From positions 544,001 to 608,000 of the forward strand of contig CAVULX010000003.1 in assembly GCA_963742415.1 (NCBI GenBank): a DNA stretch of 64,000 bases, given 5' to 3'. The position numbers and the translations under genes are program-made. Within the stretch, counting starts at the first letter, position 1; the number at the start of each line of letters is the position of its first letter. The notes beneath the pieces are model-generated. The model was not told the origin of the DNA. It did not search any database and worked only from the letters and a program-made list of their open reading frames with translations. The DNA comes from an uncultured Parachlamydiaceae bacterium. Its GTDB lineage: Bacteria > Chlamydiota > Chlamydiia > Chlamydiales > Parachlamydiaceae. Below, piece by piece: positions 1 to 64,000 of the stretch.

Positions 1-857
1 GCTGCAATCAAGCCTGGGATGAACAAGGACGATTATCTGCCGCCATTCTTTATGAAAAAGGGGTGCTTCAAGGCGAATCTCTGTACTACCATACCAATGG
101 AAATGTTTGGAAAAAGGTCCCATTTGAAAAAAATGAAGTGAACGGAACTTATGAAGTCTTTTTAGAAGATGGCCGCCTCCTACTTTCTTCTGAATATAAA
201 AATGGACAACGGCATGGCTGTACGACACGTTATTGGGGCGACGGGTCCATCTCTTCGGATGAAACATTTTGCGATGGAAGATTGATCGAAGGGCATTATT
301 ACGACCTGTGTGGAAATGAAGTGGCCCGGATTGATCAAGGCAATGGAGAAAGGGCCATATTTGGAAAAAACTCCCTCATCGAATTGCATGAGTATCGAGA
401 TGGGATTTTAGAAGGGGAAATCAAAATCTTTGGGCGATATCATAATTTGTTTCGGGTTTTCCATATCAAAAATGGTCTCAAACATGGGGAAGAAATAGAA
501 TACTATGAGAAGCCGGTTAAAGGGCAGGCCTTGCAACCTAAGCTGCTTGTTTCATGGTATGATTCCAAAATTCAAGGGGTTTGCAAAACGTGGTATGACA
601 ACGGAATGTTGGAAAGCCAGCGGGAAATGAGCAATAATGCTAAAAATGGAATGCTGACGGCATGGTATAGAGATGGAAATCTCATGTTGATCGAAGACTA
701 TGAGCGAAATAAACTGATGCGGGGAGAATACTATAAAAAAGGGGAAAAAACCCCTATCAGCACAATCAGCTTTGGCAAAGGAATAGCGACTCTGTATGGT
801 TCTGAAGGGCATTTCATGAGAAAAGTAAGCTACCTCAATGGAGCGCCTGTAGAATGA
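1..857 (+). CDS. MORN-variant repeat / YwqK-like protein, 5' end outside window
   Basis: Frame open from position 3; repeated 'YxNGxxxG...WYxNG' beta-hairpin motifs. Confidence 0.8.
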   Translation, partial: CNQAWDEQGRLSAAILYEKGVLQGESLYYHTNGNVWKKVPFEKNEVNGTYEVFLEDGRLLLSSEYKNGQRHGCTTRYWGDGSISSDETFCDGRLIEGHYYDLCGNEVARIDQGNGERAIFGKNSLIELHEYRDGILEGEIKIFGRYHNLFRVFHIKNGLKHGEEIEYYEKPVKGQALQPKLLVSWYDSKIQGVCKTWYDNGMLESQREMSNNAKNGMLTAWYRDGNLMLIEDYERNKLMRGEYYKKGEKTPISTISFGKGIATLYGSEGHFMRKVSYLNGAPVE

Positions 858-1399
858 GTTGGGTTGAAGGCCAAAAAAAGGAGCTTCGCCTCCAAGCTCG
901 ATCCATGAGAAAAAAGATAGGAGCCGAGCGGCGAACAGAAGCGGAAGACCGGGCTTTTCAATCTCTGACAGAAAAAGTCCAGCTCGCGGCTTGGGTGTTA
1001 TCTTACGCTTCCTTCGGGGATGAATTTGATACATGGAAAATTAATGGTTGGCTCGCAGACAAAGGGGCTTTAGTCCTTCCGAAGATGGAGCAAATGGGTT
1101 TGAAGCTTTATCAGGTCGAAAAGATCGATTTGCAATTGCAAACAAATAGTTGGGGCATTAGGGAGCCTATCCCTGAGAAATGCTGCGAAGTCGATCCTTC
1201 AAAAATTTCGTTGGCTCTTATCCCTGGATTGGCCTTCGATCCTTTTTTTCAGCGGCTCGGCTATGGCCAAGGCTATTACGATCGTCTCCTTCCCAAGCTT
1301 GCATTTCGCTTTGGGCTCGGCTTTATCGAACAAACCGTGGCTTTTCCTCTCCCCACCTTGCCCACCGACGTTCCCCTGTCCGGCCTCTTTTTGTTTTAG
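854..1399 (+). CDS. ygfA: 5-formyltetrahydrofolate cyclo-ligase
   Basis: N-terminal KKELR; 'LIPGLAFD...RLGYGQGYYDRLL' signature. Confidence 0.92.
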   Translation: MSWVEGQKKELRLQARSMRKKIGAERRTEAEDRAFQSLTEKVQLAAWVLSYASFGDEFDTWKINGWLADKGALVLPKMEQMGLKLYQVEKIDLQLQTNSWGIREPIPEKCCEVDPSKISLALIPGLAFDPFFQRLGYGQGYYDRLLPKLAFRFGLGFIEQTVAFPLPTLPTDVPLSGLFLF

Positions 1400-1409
1400 C
1401 TGAGCCAAG

Positions 1410-2036
1410 TTAAGAGCTAGGTGTTTTCTGAAAATACCAAACATTGTCATTCACATGCAGGGTCAAGTCAAGCGCTGTAGCTGCGCGAGTGACACCGCTT
1501 TGCACCGACTTATCGTACCAATTATTTCCACAAAGGGTTCCATTATTGGATAAATGGGGAAACCAAGCTAAGATTTCTGCGTAAATTTCGTCCCGGTTGT
1601 TTGCACCGACTAAGCTGATGAAATCAGCTGTAATATTCAAAGAATTGGCTGCTTCAAGCGAACTCATCCGAATCGGAGTGATCAAGTTAGTTGTGTTTTC
1701 TTGTTTGACGTTAGATAGAAATTTTTGAAAGAGAAACTTTTGAGAAGGCTCTTTCGTTTGCCACATGCTTATAGAAAAAATTTGTGTCACAGTGGGCAAG
1801 TTGGGCGCTTGTTGAGCTACAAATCTAGCGACGCCTCCATCTTGAGAGTCTATGTCAATGATAACAGCCGCTTGGCTTGTATTTATCAAATTATAGTACA
1901 CATACCCATCAAGAACGAAGTAGGGGGTTTGAGGCAGGTTGTTCACAGAATTATAAGGCTGAGGCAAGTCGCCATAGACAGATGCTGTGGTCAAGAAAGT
2001 AGATAAGAAAAGTAAATTTCTTAAATATTTGTTCAT
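1410..2036 (-). CDS. Exported class I SAM-methyltransferase-like protein (degenerate)
   Basis: Start at MNKYL with signal-like N-terminus; 'ITPIRMSSLEAA', 'ILAWFPHLSNNGTLCGNNW' resemble Methyltransf_24-type motifs. Confidence 0.55.
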   Translation of the reverse strand: MNKYLRNLLFLSTFLTTASVYGDLPQPYNSVNNLPQTPYFVLDGYVYYNLINTSQAAVIIDIDSQDGGVARFVAQQAPNLPTVTQIFSISMWQTKEPSQKFLFQKFLSNVKQENTTNLITPIRMSSLEAANSLNITADFISLVGANNRDEIYAEILAWFPHLSNNGTLCGNNWYDKSVQSGVTRAATALDLTLHVNDNVWYFQKTPSS

Positions 2037-2202
2037 AATTCCCCCTTTTGATTTGGGTGCAGTTAAATTTTTTTTACTGCTTTTAATAAAAAGATTCAAG
2101 AATTTTTGCTGACAACATTTGATGCAAAAGTTTCGATTCTTATTGAAAATATCGTAGGAAACGGAATACAATTTTTTTCTCTTAATGAATCGAGGCGCAA
2201 TC

Positions 2203-3108
2203 ATGTTTAAAAAAATATTTTCCGTTCCCATTTTCCTTCTCTTTGCTTTATTTACATCAACCACGGCAAGTGCCAAATTTTTAGAGACGAATCGTTTTTC
2301 CGATATTTTACCGGAGATCGATCAAGAGACTCTTGTTCTTGTCGATATCGACGAGACGATCTTGACAATGCCGGGTTCTCTAGGAACGACCGCTTGCTGG
2401 GATCATTTCATAGAAGTTCTTTCCCGTTTAAATTTTGATAAGAAAAACTGGTTTCCTGCCTTGACTCCTACGATTTATAAAATTACAAGGACCCTGCCTG
2501 CAGTTGCCGTAGAGCCTGATGCCGCTTCTGTTATCCGTTCTTTGCAAGAGCGGGGGATTACAGTTTGGTCTTTAACGGGAAGAGACAAAGAAGCCCCTTG
2601 GGATCGCCACTCTTCCACCCTGACGCGAAACCAACTCAACTCCCTGGGAGTCGACTTTGAAAAAAGCGCCCTTCCTGCAGGTGTTCTCTTCAACACAGCA
2701 GTTCCACCCAAAAATTACGCTTATGGAATCATCTTTACAAATCAAACCTTAAAAGGTCCTGTTCTGGTGGAATTTCTTACCGCTATTCAATATCGGCCAA
2801 AAAAAATTGTGATGATCGATGATTTGCATGAGCAGCTCGTTTCTCTGCATGAAGAGCTTGATAAAGCCGGCATTCCCGTGGTATGCGTCCACTACAAACG
2901 CCTTAAGGAAAGAGAGGAGAACCTCGATCCGATGATCGTTAATATTCAACTTCAAGAATTGATGAAAAGTAACAAAATTATAAGCGATGAAGAAGCCAAG
3001 CAGATGAAGCAAAAAATGCTGACTGAATCCCCAGGGATCGCGGCCGATTTTTATTTGGAAGAATTGTTCCAAAAAATAAAACAGGAAATGATAGAATCAA
3101 AAACTTAA
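2203..3108 (+). CDS. DUF2608-like HAD-fold exported protein
   Basis: Signal peptide; 'LVDIDETIL', 'LTGR', 'KGPVL', 'IVMIDD' motifs. Confidence 0.75.
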   Translation: MFKKIFSVPIFLLFALFTSTTASAKFLETNRFSDILPEIDQETLVLVDIDETILTMPGSLGTTACWDHFIEVLSRLNFDKKNWFPALTPTIYKITRTLPAVAVEPDAASVIRSLQERGITVWSLTGRDKEAPWDRHSSTLTRNQLNSLGVDFEKSALPAGVLFNTAVPPKNYAYGIIFTNQTLKGPVLVEFLTAIQYRPKKIVMIDDLHEQLVSLHEELDKAGIPVVCVHYKRLKEREENLDPMIVNIQLQELMKSNKIISDEEAKQMKQKMLTESPGIAADFYLEELFQKIKQEMIESKT

Positions 3109-3147
3109 AAAGATATTCACGCCATTAAGAGCTTTAAGGAGTTATTC

Positions 3148-4212
3148 ATGTCTCATTCAGATCAAGAGCGGAAAAAAGCGTTAGACCTTGCTGTCAGCCA
3201 TATTAAAAAGCAATTTGGGGACGGCGCCATCATGTCGTTTGGAAAGCATTCTTCCGGACGGGAAGTAAGCGTCATCAAAACAGGAGCGTTGTCGCTTGAT
3301 GCTGCTTTAGGAATAGGGGGATTGCCCCGCGGAAGAATCGTGGAAATTTTTGGGCCGGAATCCTCGGGGAAGTCCACTTTGGCGCTCCATGCGGTGGCCA
3401 ATGCGCAACGCACCGGCGGTGTGGCCGCTTATATTGATGCAGAACATGCTTTGGACCCCAGCTATGCGACTAAGATCGGCGTCAATATCGATGAACTGCT
3501 TATTTCTCAGCCGGACAGTGGTGAAGAGGCATTAAATATTGCGGAAACACTGGCGCGGTCCAATGCCATCGATGTCATTGTGATCGACTCGGTTGCCGCC
3601 CTCGTTCCAAAATCGGAACTCGAAGGGGAGATTGGTGATTCATTTATAGGACTGCAAGCCCGTCTGATGTCGCAAGCGTTGCGCAAGTTGACAGCCTCTT
3701 TAGCTAAAAGCAACACCTGTGCGATTTTTATCAACCAGATCCGGGAAAAAATCGGAGTGATGTATGGCAGCCCTGAAACGACGACGGGGGGGAGAGCCTT
3801 AAAGTTTTATGCTTCGATACGACTGGATATCCGGCGGATGGCGGGGATCAAAGGGGCTGATAATGGAGAGATCGGCAATCGGGTAAAAGTGAAAGTGGTT
3901 AAAAATAAGATGGCTCCTCCTTTCCAAGTGGGTGAATTTGACATCCTTTTTGACGAAGGGATTTCCCGCAGCGGCACCGTCACCGATATGGCGACAGAAT
4001 ACAACATCATCGAAAAAAAGGGGGCGTGGTTCAGCTATAAAGGGCAGCGGTACCAAGGAAGGGAAGCGGTGCTTAAAGAATTGAAAAAAAATAACCAGCT
4101 TTTAGACGAACTTGAAAACCTTGTTTTAGCGCACCACAAAGAGAAGCGTCCTAAAGGCGGCGTCAAGGCTCCTGTCGATTCAGAACCCGCTTTAGAGCCC
4201 GTAGAGGCCTAA
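3148..4212 (+). CDS. recA: Recombinase RecA
   Basis: GPESSGKST Walker A; '[11 protein letters not shown]', '[10 protein letters not shown]'; SD AAGGAG. Confidence 0.99.
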
Positions 4213-4231
4213 TAAAATGTCCAAAATTCAG

Positions 4232-4264
4232 GATGCTGGTTTAGTTTTAAATCAGCATCTTTTT
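4232..4264 (+). terminator. Intrinsic terminator after recA
   Basis: gatgctggttta/taaatcagcatc stem followed by T run. Confidence 0.7.
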
Positions 4265-4330
4265 GATTGAGTATGATCGATCATAATTAGTCGATGCTGA
4301 TTTAACATCTATATCTACAAAAAAAGAATT

Positions 4331-4611
4331 TTATGCCGTCCTTTCAGGACTCTGTTTATTTTGCATTTTTCCCAGGCCTTCGCTTCGCTACGACCTGGGC
4401 TATAACATTTCGGCCTTTCAGGCCGTTTTCAGCGCCGAAGGCGCGTTGAAGTTTGGAATGGTTTTTAAATAAATTCCCGAAGGGAATTTATGTTGATTGA
4501 GAAATGTCCAAGCTCGAGAGCGCCGGAGGCGCGGAATATCATAGCCCAGGTCGAGCGAAGCGAAGGCCTGGGTAAAATGCAAAAAAACAGAGTCCTGTAA
4601 GGACGGCATAA
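4331..4611. repeat. Palindromic REP/MITE-like element, family A copy 1, with 73-bp internal insert
   Basis: Arms TTATGCCGTCC...CCCAGGCCTTCGCTTCGCTACGACCTGGGC inverted; near-identical copy at 21480-21674. Confidence 0.9.
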
Positions 4612-4616
4612 CTTAA

Positions 4617-4846
4617 TTACCTCTCAAAGTCAGCTAGAATATCATCTGATAGAGGTGCATCAAAATCTTTAGCTATCTTAATTTTTCCCTTCAGAATACC
4701 AAACCGACGCTCTGTTTTCCTTTCAAGGGGGCTAAGTTTAGCCACTGGTTTCCCTGCCATAGCATTAAAATTTCATTTCCGTGAATGACAGAGTCCACAA
4801 GCTTCGAAAAATGTGTTTTTGTTTCATGTATATTAACAATGCACAT
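4617..4846 (-). pseudogene. Phd/YefM-family antitoxin, 1-nt frameshift, no cognate toxin
   Basis: Reconstructs to MCIVNIHETKTHFSKLVDSVIHGNEIL-/-AMAGKPVAKLSPL...FGILKGKIKIAKDFDAPLSDDILADFER. Confidence 0.85.
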
Positions 4847-4887
4847 AGTTTGTCTGCTTTGTAACTGGGCTTAATCTATTTTGAATT

Positions 4888-5595
4888 TTAGCTTTTCGAA
4901 AACAGCATTAAAACCTTGTGGCTTATGTTGTGCACGTCTGTTCTATTCAATGGAAACAAGATTATGGAGCGTGGAGCTTCCGGCAAATCCGATAATAAGT
5001 TGAAACTGGATAGGGCTGAAACCTGTAAATCATGAATTTTTGAAAACATTGTATTTATCTTTTCCTTGTTTGCATCGTCAGCCTCTCTAAGATATTCTTT
5101 TCTCAGACCGTTCTCAATGTCTTTTAGTTCTTTAAAATTAGATTCTGAATTTTTAAACCACTCTTTCACTTGGGTTAGATCTTTCCATTTTTCATCGTTT
5201 ACTTTTATATATGCTGCTCTGCGGGTGTTTATCATGTCAGTTTCATGGAGAGTGGAAAATAATCTAGCTGCGGATCCAAAGAAAACCAAGCTTGTTAGAA
5301 CCCGGTTTGCTAAAGGTTCCTTCAGAGAAAATTTTATAGAAATTAGGGAAGCCCACTTTAGGCCCAATGCCACAAAAATACTAGTCACTAATGCACCTGT
5401 TATGGCTGCAGAGACATAATAGGTGGCTTTTTTTAGAAAAAAGCCCCAGCCTCTGCGTTCATCCTGCAGCATTTTTTGCATGTCGTCAGAAATATCTTTA
5501 ATGTTGCGACCATTGCTAAACCTCTCGAACAAAGTCGTAAGTAATACCTCTTTAAAAGTAAATCCTTTTGGACCATTGCCTTTAGTGAAGGCCAT
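4888..5595 (-). CDS. Hypothetical membrane protein (Inc-like paired hydrophobic segments plus coiled coil)
   Basis: 235-aa ORF, SD GGAGGAG, two hydrophobic stretches. Confidence 0.6.
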   Translation of the reverse strand: MAFTKGNGPKGFTFKEVLLTTLFERFSNGRNIKDISDDMQKMLQDERRGWGFFLKKATYYVSAAITGALVTSIFVALGLKWASLISIKFSLKEPLANRVLTSLVFFGSAARLFSTLHETDMINTRRAAYIKVNDEKWKDLTQVKEWFKNSESNFKELKDIENGLRKEYLREADDANKEKINTMFSKIHDLQVSALSSFNLLSDLPEAPRSIILFPLNRTDVHNISHKVLMLFSKS

Positions 5596-5657
5596 TCAGG
5601 TTTCTCCTCCACAATTCTAACTCAGATTTCTAGTATTCTCAATCTGAATAGAGGATC

Positions 5658-6383
5658 TCAACCGCAGAACCGCTCTTTAAAAATATTCTCAAGGATAGAT
5701 TGCATCTCTCTTCTCCCTTCTTTTAGATCCCACTCCGAACAGTTTAAGCCTAGTAGAGGGTAGCTGTTGCGATACATCGCTGTTTGGATAGCTGCAGGGG
5801 ATCCTAATACATCTTGTAAAAAATCATCTGAGGGCAATGATAGGGCGATGCTTCCTTGGTGCAATAGACCATGTTTAGTGCGCCTTTGGGCTCCTCCCCC
5901 TACTTTTTTTCCGGCAATCATGACATCATATTTTGTCGGTTTTGCCATACAGAAACATTGGCACTGTTGATCGAGTGGGATCGCCTCATTTTTTAAGAGA
6001 GTAGGGAAGCTTTGAGATCCTGAAAATCTTGTAATGGCTTCAATGACACAATTATTTATCAGGGCATAATTCGCTAAAGTGTTCAGAGAGAAAGCGGGAT
6101 GTGAAGAGCTGAGAAGGATGGAAAAAGCCAAGTCGCAATGGTGGAAGATGATACCCCCGCCCGTAGGCCGTTTGGCAAGCTGAACCTGCCATTTTTTTAT
6201 CCCCTCTTCGGAAAGAAGCAAAAACGGGTTGGCGAAATAGCCATAAGTCGCTGCATTTTGCTCCCAAGAATAGAAATGGAGGATATTATTCGAATTTTGA
6301 GAAAGGGCTTCCAGCCCTTGTTCATCCTTAGCCATTAAGCTCGCGGCAGAACTTTTTTCTGAGAGGATGACATTGAGTTGCAT
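5658..6383 (-). CDS. Lipoate-protein ligase family protein
   Basis: 'KRPTGGGIIFH..DLAFS', 'KKVGGGAQRR..GLLHQGSI'. Confidence 0.88.
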   Translation of the reverse strand: MQLNVILSEKSSAASLMAKDEQGLEALSQNSNNILHFYSWEQNAATYGYFANPFLLLSEEGIKKWQVQLAKRPTGGGIIFHHCDLAFSILLSSSHPAFSLNTLANYALINNCVIEAITRFSGSQSFPTLLKNEAIPLDQQCQCFCMAKPTKYDVMIAGKKVGGGAQRRTKHGLLHQGSIALSLPSDDFLQDVLGSPAAIQTAMYRNSYPLLGLNCSEWDLKEGRREMQSILENIFKERFCG

Positions 6384-6385
6384 CT

Positions 6386-7069
6386 TTATTTCGTCAAAAT
6401 AGGATTTAATTTGTCCGATAATTTATCGCCGAAGCTGTATCCCCATTGTTTAAGGGCATGTGTGTGGGGATCGTTGGGTTGGAAGGTATAAACGGCGTTG
6501 GATTTGACATAGGTGATCAATAAATAAGCATATTCTGAATTAGATCCAAGCTCTTGGAGGTCTATAGGCGAGGTAGGGTGGAAGAAGACAGCATGCCCTG
6601 GGATCCGGGAAAAGATGGAAGAGGCGGCAGCGGTTGTTGGGGATTCAACGGCAGGCCCTTTTAAACACAACATGAGCCCGCAGACAATCCCTTGAATGCA
6701 AGATAATCCATTTAAATCCCCTTGTTTGAGTAGTTCGAGATAGTTTAAAGGGGAAGGAAAATATTCGTCGAAGCCTAGCCTTAATGGCTGCTGTTGTGTG
6801 AGTTCAGAGGCAATTTCGGCAAGTTTTGGCGACGCTACGGTTTTGCGGATCGTAGGGTTGCTTCTCCATAGATCGTACCCTTGAAGGAAAAGAAGCTGAG
6901 GTTGAGCCTCCGAGAGGCCTATTACGGGGATGTTCATTCTTTGAGCAAGAACCTCCTGAATGGAATGATTCAAGGGATCCAGCTGTGCGGGAGACAGTAA
7001 GTCTTGAAATTCAATAAACCCCTGCTTATTGAAGTAATCCCGATGTTGAAAATGGACTGCAAATTTCAT
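6386..7069 (-). CDS. Conserved chlamydial protein, CT296-like (2OG-Fe(II) dioxygenase-like fold)
   Basis: 'GFIEFQDLL', 'GYDLWR', 'LRLGFD', 'GYSFGDKL...NPI'; divergent from rnc as in Chlamydia. Confidence 0.7.
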   Translation of the reverse strand: MKFAVHFQHRDYFNKQGFIEFQDLLSPAQLDPLNHSIQEVLAQRMNIPVIGLSEAQPQLLFLQGYDLWRSNPTIRKTVASPKLAEIASELTQQQPLRLGFDEYFPSPLNYLELLKQGDLNGLSCIQGIVCGLMLCLKGPAVESPTTAAASSIFSRIPGHAVFFHPTSPIDLQELGSNSEYAYLLITYVKSNAVYTFQPNDPHTHALKQWGYSFGDKLSDKLNPILTK

Positions 7070-7170
7070 TTTTATGGTTTGGTAATTTAGCCCCTAATTA
7101 TGAGCTTTTCTTGCATTCTTATAAAGCTTTTATCTTCTGAAAAAATAAGATCTCATTTACAATTTTTTTC

Positions 7171-7881
7171 ATGAAGACCATGGAAGAGATTGTAAAAAGA
7201 ATTCCTGAAATCGAAGCTAAGTTACATTATACCTTTAAAGACCCCTCTTTTCTTATCTTGGCTTTTATCCACCGATCCTATGCCAACGAGCATCGGGAGA
7301 TCACCGATCATAATGAAAGGCTTGAATTTTTAGGGGATTCGGTTTTAGGCTTGGTGGCTGCTGAATATGTCTATTTGAACATGCCTTCAATTCCTGAAGG
7401 GGATCTCTCCCTTTTTCGCTCGCGCCTAGTCGACGCAACTTCTTGTTTCAACTATATTGAAAAGCTTAAGGTCGACGAGTATATCATGCTGGGAAAAGGG
7501 GAAAAAAGGGGGGATGGCCGGGGGAGGGATACGATTCTATCAGATCTTTTTGAGGCTATCATAGGGGCGATTTTTTTAGATTCCGGTTTGGAAGCAGCAA
7601 AAAAATTTATTCTGGACAATTTCTCTGAAGAGATCCAAGAGATTCTCAAAAAGCCGGAATACAATTGGAAAGCCTTATTGCAAGAGTATTGTCAGAAAAC
7701 TTATCAGAAGCAGCCCACATATGCTGTAATAAGCGAAACCGGGCCGGAGCACAGTAAGATGTTCAAAGTGATTGTTTCTTTAGACGATGCAAAACTAGGG
7801 GAAGGGGAAGGGAGTTCAAAAAAAATTGCTCAACAGGCGGCTGCTGCCGACGCCTTAACCCGCTTTTCCATTACAAGCTGA
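7171..7881 (+). CDS. rnc: Ribonuclease III
   Basis: 'NERLEFLGDSVLG' signature and C-terminal dsRBD. Confidence 0.98.
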   Translation: MKTMEEIVKRIPEIEAKLHYTFKDPSFLILAFIHRSYANEHREITDHNERLEFLGDSVLGLVAAEYVYLNMPSIPEGDLSLFRSRLVDATSCFNYIEKLKVDEYIMLGKGEKRGDGRGRDTILSDLFEAIIGAIFLDSGLEAAKKFILDNFSEEIQEILKKPEYNWKALLQEYCQKTYQKQPTYAVISETGPEHSKMFKVIVSLDDAKLGEGEGSSKKIAQQAAAADALTRFSITS

Positions 7882-7888
7882 GATTGCC

Positions 7889-9262
7889 ATGACGACAAAA
7901 CAAAAACGGGTTTGGTATTGCAACGAATGCGGCCATAAGCAACTTAAATGGACCGGACAATGCCCCCAATGTTCTTCATGGAATACCCTTCATGAAGAAA
8001 TCGAAACCGCAAACACCCCTAAGCGTTTTGAAGCTCAAAGAGATTCCCAAGTACGGCCGGTAAGGATCAAAGATGTTAAAATTGGAGAGACTCCCCGCTT
8101 ATATACTTCGATTGGGGAATTTGATCGTTTGGTTGGCGGCGGAGTGGTTTTGGGATCGTTAGCTCTCATTGGCGGAGAGCCCGGAGTCGGCAAATCTACC
8201 CTTTTGCTTCAACTTTCCAATGCTTTTGCCCAACAAGGGTTAACTGTTTTATATATTTGCGGAGAAGAGTCTGTTGAGCAAACATCGATGCGAGCTGCTC
8301 GGTTGGACATCCATTCCGAGAATCTTTTTTTGCTGAATGAAACGAATTTTTCTTTAATCAAAGCCCATATTGATCAAATCAAGCCCCATATTCTCATTGT
8401 GGACTCCATTCAAATCGTCTACAAGCCTGAAATTTCATCCTCTCCAGGTTCTGTTTCCCAGGTGAGAGAAACGACCACAGAATTTATGCATATTGCTAAG
8501 GGGCATGGAATTACAACCTTTCTGATCGGCCATGTAACCAAGGCAGGGGAAATTGCCGGCCCTCGGGTGTTGGAGCACTTAGTGGATACGGTCCTATATT
8601 TCGAAGGGGATAAGCAGCAGAACTACCGGATGGTCCGTGTGGTGAAAAATCGGTTCGGGCCCACGGATGAAATAGCTGTTTTTCAGATGAATACTAAAGG
8701 ATTGACTGAAGTTCCCAATCCCTCCCAAATCTTTCTGGAAGAAAGGATGAAAGATGTTGTAGGGTCTGTCGTGATTCCCACCATTGAAGGGACCCGTCCT
8801 TTTCTGATTGAGGCTCAAGCCCTGGTTACAGATACAGTCTTTAGCACCCCATCCAGACGCAGCACAGGATTAGATCAAAATCGGTTAGCTCTTCTTTTGG
8901 CAGTATTGGAAAAGCGGATGGGGTATCAACTCCATCGGTGCGATGTCTTTGTATCTGTGGCTGGAGGAATGCGTGTTTTGGAACCTGCCGCAGATTTAGG
9001 GATATTGACCGCAGTTGCATCGTCGATGAGAAATCGGAGAATTAATCCGGAAACCATCGTCATTGGAGAAGTGGGGCTTGGCGGTGAAATTCGAAGCGTT
9101 TCCCGTATCGAGAGCCGCATCAAAGAAGCGATCCATATGGGATTCAAAAGATGCGTCATTCCCAAGCGTAATCTGCAAGGGATTTCAGAGGAGATGAGGA
9201 AAAAGATTGCAATGATGAGTGTGGAATATGTCGATGAAGCTGTGCGAGCCTTGATTGATTGA
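7889..9262 (+). CDS. radA: DNA repair protein RadA/Sms
   Basis: C4 zinc finger, GEPGVGKST, KNRFG, Lon-like C-terminus. Confidence 0.98.
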   Translation: MTTKQKRVWYCNECGHKQLKWTGQCPQCSSWNTLHEEIETANTPKRFEAQRDSQVRPVRIKDVKIGETPRLYTSIGEFDRLVGGGVVLGSLALIGGEPGVGKSTLLLQLSNAFAQQGLTVLYICGEESVEQTSMRAARLDIHSENLFLLNETNFSLIKAHIDQIKPHILIVDSIQIVYKPEISSSPGSVSQVRETTTEFMHIAKGHGITTFLIGHVTKAGEIAGPRVLEHLVDTVLYFEGDKQQNYRMVRVVKNRFGPTDEIAVFQMNTKGLTEVPNPSQIFLEERMKDVVGSVVIPTIEGTRPFLIEAQALVTDTVFSTPSRRSTGLDQNRLALLLAVLEKRMGYQLHRCDVFVSVAGGMRVLEPAADLGILTAVASSMRNRRINPETIVIGEVGLGGEIRSVSRIESRIKEAIHMGFKRCVIPKRNLQGISEEMRKKIAMMSVEYVDEAVRALID

Positions 9263-9269
9263 GGAATCT

Positions 9270-10583
9270 ATGCCTTCATGCTTGAGAACCCTTTCTGTTG
9301 GTGCTCGCCATTCCCCCCTTTCACAAGCCCAAGCGAAGGAAGTGTTGGATGAATTAAAAATTTACCATCCAAACGTGGATTTCTATTTTCATTTTATCCC
9401 TGCTCATGGGGATCGAGATCTTAAAACATCTTTGAGAACTTTGAGTAAAACCGATTTTTTTACTCGAGAGATCGATCAAATGATTCTGAATGGAGATTGT
9501 CGTCTGGGCATCCACTCTGCCAAAGACTTGCCCGATCCCCTGCCTGAAGGGATAGCGGTAGTTGCGCTGACGAAAGGAATCGACCCTTCCGACTCTTTGG
9601 TGATGCGTGAAGGGCAGACTTTGCACTTGCTCCCTTCAGATGCTGTCATCGCTACATCTTCGGAAAGGCGGGAGGAGGTGGTCAAATCGATCCGTTCCGA
9701 TTTACGGTTTGTCGATATTAGAGGGAACATTGGGCAACGGCTGGCCAGGTTGGAAAGCAAGGAAGTAGATGGTGTTGTCGTTGCAGAAGCGGCTTTGATC
9801 AGGTTGGGATTAATCCATTTGAACCGGATGGCTTTGCCTGGGCCAGCAGCTCAATATCAAGGACAGCTTGCTGTGACGGCCCATGCCGAAGATGGTGAAA
9901 TGGATGCCTTGTTTTCCTGCATCGACTCAAGGCCTGTTTCGTTGCATGTAGGATTGGAATCTCCCCCTCCATGCATTGATAAAAGGTTTCTCCATCGACC
10001 TTTGATTAAAATTCAGCCCAGGGAACCCACATCAGAAGACATCTTGCATGCTTTTCAAGCATTAGCCGATTACACCCATTTTATTTTTACCAGCAAAAGC
10101 GCGGTAAGAATATTTTTCGATTATTTTAAAGCACTTGGCTGCCGCAAAGATGTTCTCGACAACAAATGCATCATAGCTGTGGGACAGGCTACAGCCGGTT
10201 GCTTGCGCAGTAATGAGGTTCAGGTTAACATAACCGCCAAAAAGGAACAGGCGGAAGGGATTATCGAAGAGCTGGAGGGCGTTGATTTGACTCGAGCCCA
10301 TATTTTTTGGCCCCATTCTGCTTTGTCGCGTCCCATTTTAGCCGATTACTTTCATCGCCGTGCGGTTAAATATACGGAATGTGTGCTTTATGATACGATC
10401 CCTTCCGATCTTGATCTTTCTGTTGATTTTCAGAGTGTTGATGAGATTATATTTACAAGTCCATCGACGGTGGATGCTTTTCTCGTAAGATTCAAAGAGA
10501 TCCCAGCCGATAAGCGGCTGATCTGCAAAGGCTCTATCACAGAGCAATACCTTGCTAACAAATTCAATTCACCATCCTGCTGA
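9270..10583 (+). CDS. hemC: Hydroxymethylbilane synthase - uroporphyrinogen-III synthase fusion (HemC-HemD)
   Basis: 'GARHSPLSQAQ', 'HSAKDLP', 'TSSERR', 'IRGNI..RL', then HemD motifs 'FTSKSAV', 'AVGQATA', 'FTSPSTV'. Confidence 0.9.
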   Translation: MPSCLRTLSVGARHSPLSQAQAKEVLDELKIYHPNVDFYFHFIPAHGDRDLKTSLRTLSKTDFFTREIDQMILNGDCRLGIHSAKDLPDPLPEGIAVVALTKGIDPSDSLVMREGQTLHLLPSDAVIATSSERREEVVKSIRSDLRFVDIRGNIGQRLARLESKEVDGVVVAEAALIRLGLIHLNRMALPGPAAQYQGQLAVTAHAEDGEMDALFSCIDSRPVSLHVGLESPPPCIDKRFLHRPLIKIQPREPTSEDILHAFQALADYTHFIFTSKSAVRIFFDYFKALGCRKDVLDNKCIIAVGQATAGCLRSNEVQVNITAKKEQAEGIIEELEGVDLTRAHIFWPHSALSRPILADYFHRRAVKYTECVLYDTIPSDLDLSVDFQSVDEIIFTSPSTVDAFLVRFKEIPADKRLICKGSITEQYLANKFNSPSC

Positions 10584-10584
10584 C

Positions 10585-10858
10585 AAATTCAATTCACCAC
10601 AGAGGCAGTGAGATCACTGAGGAGTTGTGAGATCATTGAGAAGATTGTTCTATTGAAAGTGTTTTATCTTTTTTAATAACCTGAGTTTATTCCCGAAGGG
10701 AATTTTTTTTGATTGAGAAACGTCCAAAATTACCTGAGTTTTGGGTTTTTCTCCTCTATTTGTAAAAAGTTCAAATTACCATCGATTAATTTTTATCATC
10801 CTCTCAATGATCTCATAACTCCTCAGTGATCTCCCTGCCTCTGTGGTGAATTGAATTT
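10585..10858. repeat. Palindromic element family D (CACCACAGAG arms) with internal insert
   Basis: ~60-bp arms aaattcaattcaccacagaggcagtgagatcactgaggag... and their reverse complement; lies between convergent hemCD and brnQ. Confidence 0.85.
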
Positions 10859-10892
10859 TACAATTGTTCTGTGGTGAAAAATGAAGCAACAG

Positions 10893-12038
10893 TTAAATCC
10901 AGCACAATTTGGCTATTAAAGCCACTGTAAAGGGCCAATGGGTCGATTTAACACCAACAAATTTAAAGGCAATGTTGACGATCGTTAAAGTGATCAACGC
11001 GGGATAAGTGGTTTCCAACACAGGTCCAAGAAATTTGGCGATCCCGGCAAAGTCGAATGTAGAGACTATAAATCCAATTCCTAAAGTAATCAAAAGGGCT
11101 TGTTTATTTCCGATTTTATCCTGGGCGGCTTCACAACGAAGGAAATCGGCAAAAAGGGAAGTGAGCACAACCGCTGTCGTTAAGCAGGCAAAGATCACCG
11201 CTAGGCATATGCATGGAGCGGCAATGGGTCCCAACGATTCCATTGCAATGACTCCGAGCATTTCTTGCGGAGGGACATCTTTCAATAAAGGGGCGTAGAA
11301 GGAGCCCAACAAGGTTAGAGCTAGATAAACGATAGACAAAATACTTGCTCCAATGAAGGAAGCCTTATAAAAATGTTTGAGCAAAGAGGGAGTTTCTGAA
11401 TTAGAGCCTAGTTTATCATGGAGATGCTTGATGATGAATTGGGAAAAGAAAAAGGCGGCGATCAGGTCCATTGTTTGGTAGCCTTGAAAAAAACCTGTTT
11501 GCAAGGCCTTCCAACCCGTGGAAGTGATTGTTTCCTGAAAGGAAAAACCTTGTTTCAATCCAAAAAAGGCAATGAGGGCGATGGAACCGAGCAAAAACGG
11601 GGTGAGTACAGTTCCTAACATCGAGACGATTTTATTTTTATTGATCGTTAAAAAGTAGATGAGGGTGCATAACATGAAACTTGTCAAAGGAAGGGAAACT
11701 GAAGGCCATAATAACAATAAGGCGCCGTGGGCTACGGTCAAGCAGCGTGCGAGCACGCCAAAGGGACCCATTAAGGCAAGTGCTAAGAAAGAAAATAGAA
11801 AAGTTCCTTTTCGGCCAAAGCAGCTGAAAAAGTTGTATATGTTCCCTTTATAAAGCATCATCCCTAACACACCAAGAAAGGGAACTATAACCCCAGTAAA
11901 GATAAAACCGAGGATGGCGTAGAGATAGTGCCCCCCGCTTTGTTGTCCTGCCATGATGGGAAAAACGAGATTTCCCGACCCAAAAAACATCGAAAATAGG
12001 GCAAATCCTGTGCTTGCCGCAAGCTTATTATTTTTCAT
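10893..12038 (-). CDS. brnQ: Branched-chain amino acid transporter BrnQ
   Basis: 'GFALFSMFFGSGNLVFP', 'GYQTMDLIAAFFF', 'ACLTTA'. Confidence 0.95.
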   Translation of the reverse strand: MKNNKLAASTGFALFSMFFGSGNLVFPIMAGQQSGGHYLYAILGFIFTGVIVPFLGVLGMMLYKGNIYNFFSCFGRKGTFLFSFLALALMGPFGVLARCLTVAHGALLLLWPSVSLPLTSFMLCTLIYFLTINKNKIVSMLGTVLTPFLLGSIALIAFFGLKQGFSFQETITSTGWKALQTGFFQGYQTMDLIAAFFFSQFIIKHLHDKLGSNSETPSLLKHFYKASFIGASILSIVYLALTLLGSFYAPLLKDVPPQEMLGVIAMESLGPIAAPCICLAVIFACLTTAVVLTSLFADFLRCEAAQDKIGNKQALLITLGIGFIVSTFDFAGIAKFLGPVLETTYPALITLTIVNIAFKFVGVKSTHWPFTVALIAKLCWI

Positions 12039-12071
12039 TTTTATACCTCTTTAAATCTTGACATCCTAAAC

Positions 12072-12106
12072 AAAAAAAAACCGCACCTCTTGCGAGAGTG
12101 CGGTTT
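12072..12106 (-). terminator. Attenuator terminator upstream of brnQ
   Basis: Minus strand ccgcactct-cgca-agaggtgcgg followed by 9 T, 34 nt before the brnQ ATG. Confidence 0.85.
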
Positions 12107-12135
12107 AATACAACCTACAATTAGCCGAAGCCAAA

Positions 12136-12216
12136 TCACATAGGTCCGCACCTCCATTGGGCGTGGATAACAATAATTTGAATGGTAATCATCTCTATGT
12201 GATAAGAACAAAACAT
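12136..12216 (-). CDS. Putative Ile-rich leader peptide of brnQ attenuator (MFCSYHIEMITIQIIVIHAQWRCGPM; alternative start 12192)
   Basis: 6 Ile plus 1 Val within 11 codons; 3' end overlaps the antiterminator segment. Confidence 0.75.
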   Translation of the reverse strand: MFCSYHIEMITIQIIVIHAQWRCGPM

Positions 12217-12248
12217 AAATTCATTTGTTACTTGTAGTTAATTAAAAA

Positions 12249-12278
12249 AATATATCACATCAAGCATTTTTTATGCAA
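12249..12278 (-). promoter_or_regulatory. Putative sigma66/70 promoter for leader-brnQ
   Basis: TTGCAT-18 nt-TATATT with TG extension. Confidence 0.45.
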
Positions 12279-12318
12279 TCAATCTTTTTTGCTTAAAGTA
12301 AAATCTTTTATATTGCCA

Positions 12319-12780
12319 TTACAAATTAGATTTGGACAAAAATTTTTCACATTCAGCCTTGAGCTTTTTTTTGTCCTCAATCATTTGATAGGAAATGGAA
12401 TTTTTTGAGCAATAATCTCTCCATTTTTCATTGATTTTTTGAAATTGTTGATGGGGGGGGTATTCCAAATATTTATAAAATCTCTGATCGCGTTTTACAG
12501 ATTGACAATATAGGTTGATAAGGGATTCATCACCATATTCATTAATATATGTTTTGATATTCATTTGATATTTCCGCGTCACTCCATTTCTTGCTCTCCA
12601 TAACACGTCATCCCGTAGCTCACCTGAAGAGTTCGGAAACTGTTCTTTGACGAAATCATAGACGCGGCTTTCAATTGACTTGACGAGTTTATGGCATTCA
12701 TCATGGATGGCTTTTTCCCCATAACGGAGCCACTCTAACGCCAAATTGCCTTCTCCGCATACATAACATTTTAGTGTCAT
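12319..12780 (-). CDS. Hypothetical protein
   Basis: 153-aa ORF, N-terminal CxxC...HxxC. Confidence 0.6.
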   Translation of the reverse strand: MTLKCYVCGEGNLALEWLRYGEKAIHDECHKLVKSIESRVYDFVKEQFPNSSGELRDDVLWRARNGVTRKYQMNIKTYINEYGDESLINLYCQSVKRDQRFYKYLEYPPHQQFQKINEKWRDYCSKNSISYQMIEDKKKLKAECEKFLSKSNL

Positions 12781-12788
12781 GGCTGATT

Positions 12789-15179
12789 CTATCCTTCTGG
12801 AGACATTTCTGACCCTTTATTGAGGTAGTCAAGTGAAAGGGCGTGCTTTTCTTTCATCCGATTGAGCAGATGGTTCATTAATTGATGTTCGGCGTCTTCA
12901 CTTAGAAGCTGCCGTTCCGCATCGATTTTATTGTTTAGGGCAATTTTATCTTCTTGATGCTCTTTAGAGGCCAATTGGAAGAAGAAGATGTCCCCATTTG
13001 CTGGGGTATGCACCATGCTCCATTCCTCAGGCTTTAAAGAAAATCCTTCTTTTAAATCCAATTGTTGCCCTTTGCTAGCGCGGTCATAGTGAAACACACT
13101 TTTTTCAAATTTCCATTGGTTAGTCAAAGGCTCCCTAGCGGGGAGTTTTTCATTTTCGTTCCCTTCTGTTTTTTGTTTGATAATCGTTTCAATCTTATTT
13201 GGATTCTTTTTCATTTCAGCAAGGATTTGGCGGGCATAGGCGTTAAAACGTAATGATGCGCTTATTTCATTGAGAAGTTGCTTTTGGGGTTTTTCAGGTG
13301 AGATAGAGGCCGTATATTCTTGATAAATAGCTTGCAATAAAGGGGCAAAATAGATTTCTGCGACACGTTCTTTGACATCCGCAAAATTTTTCCAGGTTTT
13401 GTCCTCTTTTTGAAAGTCTTGCGGGTAGTTCTGTTTGATTTGATTGTAGTAGTTTTCCAATTGGGCGTCTAAAAGGGGATCTAGTACACCTTCTTTTTGA
13501 GCTTCTGCAAAAGTCAAAATTTCAGCTGGAGTTCGTTCCAAGACAATGATCCGGTAAAAGGAAGCGTTGTCGGCTGTGAATTTGCTCAAGGAGGGATCTG
13601 GTTCGCCGATTTTTGCATTATCCAACAGGGAAATTAATGTTTGAGGTTTAGTCAAGCCGGCAAAAGGTGTTTTTCCCCCTTTGAGTTTTAGCGCGGCCTC
13701 CGTGCGTATCGCAGGGGCATCGTCCAAAGCTTTGGCCACCCATTCGGGGTGGCTTTCCATCATTTCATTGCGTGCAAAGTCATCGACTTTGGTGCGGGTC
13801 ATATCGTCCAAGCTGTCTAGAGCTTGAAACCTTTGTTCCCTTGTTTCCCCCTTCTTTATACCCAGATCGGGGAATTGTTTGACGAGCTTCGGCCAATTTT
13901 GATCTTCCACTTCCCAATTCCAGGTATCTTTAAGGCTTATTTTGGATTGGAGTGTTTTCTTTTCCACTTGCGCTATATCCAGAAGATAACGCTTTTGAAC
14001 TAGCTCAGGACTTTTTTTTGCGACTTCTTCAACCGAAAGGAATGCCGTAGGCAAGGTTAGAGATTTTTGTTCCCCATTTCGATTTGAAATAGCGTTTAAG
14101 TAAATTTCAAATTTTTGCATGTCTCGAAAATGGTTAAAATGGAATTCCCGCGGCATTCTATAGAGGTCCCCCTCAATGGTTTCTTTCACATATTGATTAA
14201 ACTGTTGGATTGTCATCGGATCGACGAACATGGAAGATCCCATATCGTGGAAAAGGCGGCGGAATAAAAGGACTTTTTGCCAGATGGCAGCGGCTTGGTT
14301 TGGGTCGAGGCGCATATTGTGAAGTTGTTCATTAAAATATTCAGTGCCTGTGGCGACTCCCAAATTGGGACTGTTGAGATTTTGCCTGAAGCTAATCTCG
14401 GAATTGTATTTAAGATCGGCAAGAGCTTCTGCACGCGTCACCTCATAACCTTGCTGCTCTGCGATGATGGCGCTGTTGATAATAAATTCAGAAATGAGCC
14501 GGATAAAGCGGGGTCCGAACCAATCGTCTAAGGTGTGGTAGCCGAACAGTGAAAGATCGGCTCTTTCAAGATTTGGATCTGGGGCAAGCCATGAATATTG
14601 CTTTTGTTGGGATAGGAGTATGTGTCTTAAGAAGGGGGGAGGCATTTTTTGCTGAGCCAAGTAGAGATTCACGCGGAATGCAAGCGATTCGGGTGATGCG
14701 GCAGTGGAACTGGCCCTTAAGGCATCAAAGTTCTTTTTAAGGTCAGGAGCAAAATAATTCCAGGCTGTATCTGCATTTAAAAAATGGGCTTGGGGGTGCA
14801 CATAAGGAACAAACCGTTTTTCTTTGATTAGCTTTTTTTCAATGTCAATATTAATGTCCCCAGGAAATTGGTTGGCCAGCATGAGCCCTAACCCATTCTG
14901 AAGGAAATCTTTCTTGATGACCCCATCATTGAGGAAGTTAGGCCCCCAAGCACCTCCAAAGAAGAGCTTGTCGTCAGCGTCTGTGCTGATAAACATCACC
15001 ATTTGATCTAGCTCTGAACGGGGGATGGGCGTTCCATCAACAGCTGTGAAATCGATTTGCTCCCGATAAGCATCGGTATTGATGGTACTATAAGTTCCAA
15101 AAAATGAGAATGAAATGACTATCACTATCGTGATCACAATGTAAAGATAACGTTGATATCTGCGAAAAAAATCTAACAT
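12789..15179 (-). CDS. Conserved chlamydial membrane-anchored protein, PpiD/SurA-N-like
   Basis: 'MLDFFRRYQR' plus N-terminal TM helix typical of PpiD; large soluble region. Confidence 0.65.
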   Translation of the reverse strand: MLDFFRRYQRYLYIVITIVIVISFSFFGTYSTINTDAYREQIDFTAVDGTPIPRSELDQMVMFISTDADDKLFFGGAWGPNFLNDGVIKKDFLQNGLGLMLANQFPGDINIDIEKKLIKEKRFVPYVHPQAHFLNADTAWNYFAPDLKKNFDALRASSTAASPESLAFRVNLYLAQQKMPPPFLRHILLSQQKQYSWLAPDPNLERADLSLFGYHTLDDWFGPRFIRLISEFIINSAIIAEQQGYEVTRAEALADLKYNSEISFRQNLNSPNLGVATGTEYFNEQLHNMRLDPNQAAAIWQKVLLFRRLFHDMGSSMFVDPMTIQQFNQYVKETIEGDLYRMPREFHFNHFRDMQKFEIYLNAISNRNGEQKSLTLPTAFLSVEEVAKKSPELVQKRYLLDIAQVEKKTLQSKISLKDTWNWEVEDQNWPKLVKQFPDLGIKKGETREQRFQALDSLDDMTRTKVDDFARNEMMESHPEWVAKALDDAPAIRTEAALKLKGGKTPFAGLTKPQTLISLLDNAKIGEPDPSLSKFTADNASFYRIIVLERTPAEILTFAEAQKEGVLDPLLDAQLENYYNQIKQNYPQDFQKEDKTWKNFADVKERVAEIYFAPLLQAIYQEYTASISPEKPQKQLLNEISASLRFNAYARQILAEMKKNPNKIETIIKQKTEGNENEKLPAREPLTNQWKFEKSVFHYDRASKGQQLDLKEGFSLKPEEWSMVHTPANGDIFFFQLASKEHQEDKIALNNKIDAERQLLSEDAEHQLMNHLLNRMKEKHALSLDYLNKGSEMSPEG

Positions 15180-15323
15180 GTAACAAGCTCCATCGAAAGC
15201 TTTGAAAAAATTGAGAGATGTTAATAACCTGAGATAAAATATTATCAAAAGATGAGGTTTCCGACAATCATCATATTATTTCATTAAAAAGTGTGTTTTT
15301 ATAAAGCATATAACGGTTTTAAC

Positions 15324-17009
15324 ATGGCTTTTGGAGAAGAGTGGCCCAAAGATATTGAGAAGGCGCTTCAGGGTGTTTATAAAGCGGTCCAATTGAGCCC
15401 TGAAGATTTGTCTTTATGGGAAAAGTTTGCGGAATTGCTGTTTTTTATGGAGTTTAAACAATTCGATGACCCGCTAAAAAAAGCATTGCAATTGTGTCTA
15501 TCGAAACCGATTTGCAATCCTCAAGACCTTGCGATTGCCGGCATCAGCTTACTTAAGTTAACTCCCGAATTCGACCGGATCATCTATCTATCTTCTCAGA
15601 AAAAAGGGGATATTCTCAGAGAAGAGATCAAGCAAGGGAAACTCCACCCTATATTGAATGATCCCTTGCTTTTGGGTCTGCTGGAAAATACGTTGCTTCC
15701 CGATCGGGCAATAGAATTATGCTTCACTTCATTGCGAAGAGCCCTCCTCGAATTGTACGAACAAGGGATATTCAAGGATATTGCACCTCGCTTAGGGCCA
15801 TTCATGTGTGCGCTTGCTATGCAATGTTATTTTAACGAGTATGTTTTTTCTGTAGCGGAACCCGAAAAAAAGATGATCGAAAAGTTGGGAATAGATTTGA
15901 ATCAAGCGAATGAAAATTCTTATCTTCTCGAGGCTTTGTATGGCTGCTATCAACCGCTAGATACGTTAATGAAGCCGAAAACTGAAGGTTCCAACGATCT
16001 CTACCGCAAATTAATCAAAGCTCAGATTGAGGAACCTTTAGAGGAAGAAAAGCTAAAATCAGAGATCCAAGTTTTCAAAGGATTTCACGATGAGATCTCT
16101 CTAAAAGTTCAAGAGCAATATGAGGCAAATCCCTATCCCCGTTGGAAAAGCTTGCATAGGGCCTGCCCCCTTTCTTGGAATGAATTTATTCGGCAAAAAA
16201 TCCCCTTTTTTCCTGCCATGACACAAAATGTTGAGAGTCGTCCTGCAGTTTTGGTTGCAGGTTGCGGTACAGGACAGCATGCTTTGAATATCGCGCGACA
16301 AATCAAGAACGCCCATGTCGCAGCAATAGACCTGAGTTTGAGCAGTTTAGCTTATGCCTTGCGCAAATCCAAAGAGTGGAACATTCCACAAATGGAGTTC
16401 TATCAAGCCGATATTTTAGAGCTGGGGGATTGGAAAAAGAAGTTCCATTTGATTGAATGTGTAGGGGTCCTTCACCATATGAAAGATCCCCTTGCGGGCT
16501 GGAAGATATTAACACAATTGCTGGAGCCTGAGGGGGTGATGTTGATAGGCCTTTATAGTTCAAGCGCTAGGCAAGATGTCGTAGCTGCAAGAAAGCTCAT
16601 TGCCAAGAAAGGGCTTGAACCTACCCTGGAAGGGATTCGAGCGGCTAGAAATGTGTTGCTCCAGGTTCCTACAAGCGAGCTTGTCTCTCAAGTAACTCTA
16701 ACAAGTGATTTTTATACGGTATCTGGCTGCCGAGATCTCCTTTTTCATGTGCATGAGCACCATTTCAACCTTGAGGATATTGTCCAGATGATTGAAATGC
16801 TCCATTTGGAATTTCTAGGATTTGATTTAAAAAATCCAAAAACCAAGCAAGAGTATCTTCGGAGGTTTCCTGAGGACCCTCAGGCTCTGTCTTTGCGCAA
16901 CTGGAGCCTGTTTGAAAAAGATCATCCCGATGCCTTTGTCGGCATGTATCAATTTTGGTGCATGAAGAAAAACCACAGAGCACCAGTGATCTCTCTGGCT
17001 CCTAAGTAA
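15324..17009 (+). CDS. Class I SAM-dependent methyltransferase with helical N-terminal region
   Basis: 'QYEANPYPRW', 'VLVAGCGTG', 'IECVGVLHH', 'CRDLLFHVHEH', 'GMYQFW'. Confidence 0.85.
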   Translation: MAFGEEWPKDIEKALQGVYKAVQLSPEDLSLWEKFAELLFFMEFKQFDDPLKKALQLCLSKPICNPQDLAIAGISLLKLTPEFDRIIYLSSQKKGDILREEIKQGKLHPILNDPLLLGLLENTLLPDRAIELCFTSLRRALLELYEQGIFKDIAPRLGPFMCALAMQCYFNEYVFSVAEPEKKMIEKLGIDLNQANENSYLLEALYGCYQPLDTLMKPKTEGSNDLYRKLIKAQIEEPLEEEKLKSEIQVFKGFHDEISLKVQEQYEANPYPRWKSLHRACPLSWNEFIRQKIPFFPAMTQNVESRPAVLVAGCGTGQHALNIARQIKNAHVAAIDLSLSSLAYALRKSKEWNIPQMEFYQADILELGDWKKKFHLIECVGVLHHMKDPLAGWKILTQLLEPEGVMLIGLYSSSARQDVVAARKLIAKKGLEPTLEGIRAARNVLLQVPTSELVSQVTLTSDFYTVSGCRDLLFHVHEHHFNLEDIVQMIEMLHLEFLGFDLKNPKTKQEYLRRFPEDPQALSLRNWSLFEKDHPDAFVGMYQFWCMKKNHRAPVISLAPK

Positions 17010-17024
17010 CTAGGCACAGAGAAG

Positions 17025-17156
17025 AAACAGGATATGCAAGATCGTAAACGGCAGGATAAGCAAGATATAGAATAAAGAGTAAGAATATGCGGATATGATT
17101 AAGCTCAGGTTTTTATCTTGCTTATCCTGCCGTTTACGATCTTGCATATCCTGTTT
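17025..17156. repeat. Palindromic element family B (CAGGAT arms), copy 1
   Basis: 43-bp identical inverted arms aaacaggatatgcaagatcgtaaacggcaggataagcaagata; homology to 46690-46873 extends to ~16997. Confidence 0.9.
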
Positions 17157-18051
17157 TTTTTCCGAGGGATTGCCCCATCAGGCACCGTATTTCTCGATGG
17201 GGATGGGATGTCAAATCTTGATCAAGCGCAATAGCACCGGGCTGAAATAGCAGAATCAAAGAGGAAGCTCCAAAAGAGAAATACCCCTTTTCAGCCCCTT
17301 TTGGGTAGGGTATGCAAGGTGTGTACGTCTGATGGATGCTTCCCACGCTGGTGGCCCCGATTTCCATAAACAAGACTTTCCCAAATTTTTTTGTCTCTAA
17401 TTCACAAAGAGTGCGTTTATTTTGGCTGAAAATATGGATATTTTTCTTGATGGCAGCAGGGTTAACAGAATAAAGCCATCCATTGATCAGTTTGGTCTCT
17501 CCAGGGATACAATCACAGGGAAAATGGAAACGGTGATAATCGGAAGGGCAAAGCCGTGCGATCACCATCGTTCCTTGGCTATATTGAGAAGCTAGATTTT
17601 TGTCATCCAACAGAGTCGACAACTCAAACTTTTGACCTTTGACGACAAACCCATCGGCTTGTTCAATGTTTGGATAGAATAGGTAGCGGGCATCGGCTGG
17701 CATGATAGCGGTTTCCTCTCCTCCAGCAAGAGGGCGAGCTTCCGGTTTTAGTTTTCTGATGAAGAAATCGTTGAAGGAGGAAAAACTATCTATAGGTTCA
17801 GCAAATTCTGTTGGATCGACATTGAAGGCTTTGATAAAGGGTCTAATCTTTTTTTTCGACGACCCCCTTTTTTGTAAAGCTCCATAGAGGGAGGAAAAAA
17901 AAAGGGGTTTTGAAATTAGGCGTTGAAAAAAAGTTCCTAGAGAACGGCTCCAGAAGCCATTGCCATACACGAAGCCTAAAGCGGAAGCTTTATAAACTTT
18001 CTCCACTTCCTCTTTGCCTGTCGTTCGCTCGATATAGGTGATAGGGTCCAC
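17134..18051 (-). CDS. psd: Phosphatidylserine decarboxylase proenzyme
   Basis: 'FNDFFIRKLKPEARP', 'MPADAR', 'RLCPSDYHRFHFP', 'KGYFSFGAS'. Confidence 0.95.
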   Translation of the reverse strand: MDPITYIERTTGKEEVEKVYKASALGFVYGNGFWSRSLGTFFQRLISKPLFFSSLYGALQKRGSSKKKIRPFIKAFNVDPTEFAEPIDSFSSFNDFFIRKLKPEARPLAGGEETAIMPADARYLFYPNIEQADGFVVKGQKFELSTLLDDKNLASQYSQGTMVIARLCPSDYHRFHFPCDCIPGETKLINGWLYSVNPAAIKKNIHIFSQNKRTLCELETKKFGKVLFMEIGATSVGSIHQTYTPCIPYPKGAEKGYFSFGASSLILLFQPGAIALDQDLTSHPHREIRCLMGQSLGKKTGYARS

Positions 18052-18063
18052 TTTCTCTCCAGT

Positions 18064-18447
18064 TTACGGTTTGGGGATTCCCCTCTTTGCGGCGGGCTTG
18101 GAGATAAGAGTTAATTCACCCAAAAACGCAGGATCGAAGGAGGGAGTCAAATGGTTTTCTTTGATGGTTTCGAGGATTTTTTTTGCTGATTTTGCCATGA
18201 TAAAAAGATGCTCGTTATCATTTTGCCCTTCTAGATAGCGGGTTTGCAATTCTTGATATTTGAGGATTAAGTCCCGCAATTTAATTTGAATTTCGAGAGA
18301 TTGTTTGGAAGCTTCAATGAGTTGATCGAGCATCATCACTTCATTGGCGATCACATTTTTATTTTCTGGCAAACCAACAGCTTTGATTTCGGCTGAAAAA
18401 GCTTGGCCTAAACAAAAAATGAAAATTAAAATGGATTTTATTTTCAT
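18064..18447 (-). CDS. Hypothetical exported protein
   Basis: Signal peptide, helical, upstream of psd. Confidence 0.7.
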   Translation of the reverse strand: MKIKSILIFIFCLGQAFSAEIKAVGLPENKNVIANEVMMLDQLIEASKQSLEIQIKLRDLILKYQELQTRYLEGQNDNEHLFIMAKSAKKILETIKENHLTPSFDPAFLGELTLISKPAAKRGIPKP

Positions 18448-18588
18448 ATTCCATCCGTTTTATTTTAAATATTTTGCCTAAGTTTACTAAAAGTAAGCAC
18501 TTCCCTTCAACAAGATAATGAGAAGCTGTTGATCTCTCTCACTATTCTAATTGTCGATAATGGGAGAAACCCCTATTTTAATTAATAA

Positions 18589-19932
<1,344 letters not shown>

Positions 19933-19952
19933 TAATCACGTTTGGAGGGATT

Positions 19953-20879
19953 ATGCAAGTTAATAATCAAGGTCTTACGGCCTTGCCAAACCCTGTTTTA
20001 CAAAATATCCATAAAAGGGAAAAAAAAACGAATTCACTCCCAGTAGTGGTAATGCCTTCTCATGTCTCGGATTCTGGTCAATCCTCAGGTGATTCACTAA
20101 AAACAAGAGTGAGTCGCGTTTTAACGATAAGTAACAATCTTAATAGCGGAGACAGCGAAAGTGAAGCCCAAAGCAACACGGCTTCGTCAAAAATACAACA
20201 GAATAAAGATCTTGAAGACTCTGAAGAGGTTGAATTAGCTGATATTTCTAATTCTAGCTATAGCTTTGCATCAAGAATCCAAAACACGGAGGATAATGAG
20301 ATTTCAAGCTGTCCTGACACAGACAACGAAAAAGGGGCTCAAAATATAGACAGCAAAAATAGCCCGGAAGAGAGGAAGGTAAGTAGAAGTAAAGACCGGA
20401 ACCGGATAGTACGGAACGAGAAATTGAACACAAGTACAAACACTAACCCTTCCACCATGACCATCACGGATAAGCAATTGAACACAAGTATGAACGCTAG
20501 CCCCTCCGCCATTACCATTGCTTATGACATTGAGTCTCAGAGTCAAATTAGTCAGCAGGAAGGCACCAATAACCCTAATGAGCAATCGGATGGGACCAAT
20601 AATAACAAAGTAGTTCGTTTTGATAACGTGAGCCTTGAGAATACCGAAACCAGTAGTCACGATAAAAGTATTGATGACGTTACTGGGAAAGATCAAGAGA
20701 TTGTGGATAACATGACAAATCAAATTAAGGTGACCCGGTTCAATCGTCGATGTTGCATGATTACTAAAATAGTAAGCGTCTGTTTGTGTGGTGTTTGTTC
20801 TCTTGTTGGAGCGGCTGCGGTAATTTCCATTCCTCTGGTTATTCGTTATGGAACCGGTAGCAGTGGAACGGGAGGGTAA
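19953..20879 (+). CDS. Low-complexity S/N/T-rich protein with C-terminal Cys-rich TM anchor (effector/Inc-like)
   Basis: SD GGAGG; disordered body; single hydrophobic C-terminal segment. Confidence 0.7.
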   Translation: MQVNNQGLTALPNPVLQNIHKREKKTNSLPVVVMPSHVSDSGQSSGDSLKTRVSRVLTISNNLNSGDSESEAQSNTASSKIQQNKDLEDSEEVELADISNSSYSFASRIQNTEDNEISSCPDTDNEKGAQNIDSKNSPEERKVSRSKDRNRIVRNEKLNTSTNTNPSTMTITDKQLNTSMNASPSAITIAYDIESQSQISQQEGTNNPNEQSDGTNNNKVVRFDNVSLENTETSSHDKSIDDVTGKDQEIVDNMTNQIKVTRFNRRCCMITKIVSVCLCGVCSLVGAAAVISIPLVIRYGTGSSGTGG

Positions 20880-20980
20880 TTTCAAAATCCTGGTCTTTGA
20901 CGTAGTATCTAATAAATGATATAATTGAATTAGTTAGTTTTTATTTGCTTATTACTTGAATACGAAGTCAAGGAGAAGTA

Positions 20981-21379
20981 ATGGAAACGTTTACTATAGC
21001 TTTGTTTGGTGAAGCGGAAAAGGGAGAATATATCATTCCTTATTTTTGCCAGTCATTGCCGCAGCTCGTCGATTATTTAGGAAATCCTCCCCCTGATAGC
21101 CGTGGTTTGTTTTTTGCTGTTCAAGCTTTGCTGTATCATCGCAATCTTTTATTTCTTCGCGTGCGGGAAGAGGGATTCAGCATGCAAGATTATCTCAAAG
21201 GGGTTCATTTATTAGAAAAAATGGAAAATGTCCCCCATATTGATGCTTTTGGCTTGCCTGGAGTGGGCGACGGGGAGATCATTGACGCGGTTGTACCACT
21301 GTGTATGAATTATCACAGTATCTTGATTACTACGGAATCAGATCTGTTTGATTATCTGACACTTAACACAAAAAACTAG
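20981..21379 (+). CDS. Conserved chlamydial hypothetical protein (CT602-like)
   Basis: 'IALFGEAEKG', 'RVREEGFS..DY..G', 'LPGVG'; convergent with ahpC. Confidence 0.75.
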   Translation: METFTIALFGEAEKGEYIIPYFCQSLPQLVDYLGNPPPDSRGLFFAVQALLYHRNLLFLRVREEGFSMQDYLKGVHLLEKMENVPHIDAFGLPGVGDGEIIDAVVPLCMNYHSILITTESDLFDYLTLNTKN

Positions 21380-21479
21380 TTTAGTTGCGTTGGACAAAAT
21401 GGACGAAGTGGACTTTGAGGAGAAGAAATTGTTGTCAAGTCGATGCTGATTTGACATCTATATCTGCAAAAAAAGAATT

Positions 21480-21674
21480 TTATGCCGTCCCTACAGGACT
21501 CTGTTTTTTTTGCATTTTACCCAGGCCTTCGCTTCGCTACGACCTGGGCTATGATATTCCGCGCCTTCGGCGCTGAAAACGGCCTGAAAGGCCGAAATGT
21601 TAAAGCCCAGGTCGTAGCGAAGCGAAGGCCTGGGTAAAATGCAAAAAAAACAGAGTCCTGTAAGGACGGCATAA
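21480..21674. repeat. Palindromic element family A copy 2
   Basis: Near-perfect long arms with internal GCGCCTTCGGCGC and GGCCTGAAAGGCC hairpins. Confidence 0.92.
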
Positions 21675-21837
21675 AAAATTTGCAAGCTTTTGAGGCTAAA
21701 AGCCCAATTCTTTGCAAATTTATTTAGATCAAAAATGCATGCATACATCATTTTCAAGGGGAAATTTCTACTAATTCAGTACCGACGGTCAATTTTGTCC
21801 ATCCTGTCCACCACGTCTATTTTTGTTCGCAAATGCA

Positions 21838-22431
21838 TTAATGGCTTAAATGGGTAAAATAGCGCTCCAGCCCTTCTTGGGAAGGTTGCATGCTTTTTTT
21901 GCCATGCTGCCAATTGGCCGGGCAGACCTCTCCATGCTTTTCAAAGTAGGTTAGGGCATCGAGGATACGCAATGTTTCATCCACAGAACGTCCCAAGGGA
22001 AGATCGTTCACAAGTTGATGCCGGACGATCCCCTCTCGGTCGATGAGAAATAATCCCCGATAAGCGATCCCTTCTTGCTGATTTAAAACGCCATAATCCT
22101 TGGATATGGTTTTGTTGAGGTCGGAAACAATCGGATAGTCGACCCCTTGGATTCCCCCTTTGCTTTTGGGAGAATTCAACCAGGCATAATGACTGAAGCA
22201 GCTATCGACGGAGCATCCGATCACCTGGGCGTTCCGTTTTTCAAATTCTTCCAACTTTTCCTGAAAAGCATGTAATTCCGTCGGACAAACAAAGGTAAAA
22301 TCGAGTGGATAAAAAAAGAAGACGACATACTTACCCCGAAAATGGATTAATGAAAAATTCTCGACGATACGGTTTCCGGTGACCGCTTTAGCTTTGAAGT
22401 CTGGTGCCGGTTTGCCGACGAGAGTATCCAT
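21838..22431 (-). CDS. ahpC: 2-Cys peroxiredoxin
   Basis: 'FYPLDFTFVCPTE' and 'GEVCPANW'. Confidence 0.97.
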   Translation of the reverse strand: MDTLVGKPAPDFKAKAVTGNRIVENFSLIHFRGKYVVFFFYPLDFTFVCPTELHAFQEKLEEFEKRNAQVIGCSVDSCFSHYAWLNSPKSKGGIQGVDYPIVSDLNKTISKDYGVLNQQEGIAYRGLFLIDREGIVRHQLVNDLPLGRSVDETLRILDALTYFEKHGEVCPANWQHGKKSMQPSQEGLERYFTHLSH

Positions 22432-22451
22432 AAAATTTCTCCTTGTTATAA

Positions 22452-23087
22452 TTATCGATCAAAAATTTGTTTCGCATTTGGAAGCCAAGATTCTTTCTTG
22501 ATTGTGGTGGAAGGACCGTGCCCGGGGTATACAGCGGTATTTGGAGGGAGGTGTGATAATTTATCTAAAGAGGTCCACATCAGCTCGGGTTGTGAAGTAG
22601 GGAAAGAAAGGTTGCCGATAGATCCTTTGAATAAAGTATCGCCGGAAAAGAGGACCCCTTGTTCTTTCGCATACAAACAAATCCCTCCTGGAGTATGTCC
22701 CGGGGTGTGAATGATATGGAATTGAAGTTGCCCGACCTGCACAAAGGCGCCATCATTTAAAAATCCGTCAGGGGTAATCCCCTCGATCGAAAGCCAGCAA
22801 GGGAGGCCGTCGGCGCCAGGTTGCTCCAAATTGGGGGCATCCAGGGAGTGGATAAAAACTGGAATTTGATAGAGGGCTTTTAGGGGGGCGACATCGGCAA
22901 TATGGTCCCAATGGGAATGGGTGAGAAGGATCTGGGTGGGGGTAAGCTTTTGTTGTTTCAAATAGGAAGAAATAGGTCCGGAACTTTCGGGAGCTGGATC
23001 GATGATAGCAGCCATTCTTGTCGTAGGACAAGCTACAACATAGGCGTTGGTTTCAAAGGGTCCTGATGGAAAAGATTGAATTATCAT
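22452..23087 (-). CDS. MBL-fold metallo-hydrolase (glyoxalase II/YcbL-like)
   Basis: 'THSHWDHI', 'HTPGHTPGG', 'FSGDTLF', 'YPGHG'; start MIIQSFPSGPFETNAY. Confidence 0.92.
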   Translation of the reverse strand: MIIQSFPSGPFETNAYVVACPTTRMAAIIDPAPESSGPISSYLKQQKLTPTQILLTHSHWDHIADVAPLKALYQIPVFIHSLDAPNLEQPGADGLPCWLSIEGITPDGFLNDGAFVQVGQLQFHIIHTPGHTPGGICLYAKEQGVLFSGDTLFKGSIGNLSFPTSQPELMWTSLDKLSHLPPNTAVYPGHGPSTTIKKESWLPNAKQIFDR

Positions 23088-23161
23088 CGCACCGGAGAGG
23101 GTTCGAACCTCCAACCGCCCGGTTCGTAGCCGGGTACTCTATCCTATTGAGCTACCAGTGC
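23088..23161 (-). tRNA. tRNA-Arg(ACG), CCA not encoded
   Basis: gcactgg/ccggtgc acceptor stem, cccgg-ctACGaa-ccggg anticodon arm, ggaggTTCGAAccctct T arm. Confidence 0.97.
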
Positions 23162-23210
23162 AAAAGAGAAAAACTATCATGCAATATTAGATTATTTTTC
23201 TCAAGCAAAA

Positions 23211-24449
23211 TCAGGCTGTTGGTGCTTTCATATCAATCATATCAGCAGAATACTCCTTGGGTAGCGGGAGGGGTCTCTTTTGTTTGGATTCACATTTTTG
23301 CATCAGGTATTCTGCAAGTTGGAAAGGCATAGTTGCTCTCGGGATGGCTTTCATGATGAGATGATTCTTTTGTATTTCACTATCGTTTTCGATTTTTTCT
23401 CTCAATTTCGCTGGATCTTTTAAAACTGTTTCCCATTCAGCATCTTTTTCCTTAGCTTGAACTAAAACTGTTTCCTGTTCATCATCTTTCCGCACTTTTT
23501 TGGCAATTTCGGCAGATTGGAGGATCCGTGTCACAAACTCGGAACAAATCATCTTTTGCAGGTGTCCTTTACTGTTTTTTATAGGTGTTTGATTATTAGA
23601 CAAATCGATAAATGCTCTGGCTGTGGATTTTCGTACCATCTTATCTCTAATTGGCCTTAACCATTTGATGAAGCTGCCGTTGCCGAACAGGGGAGTGAAA
23701 CCTCCTCTCAAATAATAGAATTTGGGTACCTCTTTGTACGATTTTCCGCCTTTAAATAATTCTATTTCATCAATAGTCGCCGTTCTGGAAAAGTCGCTTA
23801 TCAGTTTTGCGTCCTCGCTAGGCGGGACAAAAACAACGAGATGGGAATAATCATCAGTCCCGAGCTTCCAAACTTTGGTTCTTAATCCAGTGGATCCCGA
23901 TTCTGAAACCCAAACAGCCTTATCTTTTTCCCCTAGTTTAATCTCATAGTCACCAAGTCTTTCGATTTCAGTTTGCAAAATCTTTTTGTGATTTCTTTTA
24001 GAGGGCCAAGAAAGAAAGTTGAACCCATAATGTATTTCTTTGAGTTGCTCTTCTTTTTTTAATTTAAGCTCGTTAGCTTCGTCTTCATTTTTTTGTGAAA
24101 AAGGGCCTTGCAAAACAAAAGCATGCATCAGTTCTGCTTTCTTAAAGACTTTATCATTTAAAAGCGTTTTTTTCCCCTCAGGATAATGCTTTTTCACCAT
24201 GCTTTTTGACGTCTCGCTAGGAACTCGATCGTAACGTGAGCCAAACCACATCTTCATGGTTTGGAATATCTTGATGACAGTGTGGACTTTATCCCTTTTA
24301 TACCAGGGATTCTTATCGATCCCTACCACAACGGCACCGTTGAGTTCCCCTCTATTTAGACGCTCTTTGAGTTCTCCCCAATTTACCTCATTTTTAATCA
24401 CGTGCATTTCCCAGCCTGGGAATTGCGCTTTCATTGAAATTTCATTCAT
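23211..24449 (-). CDS. Hypothetical protein, possible permuted papain-like (NlpC/P60, YiiX-type) enzyme
   Basis: 'MHAFVL' upstream of 'MICSEFVTRILQSA' and terminal 'TMPFQL'. Confidence 0.55.
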   Translation of the reverse strand: MNEISMKAQFPGWEMHVIKNEVNWGELKERLNRGELNGAVVVGIDKNPWYKRDKVHTVIKIFQTMKMWFGSRYDRVPSETSKSMVKKHYPEGKKTLLNDKVFKKAELMHAFVLQGPFSQKNEDEANELKLKKEEQLKEIHYGFNFLSWPSKRNHKKILQTEIERLGDYEIKLGEKDKAVWVSESGSTGLRTKVWKLGTDDYSHLVVFVPPSEDAKLISDFSRTATIDEIELFKGGKSYKEVPKFYYLRGGFTPLFGNGSFIKWLRPIRDKMVRKSTARAFIDLSNNQTPIKNSKGHLQKMICSEFVTRILQSAEIAKKVRKDDEQETVLVQAKEKDAEWETVLKDPAKLREKIENDSEIQKNHLIMKAIPRATMPFQLAEYLMQKCESKQKRPLPLPKEYSADMIDMKAPTA

Positions 24450-24543
24450 ATAATCACCAAATTATTATTAATTAATATATTATTATAAATAAAATTAATT
24501 AAGATATTATTAAGAATTAATTACTATTTATTTAAAACAATAA

Positions 24544-25608
24544 TTATTTTGAATAAGTTTTTACAAATTCTTGCCCTAGCTTTTCGATCGCATCGTAATA
24601 AGAAGGGTTCCAAAGAAGGTGATCCACTAGGGGGATCCCGGACCATGTATCGAGATAGACGATATTACATGATGCGGGATTCCAAAGGCCGCGAAAATAA
24701 TCGATGGGATCGAGGTAACAAACGCCATCCCGTTTACTGACATAATTGACCACTTTTTTAAAGTCTTTATTTCGAACCATGGTGGGGGAGCCTACGGTAT
24801 AAACGGTGATCATTTTTAGTTGTTCCGGGGTCGATAGCTTTTTTGCGTTATTGGTTTCTGTTCCGCCGATGCTATGGGCGTAATGGATGATTTTTCCACC
24901 CCCATGAATGCCTCCCATCTCATGGATCAATTTTTTCCATACATCGCCGATCAGTTGGGCTTGTGATGAGATAAAACGGAATTTGGCTGCAAGGCAACGG
25001 ATCATGTCACGAGACCACCCTTCATACGGTCGAAAAATGTAATGGATGTTTGTGTACCCATGCAGTTTAGAAAGGATATCTAAGTTTGTCTGTTGATCTT
25101 CGGGTAAATTTAGAATGCCGTTGGCAAAGGTGATCCGAACTTTATCATGGATTTCTCCCTTGCCATAAACACCCACTTTTGCGGGATAGCACTCCAATCC
25201 TGAAATCCGATAGAGGGGATGCTGCCGGAAAGAGAAATACAAATTTGAGATTCGAGATTCTATTTGTTCCAAATCATGGATTGAAAAAAGAAAAAAGGTC
25301 TCTGTCCACTCGAAATTTGCTTGCGATTCATTTTCGTATTTCAAAGAAAGTTGGACGGAACGGTCGTCGAAAGTTCGGCATGAGATGGATAAGTGGTTTG
25401 TAGTAAGAGCCCCATCTTGAACAGGGAGGGGATTTGAGTCGATGGTTTGCGTGCATGAACCAGTCTCATCATAAGAGTAGTTTTTTTGGATAAAGGTGGA
25501 ACCGTCTTCATAGGTAAACGTTGTTGATGCCGATGGTGCATCAGCGTGGGCAGTCCCATTGGCATAAAATAGAGATAAAAAACACAAGAATGTGCGGTGC
25601 GAAAGCAT
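24544..25608 (-). CDS. Exported protein with short Rhs/YD-like stretch and DUF687-like alpha/beta-hydrolase domain
   Basis: Signal peptide; 'YSYDETG'; 'ITFANGILN', 'IIHYAHSIGG', 'VYTVGSP', 'NYVSKRDGV', 'VDH'. Confidence 0.6.
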   Translation of the reverse strand: MLSHRTFLCFLSLFYANGTAHADAPSASTTFTYEDGSTFIQKNYSYDETGSCTQTIDSNPLPVQDGALTTNHLSISCRTFDDRSVQLSLKYENESQANFEWTETFFLFSIHDLEQIESRISNLYFSFRQHPLYRISGLECYPAKVGVYGKGEIHDKVRITFANGILNLPEDQQTNLDILSKLHGYTNIHYIFRPYEGWSRDMIRCLAAKFRFISSQAQLIGDVWKKLIHEMGGIHGGGKIIHYAHSIGGTETNNAKKLSTPEQLKMITVYTVGSPTMVRNKDFKKVVNYVSKRDGVCYLDPIDYFRGLWNPASCNIVYLDTWSGIPLVDHLLWNPSYYDAIEKLGQEFVKTYSK

Positions 25609-25790
25609 GCTTATTTCCTCTCATTATGTTCGGAGGGAATTGTACATATTGTCCCTTTTGAAACCAAATTCAGAATATTAATGAAGCTTCAAAGCTTACA
25701 CAAATAATGCTTGCGCCCTGATCAGGATGCCGTTAAATTGAGTTCGTCTTGTGCGTAGACCCTGTTCATGGGAGAAGGAGTGGCCGCGGA

Positions 25791-27160
25791 ATGATGAATA
25801 TCGTGATTATTGGGGCTGGAGATGTCGGACGTTACATTGCATCGATGCTTTCGAAAGAAAACCACAATGTCATCTTGGTAGAAAAAAACAGCAAAATTCT
25901 TGAAGAGGTTGCTTTTAATCTCGATGTGGCGACAAGGGTTGGCTCAGGAACAGACTGGCAGCTTCTCGACGACTTGATGGAGCTCTCCCCAATCTTCTGA
26001 TAGCATTGACTGATGACGATGAAACCAATCTCGTCGCTTGTGCGATCGCCAAAAATTTGGGATATCCTCGGACCGTAGCAAGAGTACGAGACAACCGTTA
26101 CCTCAACAAAACGCGGCTTGACTTTTCCCGCATTTTTGATGTGGATTCTTTTATTGGCCCTGAGCTTTTGGTGGCCCACGACATTTTGAAATACATGATC
26201 AGTCCGGGATCTTTGGCGATCGAAAATTTTGCTCATGGGGCCTTGCAAATGCGCACTTTTGCTGTCCCTTCCAAGTGGCGAAAGTATGACCAGCCGTTGA
26301 GCGATCTCCGTTTGCCTGAAGGGATGATGATCGGTCTAATTCGTCGCGAAAATATGGGAGGGACTGCTTCAAGCCCTAAAACTGAAATTATATTTCCCCA
26401 TGGAAACGACGTTGTTTTGCCTAATGATGAAGTGACCATCATCGGTGAAACGGATGTTGTCGCTGAAGCGCACCATTTTTTTGGGATTACTCAAAAGGCT
26501 GTGCGTTCGGTGGTGATTGTTGGGGGATCTTTAACAGCCATTAATTTGGCTAAGCTGTTAGAACATCGTGAGGTCGATGTAAGAATTATCGAAAAAGATT
26601 ACGCGACATGCTGCTCAATGGCCGATCAGCTGCCACGTTCGAATATTATCAACCACGACGCAACGGATTATCAGTTTTTGCAAGCCGAAAAAATTGGACG
26701 AGCTGATGTTTTAGCGGCATGCACCAAAAGCGATGAAGTGAACTTGCTTGCTGGGCTCCTTGCAAAGCAGGTGGGATGTCAAGATGTGGTGGTCACCTTG
26801 TCGAATACGAGCTATACCCCTTTTGTTTCACAATTGGGCTTAAATTATGCCGTTTCCCCAAGGATCAGTGCTGCTAGCCACATCCTTTCCCAAATTTTAT
26901 CTGGCAGAGTGACTTCTTTGATCTCCCTCTATGAAAATCAAGCTGAAATTATGGAAATCAACGTTTCTTTAAATTCAAAAGTGGTTGGTATCCCCCTTTC
27001 TGAACTTGGACCTCTCCTTCCCAAAGATTTGCTCATCGCCATGATCCAAAACCGGGGAAGGATTATGATTGCCCACGGGAACCGAATTATATCCCCGGGA
27101 GATACTGTAATTGTCATAACAAGACCCTATCATGTCGAAGAATTGAAAAGAATATTTTAG
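25791..27160 (+). CDS. trkA: Trk system NAD-binding subunit TrkA, split by 1-nt deletion near 25990 (possibly sequencing error)
   Basis: 'NIVIIGAGDVG' in first frame continues as 'LLIALTDDDETNL' if C4 run were C5; two RCK repeats. Confidence 0.88.
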
Positions 27161-27170
27161 CCAATGATTT

Positions 27171-28820
27171 ATGTATTATAGAGATATCAATCGGATCTTC
27201 GGTTTATTTCTTTACGGATTGTCGGGCGCATTGATGATCCCTTTCATTCTTGCGGTTTATTATGAGTATTTTGCCGACCCTTTAGTTCATCCACAACCCC
27301 ATTCGACCGGAGCTTTTTTATTGACGGTTGTGATTTGCTTGTCCACTGGGGCCCTGTGCCATTTTTTTAGCAAAGGGGCTACAAGGCATCTTTTCCGTAA
27401 AGAAGGCCTTGTTGTCGTCGTTTTGATTTGGGTATTGTCCCCTGCTTTTAGCTCCCTCCCCTTTATCTTGAGTGGAACTTTGAAAAATCCTTTCGATGCT
27501 TACTTTGAAGCTGTTTCCGGGTTGACCACGACGGGGGCCACAACGATGCAGGCAAAGGCTTATGATTCCCAAGACAAGGAAATCCCGATTCGACGGACTG
27601 TAGCCGGGCCCTTGGTGACCGAATATGTTTATTATGGGACGATAGAGCCTGTACGTGATCCGGTGACTCATCAAATCTTACACGAAGGGGTTGAAGCTGT
27701 CAGCAAGGCCCTATTGTTTTGGCGTAGTTTCATCCAGTGGCTTGGAGGGGGAGGAATCGTTGTTTTATTTGTGGCGATTCTGCCTATTTTTGGAGCCGGG
27801 GGGCGAGTGTTATTCCAGACAGAAGTTGCGGGTCCCATTAAGGATGCTTTAACACCCAGGATTAAAGAAACGGCAATTGCACTTTGGAAAATTTATTTAG
27901 TGTTAACGGTCTTTCAGATTGCACTCTTGTTAATAACGAACTCACAGATGGAATGGCTCGATGCCACGACAATTGCCTTCAGCGCCCTTTCGACTGGAGG
28001 GTTCAGCATCCGCAACGCAAGCATTGGATATTATCATAATGCGAATACGGAATGGGCTGTCATCCTTTGCATGCTTTTGGGAAGCATTAATTTTTCGGTC
28101 TATTATTTTATCTCTATAGGCAAAATTTTTAAAATTTTTAAACCCGAAATCATCCTTTATTTTGCCATCATCTTATTTTCTGCTGCATTGGCGGCCAAGG
28201 TTCTCATTGGTCAGCCTCAACAACTGTTGACTGGCGAACCTATCGCCCCATTTTCTTTTACCGAAGCTTTGAGGTCTGGAACCTTTCAAATCGTCTCAGC
28301 TATATCGACAACGGGTTTTGCAACGGCAAATTTCGATATTTGGCCTTACATCGTTCAGGCCCTCATGCTCATCGTGATGTTTGTAGGGGGGATGTCCGGT
28401 TCTACAGCGGGCGGCATCAAAATTATGAGGCATTATTTACTCTTTCGCATTGCCCAACACAAAGTTGAAACATTATTTCATCCAAAGAGAATTCAATCCC
28501 TTAAAGTAGCAAACAAAGAAGTGGATAACTCGGCCATTGTGATGACTCTTTGTTTCTTTTTAATCCTTATTTCGGTATCGGTAGCAGGCACCTTCATCTA
28601 TATCTTAGATGGGATTGACCCTCAAACCTCCCTAAGCCTTGTGGGATGCATGATCAATGGAACAGGATTGGCCTTTAGAGCAGGCAATCCGCTGGACTCT
28701 TGCGCCTTTTTGTCAAACTTTGGCTGCCTTTTCTCCTCCATATTAATGATTATGGGACGATTGGAATTTTTCGCCATTCTTGCCCTCATGGTTCCGGCAT
28801 TTTGGAAAAAAAGCGAATAA
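27171..28820 (+). CDS. trkH: Trk system potassium permease TrkH
   Basis: 'FEAVSGLTTTGAT', 'QWLGGGG', 'STGGF', 'GSTAGGIK', 'GRLE'. Confidence 0.95.
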   Translation: MYYRDINRIFGLFLYGLSGALMIPFILAVYYEYFADPLVHPQPHSTGAFLLTVVICLSTGALCHFFSKGATRHLFRKEGLVVVVLIWVLSPAFSSLPFILSGTLKNPFDAYFEAVSGLTTTGATTMQAKAYDSQDKEIPIRRTVAGPLVTEYVYYGTIEPVRDPVTHQILHEGVEAVSKALLFWRSFIQWLGGGGIVVLFVAILPIFGAGGRVLFQTEVAGPIKDALTPRIKETAIALWKIYLVLTVFQIALLLITNSQMEWLDATTIAFSALSTGGFSIRNASIGYYHNANTEWAVILCMLLGSINFSVYYFISIGKIFKIFKPEIILYFAIILFSAALAAKVLIGQPQQLLTGEPIAPFSFTEALRSGTFQIVSAISTTGFATANFDIWPYIVQALMLIVMFVGGMSGSTAGGIKIMRHYLLFRIAQHKVETLFHPKRIQSLKVANKEVDNSAIVMTLCFFLILISVSVAGTFIYILDGIDPQTSLSLVGCMINGTGLAFRAGNPLDSCAFLSNFGCLFSSILMIMGRLEFFAILALMVPAFWKKSE

Positions 28821-28824
28821 CTTT

Positions 28825-29772
28825 ATGCAAATAGAAATCGGGCTCTGGATAGGATTTTTGCTGTTTATTTTGATGATGATGTGCTTAGATCTCGGCGTTT
28901 GGCGGCGCACCCCCCATGTGATCGAGGCAAAAGAAGCTCTAGTTTGGTCAGCATTTTGGATCCTTATCTCATTCTGTTGGATGTTCATCGTTTATTTTAT
29001 TTATGAAAACAAATGGATGCCGAATAGTATTTTAGATGGGGAAACAGCTGCAATTCAATATATCACAGGGTATGTCGTTGAAAAAACATTGAGTCTAGAC
29101 AACATTCTCATCATCGCTTTGGTTTTCACCCATTTTCATGTTCCCCTTCCTTTTCAACACCGTGTGTTGACTTGGGGGATCTTGGGGGTGTTAGTGCTCC
29201 GGTTTGTGATGATCCTCATTGGTGCGGCTCTTTTACAGGAATACGCTTGGGTTTCCTATATCTTCGGCGCGATTCTCTTCTACACAGCCATCAAGATGTT
29301 GACGATTCAACATGAGTCGATCGATACAAAACATAACATTTTGGTTTTGTTCGCACGTCGTTATTTTCCCGTGACCGAAGAGTTCCATGGAGAAAAATTT
29401 TTCGTTCGTGTAAAGGGAGATTGGTATGCGACCCCCTTGCTTATCGCTCTTCTCGTTATCGAAAGCTCCGATGTCCTTTTTGCTATAGATTCCATCCCCG
29501 CCATTTTTGCCATCACCGATGACCCCTTTCTCGTCTTTACATCCAATATATTCGCCATTATGGGATTGCGATCTTTATATTTTATTTTATCCGGATGGGT
29601 CCAACGGTTCACCTATCTCAAAACAAGCCTTGTTTTTCTCTTAGCTTTTATCGGAGTAAAAATGGTCTTAATCCACCATTACCAAATTCCTGCTCTCGTC
29701 ACATTGATTGTAATTTTTTCCATTTTGACTGTAGGGATTATCGCATCTCTTCTCTCATTAAAAGGTCGATAA
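28825..29772 (+). CDS. TerC/Alx family membrane protein
   Basis: 'EKTLSLDNI', 'QHRVL.WGILG', 'DVLFAIDSIPAI', 'GLRSLYF'. Confidence 0.93.
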   Translation: MQIEIGLWIGFLLFILMMMCLDLGVWRRTPHVIEAKEALVWSAFWILISFCWMFIVYFIYENKWMPNSILDGETAAIQYITGYVVEKTLSLDNILIIALVFTHFHVPLPFQHRVLTWGILGVLVLRFVMILIGAALLQEYAWVSYIFGAILFYTAIKMLTIQHESIDTKHNILVLFARRYFPVTEEFHGEKFFVRVKGDWYATPLLIALLVIESSDVLFAIDSIPAIFAITDDPFLVFTSNIFAIMGLRSLYFILSGWVQRFTYLKTSLVFLLAFIGVKMVLIHHYQIPALVTLIVIFSILTVGIIASLLSLKGR

Positions 29773-29846
29773 ATGGCGCCAAAATTATCCTTGCTTCTCA
29801 ATCCTTTAAGGCATAAAATTTAAGGTTTAAGAGATGAAGGACGAGT

Positions 29847-32800
29847 ATGTTTGGGTTTTTAAAAAAAATTTTTGGCTCCGCGCAAGATCGACAAGTTCGT
29901 CGACACGCAAAAGTTGTAGAACACGTCAATCGCTGGGATGAGCAATTCCAGTCTTTAAGCGATGAGGCTTTGAAAGGGAAGACGGCTGAATTTCGGGAAC
30001 GGCTGAAGAAAGGGGAGTCGCTCGATTCCTTGCTTCCTGAAGCCTATGCGGTTGTCAAAAATGTATGCCGGCGGCTTTGCGGCACCGAAGTCCATGTCTC
30101 AGGCTATAATCAAAAATGGGATATGGTTCCATTCGATGTCCAAATCATCGGAGCCATTGCCTTACACTATGGATCGATTGCTGAAATGCAAACCGGTGAA
30201 GGGAAGACGTTAACAGCCGTCATGCCCCTCTACCTCAATGCATTGACAGGAAAACCCGTCCACCTTGTCACCGTCAACGATTACTTAGCGCAACGGGACT
30301 GCGAATGGGTAGGGACCATCTTCCGTTGGCTGGGATTGACAACAGGATCTCTGACCAATAATACCCCGCAAGAGCAACGAAGAGCGATCTATCAATCTGA
30401 TGTGGTCTATGGAACCGCTTCTGAATTTGGCTTCGACTATTTACGCGATAATTCGATGGTTGTCCGCAAAGAAGATCAGGTGCAAAGAGGGTTCTACTAT
30501 GCCATTATCGACGAAGTCGATTCCATCTTGATCGACGAAGCCCGCACCCCCTTGATCATTTCAGGGCCTGTACCCGTCAGCCGTCAAATGTATGATGAAC
30601 TGAAAACCGGCGTTGCCGAATTGGTTCGATGCCAGCGCGACCTGTGCAACCGGTTGGCAACTGACGGGCGCAAAGTTCTCGAAAAGCCTGAAATGGCCGA
30701 AGGGGAGATCCAAAGGGAAAAGAAAGACAAGCAACAGATAGAAGAGGAAGACCAAGCCTTGCGCAAAATGTGGCTCGTCAGCAAAGGAACTCCCAATAAT
30801 AAAATTCTTAAACGCCTTAAAGAAGATCCCGATATCCGGATGTCCTTGGATAAAATGGATCTTTTTTTCTATTCCGATACCAATAAAGAGGAAAAAGCCA
30901 AGGCTTTGGCTGAACTGTTCATGATCGTCGATGAGAGGGCCAGTGAATACGAGCTGACAGATAAAGGAATTCAGGCTTGGCATGAGGTCACGGGTGGGAA
31001 TACCGATGATTTTGTCATGATGGACATCAGCCATGAATACCTAAAGATTGATGAAAACACCGAGTTCGATGAAGAGGCTAAAATGCAAGCCAAGCTTGCA
31101 GTTCAAGAAGAAGACGCCAAACGGAAAGAGCGGGCGCATAATCTACGGCAGCTGCTTCGGGCCCATCTCCTCATGGAAAAAGATGTCGATTACATCGTTC
31201 AAGAAGACAAAATTATCATCATCGATGAAAACACAGGCCGTCCTCAGCCGGGAAGGCGTTTTTCCGATGGACTCCACCAAGCGATCGAAGCCAAAGAAGG
31301 TGTCTCCATCCAGAAAGAAACCCAAACGTATGCGACGATCACCCTGCAAAATTATTTCCGGATGTACGATAAGCTTGCCGGGATGACCGGTACAGCCATG
31401 ACCGAAGCCAATGAATTAAAGCAGATCTACAAGATGGATGTGCTTGAAATTCCTACCCACAAAACATGTATCCGCTCCGATTACAACGATGAAATCTACA
31501 TGACCGAAAGGGAAAAATACAACGCCATCTTAAAAGAAGTGCGTGAAATCCATGAAAAAGGCCGACCAATCCTGATCGGTACCGAATCGGTGGAAGTTTC
31601 TGAAAAACTTTCCCGCATTTTCAAGCAAAATAAACTCGACCACGTCGTCTTAAACGCGAAACAGAACGATAAAGAAGCTGAAATCGTCGCTCATGCCGGA
31701 AGAAGAGGCTCCATTACGATTGCGACTAATATGGCTGGACGCGGAACCGACATTAAACTTGAAAAGGGGATCGCAGATATAGGCGGCCTCTATGTCATGG
31801 GAACCACGCGCCATCAGTCACGCCGTATCGACAGGCAGCTGCGAGGCCGCTGCGCACGGCAAGGGGATCCCGGTTCTGCTAAATTTTACGTTTCTTTCGA
31901 AGATCATCTGTTACGCCTATTTGCATCGCCCCGCATGACGGCTATCTTGCAACGGTTTCGTCCGCCCGAAGGGGAGCCCATTTCCGCCGGAATATTGAAT
32001 AAATCGATCGAAACGGCGCAAAAACGGATCGAACAACGCAATTATGTCGTCCGCAAGCACACCTTAGAATATGACGATGTCATGAATAAACAGCGGCAGG
32101 AGATCTATGCCTTCCGCAACAGCGTCTTGCATGAAAACAATGTGGCTCCATTGGCTATTGAAGTGTTGGAGAGTGTGTGCGCTTTTTCTGCCGATGATTT
32201 TTTCAAAAGCCGCGGCGACGAAGGGTGGGATCCCGAAGGGTATCGCCAATGGTTGATGCAACACTTTCCGGTCACTTTTGAAGAAGGGTGTTTTGATAAC
32301 GAATACATGGATGAAGAAGAATTAGTCAAACTCGCTTCAGATAAAACCGTGAAAGCATTTAAAGAAAAGCTAGAAAGGGAATCAGATAAAATTCCTACTG
32401 CCCAGGAGGTCTCTTCGAGCGATCTGAAGTTGCGTCAGCCTGTCAACGAAGCTGTGAGGAATTTGATGATCCGAAAAATAGATCAACGGTGGCAAGAGCA
32501 CCTGCTCGTCATGGACCATTTGCGGGCAGATGTGAATTTGAGAACAGTGGGACAGCGGGATCCATTAACTGAATTCAAACACGAGTCATTTGCGATGTTT
32601 GAGGAATTCAGCAAGACGTTGCGTACTGAAATAGCCCATGATCTCTTCCGTTTTGAAATGGTTGTAAGGCAAATGCCAACGATTGAGCAATTGCTGTCTG
32701 TGCTGAGACTCGAAACAAACCGCTCTTTGGTCTCCGATTTAGAGGCGCCGCCAGTTCCACAGCAAGCTTCTCCTGAGGATAACCACCAGGCTGTGAAAGA

Positions 32801-32921
32801 ACAGGAAAAAGTAGTTCCCGTCGAGGTGGGTCCCAAGGTGGGTCGCAACGACACATGCCCTTGTGGGAGTGGGAAAAAATACAAAAAATGTTGCGGCGCC
32901 ACCCACGAAGATGAAGAATAA
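29847..32921 (+). CDS. secA: Preprotein translocase SecA
   Basis: 'MQTGEGKT', 'IDEVDSILIDEARTPLIISG', 'ATNMAGRGTDI', C-terminal SEC-C motif. Confidence 0.99.
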   Translation: MFGFLKKIFGSAQDRQVRRHAKVVEHVNRWDEQFQSLSDEALKGKTAEFRERLKKGESLDSLLPEAYAVVKNVCRRLCGTEVHVSGYNQKWDMVPFDVQIIGAIALHYGSIAEMQTGEGKTLTAVMPLYLNALTGKPVHLVTVNDYLAQRDCEWVGTIFRWLGLTTGSLTNNTPQEQRRAIYQSDVVYGTASEFGFDYLRDNSMVVRKEDQVQRGFYYAIIDEVDSILIDEARTPLIISGPVPVSRQMYDELKTGVAELVRCQRDLCNRLATDGRKVLEKPEMAEGEIQREKKDKQQIEEEDQALRKMWLVSKGTPNNKILKRLKEDPDIRMSLDKMDLFFYSDTNKEEKAKALAELFMIVDERASEYELTDKGIQAWHEVTGGNTDDFVMMDISHEYLKIDENTEFDEEAKMQAKLAVQEEDAKRKERAHNLRQLLRAHLLMEKDVDYIVQEDKIIIIDENTGRPQPGRRFSDGLHQAIEAKEGVSIQKETQTYATITLQNYFRMYDKLAGMTGTAMTEANELKQIYKMDVLEIPTHKTCIRSDYNDEIYMTEREKYNAILKEVREIHEKGRPILIGTESVEVSEKLSRIFKQNKLDHVVLNAKQNDKEAEIVAHAGRRGSITIATNMAGRGTDIKLEKGIADIGGLYVMGTTRHQSRRIDRQLRGRCARQGDPGSAKFYVSFEDHLLRLFASPRMTAILQRFRPPEGEPISAGILNKSIETAQKRIEQRNYVVRKHTLEYDDVMNKQRQEIYAFRNSVLHENNVAPLAIEVLESVCAFSADDFFKSRGDEGWDPEGYRQWLMQHFPVTFEEGCFDNEYMDEEELVKLASDKTVKAFKEKLERESDKIPTAQEVSSSDLKLRQPVNEAVRNLMIRKIDQRWQEHLLVMDHLRADVNLRTVGQRDPLTEFKHESFAMFEEFSKTLRTEIAHDLFRFEMVVRQMPTIEQLLSVLRLETNRSLVSDLEAPPVPQQASPEDNHQAVKEQEKVVPVEVGPKVGRNDTCPCGSGKKYKKCCGATHEDEE

Positions 32922-33066
32922 CAAAAAAAGAACAGGATAAGCAAGATCGCCTTCGGCGGCAGGATAAGCAAAGATAAAAAATTAATAGAACACAAACACA
33001 TAATTTTTTATCTTTGCTTATCCTGCCGCCGAAGGCGATCTTGCTTATCCTGTTCTTTTTTTGTTA
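32919..33066. repeat. Palindromic element family B copy 2 (perfect 66-bp arms, 16-nt loop); probable bidirectional terminator
   Basis: 32919-32984 is the exact reverse complement of 33001-33066; begins at the secA TAA. Confidence 0.95.
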
Positions 33067-33115
33067 ACCTCCGTGCTTCTTTGGAAAAAAAACTTTTAAT
33101 CTTTGTATAATGATT

Positions 33116-34981
33116 TCAATCCTTGTTTTTTGCGAATCTCTGCACAATTTCATCTTCAAAGCTAGGCGGCAAAAGGGTGACAGCACAAGTTTTTTGGTAG
33201 TTGCTAATGATTAAAGCCTCAATGTTTTTCTTTTGTTCATCCGAAAGATTATTATTCAATTTTGCTTCAATTTTCCTAAAACAATCGGTCCTTACGTTTA
33301 GGAGCTTTTCTTTGAGTTTTTTAGCGGAATCAAAAAGATTTCCTTTTCTGTCGTTGTCGATGTCAGAGAGTTTCTGAATATTATGCAGGCCAGTGGTAAA
33401 GTCTTGTTCATTAAAAGAAGTTGCAGCGATATTTCGAAGAATTTTGGCTTCTTCTGTTTCAAGGACTTTCGCGCTATTCATAAGTTCTTGAAAAGCATCA
33501 AAGTCTTTCATGGACACATTATAGATAAATTCTTCGAGTGAAAATAAATCATACGCATTTGTCCAGGAAACGACCCTGGTCGAACATAATTCCCCATCAT
33601 AATTATAGGCAAAATACTTTGGATTTAGAGGAAAAATGAGTTTTTGGTTTTGATTTAGAATTTTTATAAATTCAATAACGGTTTCTTTGTAGTCCGCATC
33701 TTCGTATAAACATTCATCTATCCATCGATGACCACCCCAAGGAGTATGGAGTTTTTCTATGAGGGCGAATTTCCCTTCCGGGTCAATATGCTTAACTTTC
33801 GGTAAAGGGAAAAAGTCGTCCAATTGAGGATCAATATGAAAATCGGGAATGCGGATTTGGTTGATCCCAATGACTGCTTCATTTCTTCCCACCCAAAACA
33901 GTAATTTCTCTACGTCATCTTGTTTAGTCAATTGGGGTAATTCTTCAAATGGATTTTCTATCTCCGCTTGGCCCAAGATTTTTTCACCAATGTGATACTC
34001 CTGTATTTCAAAAAAAACATTCCTATCAAATTCTTTTTCCGTAGCCCCAATTTGTTCTCCTAGAACAATTTTATGGATCGTGACAATAGTTGACTGCTGA
34101 TCTTGTTTATAAGATTTAGAAATCAAAATCTTACCGGGGACTAATGTATTTCTCCATTGAATATGCTCTGGATCCCGAGTTAAGAGTGGACTACCAGATA
34201 AATTAAGGTTTTCCCATGTCTTTTGCATTTGATATTCCAAGCGGCTTAGATTGGGAAGTTCTCCAGGCTTATCAGCGAGGGTTTTGTGCCTGAAAGCATG
34301 CTCTACAATTGCTTTTAGTCCTCTATGGAGAATGCGAGGAGATACTTTGGCTCTGTGTACATTCGATATGAAATTCTCCCAACTCTCCTTTTCGACCAGG
34401 GGATCATTTCCTTTGGAAATTTCCATCATCAAACGGTAAGGCAAATGGAATCCAAGCTGAGCTCGCAAATCAATTTCATGATAAAATCTTTTGATATCAG
34501 GGGAAAACTTGAAACAATCGAAAAAAAAATCCTTGCTGAAGGCTTTAACTTTCCGATATCGGCTTATGGAAGCTGCTTGGACAAAATAAGAGGTTGCATT
34601 ATAAAAATCCTGGATGAAAGAAACGGTGGTGTTGTCTATCGAGGCTTCCTTATTTTTAAAACGTTCATCCAAGTAGCTTTCATAGGCGAGCAAATGTGTG
34701 TTTTCAAGCGCTTTTAGATAAAATCTAAAGTTTTCACCTGTTTTTTTTAGGGCTTCTTTGACGGCTTCAATCCGTGTATTATCCCCCCACAAGTAAGCCC
34801 AGCGATGAATTCCATTATAGTTAATACCCTCTTCGTTCCACACAAGATTCGGATACAACCCTTCGTATAATTCCTTATCATCTAGTGTTTTACTATCTTG
34901 ATGTTGAGGATCTTCATCGGCTTGACATAATGTATATAAATTAAAGGCAAAAGTATGAAAAGAAAGGGCGGGAGTGTGCAT
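33116..34981 (-). CDS. Hypothetical protein, possible degenerate protein-kinase-like domain
   Basis: 621-aa ORF; 'LGEQIG', 'LPKVKHIDPEGKFALIEKL', 'PLNPKYFAYNYDGEL'. Confidence 0.55.
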   Translation of the reverse strand: MHTPALSFHTFAFNLYTLCQADEDPQHQDSKTLDDKELYEGLYPNLVWNEEGINYNGIHRWAYLWGDNTRIEAVKEALKKTGENFRFYLKALENTHLLAYESYLDERFKNKEASIDNTTVSFIQDFYNATSYFVQAASISRYRKVKAFSKDFFFDCFKFSPDIKRFYHEIDLRAQLGFHLPYRLMMEISKGNDPLVEKESWENFISNVHRAKVSPRILHRGLKAIVEHAFRHKTLADKPGELPNLSRLEYQMQKTWENLNLSGSPLLTRDPEHIQWRNTLVPGKILISKSYKQDQQSTIVTIHKIVLGEQIGATEKEFDRNVFFEIQEYHIGEKILGQAEIENPFEELPQLTKQDDVEKLLFWVGRNEAVIGINQIRIPDFHIDPQLDDFFPLPKVKHIDPEGKFALIEKLHTPWGGHRWIDECLYEDADYKETVIEFIKILNQNQKLIFPLNPKYFAYNYDGELCSTRVVSWTNAYDLFSLEEFIYNVSMKDFDAFQELMNSAKVLETEEAKILRNIAATSFNEQDFTTGLHNIQKLSDIDNDRKGNLFDSAKKLKEKLLNVRTDCFRKIEAKLNNNLSDEQKKNIEALIISNYQKTCAVTLLPPSFEDEIVQRFAKNKD

Positions 34982-35124
34982 AAATGAGTTACCTTATTGT
35001 GATAAAATAACAGAAACACAAAGGTCTCTGAAAAAGATTAAGTTAACCAACAAACCACACGTTCATAGTTGTTGGCAAGCTAAACGGCTGTATGTCTTTG
35101 CAGCGGAAATAAAAGAATTCTTAT

Positions 35125-35835
35125 CTAATCATCATCTTTAAAAATGTAATTCCACTCATAAGGAGAATAATACCGTGGGAGCTCTAAATCGGGCGAAAAG
35201 TATTGTTCTTTTAATGGGCGGCTAGTTTCGATCTCCACAACTTCTTTAAACATTTTTTCAGACTCTCTTTCAAAAATAACAAATTCGCGGCTCTTAAAAT
35301 ATGGCTCTATCCTATAATCCCATAAGTTCACGCCATTATATTTGTTATCGAAAGCATAAAATTTGGCTTCACCATCTTCTAACTTGATATAACTGACGTA
35401 GTAGGGATCAACAAAGAGTCCATGGAAGCTCTCAAAGTTAATGTATATTTCTAAATTACCTTCATTGAGGGGATATTGAATAAACTCAGCCCCTAAAATA
35501 GGATTTCTATTAAGTTCAGCCAGAAGCCCTTCAACCAGATCGACCAAGATCATTCTTGCTTCTCTAATTTCAAGTACGTCTTGCGAAAGGAATTCCATAT
35601 GGATTGCGTTGATGGTGTCGTCGTAATAGACTTTAGAATCTTCAAGCCTTAGGTGTTTCGCATGTCTCAGGTAAGGAAGAAAATGTTGGAGGGCATGCAC
35701 AATTTCAGGGCCGTCGATCTTTTTTACCCACTGGCCATCTCCAACCCAAGGATCATCCTTATGGTATTTTGATAAACAACCTGAGAGCAGAGTAAAGAAG
35801 AGAACGATAAGGATAAACCGAGAGGGGTAGTACAT
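35125..35835 (-). CDS. Hypothetical lipoprotein
   Basis: Lipobox LLSG-C. Confidence 0.7.
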   Translation of the reverse strand: MYYPSRFILIVLFFTLLSGCLSKYHKDDPWVGDGQWVKKIDGPEIVHALQHFLPYLRHAKHLRLEDSKVYYDDTINAIHMEFLSQDVLEIREARMILVDLVEGLLAELNRNPILGAEFIQYPLNEGNLEIYINFESFHGLFVDPYYVSYIKLEDGEAKFYAFDNKYNGVNLWDYRIEPYFKSREFVIFERESEKMFKEVVEIETSRPLKEQYFSPDLELPRYYSPYEWNYIFKDDD

Positions 35836-35912
35836 GGTTGAAAATGACCTCTACTTAAGTTGCTTAAATACTAAATTCTATTTTTTTGGGGAATATTTGA
35901 AAAGCAACAACT

Positions 35913-36869
35913 TTACTTTATGCCATAGAATCGTTTGTACCACACAGTAAAATATTTAAGTCCTTGTTCAAGTGAAGTTTTAGGAATGTACCCGAGAAAG
36001 CTTCGGCTTTTTTCAATGTCCGCATAGGTGATTTCGATATCGCCCGGTTGCATGGGAACTAAAGTCGTATGAGCTTTTTTGTTTAATAATTTTTCTAAAA
36101 TTTCAACGAAATGACTGAGCTTTTCCGGTCGATGATTTCCCAAGTTAAAAATTTCATGAGGAGCTTCTAAATCCAGAGCCGCTGCAGTGCCTGCAACGAC
36201 ATCGTCGATATAAGTAAAATCCCTTTGCATAGCACCGTGATTAAATAACTCAATCGGTTTATTTTCTAGGATCGCTTTAGTAAAAGAAAAATAGGCCATA
36301 TCCGGACGGCCCCAAGGGCCATACACAGTAAAAAAACGGAGCCCTGTTACAGGGATGCCGTAAAGATGGTGATAGCAGAAAGCCATCAATTCATTTGCTT
36401 TTTTTGTCGCTCCGTACAGGCTTGCAGGATGATCAGTTTGATCCCCTTCGGAAAAAGGGATCTTGCTATTAAGCCCATAAACAGAAGAGGAAGAAGCATA
36501 GGTCAATTTAATGGAGGAGTGGCGGCAAATTTCCAGGATGTTGGAAAAACCCTCCAAGTTTGAAGCCATGTAGGCTTGCGGATTCACGAGGGAATAACGG
36601 ACTCCTGCTTGAGCGGCTAAATGAACGATGTGTGTTGTCGAATGCTTTTGAACAGCATCATGAAGTCGTTTTTTAGTGCAAATATCCCCATGGAGAACAG
36701 AAATTTTATTTTTTTTTAATTCATTTGCTCTTTGCTTTTTGAGTTCTGGATCATAATAGTCGTTAAAGTTGTCATACCCAAGGACATGATCCCCCCTGGC
36801 TTGAAGATGCAGCGCTAAATGGAAACCGATAAACCCCGCGGCTCCTGTAATAAACACATTTTTTTTCAT
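35913..36869 (-). CDS. NAD-dependent epimerase, UDP-glucuronate 4-epimerase-like
   Basis: 'TGAAGFIG', 'HLAAQAGVRYS', 'YGATKKANE', 'GPWGRPDMA'. Confidence 0.93.
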   Translation of the reverse strand: MKKNVFITGAAGFIGFHLALHLQARGDHVLGYDNFNDYYDPELKKQRANELKKNKISVLHGDICTKKRLHDAVQKHSTTHIVHLAAQAGVRYSLVNPQAYMASNLEGFSNILEICRHSSIKLTYASSSSVYGLNSKIPFSEGDQTDHPASLYGATKKANELMAFCYHHLYGIPVTGLRFFTVYGPWGRPDMAYFSFTKAILENKPIELFNHGAMQRDFTYIDDVVAGTAAALDLEAPHEIFNLGNHRPEKLSHFVEILEKLLNKKAHTTLVPMQPGDIEITYADIEKSRSFLGYIPKTSLEQGLKYFTVWYKRFYGIK

Positions 36870-37035
36870 ATTAGATCAATTTCTCTCAAAGTTGTCGAGG
36901 ATTGAACTTACGCCAAAAAAGGGTGGCTGTCAATGGATAAAAAGAGAGCTTGCAAACAACAGCAGATGAAAGTAATTAAAAAAATGATATAATGTTGTCT
37001 CTTTGATAAAAACTATTTGCTTTAGAGTATAGACT

Positions 37036-37695
37036 ATGACCCCTTTTTCTAGCCCAAAACCTATTGTAGCAGCCTTTGACTTTGATGGAACCCTCACTTA
37101 TCACGATACCCTCATCCCCTTTCTATTCTTAGTTGCAGGCCGTTTCCGCACTTTAATGTCGATTTTTCTTTTACTCCCCTTTTTCATTGCCTGTGGATGT
37201 GGATTCTATTCAAGGCAAAAAGCCAAAGAAAAACTACTTAAAAACTTAATTGGGGGGATGCCGCTGTCGGAGATCCAGCAAAAAGGGATCGCTTTTGTCC
37301 AAGGTCCCCTTAAGAAAAAGTTAAGGCCAGAAGGGATGAATCGGCTCCGGTGGCACCAAAATCAAGGCCACCGCTGCATCCTTGTCAGTGCGACATTAAA
37401 TGTGTACCTTCAACCTTGGTCCATTCAAGAAGGATTTGAAAGTTTGGTCTGCTCGAAGCTACAGGTAGACCCCAACGGCAAAGTCACAGGCTTATTGGAT
37501 GGAGATAATTGTTGGGGCAAAGTCAAGGTGGATCGCTTGATTCAACAAATCGGCTCACGCCATCAGTATATTTTATATGCTTATGGCGATAGCCGCGGTG
37601 ATAAAGAGCTTTTAGAAGCAGCTGACTACCCTTTTTACCGCTCGTTTGGATCGTCTACTGCTGGGGGATCTCAGCAGCCCAATGAAAGTTTGTGA
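37036..37695 (+). CDS. HAD-IB family hydrolase
   Basis: 'FDFDGTLT', 'LVSAT', 'NCWGKVK', 'AYGDSRGD'. Confidence 0.92.
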   Translation: MTPFSSPKPIVAAFDFDGTLTYHDTLIPFLFLVAGRFRTLMSIFLLLPFFIACGCGFYSRQKAKEKLLKNLIGGMPLSEIQQKGIAFVQGPLKKKLRPEGMNRLRWHQNQGHRCILVSATLNVYLQPWSIQEGFESLVCSKLQVDPNGKVTGLLDGDNCWGKVKVDRLIQQIGSRHQYILYAYGDSRGDKELLEAADYPFYRSFGSSTAGGSQQPNESL

Positions 37696-37702
37696 ATACT
37701 CT

Positions 37703-39232
37703 CTAAGCTTTGTTTTTTTCAGTCGAGCTTTCCAGTGCGACTGTGGAGCCTTCCGTTATAACTGTCGAGCCATCAGTTATGATTGTCGTGTCCTCCGTTA
37801 GGGCTGTCAGCCCCTCCTTTATACCTGTCGAGGCCTCCTTTAGGGCTGTTGAATCCTCCCCTATGACGATTGAGCTCTCCTTGATGAATTTTGAGCTCTC
37901 CTTGATGATTTTTGAGTTCTCTTTTATGACGGTCGAGCAACTCTCCTTTATGACGGTTATGGCGGTCGAGCAACCCTCCTTTATGATGGTTGTTGAGCTC
38001 TCTTTTATAATTGTCGAGCTCATTTTTTTTTTATCTTTAATCTCCACCAGTGGACTATGAGGAAGATTGCCGTTATCGACATACTCTACTATTCCTTTGA
38101 TTCCTTTAAATTTTATTTTGTCTATTTTTTCTCCTTCAATTTTGACTTTCACGTGGTGGGTAAATCTTCGGATAGTGGAAAAGCCATCACCCAGAGATGT
38201 TTTCAGAGAGTTTTTCCGTGACTTATGGTCAGATTTTTTAATTGATTTATTGCCAGAATTTCTAATCGATTTATTGTCAGATTTTTTAATTGATTTATTG
38301 TCTTCGATAATTACGACTGATTTCTTGTTCACTTTATTGCCCAAAGAATTGGCTCGACGTTCGCTTTTTCGACGTTCGCTTTTAGCAGAAGCTTTAATTA
38401 TCAAAGCTCCTAGAAGTTTTGTCCCCTTTAATTTTAAGATACATTCATCTGTAGAAGAATCAACATGGATAATAAGATTTTTGCGGATTATAGATTTCTG
38501 AATATTCGCACGACTTCTTGCTTCTACATTACCGAGCTCGCAGAAACAGGCGATGATTTTATCTGTTGTGCTCTTCACTTTTTCTGCTTTAGAGTATGTC
38601 ATATAGATTTCACAGTCTGTTTCAACGGTATCTATCATGCAATTTTTAATCACACACATTGAAATAAAGCGATTTGAAGTAATTTTGAAATTTTCGAGTT
38701 GAATATCACTGATGATTGCAGGTTTACTAGCAAGTTCACCAAATTTATTAGTGTCATGATAGATATCATTCGTAACTTCTTTTATTTTTTTCAGATTTCT
38801 TTCTTCTTTCTGAATATTAACCTTCTTAACTTCTTTTGTTTCTTTCAGATTTTTTTTCTCTTTCTGGACATTAAAAACCTCTTCATATATTTGTCCATAA
38901 AAGGCACTTCTGGCAATCTTGCAATTTGTAATTTCTATCTCATTAACATCGATAGTGGAATTAAAAATACAGCCATAAGAATAATCAGGGACATGATAAT
39001 AATCAGGGTCATGCGTGGATTTCTTTTCGGTTTGGTTTTCTATATCACTAAGGGTTTCTTTATCAACATGGGTTTTGAAAATTGGGGGGGCAAACTCATG
39101 GGTATCTTCTTCCTCATAGGCATCTTCTTCAATGACTCCCTGAGAAAAATTGAAGGTATCATCATTTTTATCACCGGTATAACTAATGGTCAAAGTAGGG
39201 AAATTACTATTATTTCTGCTGTAGGGATGCAC
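37703..39232 (-). CDS. Hypothetical repeat-rich protein
   Basis: 509-aa ORF with 7-aa (IKESST-like) and 8-aa (KSIKKSDN) tandem repeats. Confidence 0.7.
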   Translation of the reverse strand: MHPYSRNNSNFPTLTISYTGDKNDDTFNFSQGVIEEDAYEEEDTHEFAPPIFKTHVDKETLSDIENQTEKKSTHDPDYYHVPDYSYGCIFNSTIDVNEIEITNCKIARSAFYGQIYEEVFNVQKEKKNLKETKEVKKVNIQKEERNLKKIKEVTNDIYHDTNKFGELASKPAIISDIQLENFKITSNRFISMCVIKNCMIDTVETDCEIYMTYSKAEKVKSTTDKIIACFCELGNVEARSRANIQKSIIRKNLIIHVDSSTDECILKLKGTKLLGALIIKASAKSERRKSERRANSLGNKVNKKSVVIIEDNKSIKKSDNKSIRNSGNKSIKKSDHKSRKNSLKTSLGDGFSTIRRFTHHVKVKIEGEKIDKIKFKGIKGIVEYVDNGNLPHSPLVEIKDKKKMSSTIIKESSTTIIKEGCSTAITVIKESCSTVIKENSKIIKESSKFIKESSIVIGEDSTALKEASTGIKEGLTALTEDTTIITDGSTVITEGSTVALESSTEKNKA

Positions 39233-39369
39233 TTTTAATCTCCTAAAAATTAGTAAATTGTTTTTTTACTGAAAATGTTGTTTTTTACAGTTTATTCATT
39301 AATTTATAATGTGGAAGAAGTATTACTGTCAAAATCATTCTTGAGGGTTGTAAGGTTTTGAACACACTC

Positions 39370-39855
39370 TTAATCTTCTGAGTGATTTAACCCTTCTGTG
39401 ATTCTCCAGCCGATGTAAAGAAGCGGCAGCCCCAATAAAATATAAAGAAACCAATAGCTTCCATGCCAGCTCAAGGTAAAAATCCCTTGGCTATTGGAAA
39501 ACAAGACAAGAATAATTCCAAAAAGAACAAAGACTAAGCCCAGGACAAGTGAAGAGATGGCAGCGGCCATTTTTTGAAAAGTGAGGTCCTTAGGTGAAGT
39601 CTGTTCCTCGACAACAGCGTCTTCTTTAACAGCTTCCTCTTCAGAAGCTTGTGTCGAATAGGGGGCTAAGGGGATAATTGTATCCAAGGACACAGAAGAT
39701 AACTTGTAAGGCGGGGTGGGGGGCTCTTCTACGTTGTTTGTTCCTGGAATTGGTGAAATATCTAAACTTACGCCGCAATAAGGGCAGGTTTCATCTTGAA
39801 GAGAAACATTTCCTTCACAATTCCAACATAACTTTTTTTTTGTTTTAGGAGCCAT
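39370..39855 (-). CDS. Zinc-ribbon membrane protein (chlamydial, divergent from lpdA)
   Basis: CWNC...CPYC plus two C-terminal TM helices. Confidence 0.75.
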   Translation of the reverse strand: MAPKTKKKLCWNCEGNVSLQDETCPYCGVSLDISPIPGTNNVEEPPTPPYKLSSVSLDTIIPLAPYSTQASEEEAVKEDAVVEEQTSPKDLTFQKMAAAISSLVLGLVFVLFGIILVLFSNSQGIFTLSWHGSYWFLYILLGLPLLYIGWRITEGLNHSED

Positions 39856-40010
39856 ATTAATAACTACTTATGATTAATAAATCTATGACCGAAAGATCCT
39901 TTTTATTGCAAGCAATTATCCATCCTAATCTCTCATTTTCTTCTTTCTTCTATCAGTTTGCTTCGGTAAGCTAGAAGCATACGCAATAGTGTTAATTTTG
40001 AGGAAAAGTT

Positions 40011-41423
40011 ATGCAGCAGGAGATGCAACGTTTTGATATCGCCGTTTTAGGGGGAGGGCCGGGAGGATATCCCGCTGCCATTCGAGCCGCTCAGCTCGGC
40101 AAATCTGTCGCTTTAATCGAAGCCAAGGATTTAGGGGGAACATGTTTAAATAGAGGATGCATCCCTTCAAAAGCCTTAATTGCCAGCGCCGAAGTTTTGC
40201 AAAAAGTGAAAGATGCCGAGGAATACGGGATCATCACCAAAGGAGTCACCTTTGACTACGGCAAAATGGTCATCCGAAAAGATCAAGTGATTGCCAGAGT
40301 CCGTAAAAGCTTAGAAGGATTAATCGCTTCTAATAAAATTAGATTATTTAGAGGTTTTGGCAAACTCACATCCCCTAAAATGATCAAGGTGATGGGTCAA
40401 GATAATGCCACGATTCACGCAGATAAAATCATCCTAGCCACAGGTTCTGAGCCGCGAAACATGCCGGCGTTCCCCTTCGATTATGAACGGATCCACGATT
40501 CCACCTCTTTGCTCGAAATAAAAGAGCTTCCAAAATCTATCGTCATCGTGGGAGGAGGGGTAATTGGATGTGAATTTGCTTCCCTCTTCGCCATCTTGGG
40601 CGTTGACGTGACCCTTGTTGAACTGTTGCCTAGAATAATTCCGATGGAAGCGCAAAACGTTTCCGCTACACTTACAAAAGCCTTTAAGAAAAAAGGCATA
40701 AAGATTGAAACAGAAGCAATGGTGGAGGGGATCGAAAGGAAGAAAAATAGCGTTAAGCTTAAAATAGCCGGGGGAAAATCGATCGAAGCCGACATCGCTT
40801 TGGTGGCTGTCGGAAGATCCCTAAATACCTCAGGAATAGGTTTAGAAGCTGCCGGTGTCCTTGTCCAAGAAAATGGCATTATTGCCACAAACGATAAGAT
40901 GGAGACCAATGTTCTTGGAATTTATGCCGTCGGTGATATCGCCTCCAAGTGGTGGCTAGCTCATGTTGCCTCGCACCAAGGGATGGTGGCCGCGACTAAT
41001 GCGGCAGGTAGGGAAATGCACATGAACTACAACGCGGTGCCGAACGTCATCTTTACCGATCCTGAGATAGGAACGGTCGGGTTGACGTTGGAGCAGGCCA
41101 TAGAGCAAGGGTACCAAGCTACCATTGGAGCTTTCCCCTTTCAGGCTTTGGGGAAATCCCAAGCCACTTTGGAGACCGAAGGGTTCGCCCAAGTTGTCAC
41201 AGATAAAAAAACAGGACAGATTTTAGGGGCGCAGGTGGTAGGGCATGAGGCTTCCTCGCTTGTAGCTGAAATGGCTGTCGCGGTGGGAAATGAGCTGACC
41301 GTTGAAAGCATTACCGAAACGATCCATGCCCATCCGACGATCTCTGAAGCATGGCTGGAAGCTGTTCTAGTGGCTAATGATACCCCCTTGCATTTTCCCC
41401 CAAAAAAAGCAGCAGCCAAATAA
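40011..41423 (+). CDS. lpdA: Dihydrolipoyl dehydrogenase
   Basis: 'GGTCLNRGCIPSK', 'GGGVIGCE', 'HAHPT'. Confidence 0.97.
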   Translation: MQQEMQRFDIAVLGGGPGGYPAAIRAAQLGKSVALIEAKDLGGTCLNRGCIPSKALIASAEVLQKVKDAEEYGIITKGVTFDYGKMVIRKDQVIARVRKSLEGLIASNKIRLFRGFGKLTSPKMIKVMGQDNATIHADKIILATGSEPRNMPAFPFDYERIHDSTSLLEIKELPKSIVIVGGGVIGCEFASLFAILGVDVTLVELLPRIIPMEAQNVSATLTKAFKKKGIKIETEAMVEGIERKKNSVKLKIAGGKSIEADIALVAVGRSLNTSGIGLEAAGVLVQENGIIATNDKMETNVLGIYAVGDIASKWWLAHVASHQGMVAATNAAGREMHMNYNAVPNVIFTDPEIGTVGLTLEQAIEQGYQATIGAFPFQALGKSQATLETEGFAQVVTDKKTGQILGAQVVGHEASSLVAEMAVAVGNELTVESITETIHAHPTISEAWLEAVLVANDTPLHFPPKKAAAK

Positions 41424-41435
41424 TTTAATGAGTCG

Positions 41436-42434
41436 TTGCAGATGTTGAAAACTAATCAATTTGATAACAAGCCAACAGTAAAAAAGCACCGTCTCAATAT
41501 TTTGCCTGAGAATCCTGAAAAAGAGGATGAAACCAAAGCTGTGGGTTTGGGAAGATTCCCTTCATGGCTGCATCGTAAGCTGCCGCAAGGTTCCGAATTG
41601 TGGAATACAGGCCAAATTGTCAGCCAACATCGCCTCCATACCGTATGCGAGGAAGCTAAATGTCCCAACTTGCTTGAGTGCTGGTCAAAAAAAACAGCGA
41701 CATTTTTGATTTTGGGTAAAGAGTGCACACGCAATTGCGGATTTTGCAGCATCGATTTTTCAAGGAATCCAAAGCCTCTCGAAGAAGATGAACCTCAACG
41801 TGTCGCCTTGTCGGTTTTAGATTTGGGATTGAAGCATGTCGTCATTACCATGGTGGCGCGGGACGATCTTGAGGATGGAGGAGCCTTGCAGCTTGCCAAA
41901 ACTGTAAGTGCAATTCGAAATCATTGTCCGGAGACAACTGTAGAGCTTTTAACATCTGATTTTGAAGGCAATACAGGCGCATGGGACATTGTTTTGAGCA
42001 GCCGACCTGAAATTTTTAATCATAACATTGAAACCGTTCGGGAGCTGACCCCCCGTGTTAGGCATAAAGCAACTTATGATCGAACTTTGAATGTGCTTCG
42101 CTACATCAAGGAAAAACAGCAATTTCCACTCTTAATCAAATCAGGCTTTATGGTGGGATTGGGAGAAACTCTAGATCAAATAAAACAAACGATGCGTGAC
42201 CTGCACGAAGCAGGATGCGACATCATCACAATAGGCCAGTATCTCCAACCGAATAGCTCTAAATTGCTTGTCAAAGCTTTTATCACTCCCGATGAATTCA
42301 AACTTTTCGAGGAATATGGGTATTCCATCGGTGTCAAATATGTTTATTCAGGTCCATTTGTCCGCTCAAGTTATAATGCCAACGTGGTCATCAAACAGGC
42401 AAATGAGAAAATCAAAACCATCAACAGTCAATAA
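41436..42434 (+). CDS. lipA: Lipoyl synthase
   Basis: 'CEEAKCPNLLECW', 'CTRNCGFC', 'VRSSY'. Confidence 0.97.
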   Translation: MQMLKTNQFDNKPTVKKHRLNILPENPEKEDETKAVGLGRFPSWLHRKLPQGSELWNTGQIVSQHRLHTVCEEAKCPNLLECWSKKTATFLILGKECTRNCGFCSIDFSRNPKPLEEDEPQRVALSVLDLGLKHVVITMVARDDLEDGGALQLAKTVSAIRNHCPETTVELLTSDFEGNTGAWDIVLSSRPEIFNHNIETVRELTPRVRHKATYDRTLNVLRYIKEKQQFPLLIKSGFMVGLGETLDQIKQTMRDLHEAGCDIITIGQYLQPNSSKLLVKAFITPDEFKLFEEYGYSIGVKYVYSGPFVRSSYNANVVIKQANEKIKTINSQ

Positions 42435-42450
42435 AGCATAGGCCCTCACA

Positions 42451-43368
42451 ATGTCCGACGAAGAAATAATTTCAAACAAGGAAGGTGAATTCCCCCTTAC
42501 CGACACAACCGATGCAGCCATTCTCATGCACCGGGATGCCCATTTTGGGGGGCAATTCGATGTCATGCTAGATTACTATGCCAAGGGGGGGAAAGGGGTT
42601 GTTCCCGACATTGAAATAGAGCGGATTCAAGAACTCGCTGTAATCGAAAAGCAAATGAAAGAAAATCTGGCTGCAATGCTCCTTTCAGGACCCGATGCTG
42701 AACGTGTTGGTGAAGCCAAAGCAGCCTATAAAACTTTGCGCGATTTGTATGAGACGGAAAGCCCATATAACAAAATCCCGCTCCTCATTGCCGACTTAAT
42801 TTTAAGTGAAAGTGAAGATCCTCAAGAGGAAATTCAAGCGATCGCAAAAGAAAAAGGGTTGGCAGTTTCAGCTTTAATCGATCTGATCCGCTCAGAAAAT
42901 TTTTATGATCCCCTATTTCCAGGCTATGGACAAGCTCCAGGCTTGGCGATCAAATGTTTAGGTCTGATAGGAGACAAGCGGGCGATTGTGACCCTCTTTG
43001 AGGCTATTGGCTCAGGCGATTTTTTTGATGAAGATATCAATGTTGACGCTCTCCATGCTATCGGCGCTCCGGCTCGCGATTTTTTGTTGAAAGTCCTCGG
43101 CGGAAAGCCATTCAATGTCGACAACGAAAAAGCAGCCATCGCTTTAATCCCTTTCAAAGATGAACCTGAGGTGTCCAGAGTTGCTTTGTTGATGCTGCAA
43201 GATCATGAGGTGCGACGCCATGTCCCTCTGGCAACCTATCTGATTTTAATTTGTGAAGGGCTGAAGGACCAAAATGAGAGGAAAGCCTTTCTTTCGTTAT
43301 TGGATGATCCAAAAACTCCCAAGCAGTTGCAGCAAGACATCAAAGCCACAGCCAAGTCTTGGAACTAA
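42451..43368 (+). CDS. Conserved chlamydial HEAT-repeat-like protein
   Basis: 'ILMHRDAHFGGQF', 'DPLFPGYG', helical repeats. Confidence 0.7.
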   Translation: MSDEEIISNKEGEFPLTDTTDAAILMHRDAHFGGQFDVMLDYYAKGGKGVVPDIEIERIQELAVIEKQMKENLAAMLLSGPDAERVGEAKAAYKTLRDLYETESPYNKIPLLIADLILSESEDPQEEIQAIAKEKGLAVSALIDLIRSENFYDPLFPGYGQAPGLAIKCLGLIGDKRAIVTLFEAIGSGDFFDEDINVDALHAIGAPARDFLLKVLGGKPFNVDNEKAAIALIPFKDEPEVSRVALLMLQDHEVRRHVPLATYLILICEGLKDQNERKAFLSLLDDPKTPKQLQQDIKATAKSWN

Positions 43369-43370
43369 TT

Positions 43371-43586
43371 TAAACAGAATAGGCAGGATCATCTTCGGCT
43401 TTAGGTGAGCAGGACGAAGAAGGTAACAGGATAGGCAAGATCGCAAGCGGCAGGATAAGCAGGATGATAAAAGCAAATTAGAAAAATGTTTTTATCATCC
43501 TGCTTATCCTGCCGCTTGCGATCTTGCCTATCCTGTTTTATGTTGCCTATCTTATTAACTTTTCCACCATCTTACCCTATCCTGTT
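43371..43586. repeat. Palindromic element family B copy 3 (core 43425-43537) nested in an older degenerate copy
   Basis: 48-bp identical inner arms; outer aaacagaataggcaggat / atcttaccctatcctgttt arms abut both flanking stop codons. Confidence 0.9.
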
Positions 43587-45767
43587 TCAAAGCTTCACAA
43601 GATGGGTCAATCGAGCGACGATGCTCCTTTCTTTGTTATCTTTGGAAAAATGGATCCGATAGGTCGGCCCCATCCCCCCTTCAGCAATAGAGTTGATGAC
43701 CCCCACGCCAAAATCTTTGTGGAAAACCGCATCTCCCGGAGCCAAGTGGGCTTCGGTTCCCTCTCCTTGAATTTCATCGCTGAAAGGTTCTTCAGAAATC
43801 TCTTCAGAGACAGCTCTTTTATGTGCATATACGGGTCTAGAATATTGCACAGACAATTTGACTTTTTCAATATACTCGAAAGGAATTTCTTTAATAAAAC
43901 GGCTCAACAATGGGGTGCGGGTTGTCCCCCAGATGAAGCGGGATTTCGCATGGGAAAGATATAAAACCTCTTTTGCGCGGGTAATCCCTACATAGAAGAG
44001 CCGCCGTTCCTCCTCTAAACCTTCGGGAACATTGCGAGAATTAGCATGAGGGAATAATTCTTGCTCCATGCCGACCAAAAACGCAACGGCAAATTCAAGT
44101 CCTTTTCCATTGTGAATTGTCATTAAGTTGACATGGGGCTGGTGGGGATTCACATCATCTAGCGTTGAGTGGAGAGCTAACTCTTCAAGAAACGAAGACA
44201 ATGTTGGATTAGGGGTGGATCCCTCCCATTCCAAAGCTTTTGCTATTAAAGAATTTAGGTTGTCTTTCCGGTCATCATATGTTTCTTTGTCATGGGTTAA
44301 ATATTCAAGATAACCCGTTTCCTCGATAGCGGCTTGGACGAGCTCCTTCAGCGAACAGCTCTCTTGGATCCGCTTAAGAGTCTTAATGACCCGTACATAA
44401 TCCTCCAAGCCATTCTTTTGCTTGGACGTCAGCTTGATAGACGTTTGCGTTTGTGGATCTTCGGCAAGCTTTTCACAATAGGCAAAAAGAGGCATATTGG
44501 AGCCAGCGGCATTTTGACGGATCCTGCTGATCGTAGCTTCCCCAATCCCCCGTTTTGGGATATTGATGGTCCTATTAAATGAAACAAAATCAACTCCGGA
44601 ATGGACCATCCGCAGAAAAGCTAAAATGTCTTTGATTTCTTTTCTCTGATAGAAAGAAATACCACCCACGATAACATAAGGGATCCGATTTTTTAAAAAA
44701 GTGTCTTCAAAGATACGGGATTGACCATTGGTTCGATAAAAGACAACCATTTGGTTTAACGGAACCCCTTGGTGTTCGTGGTGGTAGCGGATCCGATCAG
44801 CGACAAAAGAGGCTTCTCCCCTTTCGTCGTCTGCACTGTACAACTTGATCCTATCTCCGGGGCCTAAATCGCTCCATAAAGCTTTTTCAAAACGGCGGTA
44901 ATTATTCCGGATAACGGCATTAGCTGCTTCCAGAATGTTTGTACGGCTCCGGTAATTTTGCTCTAGGCGGATCACTTTGGCATTGGGATAGTCTTTCTCG
45001 AAGTTAAGAATATTGTGAATATTGGCCCCTCGCCAGGAGTAAATCGATTGATCTGGATCCCCAACGACGCAAACATTATGGCTTTTTCTTGCTAGCTGTT
45101 GGATCATCTCATATTGGGCTTGATTTGTGTCTTGATATTCATCAATGAGGAGATATTTCCACCGTTGTTGATACATCTCTAAGATAGAGAGGTGCTCCCG
45201 AAACAGCCGAATAGTTAGAAAAAGGAGATCGTCAAAATCGAGGGCGTTGCACTCTTTAAGCTTTGTTTGATACCGAGTGTAAATTTGGGGAAATAGGGAG
45301 TTTTCTTTGTTGTCAGCATGCTCAAAACTGATCAGAGCATTTTTAGCTTTGGTTAAAAGTTGCCTAAAAACTTTCAAATCGGTTTTGGCATCGACTGAAA
45401 ATTCAGATAAAGTGTCTTTGAGCACTTTTTCAATGTCATCTTCATCATAAATGGTGAAGTCCCGTCCATATCCTAAGGCATCGATCGATTCTCGTAAAAT
45501 CCGCACACCCAGACTGTGAAATGTGCAGATGGTCACATGGGAGTGGGTTAATCCTTTGACCCGCTCCTTCATCTCATGGGCGGCTTTATTTGTAAAAGTA
45601 AGCCCTAAAATAGCGTGGGGATCCACTCCATGATTGATCAGATTCACAATGCGAAAAGTCACAACGCGGGTTTTTCCCGATCCCGCCCCGGCAAGAATCA
45701 ATAAAGGTCCAGAAAGTGTATTGACAGCTTCCTGTTGAGGCGCATTGAGGTCAGAAAATAGATCCAT
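43587..45767 (-). CDS. uvrD: UvrD/PcrA DNA helicase
   Basis: 'AGAGSGKT', 'DEYQD', 'GDPDQSIY', 'QNYRS', 'EERRLFYVGITRA'. Confidence 0.96.
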   Translation of the reverse strand: MDLFSDLNAPQQEAVNTLSGPLLILAGAGSGKTRVVTFRIVNLINHGVDPHAILGLTFTNKAAHEMKERVKGLTHSHVTICTFHSLGVRILRESIDALGYGRDFTIYDEDDIEKVLKDTLSEFSVDAKTDLKVFRQLLTKAKNALISFEHADNKENSLFPQIYTRYQTKLKECNALDFDDLLFLTIRLFREHLSILEMYQQRWKYLLIDEYQDTNQAQYEMIQQLARKSHNVCVVGDPDQSIYSWRGANIHNILNFEKDYPNAKVIRLEQNYRSRTNILEAANAVIRNNYRRFEKALWSDLGPGDRIKLYSADDERGEASFVADRIRYHHEHQGVPLNQMVVFYRTNGQSRIFEDTFLKNRIPYVIVGGISFYQRKEIKDILAFLRMVHSGVDFVSFNRTINIPKRGIGEATISRIRQNAAGSNMPLFAYCEKLAEDPQTQTSIKLTSKQKNGLEDYVRVIKTLKRIQESCSLKELVQAAIEETGYLEYLTHDKETYDDRKDNLNSLIAKALEWEGSTPNPTLSSFLEELALHSTLDDVNPHQPHVNLMTIHNGKGLEFAVAFLVGMEQELFPHANSRNVPEGLEEERRLFYVGITRAKEVLYLSHAKSRFIWGTTRTPLLSRFIKEIPFEYIEKVKLSVQYSRPVYAHKRAVSEEISEEPFSDEIQGEGTEAHLAPGDAVFHKDFGVGVINSIAEGGMGPTYRIHFSKDNKERSIVARLTHLVKL

Positions 45768-46158
45768 AATAAAAAAAAGAAAAGGTTAATGATAAATTGA
45801 AAAAATTGTTTTCGAAACAATCTTACAGAAAAAGGTATTTTATGGATAGCTTCTTAGACCTTGATGCAAAGAAAGGAAGTGTTAATAGAGAATTTCAAAG
45901 ACCTAATGACTGAAGATACAATAAAACAGCTTAGAGCCGGCAAGATAGTAGAAACAGAAGACAAGGAAGCACAGAAGGAAAAAGCAATAGATGAGATGCA
46001 AGGGTAAACTCAGCTCAATGTAGAAACTCTAAAGGCATTTTCATATTTTACCTGTAAGTCAGCGTTATAATAACATTATGTAAAACAACAAGGAAATCTG
46101 CTTCGCACTGAAGTTTCGACTAACCTTTGCTATTTTCGTTGAAAAAATATCCAATTGA

Positions 46159-46563
46159 AATCTCTAGTTTAGACATTTTGTAAAAAATTATTTACATTAT
46201 CACATCTCTGTCGCCACTACCGCATAGGCATCAAGTTAAGATAAACCATTTTTACTAGGCTGAAAGCCTGGTTTACAATACCTGGGGGCATCGTCCCAGG
46301 TGTTGTTACAAAAATCATTCGCAGGCTGAAGGCCTGCCATATGATAGCCTGGGGCATCGCCCCAGGTAATATCATGTATAATCAATTACAAGCTTTCAGC
46401 CTGGTACAAATGGTTTACCTTAGCTTGATGCCTATGCGAGAGCGGCGACAAATGCCCGTGAGAGGTTTTTCAAATATTTTAAAATAAAAAATAAAAATAT
46501 TTTACAAAAGTGCCAACCTTGAGATTCCCTTCGGGAATTTATTTAAGAAACATCCAAACTTCA
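46159..46563. repeat. Composite nested palindromic element (CATAGGCATCAAG arms 46209-46450, internal CCTGGG..CCCAGG hairpins, outer arms, family C module)
   Basis: tgtcgcc..cgcataggcatcaagttaagataaaccattt vs aaatggtttaccttagcttgatgcctatgcg..ggcgaca; ttcccttcgggaa module at right end. Confidence 0.85.
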
Positions 46564-46689
46564 GAGGAAATTTCTAAATCCCCCTTATGTTATTGAAAAT
46601 TTTACTTTCAAAAAAATCGGCCTTCAGCTACATTCCTGCCTGAATTTATAAACGACATCGACTTTGTTGCAAAGTTTAACACAGAAAAA

Positions 46690-46873
46690 AAACAGGATAA
46701 GCACGATCGTAACCGGCAGGATAAGCGGGATAAAAGAAAAAACGAGTTTTTTGAACAGTCTTAGCTTAATCATATCCGCATATTCTTACTATTTATTCAA
46801 TATCTTGCTTATCCTGCCGGTTACGATCATGCTTATCCTGTTTCTTCTCTGTGCCTATTTACTTAGGAGCCAC
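46690..46873. repeat. Palindromic element family B copy 4
   Basis: Reverse complement matches ~16997-17105 over >100 bp. Confidence 0.9.
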
Positions 46874-46949
46874 TGACTCGCTGGTTATTTATGCAACAAC
46901 GCCAATGACATCATCCAATTGAGTAATTTCATAGGGGACGAGGACGACT

Positions 46950-47884
46950 ATGCGAACGGTATATTTTGCTTTGCTGCTACTATTTTCTTTTTCCTGTTAT
47001 GCCATCGAAAATTCCGAGGACCCGGATGGATCGACATTAGTTGAGGAATCCAATAACCTCGATATTTTAGCGGGTGACCCGGAAACTTTTGTCTATCGCT
47101 GTGTCAATGTTGCGACAGGGGATTACATCGACATCCAAACCGATTTAACGATCCCTGGGGCAGACCCATTAGAGCTTACGAGATTCTATTCTAGCGCTGA
47201 CGAGAGGGCTTCATCCCCTTTTCAAGCCTGGAAATTCAATCACGATATCAGCGCTTTTCACCCTGTAAAAGGCTCCAAGTCATAACCGATCTTAAACGAT
47301 TTTTTTGGCGCTCAAATTCCTTTTAAGCAGGAAAACCACACTTCTATGTGCTCCTACTATGGAGTCCATCCCAAAATATTCAAAAGGAGGATCGCAAATA
47401 CCACACGGGAAATGAGTGGACGGTATCATCTGAAAAATAAAAAACTGCTCCGGTCTGTGCATGATGAGATCCTCATTTCTAAAGATGGAGCCGGCTTTCA
47501 GTACCACTTTGAAAAGCCTCACAGCACACACAAGGTGCCTATCAACCGATTGCTTAAGGCCAATGGCAACCAAGTTGAGTATAGTTATGATGCTGACAAT
47601 AATTTGGCCACAGTTAGAGGATTAAACACCCGAGGGGGCTTATTTGGCTGTTTGAAATTTAAACAACATCCTGGCTTTAGAGATACCGACTCCTATTTTT
47701 TAGAGGTGGAGGATTCCCATCTCAATAGGGTCTCATACACGTTGCGGAATGTGAAATCGAAAAAAAAGAAAAAGTGGATTCTAGAACATGTACACCGCTT
47801 TGATTCTCCTCCTGAGTCATACCGCTATGACAGCGACTATGAAAGGATCACTCGCAAGGAGCTACCAGAAGGGCGCTTCCTCGA
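46950..47884 (+). pseudogene. Rhs/YD-repeat protein 5' remnant (signal peptide, DUF6531-like start), frameshifted and internally deleted
   Basis: 'VNVATGDYID..TDLTIPGADPLELTRFYSS', 'NGNQVEYSYD', 'YRYD...ITRKELPEGRFLE'. Confidence 0.8.
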
Positions 47885-48361
47885 GTTGTTGCTTTTGGAA
47901 TAGAAACGACTATAACAACTGCAACTATCTGTGCTATCGCAGGAACTGTTGTTGGTGGAGCTCTGGGTATTGGGGTCTATCAGGGCTTTAAGTATTTAGA
48001 CCAGAGGTTGGATCGCTCCTCCAATCATATGTCCATGAGCCAAAGCACGGAGGAAAGCGTAGAAACCTCTTCTGAGTTAGAAGAGAAAAAAGAAAAAGAA
48101 GGAAAATCAGATAAATTTAAAAAAACTCCTCCAAGAACTGAACCTCAAAGTTTAGAAGAGGCCTTGACCTTGCAAAAGGCACAGGCAGGTGCAGGTAAAG
48201 AAATTATGGAAGATAAAATAAATGATCCAAGATACCCCAAAGAGGAATGGGAAAAAAAACAGCACATCCATGATAATCCTGATAAAACAAAAATAAATGT
48301 CCATTATTGGGAAAATAGAATTACTGGACATAGAGAAGGATTCAAATTCAAAAATAAATAG
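47882..48361 (+). pseudogene. Orphan polymorphic-toxin C-terminal tip (putative nuclease)
   Basis: Gly-rich hydrophobic linker then 'PQSLEEALTL..A..G.G.EIM...INDPRYP..WEKKQH.H...INVHYWEN..TG...GFKFK'. Confidence 0.7.
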
Positions 48362-48371
48362 AGTGTGCATA

Positions 48372-48935
48372 GTGATAGTTAAATGTCTTTCGAAAAAAGG
48401 GACATTTTTACCAAATGATCTACTCGGTTTAAAACCAGGTTTGAATGAATCGACAGATTTTTGGTTAGTTCCTTCAAAATTATATGTTGTTTATGCCATG
48501 ACCATTCGCTTAGGATATGTTTGGTTTTATTTATGTGATGAAAGTTACATGTATTTTCCTATATGGAATCCGGCACCTCTTTTTCAAGTTGTCGAAGGAA
48601 AAATGTCAAAATATTGGATTTTTGAGTTTTTTCCTCAGACGGAAAGATACAAAACAAAATCTATTTGGGCGTATCCTGAATGGGCCAAAAATCCTTATCG
48701 TTACTATGACCGCTTGAGTGATGGAGAGGATGAAGAAGTAGAAACATTCAAAAAATACAAGGCTTTAATGGATGTGGAGTTTCCAAACCCGTCTATTACG
48801 GATAGAGCTACAATTTTAGATGATGCTTGGCTAATGTGTTCCTATTGTATTGATGCTTGGGAGTCTGTTTCAAATGACGGAATGGTCATTTGTCCCACAT
48901 GCCATCGAATGATGCACAACCCACGTTACAAATGA
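48372..48935 (+). CDS. Putative cognate immunity protein with C-terminal zinc ribbon
   Basis: Directly follows the toxin tip; 'WNPAPLFQVV', 'YPEWA', 'YYDRLSDG', CxxC-CxxC. Confidence 0.65.
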   Translation: MIVKCLSKKGTFLPNDLLGLKPGLNESTDFWLVPSKLYVVYAMTIRLGYVWFYLCDESYMYFPIWNPAPLFQVVEGKMSKYWIFEFFPQTERYKTKSIWAYPEWAKNPYRYYDRLSDGEDEEVETFKKYKALMDVEFPNPSITDRATILDDAWLMCSYCIDAWESVSNDGMVICPTCHRMMHNPRYK

Positions 48936-48949
48936 AAAGGCTTTTTTTT

Positions 48950-49303
48950 ATGAATGTTGAGAGAATAAATGTATCTGCGGGAATCTGTTTGGCAGACTCT
49001 GAATTAACGAATTATTTCTACAATGCAAAAGAAAAGATGTTGATAATTAAAATTCAAGCCTGGAATTTGCAAGCAATCGAATTTTTTTTTCAAGATCCTA
49101 TATTATTTTTTGATCATGGCTGTGAGTCTGTAACAGAATTTTTTGAAGATACTTCCAAAACAGAATTGTTTACGCAAGCATTAATTCGTATATATGGAAA
49201 AATGCCTGAAAGTCATCTCTATAAACACTTTCAATTTTTAGATCTAGATGATAACCCATGCTTAGAAATAATTTCTGAAAATTTTACTTTCAAAATTAAT
49301 TGA
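48950..49303 (+). CDS. Small hypothetical protein, probable orphan immunity
   Basis: Acidic/aromatic 117-aa ORF within the array. Confidence 0.55.
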   Translation: MNVERINVSAGICLADSELTNYFYNAKEKMLIIKIQAWNLQAIEFFFQDPILFFDHGCESVTEFFEDTSKTELFTQALIRIYGKMPESHLYKHFQFLDLDDNPCLEIISENFTFKIN

Positions 49304-49359
49304 TAAAATTATTTTACGTACTAAATATTTTCAAACGTTTCCAAACCTTGGGAAATGGT

Positions 49360-49731
49360 ATGACAAATAAGCAAGATATTACACTCATGCTTCAAGATTG
49401 GTATTCTCAATATTGTGATGGGTATTGGGAGCATAATGAAACTATAAATATCCACACTATTGATAGTTTAGGATGGATGGTGACTATCGATTTACAAGGA
49501 ACCCATTGTGAAAATAAATCTTTTGAAAAAATAACGAATGAATTGAACAAAGACAATTGGTACCATTGCGATCTCCGCGATGGGAAATTTGAAGGAAGAG
49601 GAGGAGCTTGCAATTTAATAGATATACTTTCGATTTTTGAAAATTGGGCTTGCAAATGCCAAAAAGAAGAATTTTCTTTTAAGTGGGAAAGCGTTAAGCG
49701 ATATGATGGAGTTGGAAGATCTAATCATTGA
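49360..49731 (+). CDS. Immunity protein 53 (Imm53)-like
   Basis: 'LQDWY...CDGYWEH...I.TID..GW.V.IDL', 'WYHC', 'FEG.GG..NL..IL..F..W'. Confidence 0.85.
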   Translation: MTNKQDITLMLQDWYSQYCDGYWEHNETINIHTIDSLGWMVTIDLQGTHCENKSFEKITNELNKDNWYHCDLRDGKFEGRGGACNLIDILSIFENWACKCQKEEFSFKWESVKRYDGVGRSNH

Positions 49732-50830
49732 GGGAGCAAAACAACGAGTTGGTGGTAAAAATAAAATTTGGGCCGTCATTGATGAAGCACAAAAATGTCC
49801 TTTAATATTTGATCAGCTGAAAATCCTTTATGATAAACACAAAGATTTAGATAAAATAAAATTTATATTAACAGGTTCAGCTGTCCTGAGCTTGCATCAG
49901 TTAAGCGCCGAATCACTTGCAGGACGCATTGAACTGCATCATCTACAAGAATTTACTCTTCGAGAATCGACTTTATTTAACGAACCTGAAATCTTAAAAC
50001 TCTCTCTATTTGATCAAATGAATAGAGATGATCCGCCACAACTGATCGGTGACCTCATCCACAAATTAAAACCATTCAAGCCTCTTCTGGAAGATGTATT
50101 ACAACAGCAACTTCTGTGGAGCGGACTACCTGAACTTAAAAGTTGTCAAGATAAGGAGGAAAGAATCATCTATCTGAATAACTACATCCAAACATATCTC
50201 GAAAGAGATGTACGTTCGATTGAATCAATAACTAACTTGACACTCTATCGTAACTTGATGGGTATCATTGCAGAACAAACAGGTTCTGTTAGAGAGGACA
50301 AACGAATTGTCAATGCATTGGGGTGTACTCGGGATACTTTAAAAAAATATCGAGGTTTTCTCGAAGCAACCCTTTTATATCAGGATATTTATCCCTATAT
50401 CGGCAGTACAATTAAACGTTTTGTCAAATCTCCTAAAGGCTATCTGAGAAACAATGGTCTCGTTTCGGTTCTTACTGGCCTAGTTGAATACAAGACTTTG
50501 TCTTCTAGTGGACTGATAGGGCATCGATTTGAGAACTGGTTTCTAAACGAACTCAGTGTTTGGCTTGCAAGAGATCCTATGCGATCTGAAATTTATTTTT
50601 GGAGACTCGAATCGGGCGCAGAAGTTGATTTTATCGTTGAAAAAAAACCCTTCGTTTACCCTTTTGAGGTGACTTACAACACAACACCTGATATGAAAAA
50701 ATTGAGAAATTTAAGTAAGTTCCTAACGGAAGAGCCAAAAGCAAAATGGGGATATTATATTTACCGGGGGGATTTCTTAATCGATAAAGAACGTCATATC
50801 TGTTTTATTCCCTCATGGGCTGTTGGGTAG
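49700..50830 (+). pseudogene. AAA+ ATPase with DUF4143-like C-terminus, 5'-truncated (no Walker A)
   Basis: 'IDEAQK', 'ILTGS', 'ESLAGR', 'YIQTYLERDV', 'KSPKGY', 'EVDFIVE...FEV'. Confidence 0.75.
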
Positions 50831-50898
50831 TAACGCAAGTTGGATATTTTTGCTCATCTGAAAAAACAGTAATTATTTTTTTAATATTCAAAAATTTT

Positions 50899-50955
50899 GG
50901 GTGTTTCTGACTAAAACCGCGAAATGTCAATTATCGATTTTAGTCAAAAACACCC
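50899..50955. repeat. Imperfect 21-bp inverted repeat downstream of the ATPase
   Basis: gggtgtttctgactaaaaccg / cgattttagtcaaaaacaccc. Confidence 0.65.
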
Positions 50956-51271
50956 TAGTTCTAGTAAAAGTTTATCTGCAAAATTGACCGCGATCAATTT
51001 TTCGAGCAATTATCCATATAATTGACCACACAATTGACCTTCTCCTCTATTTGAAGTTGTGAATGGAAAAATGTCGATTTTAGGATTAAATATTTGGGGA
51101 AACAAAAAACAGGTTAACAAGAATACGCTATTTTGCTAGGATCTAAACATTTCTCAACATTGCCTTCAGAACTCTAGGACTTTTAATGAGTTGAGGAAGT
51201 GCTTCAGGGTTTAGTTTTAATTTCCAATTCGCTGAAAAAAAAAACGAATAAAAGCTTTAGGAGAATAACAT

Positions 51272-52582
51272 ATGCATACCATATATGAAATTGCTCAGCA
51301 TGTTGTCCTGGATCAACCATATCATAAAGAAGAATCCAAACCATTACAGATCGGCTCACAAGAATCTCGTATTTACAAGATTTTATCGGAATCTACGAAA
51401 TTTGAAATCATTGAGAAGGTGAGAAATTTTGTTCAGGGAACGCTTTCTGAAGAGTTAATAGAAAACGAGATTAATAAAGACAATGCTTACCTTTATCTAG
51501 CTGCTGCAAAAGTCATTGATCTGGATACATCTCCTTCAGAAATGGTAAAGTCTACATATAGAATTCGAGAATTAGCTGTTCTGAACTCTAAACCAGAAAA
51601 GGACGGTCGTGGGAAAATCAATATGCTGAATGCCTTTTCCATGCCTCCGTTGGATAAAGAAGATATAGACCTATTGCTATCCAACGAATTAGACATTAGC
51701 CATCCTATTGTAAAAAAGGCGGCTTTTGGAGAAGAGCGAAATAATCACCTCAAGAGAATCTACACCTATGGGCAAAAAGATGCCAAAGTCATTTCGGAGA
51801 TGGTTCCTGTTATTGAAGCGGTTGTCAAAGACAGATTTCAGTCAATGTTAAAGGCTGCTGATTCCCTTCCGATTGATACTACGGTTGTTTATAAAGGCTG
51901 CTCTGGGGCCGGGAAATCATTTGCAATAAAAAAGCTCACTGAACAGTGTTTGAGAGGAATTTCAGCTGAAAACGCAATTCAGAGTACTGATAACATTAAA
52001 AAGGAAATTTTGACTAGAACTAAAAATGTATTTAATGATCAACAAGTTTTTCTTCTCGGCTTTTCAACATTTAAAATGTTGTCCGAAGCCATGAAAGAAA
52101 AATATCCAAAGCTTTCTACAGTTCAGGAAGGATGGTTTAACAGCACATTTACATTGGAAGGATTGTTTAAAGATCTCAAAGTCGCTAATTTAAAATTGGA
52201 AATGCATGATTTTGATGGAGATTATGAAGCTCTTTGTTTACGTGTTTTAGCTCGTTATCCAGGTCAAAACAGCCAAAAAACTCCTCTAGACGATGTTGAA
52301 AGAGCCTTTAAAACGAGTAGAGAATCCAGGGAACAATTGCTGAAATCTTTAAGAGAGAACGTGGATAGTTATCAGTTTAAATTTGTGCAGGCCAATGGTG
52401 AAGTTAGAGATGATATAGATCCCAAGTCTATTGTAAGCGATTCAGCAGGAGTAGACAAAGAAATTGCCGCCACTAAAAAAGTACGCATTACAGAACAACA
52501 CGCAAAAACTTTTGGTGAATCTTTAAACTCTTTTATAGGCATGACAATAGAAGAAGCTTTTGAAAAAGCAAAGGCTGTATAG
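51272..52582 (+). CDS. Zeta-toxin-like P-loop kinase with unique N-terminal half
   Basis: SD AGGAG; 'VVYKGCSGAGKS', 'QSTDNIK', 'VQEG', 'LRVLAR'. Confidence 0.65.
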   Translation: MHTIYEIAQHVVLDQPYHKEESKPLQIGSQESRIYKILSESTKFEIIEKVRNFVQGTLSEELIENEINKDNAYLYLAAAKVIDLDTSPSEMVKSTYRIRELAVLNSKPEKDGRGKINMLNAFSMPPLDKEDIDLLLSNELDISHPIVKKAAFGEERNNHLKRIYTYGQKDAKVISEMVPVIEAVVKDRFQSMLKAADSLPIDTTVVYKGCSGAGKSFAIKKLTEQCLRGISAENAIQSTDNIKKEILTRTKNVFNDQQVFLLGFSTFKMLSEAMKEKYPKLSTVQEGWFNSTFTLEGLFKDLKVANLKLEMHDFDGDYEALCLRVLARYPGQNSQKTPLDDVERAFKTSRESREQLLKSLRENVDSYQFKFVQANGEVRDDIDPKSIVSDSAGVDKEIAATKKVRITEQHAKTFGESLNSFIGMTIEEAFEKAKAV

Positions 52583-52587
52583 TATCT

Positions 52588-54213
52588 ATGTCAGTCTTAG
52601 AAGGTGTTCATTTGAAACAATCAGCTGAGTTCTCGACTCAGCTGGTTAATCCATTAGGAAATCAAGATAAATGCATTCGGAAAGTCTCTTTAGAAAATCT
52701 AAAATATATCCGTGATCAACATGAAAACGAAAAATCCTCAAAGATTGGAAAAAAGCGCCTCACAATACTTTTCACTGGGGATACCCACAGTAACTTAGAA
52801 CCATCTATTGCTTCTTTTGTATCTGAAAAAGCTCTTGGCGGCATAGTCCGTCGTATTCAATACTTAGAGCAAACTCGTGCGATTTCCAATCAACCTGTAT
52901 TAGTTTTAGATGCTGGCGACTTTCTTCAAGGAACAGCTTATTTTGAGCTGTTTGAAGGTGAAGCTGAAGTTAGATTTATGAATCAAGCAGGTTATAACGT
53001 AATCACTGTGGGCAATCACGATTTTGATTTAGGCTGGCCTCACTTGAAGAATCTCCTCAAACAAGGAAAATTTGATGCGATTTGTTCTAATGTATATTTG
53101 GAAGGGTGTTCGGAATCATGCCTGCCACCTTATGTGTTGTTAGAGATAAACAACCAACATATTGCTGTTGTAGGGATTATGGGAATGGATTCTTGGCAAT
53201 CAATACAACCAATACAAAGGAAAGGGTTAGAAATTAAAGAGCCATTAAAAGTTTTAGATCAAATTTTACCTGAAATTCGTCCCTATGTTGATCTTATTAT
53301 TCTATTGTCTCACTCTGGGATTAAAGAAGATAGAGAGCTTGCTAAGCATCCAATGGTAGATATTATCTTAGGCGGTCATTCTCATACTTGGATGACAGAA
53401 CAAGAATTAATCAAAAGCGTTACTAACAACACAAATGAAAAAATTACTTCAGTTTTTCATAGTTTTCGAAATGGAATGCTTGTTGGAAGAATGGATGTTA
53501 AATTTAAAGACGGAAAGTTTTCAAAAACCAAATCATCCATACAATATTTAGACGAGCAGTTCGATCCTAAAAATGATACTGTTTATCCTTCGGTGGAAAA
53601 AGCATCGTCATTGCTTAAGGAGTATCAAGAAAAATTAAAAATTTTCGAAACGCCCATAGGAGAATGTCTTGAGACACTTCCCACAAAAGATAAAGGATTG
53701 GGAGTAGTTCCAATTGGAGAACTCATTGCAAACATATTGCGAGAATGTGGAGAAGCTCATGTTGGAGTGATTCCGTCCGGTGCTATTAAAGTTGGTATCG
53801 AAAAAGGACCTTTTACTCTTGGAACACTTCATAGAGTTCTAGCTCATGCAATGCCTTTATGGGTATTAACTATAAAGGGTAGCTTACTTTTTTCTCTCAT
53901 GAAACAAGGAGAAGAGCGTTGGGGAAAACAAAGATGTTTCCAATATGCTGGAATTTCTATTAACAAGGAAGATTCAGAAATCGTTAATCTTTCCGTTTTA
54001 GGAATAGAACTCAATAGAAATGCCTTCTACAAAATTGCAGGGTCATCTTTTTTCTTTGAAAGGGAATTTATGGACGTGGATAAAAAAATTCTACCAGAAT
54101 ATTCAAATGATATTCAAAGCGTTGAAGAGAAATATTATGACTTAAGAATCCCATTCGCTGAAAAAATTAAAACAAATGGATTAGGCAAATGGATAAAAGG
54201 TGTCGGTCAGTGA
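52588..54213 (+). CDS. Calcineurin-like metallophosphoesterase / 5'-nucleotidase
   Basis: 'GDTH', 'LDAGD', 'GNHDFD', 'LSHSG', 'GGHSH' plus C-terminal 5'-nucleotidase domain; no Sec signal. Confidence 0.9.
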   Translation: MSVLEGVHLKQSAEFSTQLVNPLGNQDKCIRKVSLENLKYIRDQHENEKSSKIGKKRLTILFTGDTHSNLEPSIASFVSEKALGGIVRRIQYLEQTRAISNQPVLVLDAGDFLQGTAYFELFEGEAEVRFMNQAGYNVITVGNHDFDLGWPHLKNLLKQGKFDAICSNVYLEGCSESCLPPYVLLEINNQHIAVVGIMGMDSWQSIQPIQRKGLEIKEPLKVLDQILPEIRPYVDLIILLSHSGIKEDRELAKHPMVDIILGGHSHTWMTEQELIKSVTNNTNEKITSVFHSFRNGMLVGRMDVKFKDGKFSKTKSSIQYLDEQFDPKNDTVYPSVEKASSLLKEYQEKLKIFETPIGECLETLPTKDKGLGVVPIGELIANILRECGEAHVGVIPSGAIKVGIEKGPFTLGTLHRVLAHAMPLWVLTIKGSLLFSLMKQGEERWGKQRCFQYAGISINKEDSEIVNLSVLGIELNRNAFYKIAGSSFFFEREFMDVDKKILPEYSNDIQSVEEKYYDLRIPFAEKIKTNGLGKWIKGVGQ

Positions 54214-54214
54214 C

Positions 54215-54378
54215 TATACCCAAACGACTTGAAAAATCGGAATTTAGGCTTAGCCAAAGCCTCGGGATTCGATCTTCCGGAATCGACCCAATATTATAAT
54301 ATGGGATCGATTCCGGAAGTCGAATCGCGAGAGCTTTCGCTTAAGCCTAAAACCGATTTTTCAAGTTGTTTGGGTATA
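54215..54378. mobile_element. 164-bp ERIC-like palindromic MITE, copy 1
   Basis: TATACCCAAACGACTTGAAAAATCGG...CCGATTTTTCAAGTTGTTTGGGTATA, full-length hairpin, TA ends. Confidence 0.8.
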
Positions 54379-54581
54379 ATTTCACTACAACAAAGCTCTC
54401 ATTCAAAAGGAAAGCATAACTATTTGGATTGCTGGGTATTCATTGCATAAAAGAAAGTGATAATAATATTTTATATTCGTTACTGTAAAAACTACTTGAT
54501 AGCAAAAGCAAACCTCAGTAGGCTGGACCACTCTATCAATTTATCGACTTAAATACCTAAAATTCAAAAAGGGGTATCTTT

Positions 54582-55595
54582 ATGAATTCAGTTCAAGGCG
54601 TTAGTGGGGAAGCTTTTGGAAATTTATTGCAAACTAAGTTTGTTTCAGGATCTATTCCTAATCAATCAAATATTAATCCTAAAGTTGAGATTATTAAAGG
54701 TAAAGCAGCTGATTTAGCATTAGCCATTTTTAATCCTGGAAAATCTGATTTATACCTAAGTGATGAATTAACATTTGGAAAATATTTTTCACAAGAGATC
54801 TATGGAGCAGGATTCACGAAAGGGCTTGCTGGAATTTGGGCCTATTTAATTTGTTTGGAAGAAGAATCTAATTCTTGTGATGACGAAAATGTCCGAAAAT
54901 TCTCTTTAGAAGTCAATAAAGCTTCAAATGATATATTTGAGCGCCTTTCCAAAAGTGATCGCCAATTATCTGATGTAAGAAAGAAATCAGAACAACTAGA
55001 CAATTATGGTGGATATTATGACATCACGAAACTTTCAGATAATCATCTCCATGATATTGCTCTCGAAGGATCTTTGATATATCCCTTGGAAATTGATCCT
55101 TATTCCGGTCATTTGGTTGCCAAGTTACCTAAGGAGCTTGCACAACAATTATTAGAAGCTTATCGATCTGAGATTGAGACACATCTCACAGAACAAGGGA
55201 GCAAGAATTTAGGTTTGCCAAACAATATTGGTTTTGTAGTCGTTGCATACAAGGATGAACTAACAAACACTCCACAAAATGTTTTAGACTCTATTTTAAA
55301 AAATAAAGTGACCGTTTCTTTCAAACAACCTTACATAGTTCCAGTGCGAGGAGATAATCGCTATTCCTTAGTCGCTTCTATTTTGGTGGAAGCACCAGAA
55401 ATTTCGATCATCAGAAAAGAACTCGGACTTGGTGAGCTTTACTCTCCAGGGCGGCCTCTGCGTTATACTTTCGGTGCTGTTCATAACATTCCTGCTGAAT
55501 ATGATAATGAAACACTTATCAAAAAATTAAGAACGTCAAATGCATTAAAGCCTTGGATGAATTTCATCGATGAGCATGTGACTAACAAGATATAA
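54582..55595 (+). CDS. Hypothetical protein, C-terminal degenerate 2H-phosphoesterase-like domain
   Basis: 'GFVVVAYKDE', 'LVEAPEISIIRKELGL', 'PLRYTFG' resemble a 2H fold lacking HxS/T histidines. Confidence 0.55.
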   Translation: MNSVQGVSGEAFGNLLQTKFVSGSIPNQSNINPKVEIIKGKAADLALAIFNPGKSDLYLSDELTFGKYFSQEIYGAGFTKGLAGIWAYLICLEEESNSCDDENVRKFSLEVNKASNDIFERLSKSDRQLSDVRKKSEQLDNYGGYYDITKLSDNHLHDIALEGSLIYPLEIDPYSGHLVAKLPKELAQQLLEAYRSEIETHLTEQGSKNLGLPNNIGFVVVAYKDELTNTPQNVLDSILKNKVTVSFKQPYIVPVRGDNRYSLVASILVEAPEISIIRKELGLGELYSPGRPLRYTFGAVHNIPAEYDNETLIKKLRTSNALKPWMNFIDEHVTNKI

Positions 55596-55642
55596 TGCAA
55601 TATTTGTGAAAGCTAGAAGCAATAACATGCTTCTGGCTCTTA

Positions 55643-55806
55643 TATACACAAGTGAACTCAAAAATCGGCATTTGGGCCGCGCGAAAGCTCCCGCGGTTAA
55701 AGGATCGTAAGTTCCCTAATATTAGAAATATGAGGGAACTTAAGATCCTTTAACCCCGGGGCTTTGGCGCAGCCGAAATACCGGTTTTTGAATTCACTTG
55801 TGTATA
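55643..55806. mobile_element. 164-bp ERIC-like palindromic MITE, copy 2 (opposite orientation)
   Basis: TATACACAAGTGAACTCAAAAATCGG...CCGGTTTTTGAATTCACTTGTGTATA. Confidence 0.8.
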
Positions 55807-56409
55807 CATAAATAGCTTGCTCACTAAAGATTCTTCATTGACCGTTTAGTTTTGACTTGAAAAGATTTTTTGGCACATATTCTCAATTTCTTAACTTAGG
55901 CGTCATTCCAAAAGCTTACGAAAAAGCCACAAAATACCCTAGAAGTACTTGTTTTTCTTTTATTATTCATGTTTATGATATATTATAGGCTCCATGTCAA
56001 CACCCACAATATCACTTGAAATACTTCAAGCTCCGGTCAAAAACTCTACACCATTTGGTCTACGTGTTTAATCTTTTACATTTTTTCTATAACATGGCTG
56101 TCTTTAACTATTATTATCTCGGGTATTAAAATATCGTTATAAGTATTATCTTCTGATTTTAATCGGATTGTAACTATTCCAGGAGCTTCATTAAGTTTGT
56201 TGATATAACCAGAAATATGCACAATAAGTTCTCTTAACGACAATGTCAAAATAATTTCTTTATTTTTTAGAGCATCAAAAATAAATTAATTATGCAATAT
56301 AAATAGGGATATACATTTTCTAAGTTCAAGAAAAAAAATAATTATAATGGCTTTGCCAGAGGACTGACTTTGAAAATCTTTCGCTTTTTCATCAACAGGA
56401 TCGCAGATT

Positions 56410-56458
56410 TTTACTCAATGCGTTGAGTAAATTTACTCAACGTATTGAGTAAAGTCAA
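56410..56458 (-). promoter_or_regulatory. Tandem 22-bp palindromic operators overlapping a TTGACT-17-TAAATT promoter
   Basis: tttactcaatgcgttgagtaaa + tttactcaacgtattgagtaaa. Confidence 0.65.
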
Positions 56459-56543
56459 GCGGACGCAATTCTATAGAGAGTATTTCTAAAGAAGCCATTA
56501 GAGAAAAAATCTCATCCCTCCTTGATTCCAAGGTTACAGTTTA

Positions 56544-56597
56544 TGTTCTATATTTTAATCTGTTCAATAAATATTGAACAGTGTATATTAATGAACA
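56544..56597 (+). promoter_or_regulatory. Inverted-repeat operator upstream of the AbiEi-like gene
   Basis: ctgttcaata-aa-tattgaacag plus outer TGTTC/GAACA; SD AGGAGG follows. Confidence 0.6.
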
Positions 56598-56611
56598 GAT
56601 AGGAGGCTCGT

Positions 56612-57347
56612 ATGAAAGGTCGGTTTTTGATAGGTTCGAATGAAAAACCTGCTGGAAGGGAATATCTATTCTGACAAATCTGCTCTGATTCTTGATTGGC
56701 TTCTAAGAGAGGGCGTAAAAAGTCAAGAGTTATCCTTAAGGAAATGTGGCTAAAGAAACAGGTGTAAGTCTTGGATTGGTACAACGCGTTTTTGAAATTT
56801 TAGTTTTAAAAGGAATTTTGCAAACTGAAGGAATTAGAACTGCTAAAAAGTTTTTCCTTAAAGAATCCAAAACTTCTTCTTGAAAGCTGGCTAGAACAAT
56901 ATAGCATCGTCAAAAAATGCAAAATGAGAACCTATCGTTCAGGATTCCAAGATAAAGCAGAGCTTTTAGAAGCGCTCAAAAAGTCAAATCTTAAGCAAAA
57001 AGTAGCACTGGCTCTTCATTCTGCTGCTGAAGCTCATGGATGCAAAAACACTAATTTAAACACTCTTGAATTATACTTGCTTGATCCTTTGGTTAGACCA
57101 CAACTTGAGAAAAAGTTATTATTAGAACCTCAAGAAAGAGGTTATGAAGTTTTGCTTATAGAGCCTTACTACAAAAGCTTGCTTAAGAGCTGCTTACGAT
57201 TCAAATCAAGATATCAATGTCTCTCCTCCCATTTTGACTTTTTTGGATTTATATCACTTTCCCTTACGTGGGCAAGAGCAAGCAGAATTTATGGCAGAAC
57301 GCCTTCCCGAGCTTAAGCATATTTATAAAAGCGGTAAATCGTCATGA
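56612..57347 (+). pseudogene. Type IV TA AbiEi-like antitoxin, multiple frameshifts
   Basis: HTH 'VAKETGVSLGLVQRV', 'PKLLLESW...Y', 'LHSAA', 'VSPPILTFLDLYHFPLRGQEQAE'. Confidence 0.75.
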
Positions 57348-58140
57348 TATCTAATCAAGAAGACAAAATCATTTCAGAGTTTTTAGATTCGATTGGTCCA
57401 TGGCGGGATACTGATCGTCATTGGAGGTGGTTTTGCACTCTTTATCTACAAACTTTACCTAGGCAGATCCAAAATTAAAGAATCCTACCAGTAGGAACAA
57501 GAGATATCGATTCTCTTATTCCACGGAAGATTCCAGAAATATCGAAAAAGAACATTCAAAATTACCTTCAAGAAGCAGGTTATAGCCACGTTTTTAAGGA
57601 TATAGACGATCCTGCAACAGAAGCCTATGTAAAGAAAATTGCAGGTACGGAGGTAGAAATCGAATTTTTGACGGACGAGTCAACCAGAAAAATAAAAATA
57701 AAAATGTTAAAATTGCTGGCATAGTTGCTCAACCACTTAGCTACTTAACTTTGAGTTAGCAAACAACCATAAAATTTCAGACATACTCAAACGTTATCGG
57801 CAATGTAGTGACACCAGGAGCTTGGATATTCCATAAAGGCCTTACATTTACTAAACGCAAAAGCACTTCAAAGACTTTTAAGGATCTTTATGGCATTTGG
57901 TATGTAACTTCTCAACTAGGCGATTTTTCTGAGCAGGCTCTAGATGAATTCAACGCATTGGCAAAACAGCATGCAAAATGGTTTAAAACTTTTCAGAAAA
58001 ATCTACAAACTTGGCTTAACAATACATCTCCAAGCGACTGGTCTAAGTTAGAAGCACAAGACCCTTCTGGCAGGCTACGAAGGCTTAATTTTGAACGAGC
58101 TTTAAAAATCTTGTTAAGTGAGCCTTTCGTGAGAACCTGA
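57344..58140 (+). pseudogene. Nucleotidyltransferase-fold toxin (AbiEii/GSU2403-like), multiple frameshifts
   Basis: ATGA overlap; 'VIGGGFA', 'GTRDID', 'IEFLT', 'PGAWIFHKGL', 'KDL'. Confidence 0.75.
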
Positions 58141-58202
58141 ACTTTGGTTTTTTTTGTCCTTTGACGCTAGCCCAAAGGGTAAAAAAAACCAAAGTTCGGG
58201 TT
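58134..58202. repeat. Hairpin element with AACC(T/C)GAACT ends at island right edge
   Basis: aacctgaactttggtttttttt / aaaaaaaaccaaagttcgggtt. Confidence 0.7.
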
Positions 58203-58318
58203 AAGAGGGAGGGGCAAATAAATTCAGATGATCCGATCTATCAATTTGATATTTCTCAGGAATATGTAAACGAACTCGTCGATGCTGTCATGCAGATGGC
58301 ATTATAGTTAATTTTTGG

Positions 58319-58904
58319 TCAAGAGGCGAACTGATACAAGACAGAGCGGCCTAAGGAGCGGCGTTTGATGAACTGCAGGTGTTGCAGAGGAACCTTATCC
58401 AGGGGTATTTCTGAGGCTTCTTCAATGAAAAGCGTCCCCCCTTTTGTCAGGAGGGAACTTTCGTCAATCAGCCTCAATGTATGTTCGCTATAAGCCATTT
58501 CCGGTTCATTTTTTCCTTTCGAGCTCAGCCTGGCATAAGGGGGGTCGGCGTAAATGAGATCGAAATGGTTGTCTGCTTTGATCAGAAGCTTTATCTTTTC
58601 AAAAACATCCCCAAATAGGACTGTGGCTTGATTTTGCAATTCCAGTTCCTGAACATTCTGCTTGATACATTTGAATTGCTTCCCTGTGGTTGTCGACAAA
58701 GACTGCATGCTTGGCGCCGCGGCTTAGAGCTTCTAAACCCATGGCTCCTGATCCTGCAAAGAGATCCAAAAAATGGGCCTTCTCGATAGAAGCTTGACAA
58801 ATGTTGAAGACTGCTTCCCGCAACATGCCTGAAGTGGGGCGGGTATTTCCCCCTTTTGGCGTTCGTATGTTACGGTTTTTATAGATGCCGGCAATGATCC
58901 GCAT
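58319..58904 (-). CDS. rsmD: 16S rRNA m2G966 methyltransferase RsmD, split by an extra A near 58672 (possibly sequencing error)
   Basis: 'MRIIAG', 'TRPT', 'LDLFAGSGAMGLEALSRGA' then 'DLIYADPPY' in the other frame. Confidence 0.9.
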
Positions 58905-58912
58905 GGTGCGCC

Positions 58913-60811
58913 CTATTGGAAAGCCACTGGCACATTAAACGGAACCAAGATTTGTTGAGCTTCATGCAGATGAATGGGATTTCCATCATTTAGAAACCGG
59001 CCATAGTTTTCATAAGCCTGATAGAGGGCCAATTGTTTTTCGAGGTTTTCTGAATCCCCTTTTGCGGCTTTTCCAAAGGATGCAGTTTGTTTGATATCCA
59101 AAGATTTATCGTAGTATTTCCCTTGAAAAAAGAGGTAGAAGTCCTTCAATTGATCGGTTGTTCCATATAGGGTATAAGGACGATTCTGGTAAAGATTCGC
59201 GGCACATTTATTGGAGGGATAGACAGAAATTTTTTGCCCTGGTGTTTGGGTTAAGACAGCGATTTTCATCTCCTTGCCGATAGGGTTGCGGATTTCATGC
59301 ATGAGAGAGTGTAAAGCCTCATTGATGATTTGGTCTGTAGGAGCATAATATAAATTGCCTTGATTTAAAACACTGAGCAAATCGAGTAAAGCGACATTGT
59401 TCCCTTTGCCTGAGGCCACGCTGAACAAAGAGACCTTTCCTTCATTTTGAGATGTCCATCGGGAAATCATTTCCCTTTGTTTTCCGATTCCCAAGTAAGT
59501 ATCTCCATCGGATAAAAGGATGGCTGTATTTATTTCATTTTCAGCGACAGCATGAGGGATGATTTCCCCAAGGGAAGAATAGAGGTCTGTTGTAGCATAG
59601 GGGCCCCCGTGTTTTTGTTTCGCGATGAATTGTTGGGCGCGTGCCACATTGACAGGATTCCATGGGACGTTTTCGGGGGAAAATCGTTGGATTTTTTCAT
59701 CGAAGAAAAGCACGTTAAATGTATCCCCAGGCTGGAGCGTTGAGATCATTTTGGAGACAGCTTGCTTGGTCATTTCGAACCGATTGAAACGGATCGAGTG
59801 GGAGCGGTCGACCAAGAAAAAGACATTTTGAACGATTCTTTTAAATTTTGTATTCGGCTTTGGAAATAAAGTAAGCTTGAAAACATATCCATGACCATTA
59901 GATCTTGGGGCGTATTCCACCTTCAAGGTGAAATCGTTGCTGCTGGCGGCGGATTCTAATGAAGCGGTGTTAAAGCCCCGCAAACTATTTTTGTTTATGT
60001 TCGGTAGGTTTGCTTGCCTAGGTTTTGCCTGGAAATTGATGGTACTTGGTGCGGGGGCGGAACCGATGTTGGCTAAGGTTAAGATTGATCCATTTTGGCT
60101 TTGGGGGATATCGATTAGACCTTGATCCAACAAGCCTGAGCGATTGTTGAAAGAGGTGGTAGTCAAGAGAGGAGCTGTTTCAGAGGTTCCCGCCTGAATA
60201 CTGTTTGCTGTTGTTACAGTTTCTGTGGGTGCGGCCTTTAGGCTCCCTTGAGCTTCCTCAGTGGCTTTGATGAGTTCATTCACCAGTTCTTGGTTTTGCA
60301 AGAATAGGATATCAACGACATTCTCTTGCCTATAATTTGAAGTTGAGTTTTCAGAAAGAGCCTCCCTAGCAGCTTGGATTGGGGAGATACGCTCCATTGC
60401 TTGAAGTTCGGCGCTTGATTTTTTAAAAGAATCCAAGCCATGTTCATCGAAAGACAGGTTTGTATCAACGGCATCGATATCTATTTTGGAATAAGCCTGC
60501 TCCTGATCTTTTAGATCAAAATTTAAAGTCTCAATTTTTTCAAGGCGAGGAGGGCTCATCTCTTTAAAAAAGGTTGTCAACATTTGATGGCGCCGTTTTT
60601 CTTCCGCTTTTTTTGCTTTTGCCTCATCGGAAGAAGAGATATCCTTTTTTTGATTTTCCCATAGGGCGTTTACGGAGGAATAAAAAGCGATATCGATATT
60701 TTGCAGCCAGAAAAAGGCTGCAAGATGAAAGAGAATGGCAATCAAGAAGGCGATGCCAATGATGGCCTTCGAATTGAACTGCTTAAATTTAACCACGGTT
60801 TCTAAATTCAT
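58913..60811 (-). CDS. Membrane-anchored VWA-domain protein
   Basis: MIDAS 'LVDRSHS', 'LLSDG'; N-terminal TM. Confidence 0.85.
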   Translation of the reverse strand: MNLETVVKFKQFNSKAIIGIAFLIAILFHLAAFFWLQNIDIAFYSSVNALWENQKKDISSSDEAKAKKAEEKRRHQMLTTFFKEMSPPRLEKIETLNFDLKDQEQAYSKIDIDAVDTNLSFDEHGLDSFKKSSAELQAMERISPIQAAREALSENSTSNYRQENVVDILFLQNQELVNELIKATEEAQGSLKAAPTETVTTANSIQAGTSETAPLLTTTSFNNRSGLLDQGLIDIPQSQNGSILTLANIGSAPAPSTINFQAKPRQANLPNINKNSLRGFNTASLESAASSNDFTLKVEYAPRSNGHGYVFKLTLFPKPNTKFKRIVQNVFFLVDRSHSIRFNRFEMTKQAVSKMISTLQPGDTFNVLFFDEKIQRFSPENVPWNPVNVARAQQFIAKQKHGGPYATTDLYSSLGEIIPHAVAENEINTAILLSDGDTYLGIGKQREMISRWTSQNEGKVSLFSVASGKGNNVALLDLLSVLNQGNLYYAPTDQIINEALHSLMHEIRNPIGKEMKIAVLTQTPGQKISVYPSNKCAANLYQNRPYTLYGTTDQLKDFYLFFQGKYYDKSLDIKQTASFGKAAKGDSENLEKQLALYQAYENYGRFLNDGNPIHLHEAQQILVPFNVPVAFQ

Positions 60812-63723
60812 AAGTCATCGAGTTCCTTTTTTGCCTGTTCGATGGCATAGGAAGAAACAGCAAATTGCCCCTGGAGAAGATTCTTATAAATGGCTTCGGC
60901 AGCTTCGGTCTTGGCTTTTTGTTCAAGAGCATTCCCTTTTTTTTCTGCCGCCTTAGCTTCGAGCTTCAACAGGTGTGCCTCAACAAGCATCATATAAGCT
61001 TGATAAATCAGGTCTTTTTCAGGATAAGATTCCCGACTTGCATTGTAATCTTTAGACCACAAATCCTCTTTATTTGAAAATTCTTCTTTCATTCGGGTCA
61101 ATAAAAAGTAGCGCATCTCCTGTTGTTTTTCTAAAGGCTCTAAGGAAGTTCGAATGGCGACATAATCTAAAGCAGCTTCTAAATGGAGAGGTTCGTGAAT
61201 TAATGTTTTTCGTATCTGCAAGTCTTTCAAGGTTTTGAGAATTGTAATGATCTCCTCATCCTCGTCATTCAGTTTTTCTTGAGGCAGGGAGGCAAATGTG
61301 AGGCGGGCCCAATGGAGTTTAGAAGCGTTGGAAATATAGGGGTCGGTTGTTTTGCAATGAGTTGCCAAGCTACAGTAATTATCTAAAGCTTTTGCCATAT
61401 CCCCTTTTAGCCGTAAGGCATTGGCTAGAGCGAATACTGTCCTTGAGGGCAGTGTCCAAGACCATTGAGGATTTTCTTTTTGTTGATTAATTAAATCATT
61501 GAGAAGATTCAATTGAGCTTCTGTTTGATTGACCCATCCATAGAGATTGCTCAGCTTGAATAATTCGTGCTCCAAATAAAGTGTTTCGGGCCTTATGGCG
61601 TCAGATGGAGGCCCGGTGCCGATGTCGAAGGCATTTTCATAGATGACGACACCTTTTTGCGCCAATTTCAAAATGTCTATATTTTCAAGAGGCTCGATCG
61701 TATATTCATTGCTCAGGGTTTTAACTTTGTTATAATAGTAGTTTGCTAACCACAGCTGGTTTTCAAATTTGATTTTTTCAGGATCCGTCCCTAAAACATG
61801 GTAGAGGTGCTCAGCAGCTTTGTCAAAATAGGGATTTTCTGTTTCCGCTTGGATCTCCTCCTCGGGCTGAGTTAAACGCAAACAAGTGCTAAACAGATTT
61901 AGGCGGAGCTTGCATTGATCGGAAAAATGGGGATTTAGAATTAAAACCTGTTCAGCATGGCGGACAAAGTTTGCGAGGTCTTGTTTCCCTTCGTGGTAGC
62001 ATGTGGCCATGAGAAGATGGGCTTGAAATAATTGAGGATCTTCAGGATGGTTTTCCACATATTCGTTGAGTGTGTCGATGGCTTTTTGGTGCTCTTTTAG
62101 ATCATACCATGTTTTCGCTATTTTCAAAAGGTAGCGAGGACGTTGTTCCGTTTTTATGGCCTCAGGGTAGTCTAAAGCTGCTTGCATCTCTTCCAATAGT
62201 TGTTGCCGTAATTCAAGGTTTTCATTAAGGCCAGTTTCATCCATCATTTGGAGGGTCACATTTGGAAGATATTGATAGGCAATATGAACGAGAGAGCTAT
62301 CGGGATAGCTTTGAATAAAGTTTTTAAAAATTGCGCGGCTGTCGTCCCACCGTTTCATTCTTAGCAAAACAATCCCCTTTTCAAAAAGAAGATGGTCTGC
62401 TCCCTCATATTTGGGGAAGGCTCGGATTGTTTTCTCGAGCGTGTTGAGAGATTGATGCAGATCCCCCTGATTCTTGTAAGCCGTTGCGAGAAAATATAAT
62501 ACTTTGGGTAAATCGGGATCGGAGGGGAAGATGTTTTCAAATCGGTTTGCAAGGTGCTCTACTTGAGGCAAATTGTTTGTATGGTAGTAGCTTGTAAGCA
62601 AGGTTAATAAAATATCTTTTTCAAAGGAAGTATCGTGATGGGGAAATTGGGTAGAATCTTTAAAAAAGGGTTCCAGCAGAGCAATCGTGTTTTCGTGGTC
62701 TCCAAGGTGAAAATAACTGTGCCCTAAATAAAAAGCGAACAGCGGTTGCTTTTCTTTTGCAAGCTGTTGCTTGATGTCCGTTTGTTCTTCAATCAGCTGC
62801 TCGAAAAGGCGTTCGCCGAACAACAGTAATAGCTTATTATAAGCTGCGTCCGCTGATTTTTGGCCGTTCATTTCCATCAGGATCGAATACAAGCGGAGAG
62901 ATTCCTCTGGATCGATCTTCTGCTGTATTTGTGCAGCTTGCCACAGCATCTCTTCCCTTTTGTCTGGAAAGGTGTCAGCTAAATCTAAATAAAGATTGGC
63001 GGCTTGAATAGGATCATCGACCAGGGTGTAAATTTCTGCCAAACCCAGTTTTGCATTCACTGCATGGGGGGAATCTTCCAATAATTCATAATATTCACGA
63101 GCAAGGTCATAGTTGGCTTGAGCTTCGTTGGCGTCAAGATTTTTTTTCCCTTGCTGCAAGAGTCCTTCGGCAAAATAATACATCCACAAAGCTTGCTCGG
63201 GGGATTCTGGCTTTTGCTTTTGGAACTCCATTTTAGAATCAATTTCCCCAGTCAACTCATAATGTTTTTCCAGATGGTATAAACAGTCTAAACGGTTGTT
63301 GAAAACCTTATCTCGGAACAGAGGAGAGGCGATCCGATTATAAGCGTACAATGCTTCTTGATAATTTTGCTCGTTCCAGTAGAGATCTCCCAAAATCACA
63401 AGCAGACTATCGGTATATTCACTCTGGGGGTATTGGTGTAGAAATTTGGTGATTTGCGCTTTGACAATTTTTGGTTCTTTATCTTTCCAGAACTCTAGAA
63501 TACGGCGAACAAATAGGGCTTCTTCTTCGGTGACATTCGAATGGTTCTGCGCGTAAATGGCAAAAGGAAAAAAAACAAGAATAAGATGAAATGAAAATAC
63601 CTGTAGGACAGAATTTATTTTCACAGCTGCTCCTGGAAGTTTCAAACCTGGGCTAAAACAAATTTTAACCCAGGTTAAGAGGGTGTCTATAAATTCAATA
63701 AAGCAATTGAAGTTTATAAACAT
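60808..63723 (-). CDS. Large exported TPR-repeat protein (true start probably ~63624)
   Basis: Signal peptide 'FPFAIYA'; repeated YP.S/FP.D TPR motifs. Confidence 0.85.
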   Translation of the reverse strand: MFINFNCFIEFIDTLLTWVKICFSPGLKLPGAAVKINSVLQVFSFHLILVFFPFAIYAQNHSNVTEEEALFVRRILEFWKDKEPKIVKAQITKFLHQYPQSEYTDSLLVILGDLYWNEQNYQEALYAYNRIASPLFRDKVFNNRLDCLYHLEKHYELTGEIDSKMEFQKQKPESPEQALWMYYFAEGLLQQGKKNLDANEAQANYDLAREYYELLEDSPHAVNAKLGLAEIYTLVDDPIQAANLYLDLADTFPDKREEMLWQAAQIQQKIDPEESLRLYSILMEMNGQKSADAAYNKLLLLFGERLFEQLIEEQTDIKQQLAKEKQPLFAFYLGHSYFHLGDHENTIALLEPFFKDSTQFPHHDTSFEKDILLTLLTSYYHTNNLPQVEHLANRFENIFPSDPDLPKVLYFLATAYKNQGDLHQSLNTLEKTIRAFPKYEGADHLLFEKGIVLLRMKRWDDSRAIFKNFIQSYPDSSLVHIAYQYLPNVTLQMMDETGLNENLELRQQLLEEMQAALDYPEAIKTEQRPRYLLKIAKTWYDLKEHQKAIDTLNEYVENHPEDPQLFQAHLLMATCYHEGKQDLANFVRHAEQVLILNPHFSDQCKLRLNLFSTCLRLTQPEEEIQAETENPYFDKAAEHLYHVLGTDPEKIKFENQLWLANYYYNKVKTLSNEYTIEPLENIDILKLAQKGVVIYENAFDIGTGPPSDAIRPETLYLEHELFKLSNLYGWVNQTEAQLNLLNDLINQQKENPQWSWTLPSRTVFALANALRLKGDMAKALDNYCSLATHCKTTDPYISNASKLHWARLTFASLPQEKLNDEDEEIITILKTLKDLQIRKTLIHEPLHLEAALDYVAIRTSLEPLEKQQEMRYFLLTRMKEEFSNKEDLWSKDYNASRESYPEKDLIYQAYMMLVEAHLLKLEAKAAEKKGNALEQKAKTEAAEAIYKNLLQGQFAVSSYAIEQAKKELDDL

Positions 63724-63767
63724 CCTCTAAATTTATTTAACCAGTTTATACAACCGAGCATGCGTTT

Positions 63768-64000
63768 TTAAAAGGCATAAATCGCTTCAATTTCAAATTT
63801 CGAATACTTGTGGGAACCGGTAATTTTTTCATCTACAGCGTTCGACCATTCGAGTTGAGTATCAACAGTGATATTATCTGTGAGAGCGTATAAACTTTCA
63901 AAGACCCACCCCTTATAGTTGGTATTTCCACCCGCATTTGGCTTTTGTGTAATACTCTTTCCCAGCACGTTTCCATTGCAAATGCCCGATGCATCGTCAT
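63768..64000 (-). CDS. C-terminus of chlamydial outer-membrane beta-barrel (CHLPN 76 kDa-like), 5' end outside window
   Basis: 'TNYKGW...LYALTDNI...FEIEAIYAF' terminal-Phe motif; frame open to window edge. Confidence 0.7.
   Translation of the reverse strand, partial: DDASGICNGNVLGKSITQKPNAGGNTNYKGWVFESLYALTDNITVDTQLEWSNAVDEKITGSHKYSKFEIEAIYAF

Follow-up and report, generated by a model that had tools for sequence, protein, structure and literature searches.

An isoleucine-codon leader upstream of brnQ in Parachlamydiaceae with the features of a ribosome-mediated transcription attenuator

In the genome of an uncultured Parachlamydiaceae bacterium, a brnQ gene is preceded by a leader region that is very probably a classical ribosome-mediated transcription attenuator, by which brnQ would be set according to charged tRNA-Ile and, to a lesser extent, charged tRNA-Val. 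An earlier note, made from the sequence alone, had proposed this logic for the window (the whole 64-kb stretch of DNA analyzed here), and sequence comparison supports it in the leader frame, the Ile enrichment, the terminator, the mutually exclusive antiterminator, and an upstream partner for segment 2. All of the sequence-level features of such an attenuator are present in the window and are conserved in relatives, as judged by comparative analysis. Translation of the leader, transcript ends at about position 12072, and read-through upon Ile limitation would be expected from this architecture.

The leader coordinates are all given on the minus strand, on which the element runs from 12278 to 12072, followed by brnQ:

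12249..12278, minus strand: promoter-like site, with a -35 TTGCAT (12278-12273), an 18-nt spacer, and a TG-extended -10 TGaTATATT (12257-12249)
12136..12216, minus strand: leader ORF of 26 codons plus UGA, MFCSYHIEMITIQIIVIHAQWRCGPM
12198-12196, minus strand: additional Ile codon (codon 7)
12166..12189, minus strand: codons 10-17 (I T I Q I I V I), the proposed regulatory stretch
12160..12167, minus strand: segment 1, UCCACGCC, immediately 3' of the last Ile codon (codon 17)
12141..12154, minus strand: segment 2, consisting of GAGGUGCGG (12154-12146, the copy of the terminator 3' arm) and ACCUA (12145-12141)
12121..12134, minus strand: inner hairpin UUGGC-UUCG-GCUAA, which caps the antiterminator and is also possible in the terminated state
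12113..12117, minus strand: UAGGU, 3' strand of the antiterminator middle helix, with ACCUA 12145-12141 as partner
12072..12103, minus strand: intrinsic terminator, with segment 3 CCGCACUCU (12103-12095), loop CGCA, segment 4 AGAGGUGCGG (12090-12081), and U9 (12080-12072)
12038-10893, minus strand: brnQ ORF, 381 aa, with a Shine-Dalgarno-like AGAGG at 12050-12046

The promoter-like site, the Ile-rich leader ORF, and the cUUCGg hairpin (12121-12134) of the earlier note were all confirmed on the minus strand. From the end of the -10 to the leader ATG there are 32 nt. The site is absent from the list of a generic promoter scan, which demands a spacer of 16-18 nt and at least 4/6 matches per hexamer, because TTGCAT matches at only three of six positions. 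The leader ORF has six Ile codons and one Val codon among its 26 codons, and sequence inspection found no clear Shine-Dalgarno sequence upstream of it, which counts against the attenuator reading. Segment 2 overlaps codons 21-26 and is followed by the stop codon at 12138-12136, which lies 16 nt past the segment 2 start. The U9 terminator upstream of brnQ is present at 12103-12072 as had been claimed, its U-run and the brnQ ATG (12038) being 33 nt apart; its hairpin contains a bulge. The 9-mer GAGGTGCGG, said to be shared by the leader end and the terminator 3' arm, has exactly two occurrences in the 64-kb window, one at 12146-12154 and one at 12081-12089 of the minus strand, while shuffled sequences have a mean of 0.22 matches and two or more matches in 3 of 100 shuffles. 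For the 186-nt leader, the computed folding energy is -48.4 kcal/mol (z = -2.8), a value equalled by one of 200 shuffles.

In the proposed mechanism, transcription would start about 25 nt upstream of the 26-codon leader ORF. When Ile-tRNA is plentiful, the ribosome would reach the UGA at 12138-12136 and cover segment 2 (GAGGUGCGGACCUA); with segment 2 covered, segment 3 CCGCACUCU would pair with segment 4 AGAGGUGCGG, and transcription would terminate in U9, 33 nt before brnQ. A ribosome stalled in the Ile/Val run of codons 10-17 would instead cover segment 1 UCCACGCC and leave segment 2 free, and the free segment 2 would capture segment 3 to form a three-tier antiterminator around the UUCG hairpin, so that the terminator is blocked and brnQ would be transcribed. 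With no translation at all, segments 1 and 2 would pair with each other and the terminator would form. A bacterial ribosome covers about 12-16 nt to each side of its P site. While decoding codons 10-17 in the A site, the ribosome should reach at most to about 12155, covering segment 1 (12167-12160) and leaving segment 2 (12154-12141) free, and a ribosome at the UGA should cover segment 2 together with half of the inner hairpin; this predicted geometry would be the arrangement required by the classical model.

The gene behind the leader clearly belongs to the BrnQ family, as judged from the match of its product to Pfam PF05525 (Branch_AA_trans; E 3.8e-54, 184.7 bits, cut-off 22.3). BrnQ-type carriers are generally regarded as carriers of Leu, Ile, and Val, and the substrate of the window BrnQ is a presumed one because its score on NCBIfam TIGR00796, 194.1 bits, is under the equivalog cut-off of 243.4. 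The genome of the window (an assembly of 2.69 Mb in four contigs, 84% complete) has three BrnQ-family genes. Since no acetolactate synthase above the family cut-off was found in this 84%-complete assembly (best 176.6 vs 538.35 bits), uptake is probably its route to Ile.

The same element is visible by eye upstream of the closest brnQ orthologues in relatives. A covariance model built from ten copies, R1, has a single match in the genome of the window, namely the window element itself (E 2.6e-18). Among 73 genomes of the same family, R1 matches at E <= 0.01 were found in 27, and those at E <= 2e-6 in 21, with 26 elements; these 26 family elements, defined by an R1 locus search at E <= 1e-7 in the 21 genomes, are the basis of the counts below. 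The element is found in tandem double copies in five of the 21 genomes and in one copy in the window. The other six of the 27 genomes have weak matches only (best E 6.2e-5 to 0.0078), and inspection covered five of these six loci, with L058 left out. L054 turned out to be an ordinary gene-end terminator, and L056, L057, and L059 are members of a sister class (see below); L055 (39 bits, genome G010) is a different Ile-containing leader found in one genome, and was left out of the counts. R1 matches at 28-40 bits are mostly the reverse strand of A-run/U-run terminators and were dropped before counting.

The distribution extends beyond the family. In an order-wide sample, R1 found the element in 13 of 150 genomes, in family f1 and in eight other families of the order (f3, f7, f18, f21, f33, f37, f42, and f44), and a phylum-wide sample adds family f8. 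In the 26 genomes of family f35 (1.0-1.2 Mb) that the latter sample covered, R1 found no match. In public genome contigs, the 16-mer of the element occurs at at least 120 loci; judged by the R1 test of 100 of these loci, the 16-mer matches are mostly chance, and the full element is present in six. Titles of the element-bearing contigs include Parachlamydiaceae, Parachlamydiales, and Chlamydiia MAGs, in support of the word chlamydial in the earlier note, and one uncultured Gammaproteobacteria.

The leaders of the 26 elements are all ATG-initiated ORFs of 20-30 codons, and every one of them has its stop codon 10-19 nt downstream of the base that begins segment 2. When the last 20 codons are considered, all 26 leader frames are open, vs 5/26 and 7/26 for the other frames. 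Ile accounts for 135 of their 663 residues (20.4%), compared with 7.2% in the long ORFs of the window's genome; ATT makes up 98 of the 135. In the two alternative frames of this DNA, Ile is counted only 39 and 9 times. Two features of the leaders speak against the attenuator reading: Leu, although generally counted among the substrates of BrnQ-type carriers, is depleted (5.0% vs 10.5% in the long ORFs), and some leaders, such as L035_1501 and L046, have only three Ile each. Of the others, L050 leans to Val (VLVVVHV), and the tandem leaders of L073 before a second brnQ are Val-rich (...TVRVSVQVIVSH... and ...VVIQAVVVVNH...).

These data bear on the plainest alternative, that the arrangement is fortuitous, the hairpin being an ordinary terminator that serves the gene upstream (12319-12780, minus strand), and the Ile content of the ORF a reflection of A+T-rich intergenic DNA. 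That gene is indeed read in the same direction as the element, no other terminator lies between the two, and ATT-rich DNA is common in this genome. Nevertheless, the excess of Ile is confined to the leader frame, the 9-mer duplication is expected only 0.22 times per window, the element stands before brnQ or ilvB in many genomes with differing upstream sequence, and covariation backs the alternative pairing (both described below). Furthermore, the genome has 1063 terminator-like hairpins, 54 of them before long ORFs, and among these 54 the brnQ leader is alone in having a small ORF rich in Ile together with a strong terminator and an antiterminator. A chance arrangement is already contradicted by the comparative data and is scarcely credible.

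The antiterminator was analyzed by folding from segment 2 to the end of the terminator 5' arm, with the 3' arm withheld. Under this condition, the antiterminator is the minimum-energy fold in all of the 26 elements, in agreement with the earlier proposal that the leader copy of the 9-mer captures the 5' arm and closes a long antiterminator around the hairpin. In every element, the terminator 5' arm takes up five to ten of the ten bases that open segment 2, and the same folds contain the inner hairpin and a second helix, which in the window is ACCUA/UAGGU. Both of the alternative structures foreseen are recovered, at -21.4 kcal/mol for the antiterminator and -18.1 kcal/mol for the terminator in the window; across the 26 elements, the antiterminators range from -11.6 to -27.8 and the terminators from -12.5 to -28.0 kcal/mol.

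Conservation of these pairs was counted on alignment A4, which is fitted to the terminator and the inner hairpin, not to the antiterminator. Antiterminator pairing is found in 82.6% of cells vs at most 51.8% for slid partners, and its covariation score, 0.256 vs 0.163 shuffled, is reached by 0 of 500 shuffles, although such shuffle and slid controls overstate significance because the sequences are related. Nine antiterminator pairs have changes on both sides. Four of five pairs of the inner hairpin (87.3% of cells paired) and four of five of the middle helix are changed in this way; for example, compensation in the middle helix gives AUCUA/UAGAU, GCUUAUG/CAUAGC, GCCUG/CAGGU, and UGAUG/CAUCA. 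Helix 1 of the antiterminator gives little covariation because it is nearly invariant, with one of nine pairs changed on both sides. In L071, an A in segment 2 faces a U in segment 3 although G is retained in segment 4, a change that is compensated only in the antiterminator. The terminator helix is paired in 93.2% of cells across the 26 elements, and the stored structure of terminator plus inner hairpin in 91.6%.

Segment 1 UCCACGCC can pair with GGUGCGGA to form an anti-antiterminator (segments 1:2), which is paired in 85.8% of cells vs at most 55.7% for slid partners, again with related sequences and with mostly one-sided G-U changes. When the leader is folded alone, segment 2 is paired upstream in 25 of the 26 elements; as a point against the model, the minimum-energy fold of L034 has no segment 1:2 pairing.

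A real RNA switch might be flipped by something other than a translating ribosome, such as a protein, a tRNA (in a T-box-like manner), or a small ligand bound at the inner hairpin or the bulge, in which case the ORF would be incidental. The inner hairpin keeps its position, as does the A-rich stretch that separates UAGGU from segment 3, and the near-invariance of helix 1 would suit a binding site. On the other hand, the sequence of the inner hairpin varies freely with compensation, the leader frame is kept open far more often than the other two, and the position of the stop codon relative to segment 2 is fixed in 26/26 elements. Besides, a ligand sensor needs no switch of codons matching the regulated gene (Ile/Val vs Phe/Tyr, see below). 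A cmscan search of positions 11800-12600 against Rfam at E <= 10 gave eight chance-level matches, with no amino acid leader and no T-box among them, and the best match over the element, Betaproteobacteria_toxic_sRNA, covers the terminator only with 16.7 bits vs a gathering score of 50. A sensor of this kind is very unlikely, and the ribosome remains the preferred one.

Even with the ribosome as sensor, the leader could be an arrest peptide of the TnaC or SecM type, which would sense free isoleucine or another signal inside the ribosome. Most of the elements retain a leader tail ...W/x-R-C-G-P-M-stop, and such a conserved tail, ending in Pro-Met-stop, is what an arrest peptide could show. Segment 2 RNA, however, accounts for this conservation. 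In L048 and L053, where segment 2 has gained 1 nt, the peptide reads RVRIMH or RVRIRH with the RNA motif retained; because the peptide is altered and the nucleotides are kept, the RCGPM tail is a by-product of the constraint on the RNA rather than on the peptide, on the evidence of the aligned leaders. The frame-shifted tails RVRIMH, RVRIRH, and RGCE and the substituted tails RSGSM, RCEPM, and RCGLM all keep the RNA, not the peptide. Peptide-borne arrest is a most improbable explanation, and stalling at hungry codons is the one followed here.

The genes behind the element point in the same direction. In the family, 24 of the 26 elements lie directly before a BrnQ orthologue, and the other two form a tandem pair before a 265-residue protein without a Pfam match. 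In other families, 11 of 13 elements precede BrnQ orthologues (54-74% identity). In three genomes (loci L065, L074, and L250), the gene behind the element is ilvB for the large subunit of acetolactate synthase: the L074 ORF has 715.7 bits on TIGR00118, above the cut-off, with a small-subunit-like ORF behind it; tandem elements of L065 precede an ORF with 533.5 bits that is truncated by the end of the locus; and the ORF of L250 was judged by eye to be very similar. From these ilvB loci set against the BrnQ loci, the scaffold is seen to head the first gene of Ile/Val synthesis where the pathway exists and the importer elsewhere.

This conservation of position also weighs against the view that the stretch from promoter to terminator is a small gene of its own, producing an sRNA or a hydrophobic 26-residue peptide that acts in trans, with brnQ expressed from elsewhere. 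The unit does have its own promoter-like site and a strong terminator, and in another bacterium, leader peptides and RNAs derived from attenuators are reported to act in trans (PMC7968998, PMC7298713). But the brnQ ATG follows the U-run after just 33 nt, the sole promoter-like match in this gap overlaps the brnQ start codon, the place directly before brnQ or ilvB is kept across families, and the peptide loses its C-terminal sequence where the RNA motif stands in a shifted frame. Furthermore, 14 of 21 single or distal copies have a TG-extended -10 whose end lies 27-37 nt upstream of the leader ATG, vs 0 of 5 promoter-proximal copies of tandems, as expected if the latter are read from the promoter of the distal copy; such second copies lack a promoter-like site of their own. 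An independent small gene is a highly improbable account of the element, though a trans role may exist on top of the cis role of the attenuator.

Three of the weak R1 matches share the architecture and have Phe/Tyr-rich leaders, for example MQRTKTAYFFFFFMLPTRREDC, and define a sister class with the segment 2 GAGGCGGG and the terminator CCCCGCC...GGCGGGG-U9. A model of this class, R2, matches in 19 of the 73 family genomes and has no match in the genome of the window. The downstream ORFs were analyzed in 17 of the 19 loci. Ten of the 17 are permease-like, one of which matched Pfam Trp_Tyr_perm (E 1.6e-67), the remaining permeases being classed by their N-termini; four are hisC-like aminotransferases, under equivalog cut-offs; and three are DAHP-synthase-like, two of which were tested and gave 125 bits, under cut-offs. 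Because the same scaffold heads ilvB and the sister scaffold heads aromatic genes, the enriched codon follows the function of the regulated gene, with Ile/Val for brnQ and ilvB and Phe/Tyr for aromatic genes. This codon-function match in the compared loci is the strongest argument for the ribosome as the sensor.

We would give about even weight to a wider proposal, that the window element is an instance of an order-wide, re-codable chlamydial attenuator system, in which one scaffold with Ile, Val, or Phe/Tyr leaders would govern uptake (brnQ paralogues and tyrP-type permeases) and the remaining biosynthesis (ilvB, DAHP-synthase-like, and aminotransferase genes). If this is true, stalling on hungry codons would be a principal readout of host amino acids in these obligate intracellular bacteria, and the leader codons would also forecast the substrate preference of each BrnQ paralogue.

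The kind of regulation is known; within the reach of our searches, what is new is the element family, together with its targets and the phylum in which it occurs. The classical counterparts are the ilvGMEDA leader (ilvL) and the ilvBN leader (ivbL) of E. coli and Salmonella, in which a short ORF rich in branched-chain codons is followed by four segments with exclusive 1:2/3:4 and 2:3 pairings and by a Rho-independent terminator before the first structural gene. The brnQ element shares with them the branched-chain codon leader, the four-segment switch, and the terminator before the first structural gene, and in relatives the scaffold heads acetolactate synthase genes, too. It differs from them in having an importer rather than a biosynthetic operon as target, in its phylum, in the lack of an Rfam leader match, in its bias to Ile (Val in some relatives) with depletion of Leu, and in its tandem arrangement in five of 21 family genomes. 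In agreement with the earlier note, which knew of no such element for chlamydial brnQ, full-text searches, covering main texts outside subscription journals, found no description of a brnQ leader or such an attenuator in Parachlamydiaceae or other environmental chlamydiae.

In the same phylum, a trpL attenuator between trpR and trpB has been predicted in Chlamydia trachomatis (Merino & Yanofsky 2005, cited in PMC3937554). According to the passages of PMC3937554 on this locus, the predicted leader has 59 residues with three Trp and stands before salvage genes, its role is disputed, and a candidate attenuator in C. felis is discussed; a later work assigned the attenuation there to the repressor YtgR (PMC7755916). 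As in the case of brnQ, a leader-peptide attenuator sensing a host-derived amino acid was proposed, but trpL as outlined in those passages has no sequence relation to the brnQ element. A 2010 survey, in its account of Chlamydiae, gives almost no predicted attenuator with an associated function (PMC2965389), and the phylum is treated as too sparsely sampled in PMC4833913.

Transporters under comparable control are found in other phyla. T-box leaders precede amino acid transporter genes in Firmicutes and, in the description of PMC2494555, tie transporter expression to tRNA charging through the choice of terminator or antiterminator, as proposed here; unlike the brnQ leader, which has no T-box match, they bind uncharged tRNA directly without leader translation. 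Leader-peptide His attenuators of Firmicutes, one of which is said to control a transporter, were found by comparative genomics and, as outlined in PMC9413887, are similarly lineage-specific and recognized by a codon-rich ORF with terminator and antiterminator, but for another amino acid, in another phylum, and with another sequence. In the mgtCBR leader of Salmonella, two leader ORF-dependent attenuators act in series before a transporter-containing operon (PMC3641672). The tandem copies of the relatives resemble this serial arrangement as presented there, and differ in being homologous duplicates of one scaffold; the window is single-copy.

Few regulatory mechanisms are known in chlamydiae, and a sequence-defined, widely conserved switch would couple amino acid import to tRNA charging where Ile synthesis is probably absent. 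The mechanism itself is textbook knowledge; the advance lies in the distribution, the importer targets, and the phylum, not in the principle. The element provides a testable handle on how environmental chlamydiae sense host nutrients, the covariance models R1 and R2 can be used for its annotation, and the leader codons offer a way to guess the substrates of transporter paralogues.

There are some further leaders. Three more hairpin candidates in the genome of the window were not attenuators on closer inspection, and a Lys-rich small ORF lies at C2:13361-13401 on the minus strand. A terminator-less Val leader (...VVVVR.AHI*) precedes the second brnQ of this genome, and a terminator-less ...IIGS* leader ending in a hairpin precedes brnQ in other genera; these variants may act through Rho or through translation.

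The Ile/Val attenuator scaffold, to which the element before brnQ in the window belongs, is also found upstream of genes other than brnQ. In three genomes of other families, genes for the acetolactate synthase large subunit are preceded by this scaffold (loci L065, L074 and L250), often in tandem. Both copies of the element at L049 precede a 265-residue protein without a Pfam match, and at L251, in a MAG titled Gammaproteobacteria, the element precedes a 320-residue ORF without a BrnQ match. Downstream of the element at L042 and L047, brnQ appears split into several ORFs, which could reflect frameshifts or assembly errors.

Two homologous attenuators in series, spaced by 70–110 nt, are found at the following loci:

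L035, L036, L040, L041 and L049, in genomes of the same family
L065, L066 and L067, in the sampled genomes of the order

The second attenuator of these tandem pairs lacks a promoter-like site of its own. One genome has two brnQ copies, both preceded by tandem attenuators: the leaders at the second copy (L073) are Val-rich rather than Ile-rich, whereas the proximal leader at the first copy (L066), the sole one read at that locus, is Ile-rich with five Ile and three Val. This difference in leader codons hints at paralogue-specific sensing. The terminators of the window (12072–12106) and its relatives carry an A-run on the upstream side and a U-run on the downstream side, and therefore look bidirectional; the covariance model of the element also matches the reverse strand of these terminators, with 28–40 bits.

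The other two of the three BrnQ-family genes in the genome containing the window are also preceded by small ORFs:

L031:2730–2795 (contig C3, about 883015–883080, outside the window), minus strand, Val-rich leader ORF before the second BrnQ paralogue
L032:1273–1374 (contig C1), plus strand, Thr-rich small ORF upstream of the third BrnQ paralogue

The L031 leader encodes MLSSFVAVVVSAVVVVRFAHI followed by a stop, in which 8 of 21 residues are Val, and a leader of the same type, ending in ...VVVVR.AHI, is found again in 9 of the 16 orthologue loci examined. A U-run terminator is absent at the L031 leader. A hairpin, GUGCGC-UUC-GCGCAC, overlaps the end of the ORF, with a tract rich in C and poor in G behind it; this may point to Rho-dependent or translational control. 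The Thr-rich ORF at L032 terminates with ...STRTATATTGRGRTSTR and is separated from the third paralogue by 123 nt; the motif TAATTTnTTCCACCC is found after its stop codon and also after the Val leader at L031.

Orthologues of brnQ with 50–56% identity, from other genera of the family, have a distinct Ile leader that ends in ...IIGS:

L096, L098, L101, L102, L103, L104 and L108
L011, L013, L015 and L018

Its stop codon lies within or close to a hairpin, UUGGCAG-N4-5-CUGCCAA, and no U-run terminator is found at the listed loci. A pattern search for such leaders gave 13 matches, seven of this kind and six within genes.

A sister class of attenuators has leaders rich in Phe/Tyr (L056, L057, L059 and L076–L093) and precedes genes for Trp_Tyr_perm-type permeases, hisC-like aminotransferases and DAHP-synthase-like proteins. 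Not found in the genome containing the window, it is present in 19 of the 73 family genomes.

Follow-up and report, generated by a model that had tools for sequence, protein, structure and literature searches.

Animal mitochondrial transcripts are reportedly punctuated by tRNAs, an arrangement that Ojala, Montoya and Attardi are said to have described in 1981. In E. coli, tRNAs and mRNAs can be made as co-transcripts, for example from the tRNA cluster preceding tufB. The locus analyzed here, in which a chlamydial tRNA-Arg(ACG) gene runs directly into the ATG of a hydrolase gene, has traits of both systems. As in mitochondria, tRNA and coding sequence adjoin with neither a spacer nor a Shine-Dalgarno sequence, and excision by RNase P and RNase Z would set the 5' end of a leaderless mRNA at the AUG. 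As in the tufB co-transcripts, a protein gene would ride on a tRNA promoter; mRNAs of the tufB type, however, keep a 5' UTR and a Shine-Dalgarno sequence, unlike the hydrolase. Chlamydial tuf has been described as co-transcribed in an operon (PMC3333780). In the genome studied here, tuf begins well past tRNA-Thr.

Leaderless mRNAs made directly by a promoter are documented for lambda cI, in Actinobacteria and Deinococcus, where they are abundant, and in Chlamydia (PMC2817459, PMC3333780, PMC9031893), where dRNA-seq identified three in C. trachomatis and five in C. pneumoniae (PMC2817459, PMC3333780). Leaderless messages are thus within the capacity of chlamydial ribosomes. The message predicted here resembles these in being AUG-first, with no 5' UTR and no Shine-Dalgarno sequence, but whereas promoter-made species start with a 5'-triphosphate, its 5' end is predicted to come from RNA processing and to carry a 5'-monophosphate. 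In a review on leaderless mRNAs, the sole processing route named is the disputed MazF model, and the word "RNase" is absent (PMC9031893). Release by RNase Z has been proposed for dicistronic tRNA-snoRNA and tRNA-sRNA precursors of plants, Nanoarchaeum and Thermococcus kodakarensis (PMC4247193). There too, a functional RNA lies directly 3' of a tRNA and an RNase Z cut is proposed to free it; those RNAs, however, are small, non-coding and found in archaea or eukaryotes, whereas here the downstream RNA belongs to a bacterial protein operon, and translation, too, would begin at the point of the cut. The open full-text literature, including passages in PMC4681348, PMC3848588, PMC4633059, PMC4247193, PMC4007540 and PMC9031893, yielded no bacterial case in which tRNA 3' processing turns an mRNA leaderless.

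The window, a stretch of 64,000 nucleotides, belongs to an amoeba-associated chlamydia with a genome of 2.69 Mb in 4 contigs and 36 tRNA genes; among records with a name, Parachlamydiaceae MAGs come closest. The features of the locus are listed in Table 1. The match of the Rfam tRNA model RF00005 to 23161..23088 (minus strand) spans model positions 1-71 of 71 with 60.8 bits (E 8e-13; gathering score 29) and describes a full cloverleaf with a 7-bp acceptor stem, a G1-C72 pair and the discriminator G at 23088. ARAGORN places the ends at 23162..23087, each one base off the Rfam position; the Rfam ends were adopted because the canonical 7-bp acceptor stem results from them. Read on the minus strand, the junction is ...GGAGGTTCGAACCCTCTCCGGTGC-G-ATGATAATTCAA, so that the discriminator G adjoins the hydrolase ATG with a spacer of 0 nt. 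The tRNA gene has no encoded CCA; the ATG comes after the discriminator instead. The initial annotation had proposed both the zero spacer and the missing CCA, and both stand, with the Rfam ends and the sequence in agreement. The abutment of tRNA and ATG is real, and it is kept in many relatives (see below).

Table 1. Features of the tRNA-Arg(ACG)/hydrolase/ahpC locus, in coordinates of the 64,000-nt window
Feature	Position	Strand	Basis and remarks
Promoter-like TTGAGA-17 nt-CATGAT	23176..23204	-	Consensus scan; ends 14 nt before tRNA 5' end
tRNA-Arg(ACG), 74 nt	23088..23161	-	Rfam RF00005 and ARAGORN (anticodon acg)
Hydrolase ATG start codon	23085..23087	-	Sequence; directly 3' of discriminator
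MBL-fold hydrolase, glyoxalase-II-like, 211 aa	22452..23087	-	Pfam Lactamase_B, E 1.8e-33
AAGGAG Shine-Dalgarno of ahpC	22439..22444	-	Sequence; 7 nt before ahpC ATG
2-Cys peroxiredoxin, AhpC-like, 197 aa	21838..22431	-	Pfam AhpC-TSA, E 4.7e-39, and 1-cysPrx_C
Inverted repeat, 91-nt arms, 91% complementary, 17 nt apart	21478..21676		162 nt past ahpC stop
Terminator-like hairpin and T run	21667..21655	-	Inside the large inverted repeat

Among the 36 tRNA genes, tRNA-Arg(ACG) is present as a single copy, and an encoded CCA is missing from 35, tRNA-Arg(TCT) being the sole exception. Since tRNA-Arg(ACG) is both single-copy and CCA-less, every functional molecule of it must be freed at the junction. 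In B. subtilis, RNase Z cleaves CCA-less precursors 3' of the discriminator. The genome has a full-length RNase Z gene (G000:C4:89163-90038; TIGR02651, 303.2 bits against a curated cut-off of 292.95), as do 39 of 41 relatives, the exceptions being G011 (68% complete) and G016. The CCA-less precursor had been assigned to the class of RNase Z substrates, and the lack of CCA in 35 of 36 tRNA genes, together with the RNase Z gene, fits this assignment. Two genes of the PolyA_pol family (PF01743; CCA/poly(A)-polymerase-type) could supply the CCA-adding enzyme.

The position of the hydrolase start codon is supported by homology. The Lactamase_B domain spans residues 9-190, the homologues of known structure (PDB 7ev5, 2zwr and 2xf4, about 210 aa) begin to align at query residues 4-8 and at their own residues 3-8, and the orthologues align starting at residue 1. 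Domain, structures and orthologues all fit the ATG at 23087, confirming the N-terminus as annotated. Upstream of this ATG, the sole purine-rich run is a GGAGG that makes up the 5' strand of the T stem and stops 20 nt short of the start. Most relatives have AGAGG or AGTGG at the same position, so the run is not conserved as a Shine-Dalgarno sequence. The claim that the hydrolase has no usable Shine-Dalgarno sequence is upheld by the distance of this run, its location in the T stem and its lack of conservation.

The hydrolase is of the size of YcbL and carries the motif THSHWDH. Its nearest solved proteins are the three PDB entries named above (E 1e-37 to 1e-30). Its score with the NCBIfam model GSH_gloB (TIGR03413), 113.3 bits, is under the equivalog cut-off of 200.8, and for this reason it is filed only as an MBL-fold, glyoxalase-II-like protein. 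The AhpC-like protein scores below the cut-off with both PRK15000 (NCBIfam; 233.7 versus 301) and TIGR03137 (152.6 versus 272). Twenty bases separate the hydrolase stop codon from ahpC. The second gene of the unit thus has a canonical ribosome-binding site and the first has none. That the two genes form a unit had been part of the original description, and it is corroborated in relatives: at 74 of 92 related loci, ahpC lies downstream of the hydrolase and shares its strand. The TTGAGA-17-CATGAT site is presumed to be the promoter for the whole unit of tRNA, hydrolase and ahpC. A looser CTTGnnAAAA...-10 arrangement precedes the tRNA in most relatives, and under a strict scan 24 of 95 loci, where shuffles would give 3.9, have a promoter-like site whose end lies 4-22 nt before the tRNA. 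The large inverted repeat 3' of ahpC may possibly mark the end of the unit.

Taken together, these features suggest a mechanism that we consider probable: one promoter would drive tRNA, hydrolase and ahpC, and an RNase Z cut after the discriminator would free a leaderless 5'-P-AUG mRNA. We infer co-transcription, cleavage after the discriminator and leaderless translation from the anatomy of the locus, its conservation and the enzyme genes that the genome carries. In the proposed sequence of events, tRNA-Arg(ACG), hydrolase and ahpC would be transcribed as one unit from the promoter whose end is some 14 nt away from the tRNA. The short 5' leader would be taken off by RNase P, RNase Z would cut 3' of discriminator G 23088, the tRNA being CCA-less, and the CCA-adding enzyme would complete the tRNA. 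The RNA left downstream of the RNase Z cut would be bicistronic and leaderless, with A 23087 as its predicted 5'-monophosphate end, produced by tRNA maturation. On its 5'-terminal AUG, a ribosome with fMet-tRNA would initiate the hydrolase as first cistron, and ahpC, the second cistron, would be initiated through its own AAGGAG. Leaderless translation is described as needing a 5' phosphate and as dropping with growing distance between the AUG and the 5' end (PMC9031893). With neither a promoter nor a ribosome-binding site of its own, the hydrolase would be locked to the tRNA gene, and the pairing would for this reason persist across the order. With the hydrolase as query, no match came up in any of five genomes of the small-genome family f35; the published chlamydial 5'-end maps (PMC2817459, PMC3333780), in which other genes are listed as leaderless, therefore cannot address the locus.

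The persistence of the pairing is apparent from comparative data. Of 41 related genomes, 39 have a hydrolase orthologue, and the first 30 loci, each from a different genus, all have tRNA-Arg(ACG) as the immediate upstream neighbor in the same orientation (30/30). Addition of 80 loci from named genome records gave 110 loci, which were scored by script. After removal of 12 exact duplicates, one locus that was too short, one with no tRNA within 1,500 nt (L051) and one in which no start was called (L106), the set comprised 95 unique loci with a called start. Among the unique loci with enough upstream sequence, 96 of 97 have tRNA-Arg(ACG) directly upstream of the hydrolase on the same strand. The spacer is exactly zero in 40 of the 95 loci; L028, where a frameshift comes after a zero-spacer ATG, was scored by the script as 20 nt.

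A search across the order extended these results. The hydrolase was found in 307 of 400 genomes (E <= 1e-40), and the tRNA 3' end joined exactly to an ATG in 70 of 401, against 0 in a reverse-read control. Thirty-nine of the junctions outside the earlier set, from 12 other family codes, were retrieved, and 38 of them open a hydrolase orthologue that aligns from residues 1-6 (4 of the 38 run off the end of the contig); the remaining junction (L120) opens an unrelated 64-codon frame. The loci L026 and L029, added to these 12, bring the family codes of the order with a verified zero junction to 14. The junction is not a matter of chance. Conservation of the zero spacing in other Chlamydiae, which the initial annotation had put forward as a check, is therefore confirmed for these loci, genomes and family codes; in the other relatives the spacer mostly measures 12-37 nt. 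These data on linkage and zero junction make the idea much stronger than it was from one sequence. In a quick protein tree of 93 rows, the zero-spacer state changes 11 times, 2 of the changes being forced by well-supported branches; the tree is poorly resolved and supports no more than at least 2 origins. Our claim is accordingly limited to the persistence of the zero junction over deep divergence, the orthologues being 47-70% identical, and does not extend to the number of its origins.

The comparison with mitochondria can now be drawn more closely. Of the 36 tRNA genes of the genome, only the one at the hydrolase locus has an ORF of 45 aa or more that opens right behind its discriminator, with a spacer of 0 nt. 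Punctuation is thus not a genome-organizing principle here, unlike in mitochondria, and genome-wide tRNA punctuation is ruled out. Further differences are that the tRNA would set only the 5' end of the message, that the second cistron has a normal Shine-Dalgarno sequence, and that the setting is the bacterial cytoplasm, where tRNA maturation includes CCA addition. Of the mitochondria-like punctuation suggested at the outset, what survives is the conserved zero spacing (40/95 loci, 70/401 genomes); genome-wide use (1/36 tRNAs) does not.

The lengths of the spacers in relatives bear on how the hydrolase may be translated. In the set of 95, the 40 zero-spacer loci are accompanied by 4 loci with a spacer of 2 nt, 1 with 3 nt, 1 with 8 nt, 38 with 12-35 nt and 11 with more than 50 nt. 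A second sample was composed of 80 further orthologues from the order-wide list, picked for absence of the zero pattern. Nine of these had no tRNA within 400 nt, one was cut by the contig end (a 1-nt spacer by eye) and 19 were duplicates, leaving 51 new loci, with spacers of 1 nt (2 loci), 2 nt (1), 3 nt (1), 5 nt (1), 6 nt (2), 9 nt (1), 15-37 nt (36), 44-69 nt (6) and 162 nt (1). Over both sets (146 unique loci) the distribution is two-peaked, with spacers of 1-9 nt in 15 loci and of 12-37 nt in 74. An absolute gap between 4 and 11 nt is refuted by the spacers of 5, 6, 6 and 9 nt in the wider sample. Free variation of the spacing in relatives had been named as an outcome that would speak against the idea; the result lies halfway, as the lengths range from 0 to more than 800 nt yet peak strongly at 0 and at 12-37 nt instead of varying freely.

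None of the 15 spacers of 1-9 nt contains a Shine-Dalgarno sequence, which shows that an exactly terminal AUG is not indispensable. Loci become fewer from 0 through 1-3 to 5-9 nt, in keeping with the distance rule of leaderless translation; a neutral boundary fits as well, and the pile-up at 0 could in part be due not to selection for zero but to a deletion bias that meets an absorbing boundary there. Of the 39 loci in which the spacer measures 8-35 nt, 18 have a Shine-Dalgarno-like 4-mer located 3-12 nt before the start, whereas shuffles would give 3.5. This excess indicates that relatives with room for a ribosome-binding site use one, whereas zero-spacer genes cannot. All zero-spacer loci start with ATG, and 5 spaced loci have another start codon; non-ATG starts being rare in spaced loci too, this difference does not discriminate. 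Folding of the initial 42 nt of the coding sequence is weak in zero-spacer and spaced loci alike, and no weaker at zero spacer (median -3.35 versus -3.2 kcal/mol, p 0.7).

Some of these observations could also be accommodated if ribosomes loaded on the internal AUG of the uncut precursor, by S1-type initiation independent of a Shine-Dalgarno sequence, with RNase Z irrelevant or competing. The unit would again be co-transcribed, the A/U-rich start region would be bound, and the zero spacer would be the point at which a deletion bias comes to a stop. The short spacers lacking a Shine-Dalgarno sequence (1, 2, 3, 5, 6, 8 and 9 nt, 15 of 146 loci) favor such a process, as do the 21 of 39 spacers of 8-35 nt that have no Shine-Dalgarno-like motif; short and long spacers together imply that initiation independent of a Shine-Dalgarno sequence must operate in the group. 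The A/U content of 0.76 at positions +4 to +18 after the AUG, in a weakly folded region, points the same way, and an absorbing boundary would give a peak at 0. Nonetheless, we regard loading on the uncut precursor as rather unlikely. The acceptor stem next to the AUG is part of a cloverleaf that is stable and fully conserved, and no single-stranded stretch is left upstream for the 30S subunit. Moreover, the sole tRNA-Arg(ACG) needs to be excised from every useful transcript, so that the precursor should be short-lived, and the rarity of spacers of 4-11 nt relative to those of 0 and 12-37 nt is not what a mechanism indifferent to length predicts.

A different fate of the transcript can be envisaged from the main tRNA 3' pathway of E. 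coli, in which a downstream endonuclease cut is followed by exonucleolytic trimming. If an RNase E/G-type cut downstream and exonuclease trimming matured tRNA-Arg(ACG), each transcript would yield either tRNA or mRNA: maturation of the tRNA would destroy the start of the message, and the hydrolase would be made from the unprocessed fraction. The sequence itself is compatible with this scheme, but the E. coli pathway serves tRNAs with an encoded CCA, which 35 of the 36 tRNA genes here lack, and full-length RNase Z is present both here and in 39 of 41 relatives. In addition, 70 of 401 genomes and 14 family codes would hardly have retained so wasteful a layout, and we judge the scheme to be distinctly improbable.

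Finally, an abutment devoid of functional meaning, with the hydrolase expressed from its own promoter inside the tRNA gene or from another start codon, appears highly improbable: the consensus scan does return a promoter-like TTGTCC-18-TATCAT at 23031..23002 and there is an in-frame TTG at 23114, but the former lies inside the hydrolase coding region, downstream of the conserved residues 1-24 that are covered by Pfam and PDB homologues, and the latter falls within the T arm, is specific to this window and is not conserved in relatives, which rules it out as the start. A promoter hidden in the tRNA is ruled out likewise, as none of the 40 zero-spacer loci has a tRNA-internal promoter-like site suitably placed for a start at or near the ATG (bases -12 to -7 in the present sequence are CTCTCC). 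Release of a leaderless message by RNase Z is the best-supported reading of the locus, and at the RNA level it stands as a prediction.

Extended to the order as a whole, the proposal would be that the tRNA gene serves as both promoter and processing signal for an operon of a detoxifying hydrolase and a peroxiredoxin, whose synthesis would be tied to tRNA transcription and to the special rules of leaderless translation; this generalization is offered tentatively, and we think it rather unlikely. In E. coli, leaderless translation is described as rising with (p)ppGpp and oxidative stress (PMC9031893); such a rise would fit an antioxidant operon. Bacterial leaderless mRNAs are thought to be promoter-made, and the junction would provide a natural and easily testable example made by processing, since an essential tRNA has to be matured and a 5'-P-AUG message should remain when this happens. 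Messages of this kind would be missed by 5'-end maps restricted to primary ends, and gene callers and operon predictors should permit coding sequences that abut tRNA genes. If true, tRNA punctuation in the mitochondrial style would have its first natural and conserved example in free bacterial gene expression and would be shown not to be confined to organelles. In the chlamydial order, the proposal would explain the lasting linkage, over deep divergence, of a tRNA gene and the gene of an unrelated enzyme.

Two further tRNA genes in the genome from which the window derives (G000) have an ATG close behind them. The ATG that lies 1 nt after tRNA-Trp(CCA), at G000:C4:456412-456484 outside the window, opens a frame of fewer than 45 codons. 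The one found 6 nt after tRNA-Thr(GGT) lies in the reading frame of tuf, 17 codons ahead of the point where the conserved tuf N-terminus (MAKETFQR) begins.

Exceptions to the tRNA-hydrolase pattern are found among the relatives. At locus L028 (G003:C3), the zero-spacer ATG is retained and a frameshift occurs about 8 codons into the frame, while at L120 (G259:C241) the junction ATG begins an unrelated frame of 64 codons. Genome G189 has the hydrolase (L051/L159), with no tRNA found within 1,500 nt at L051. Among 80 further orthologues chosen for lacking the zero-spacer pattern, no tRNA was found within 400 nt at 9 loci.

Other features of the window are listed in the table. The 412-aa ORF matched no family in Pfam or NCBIfam, and no sequence conservation was found among the relatives' loci in the region 5' of tRNA-Arg(ACG). 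The inverted repeat begins 162 nt downstream from ahpC; it may form a large hairpin that acts as a terminator, or it may be a small mobile element. Look-alike short ORFs are present on both of its strands.

Other ORFs and the inverted repeat in the window
Feature	Window position	Strand	Description
412-aa ORF	23211-24449	-	3' end 49 nt ahead of tRNA-Arg(ACG)
308-aa ORF	19953-20879	+	Ser/Asn/Thr/Asp-rich; hydrophobic C-terminal stretch
Inverted repeat	21478-21676		91-nt arms, 91% complementary, 17 nt between arms

Five loci (L042, L073, L088, L089 and L106) carry a chlamydia-type tRNA-Arg-hydrolase unit on contigs titled as Nitrosopumilaceae, Verrucomicrobiota or Planctomycetia MAGs; these non-chlamydial titles likely reflect mis-binning or mislabelling. 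In several of the loci with nucleotides between the tRNA and the hydrolase start (L085, L094, L096, L097, L030 and L077), a run of 6-8 T lies directly 3' of the tRNA. Together with the acceptor stem, this run could act as a partial terminator separating the tRNA from the hydrolase at those loci.
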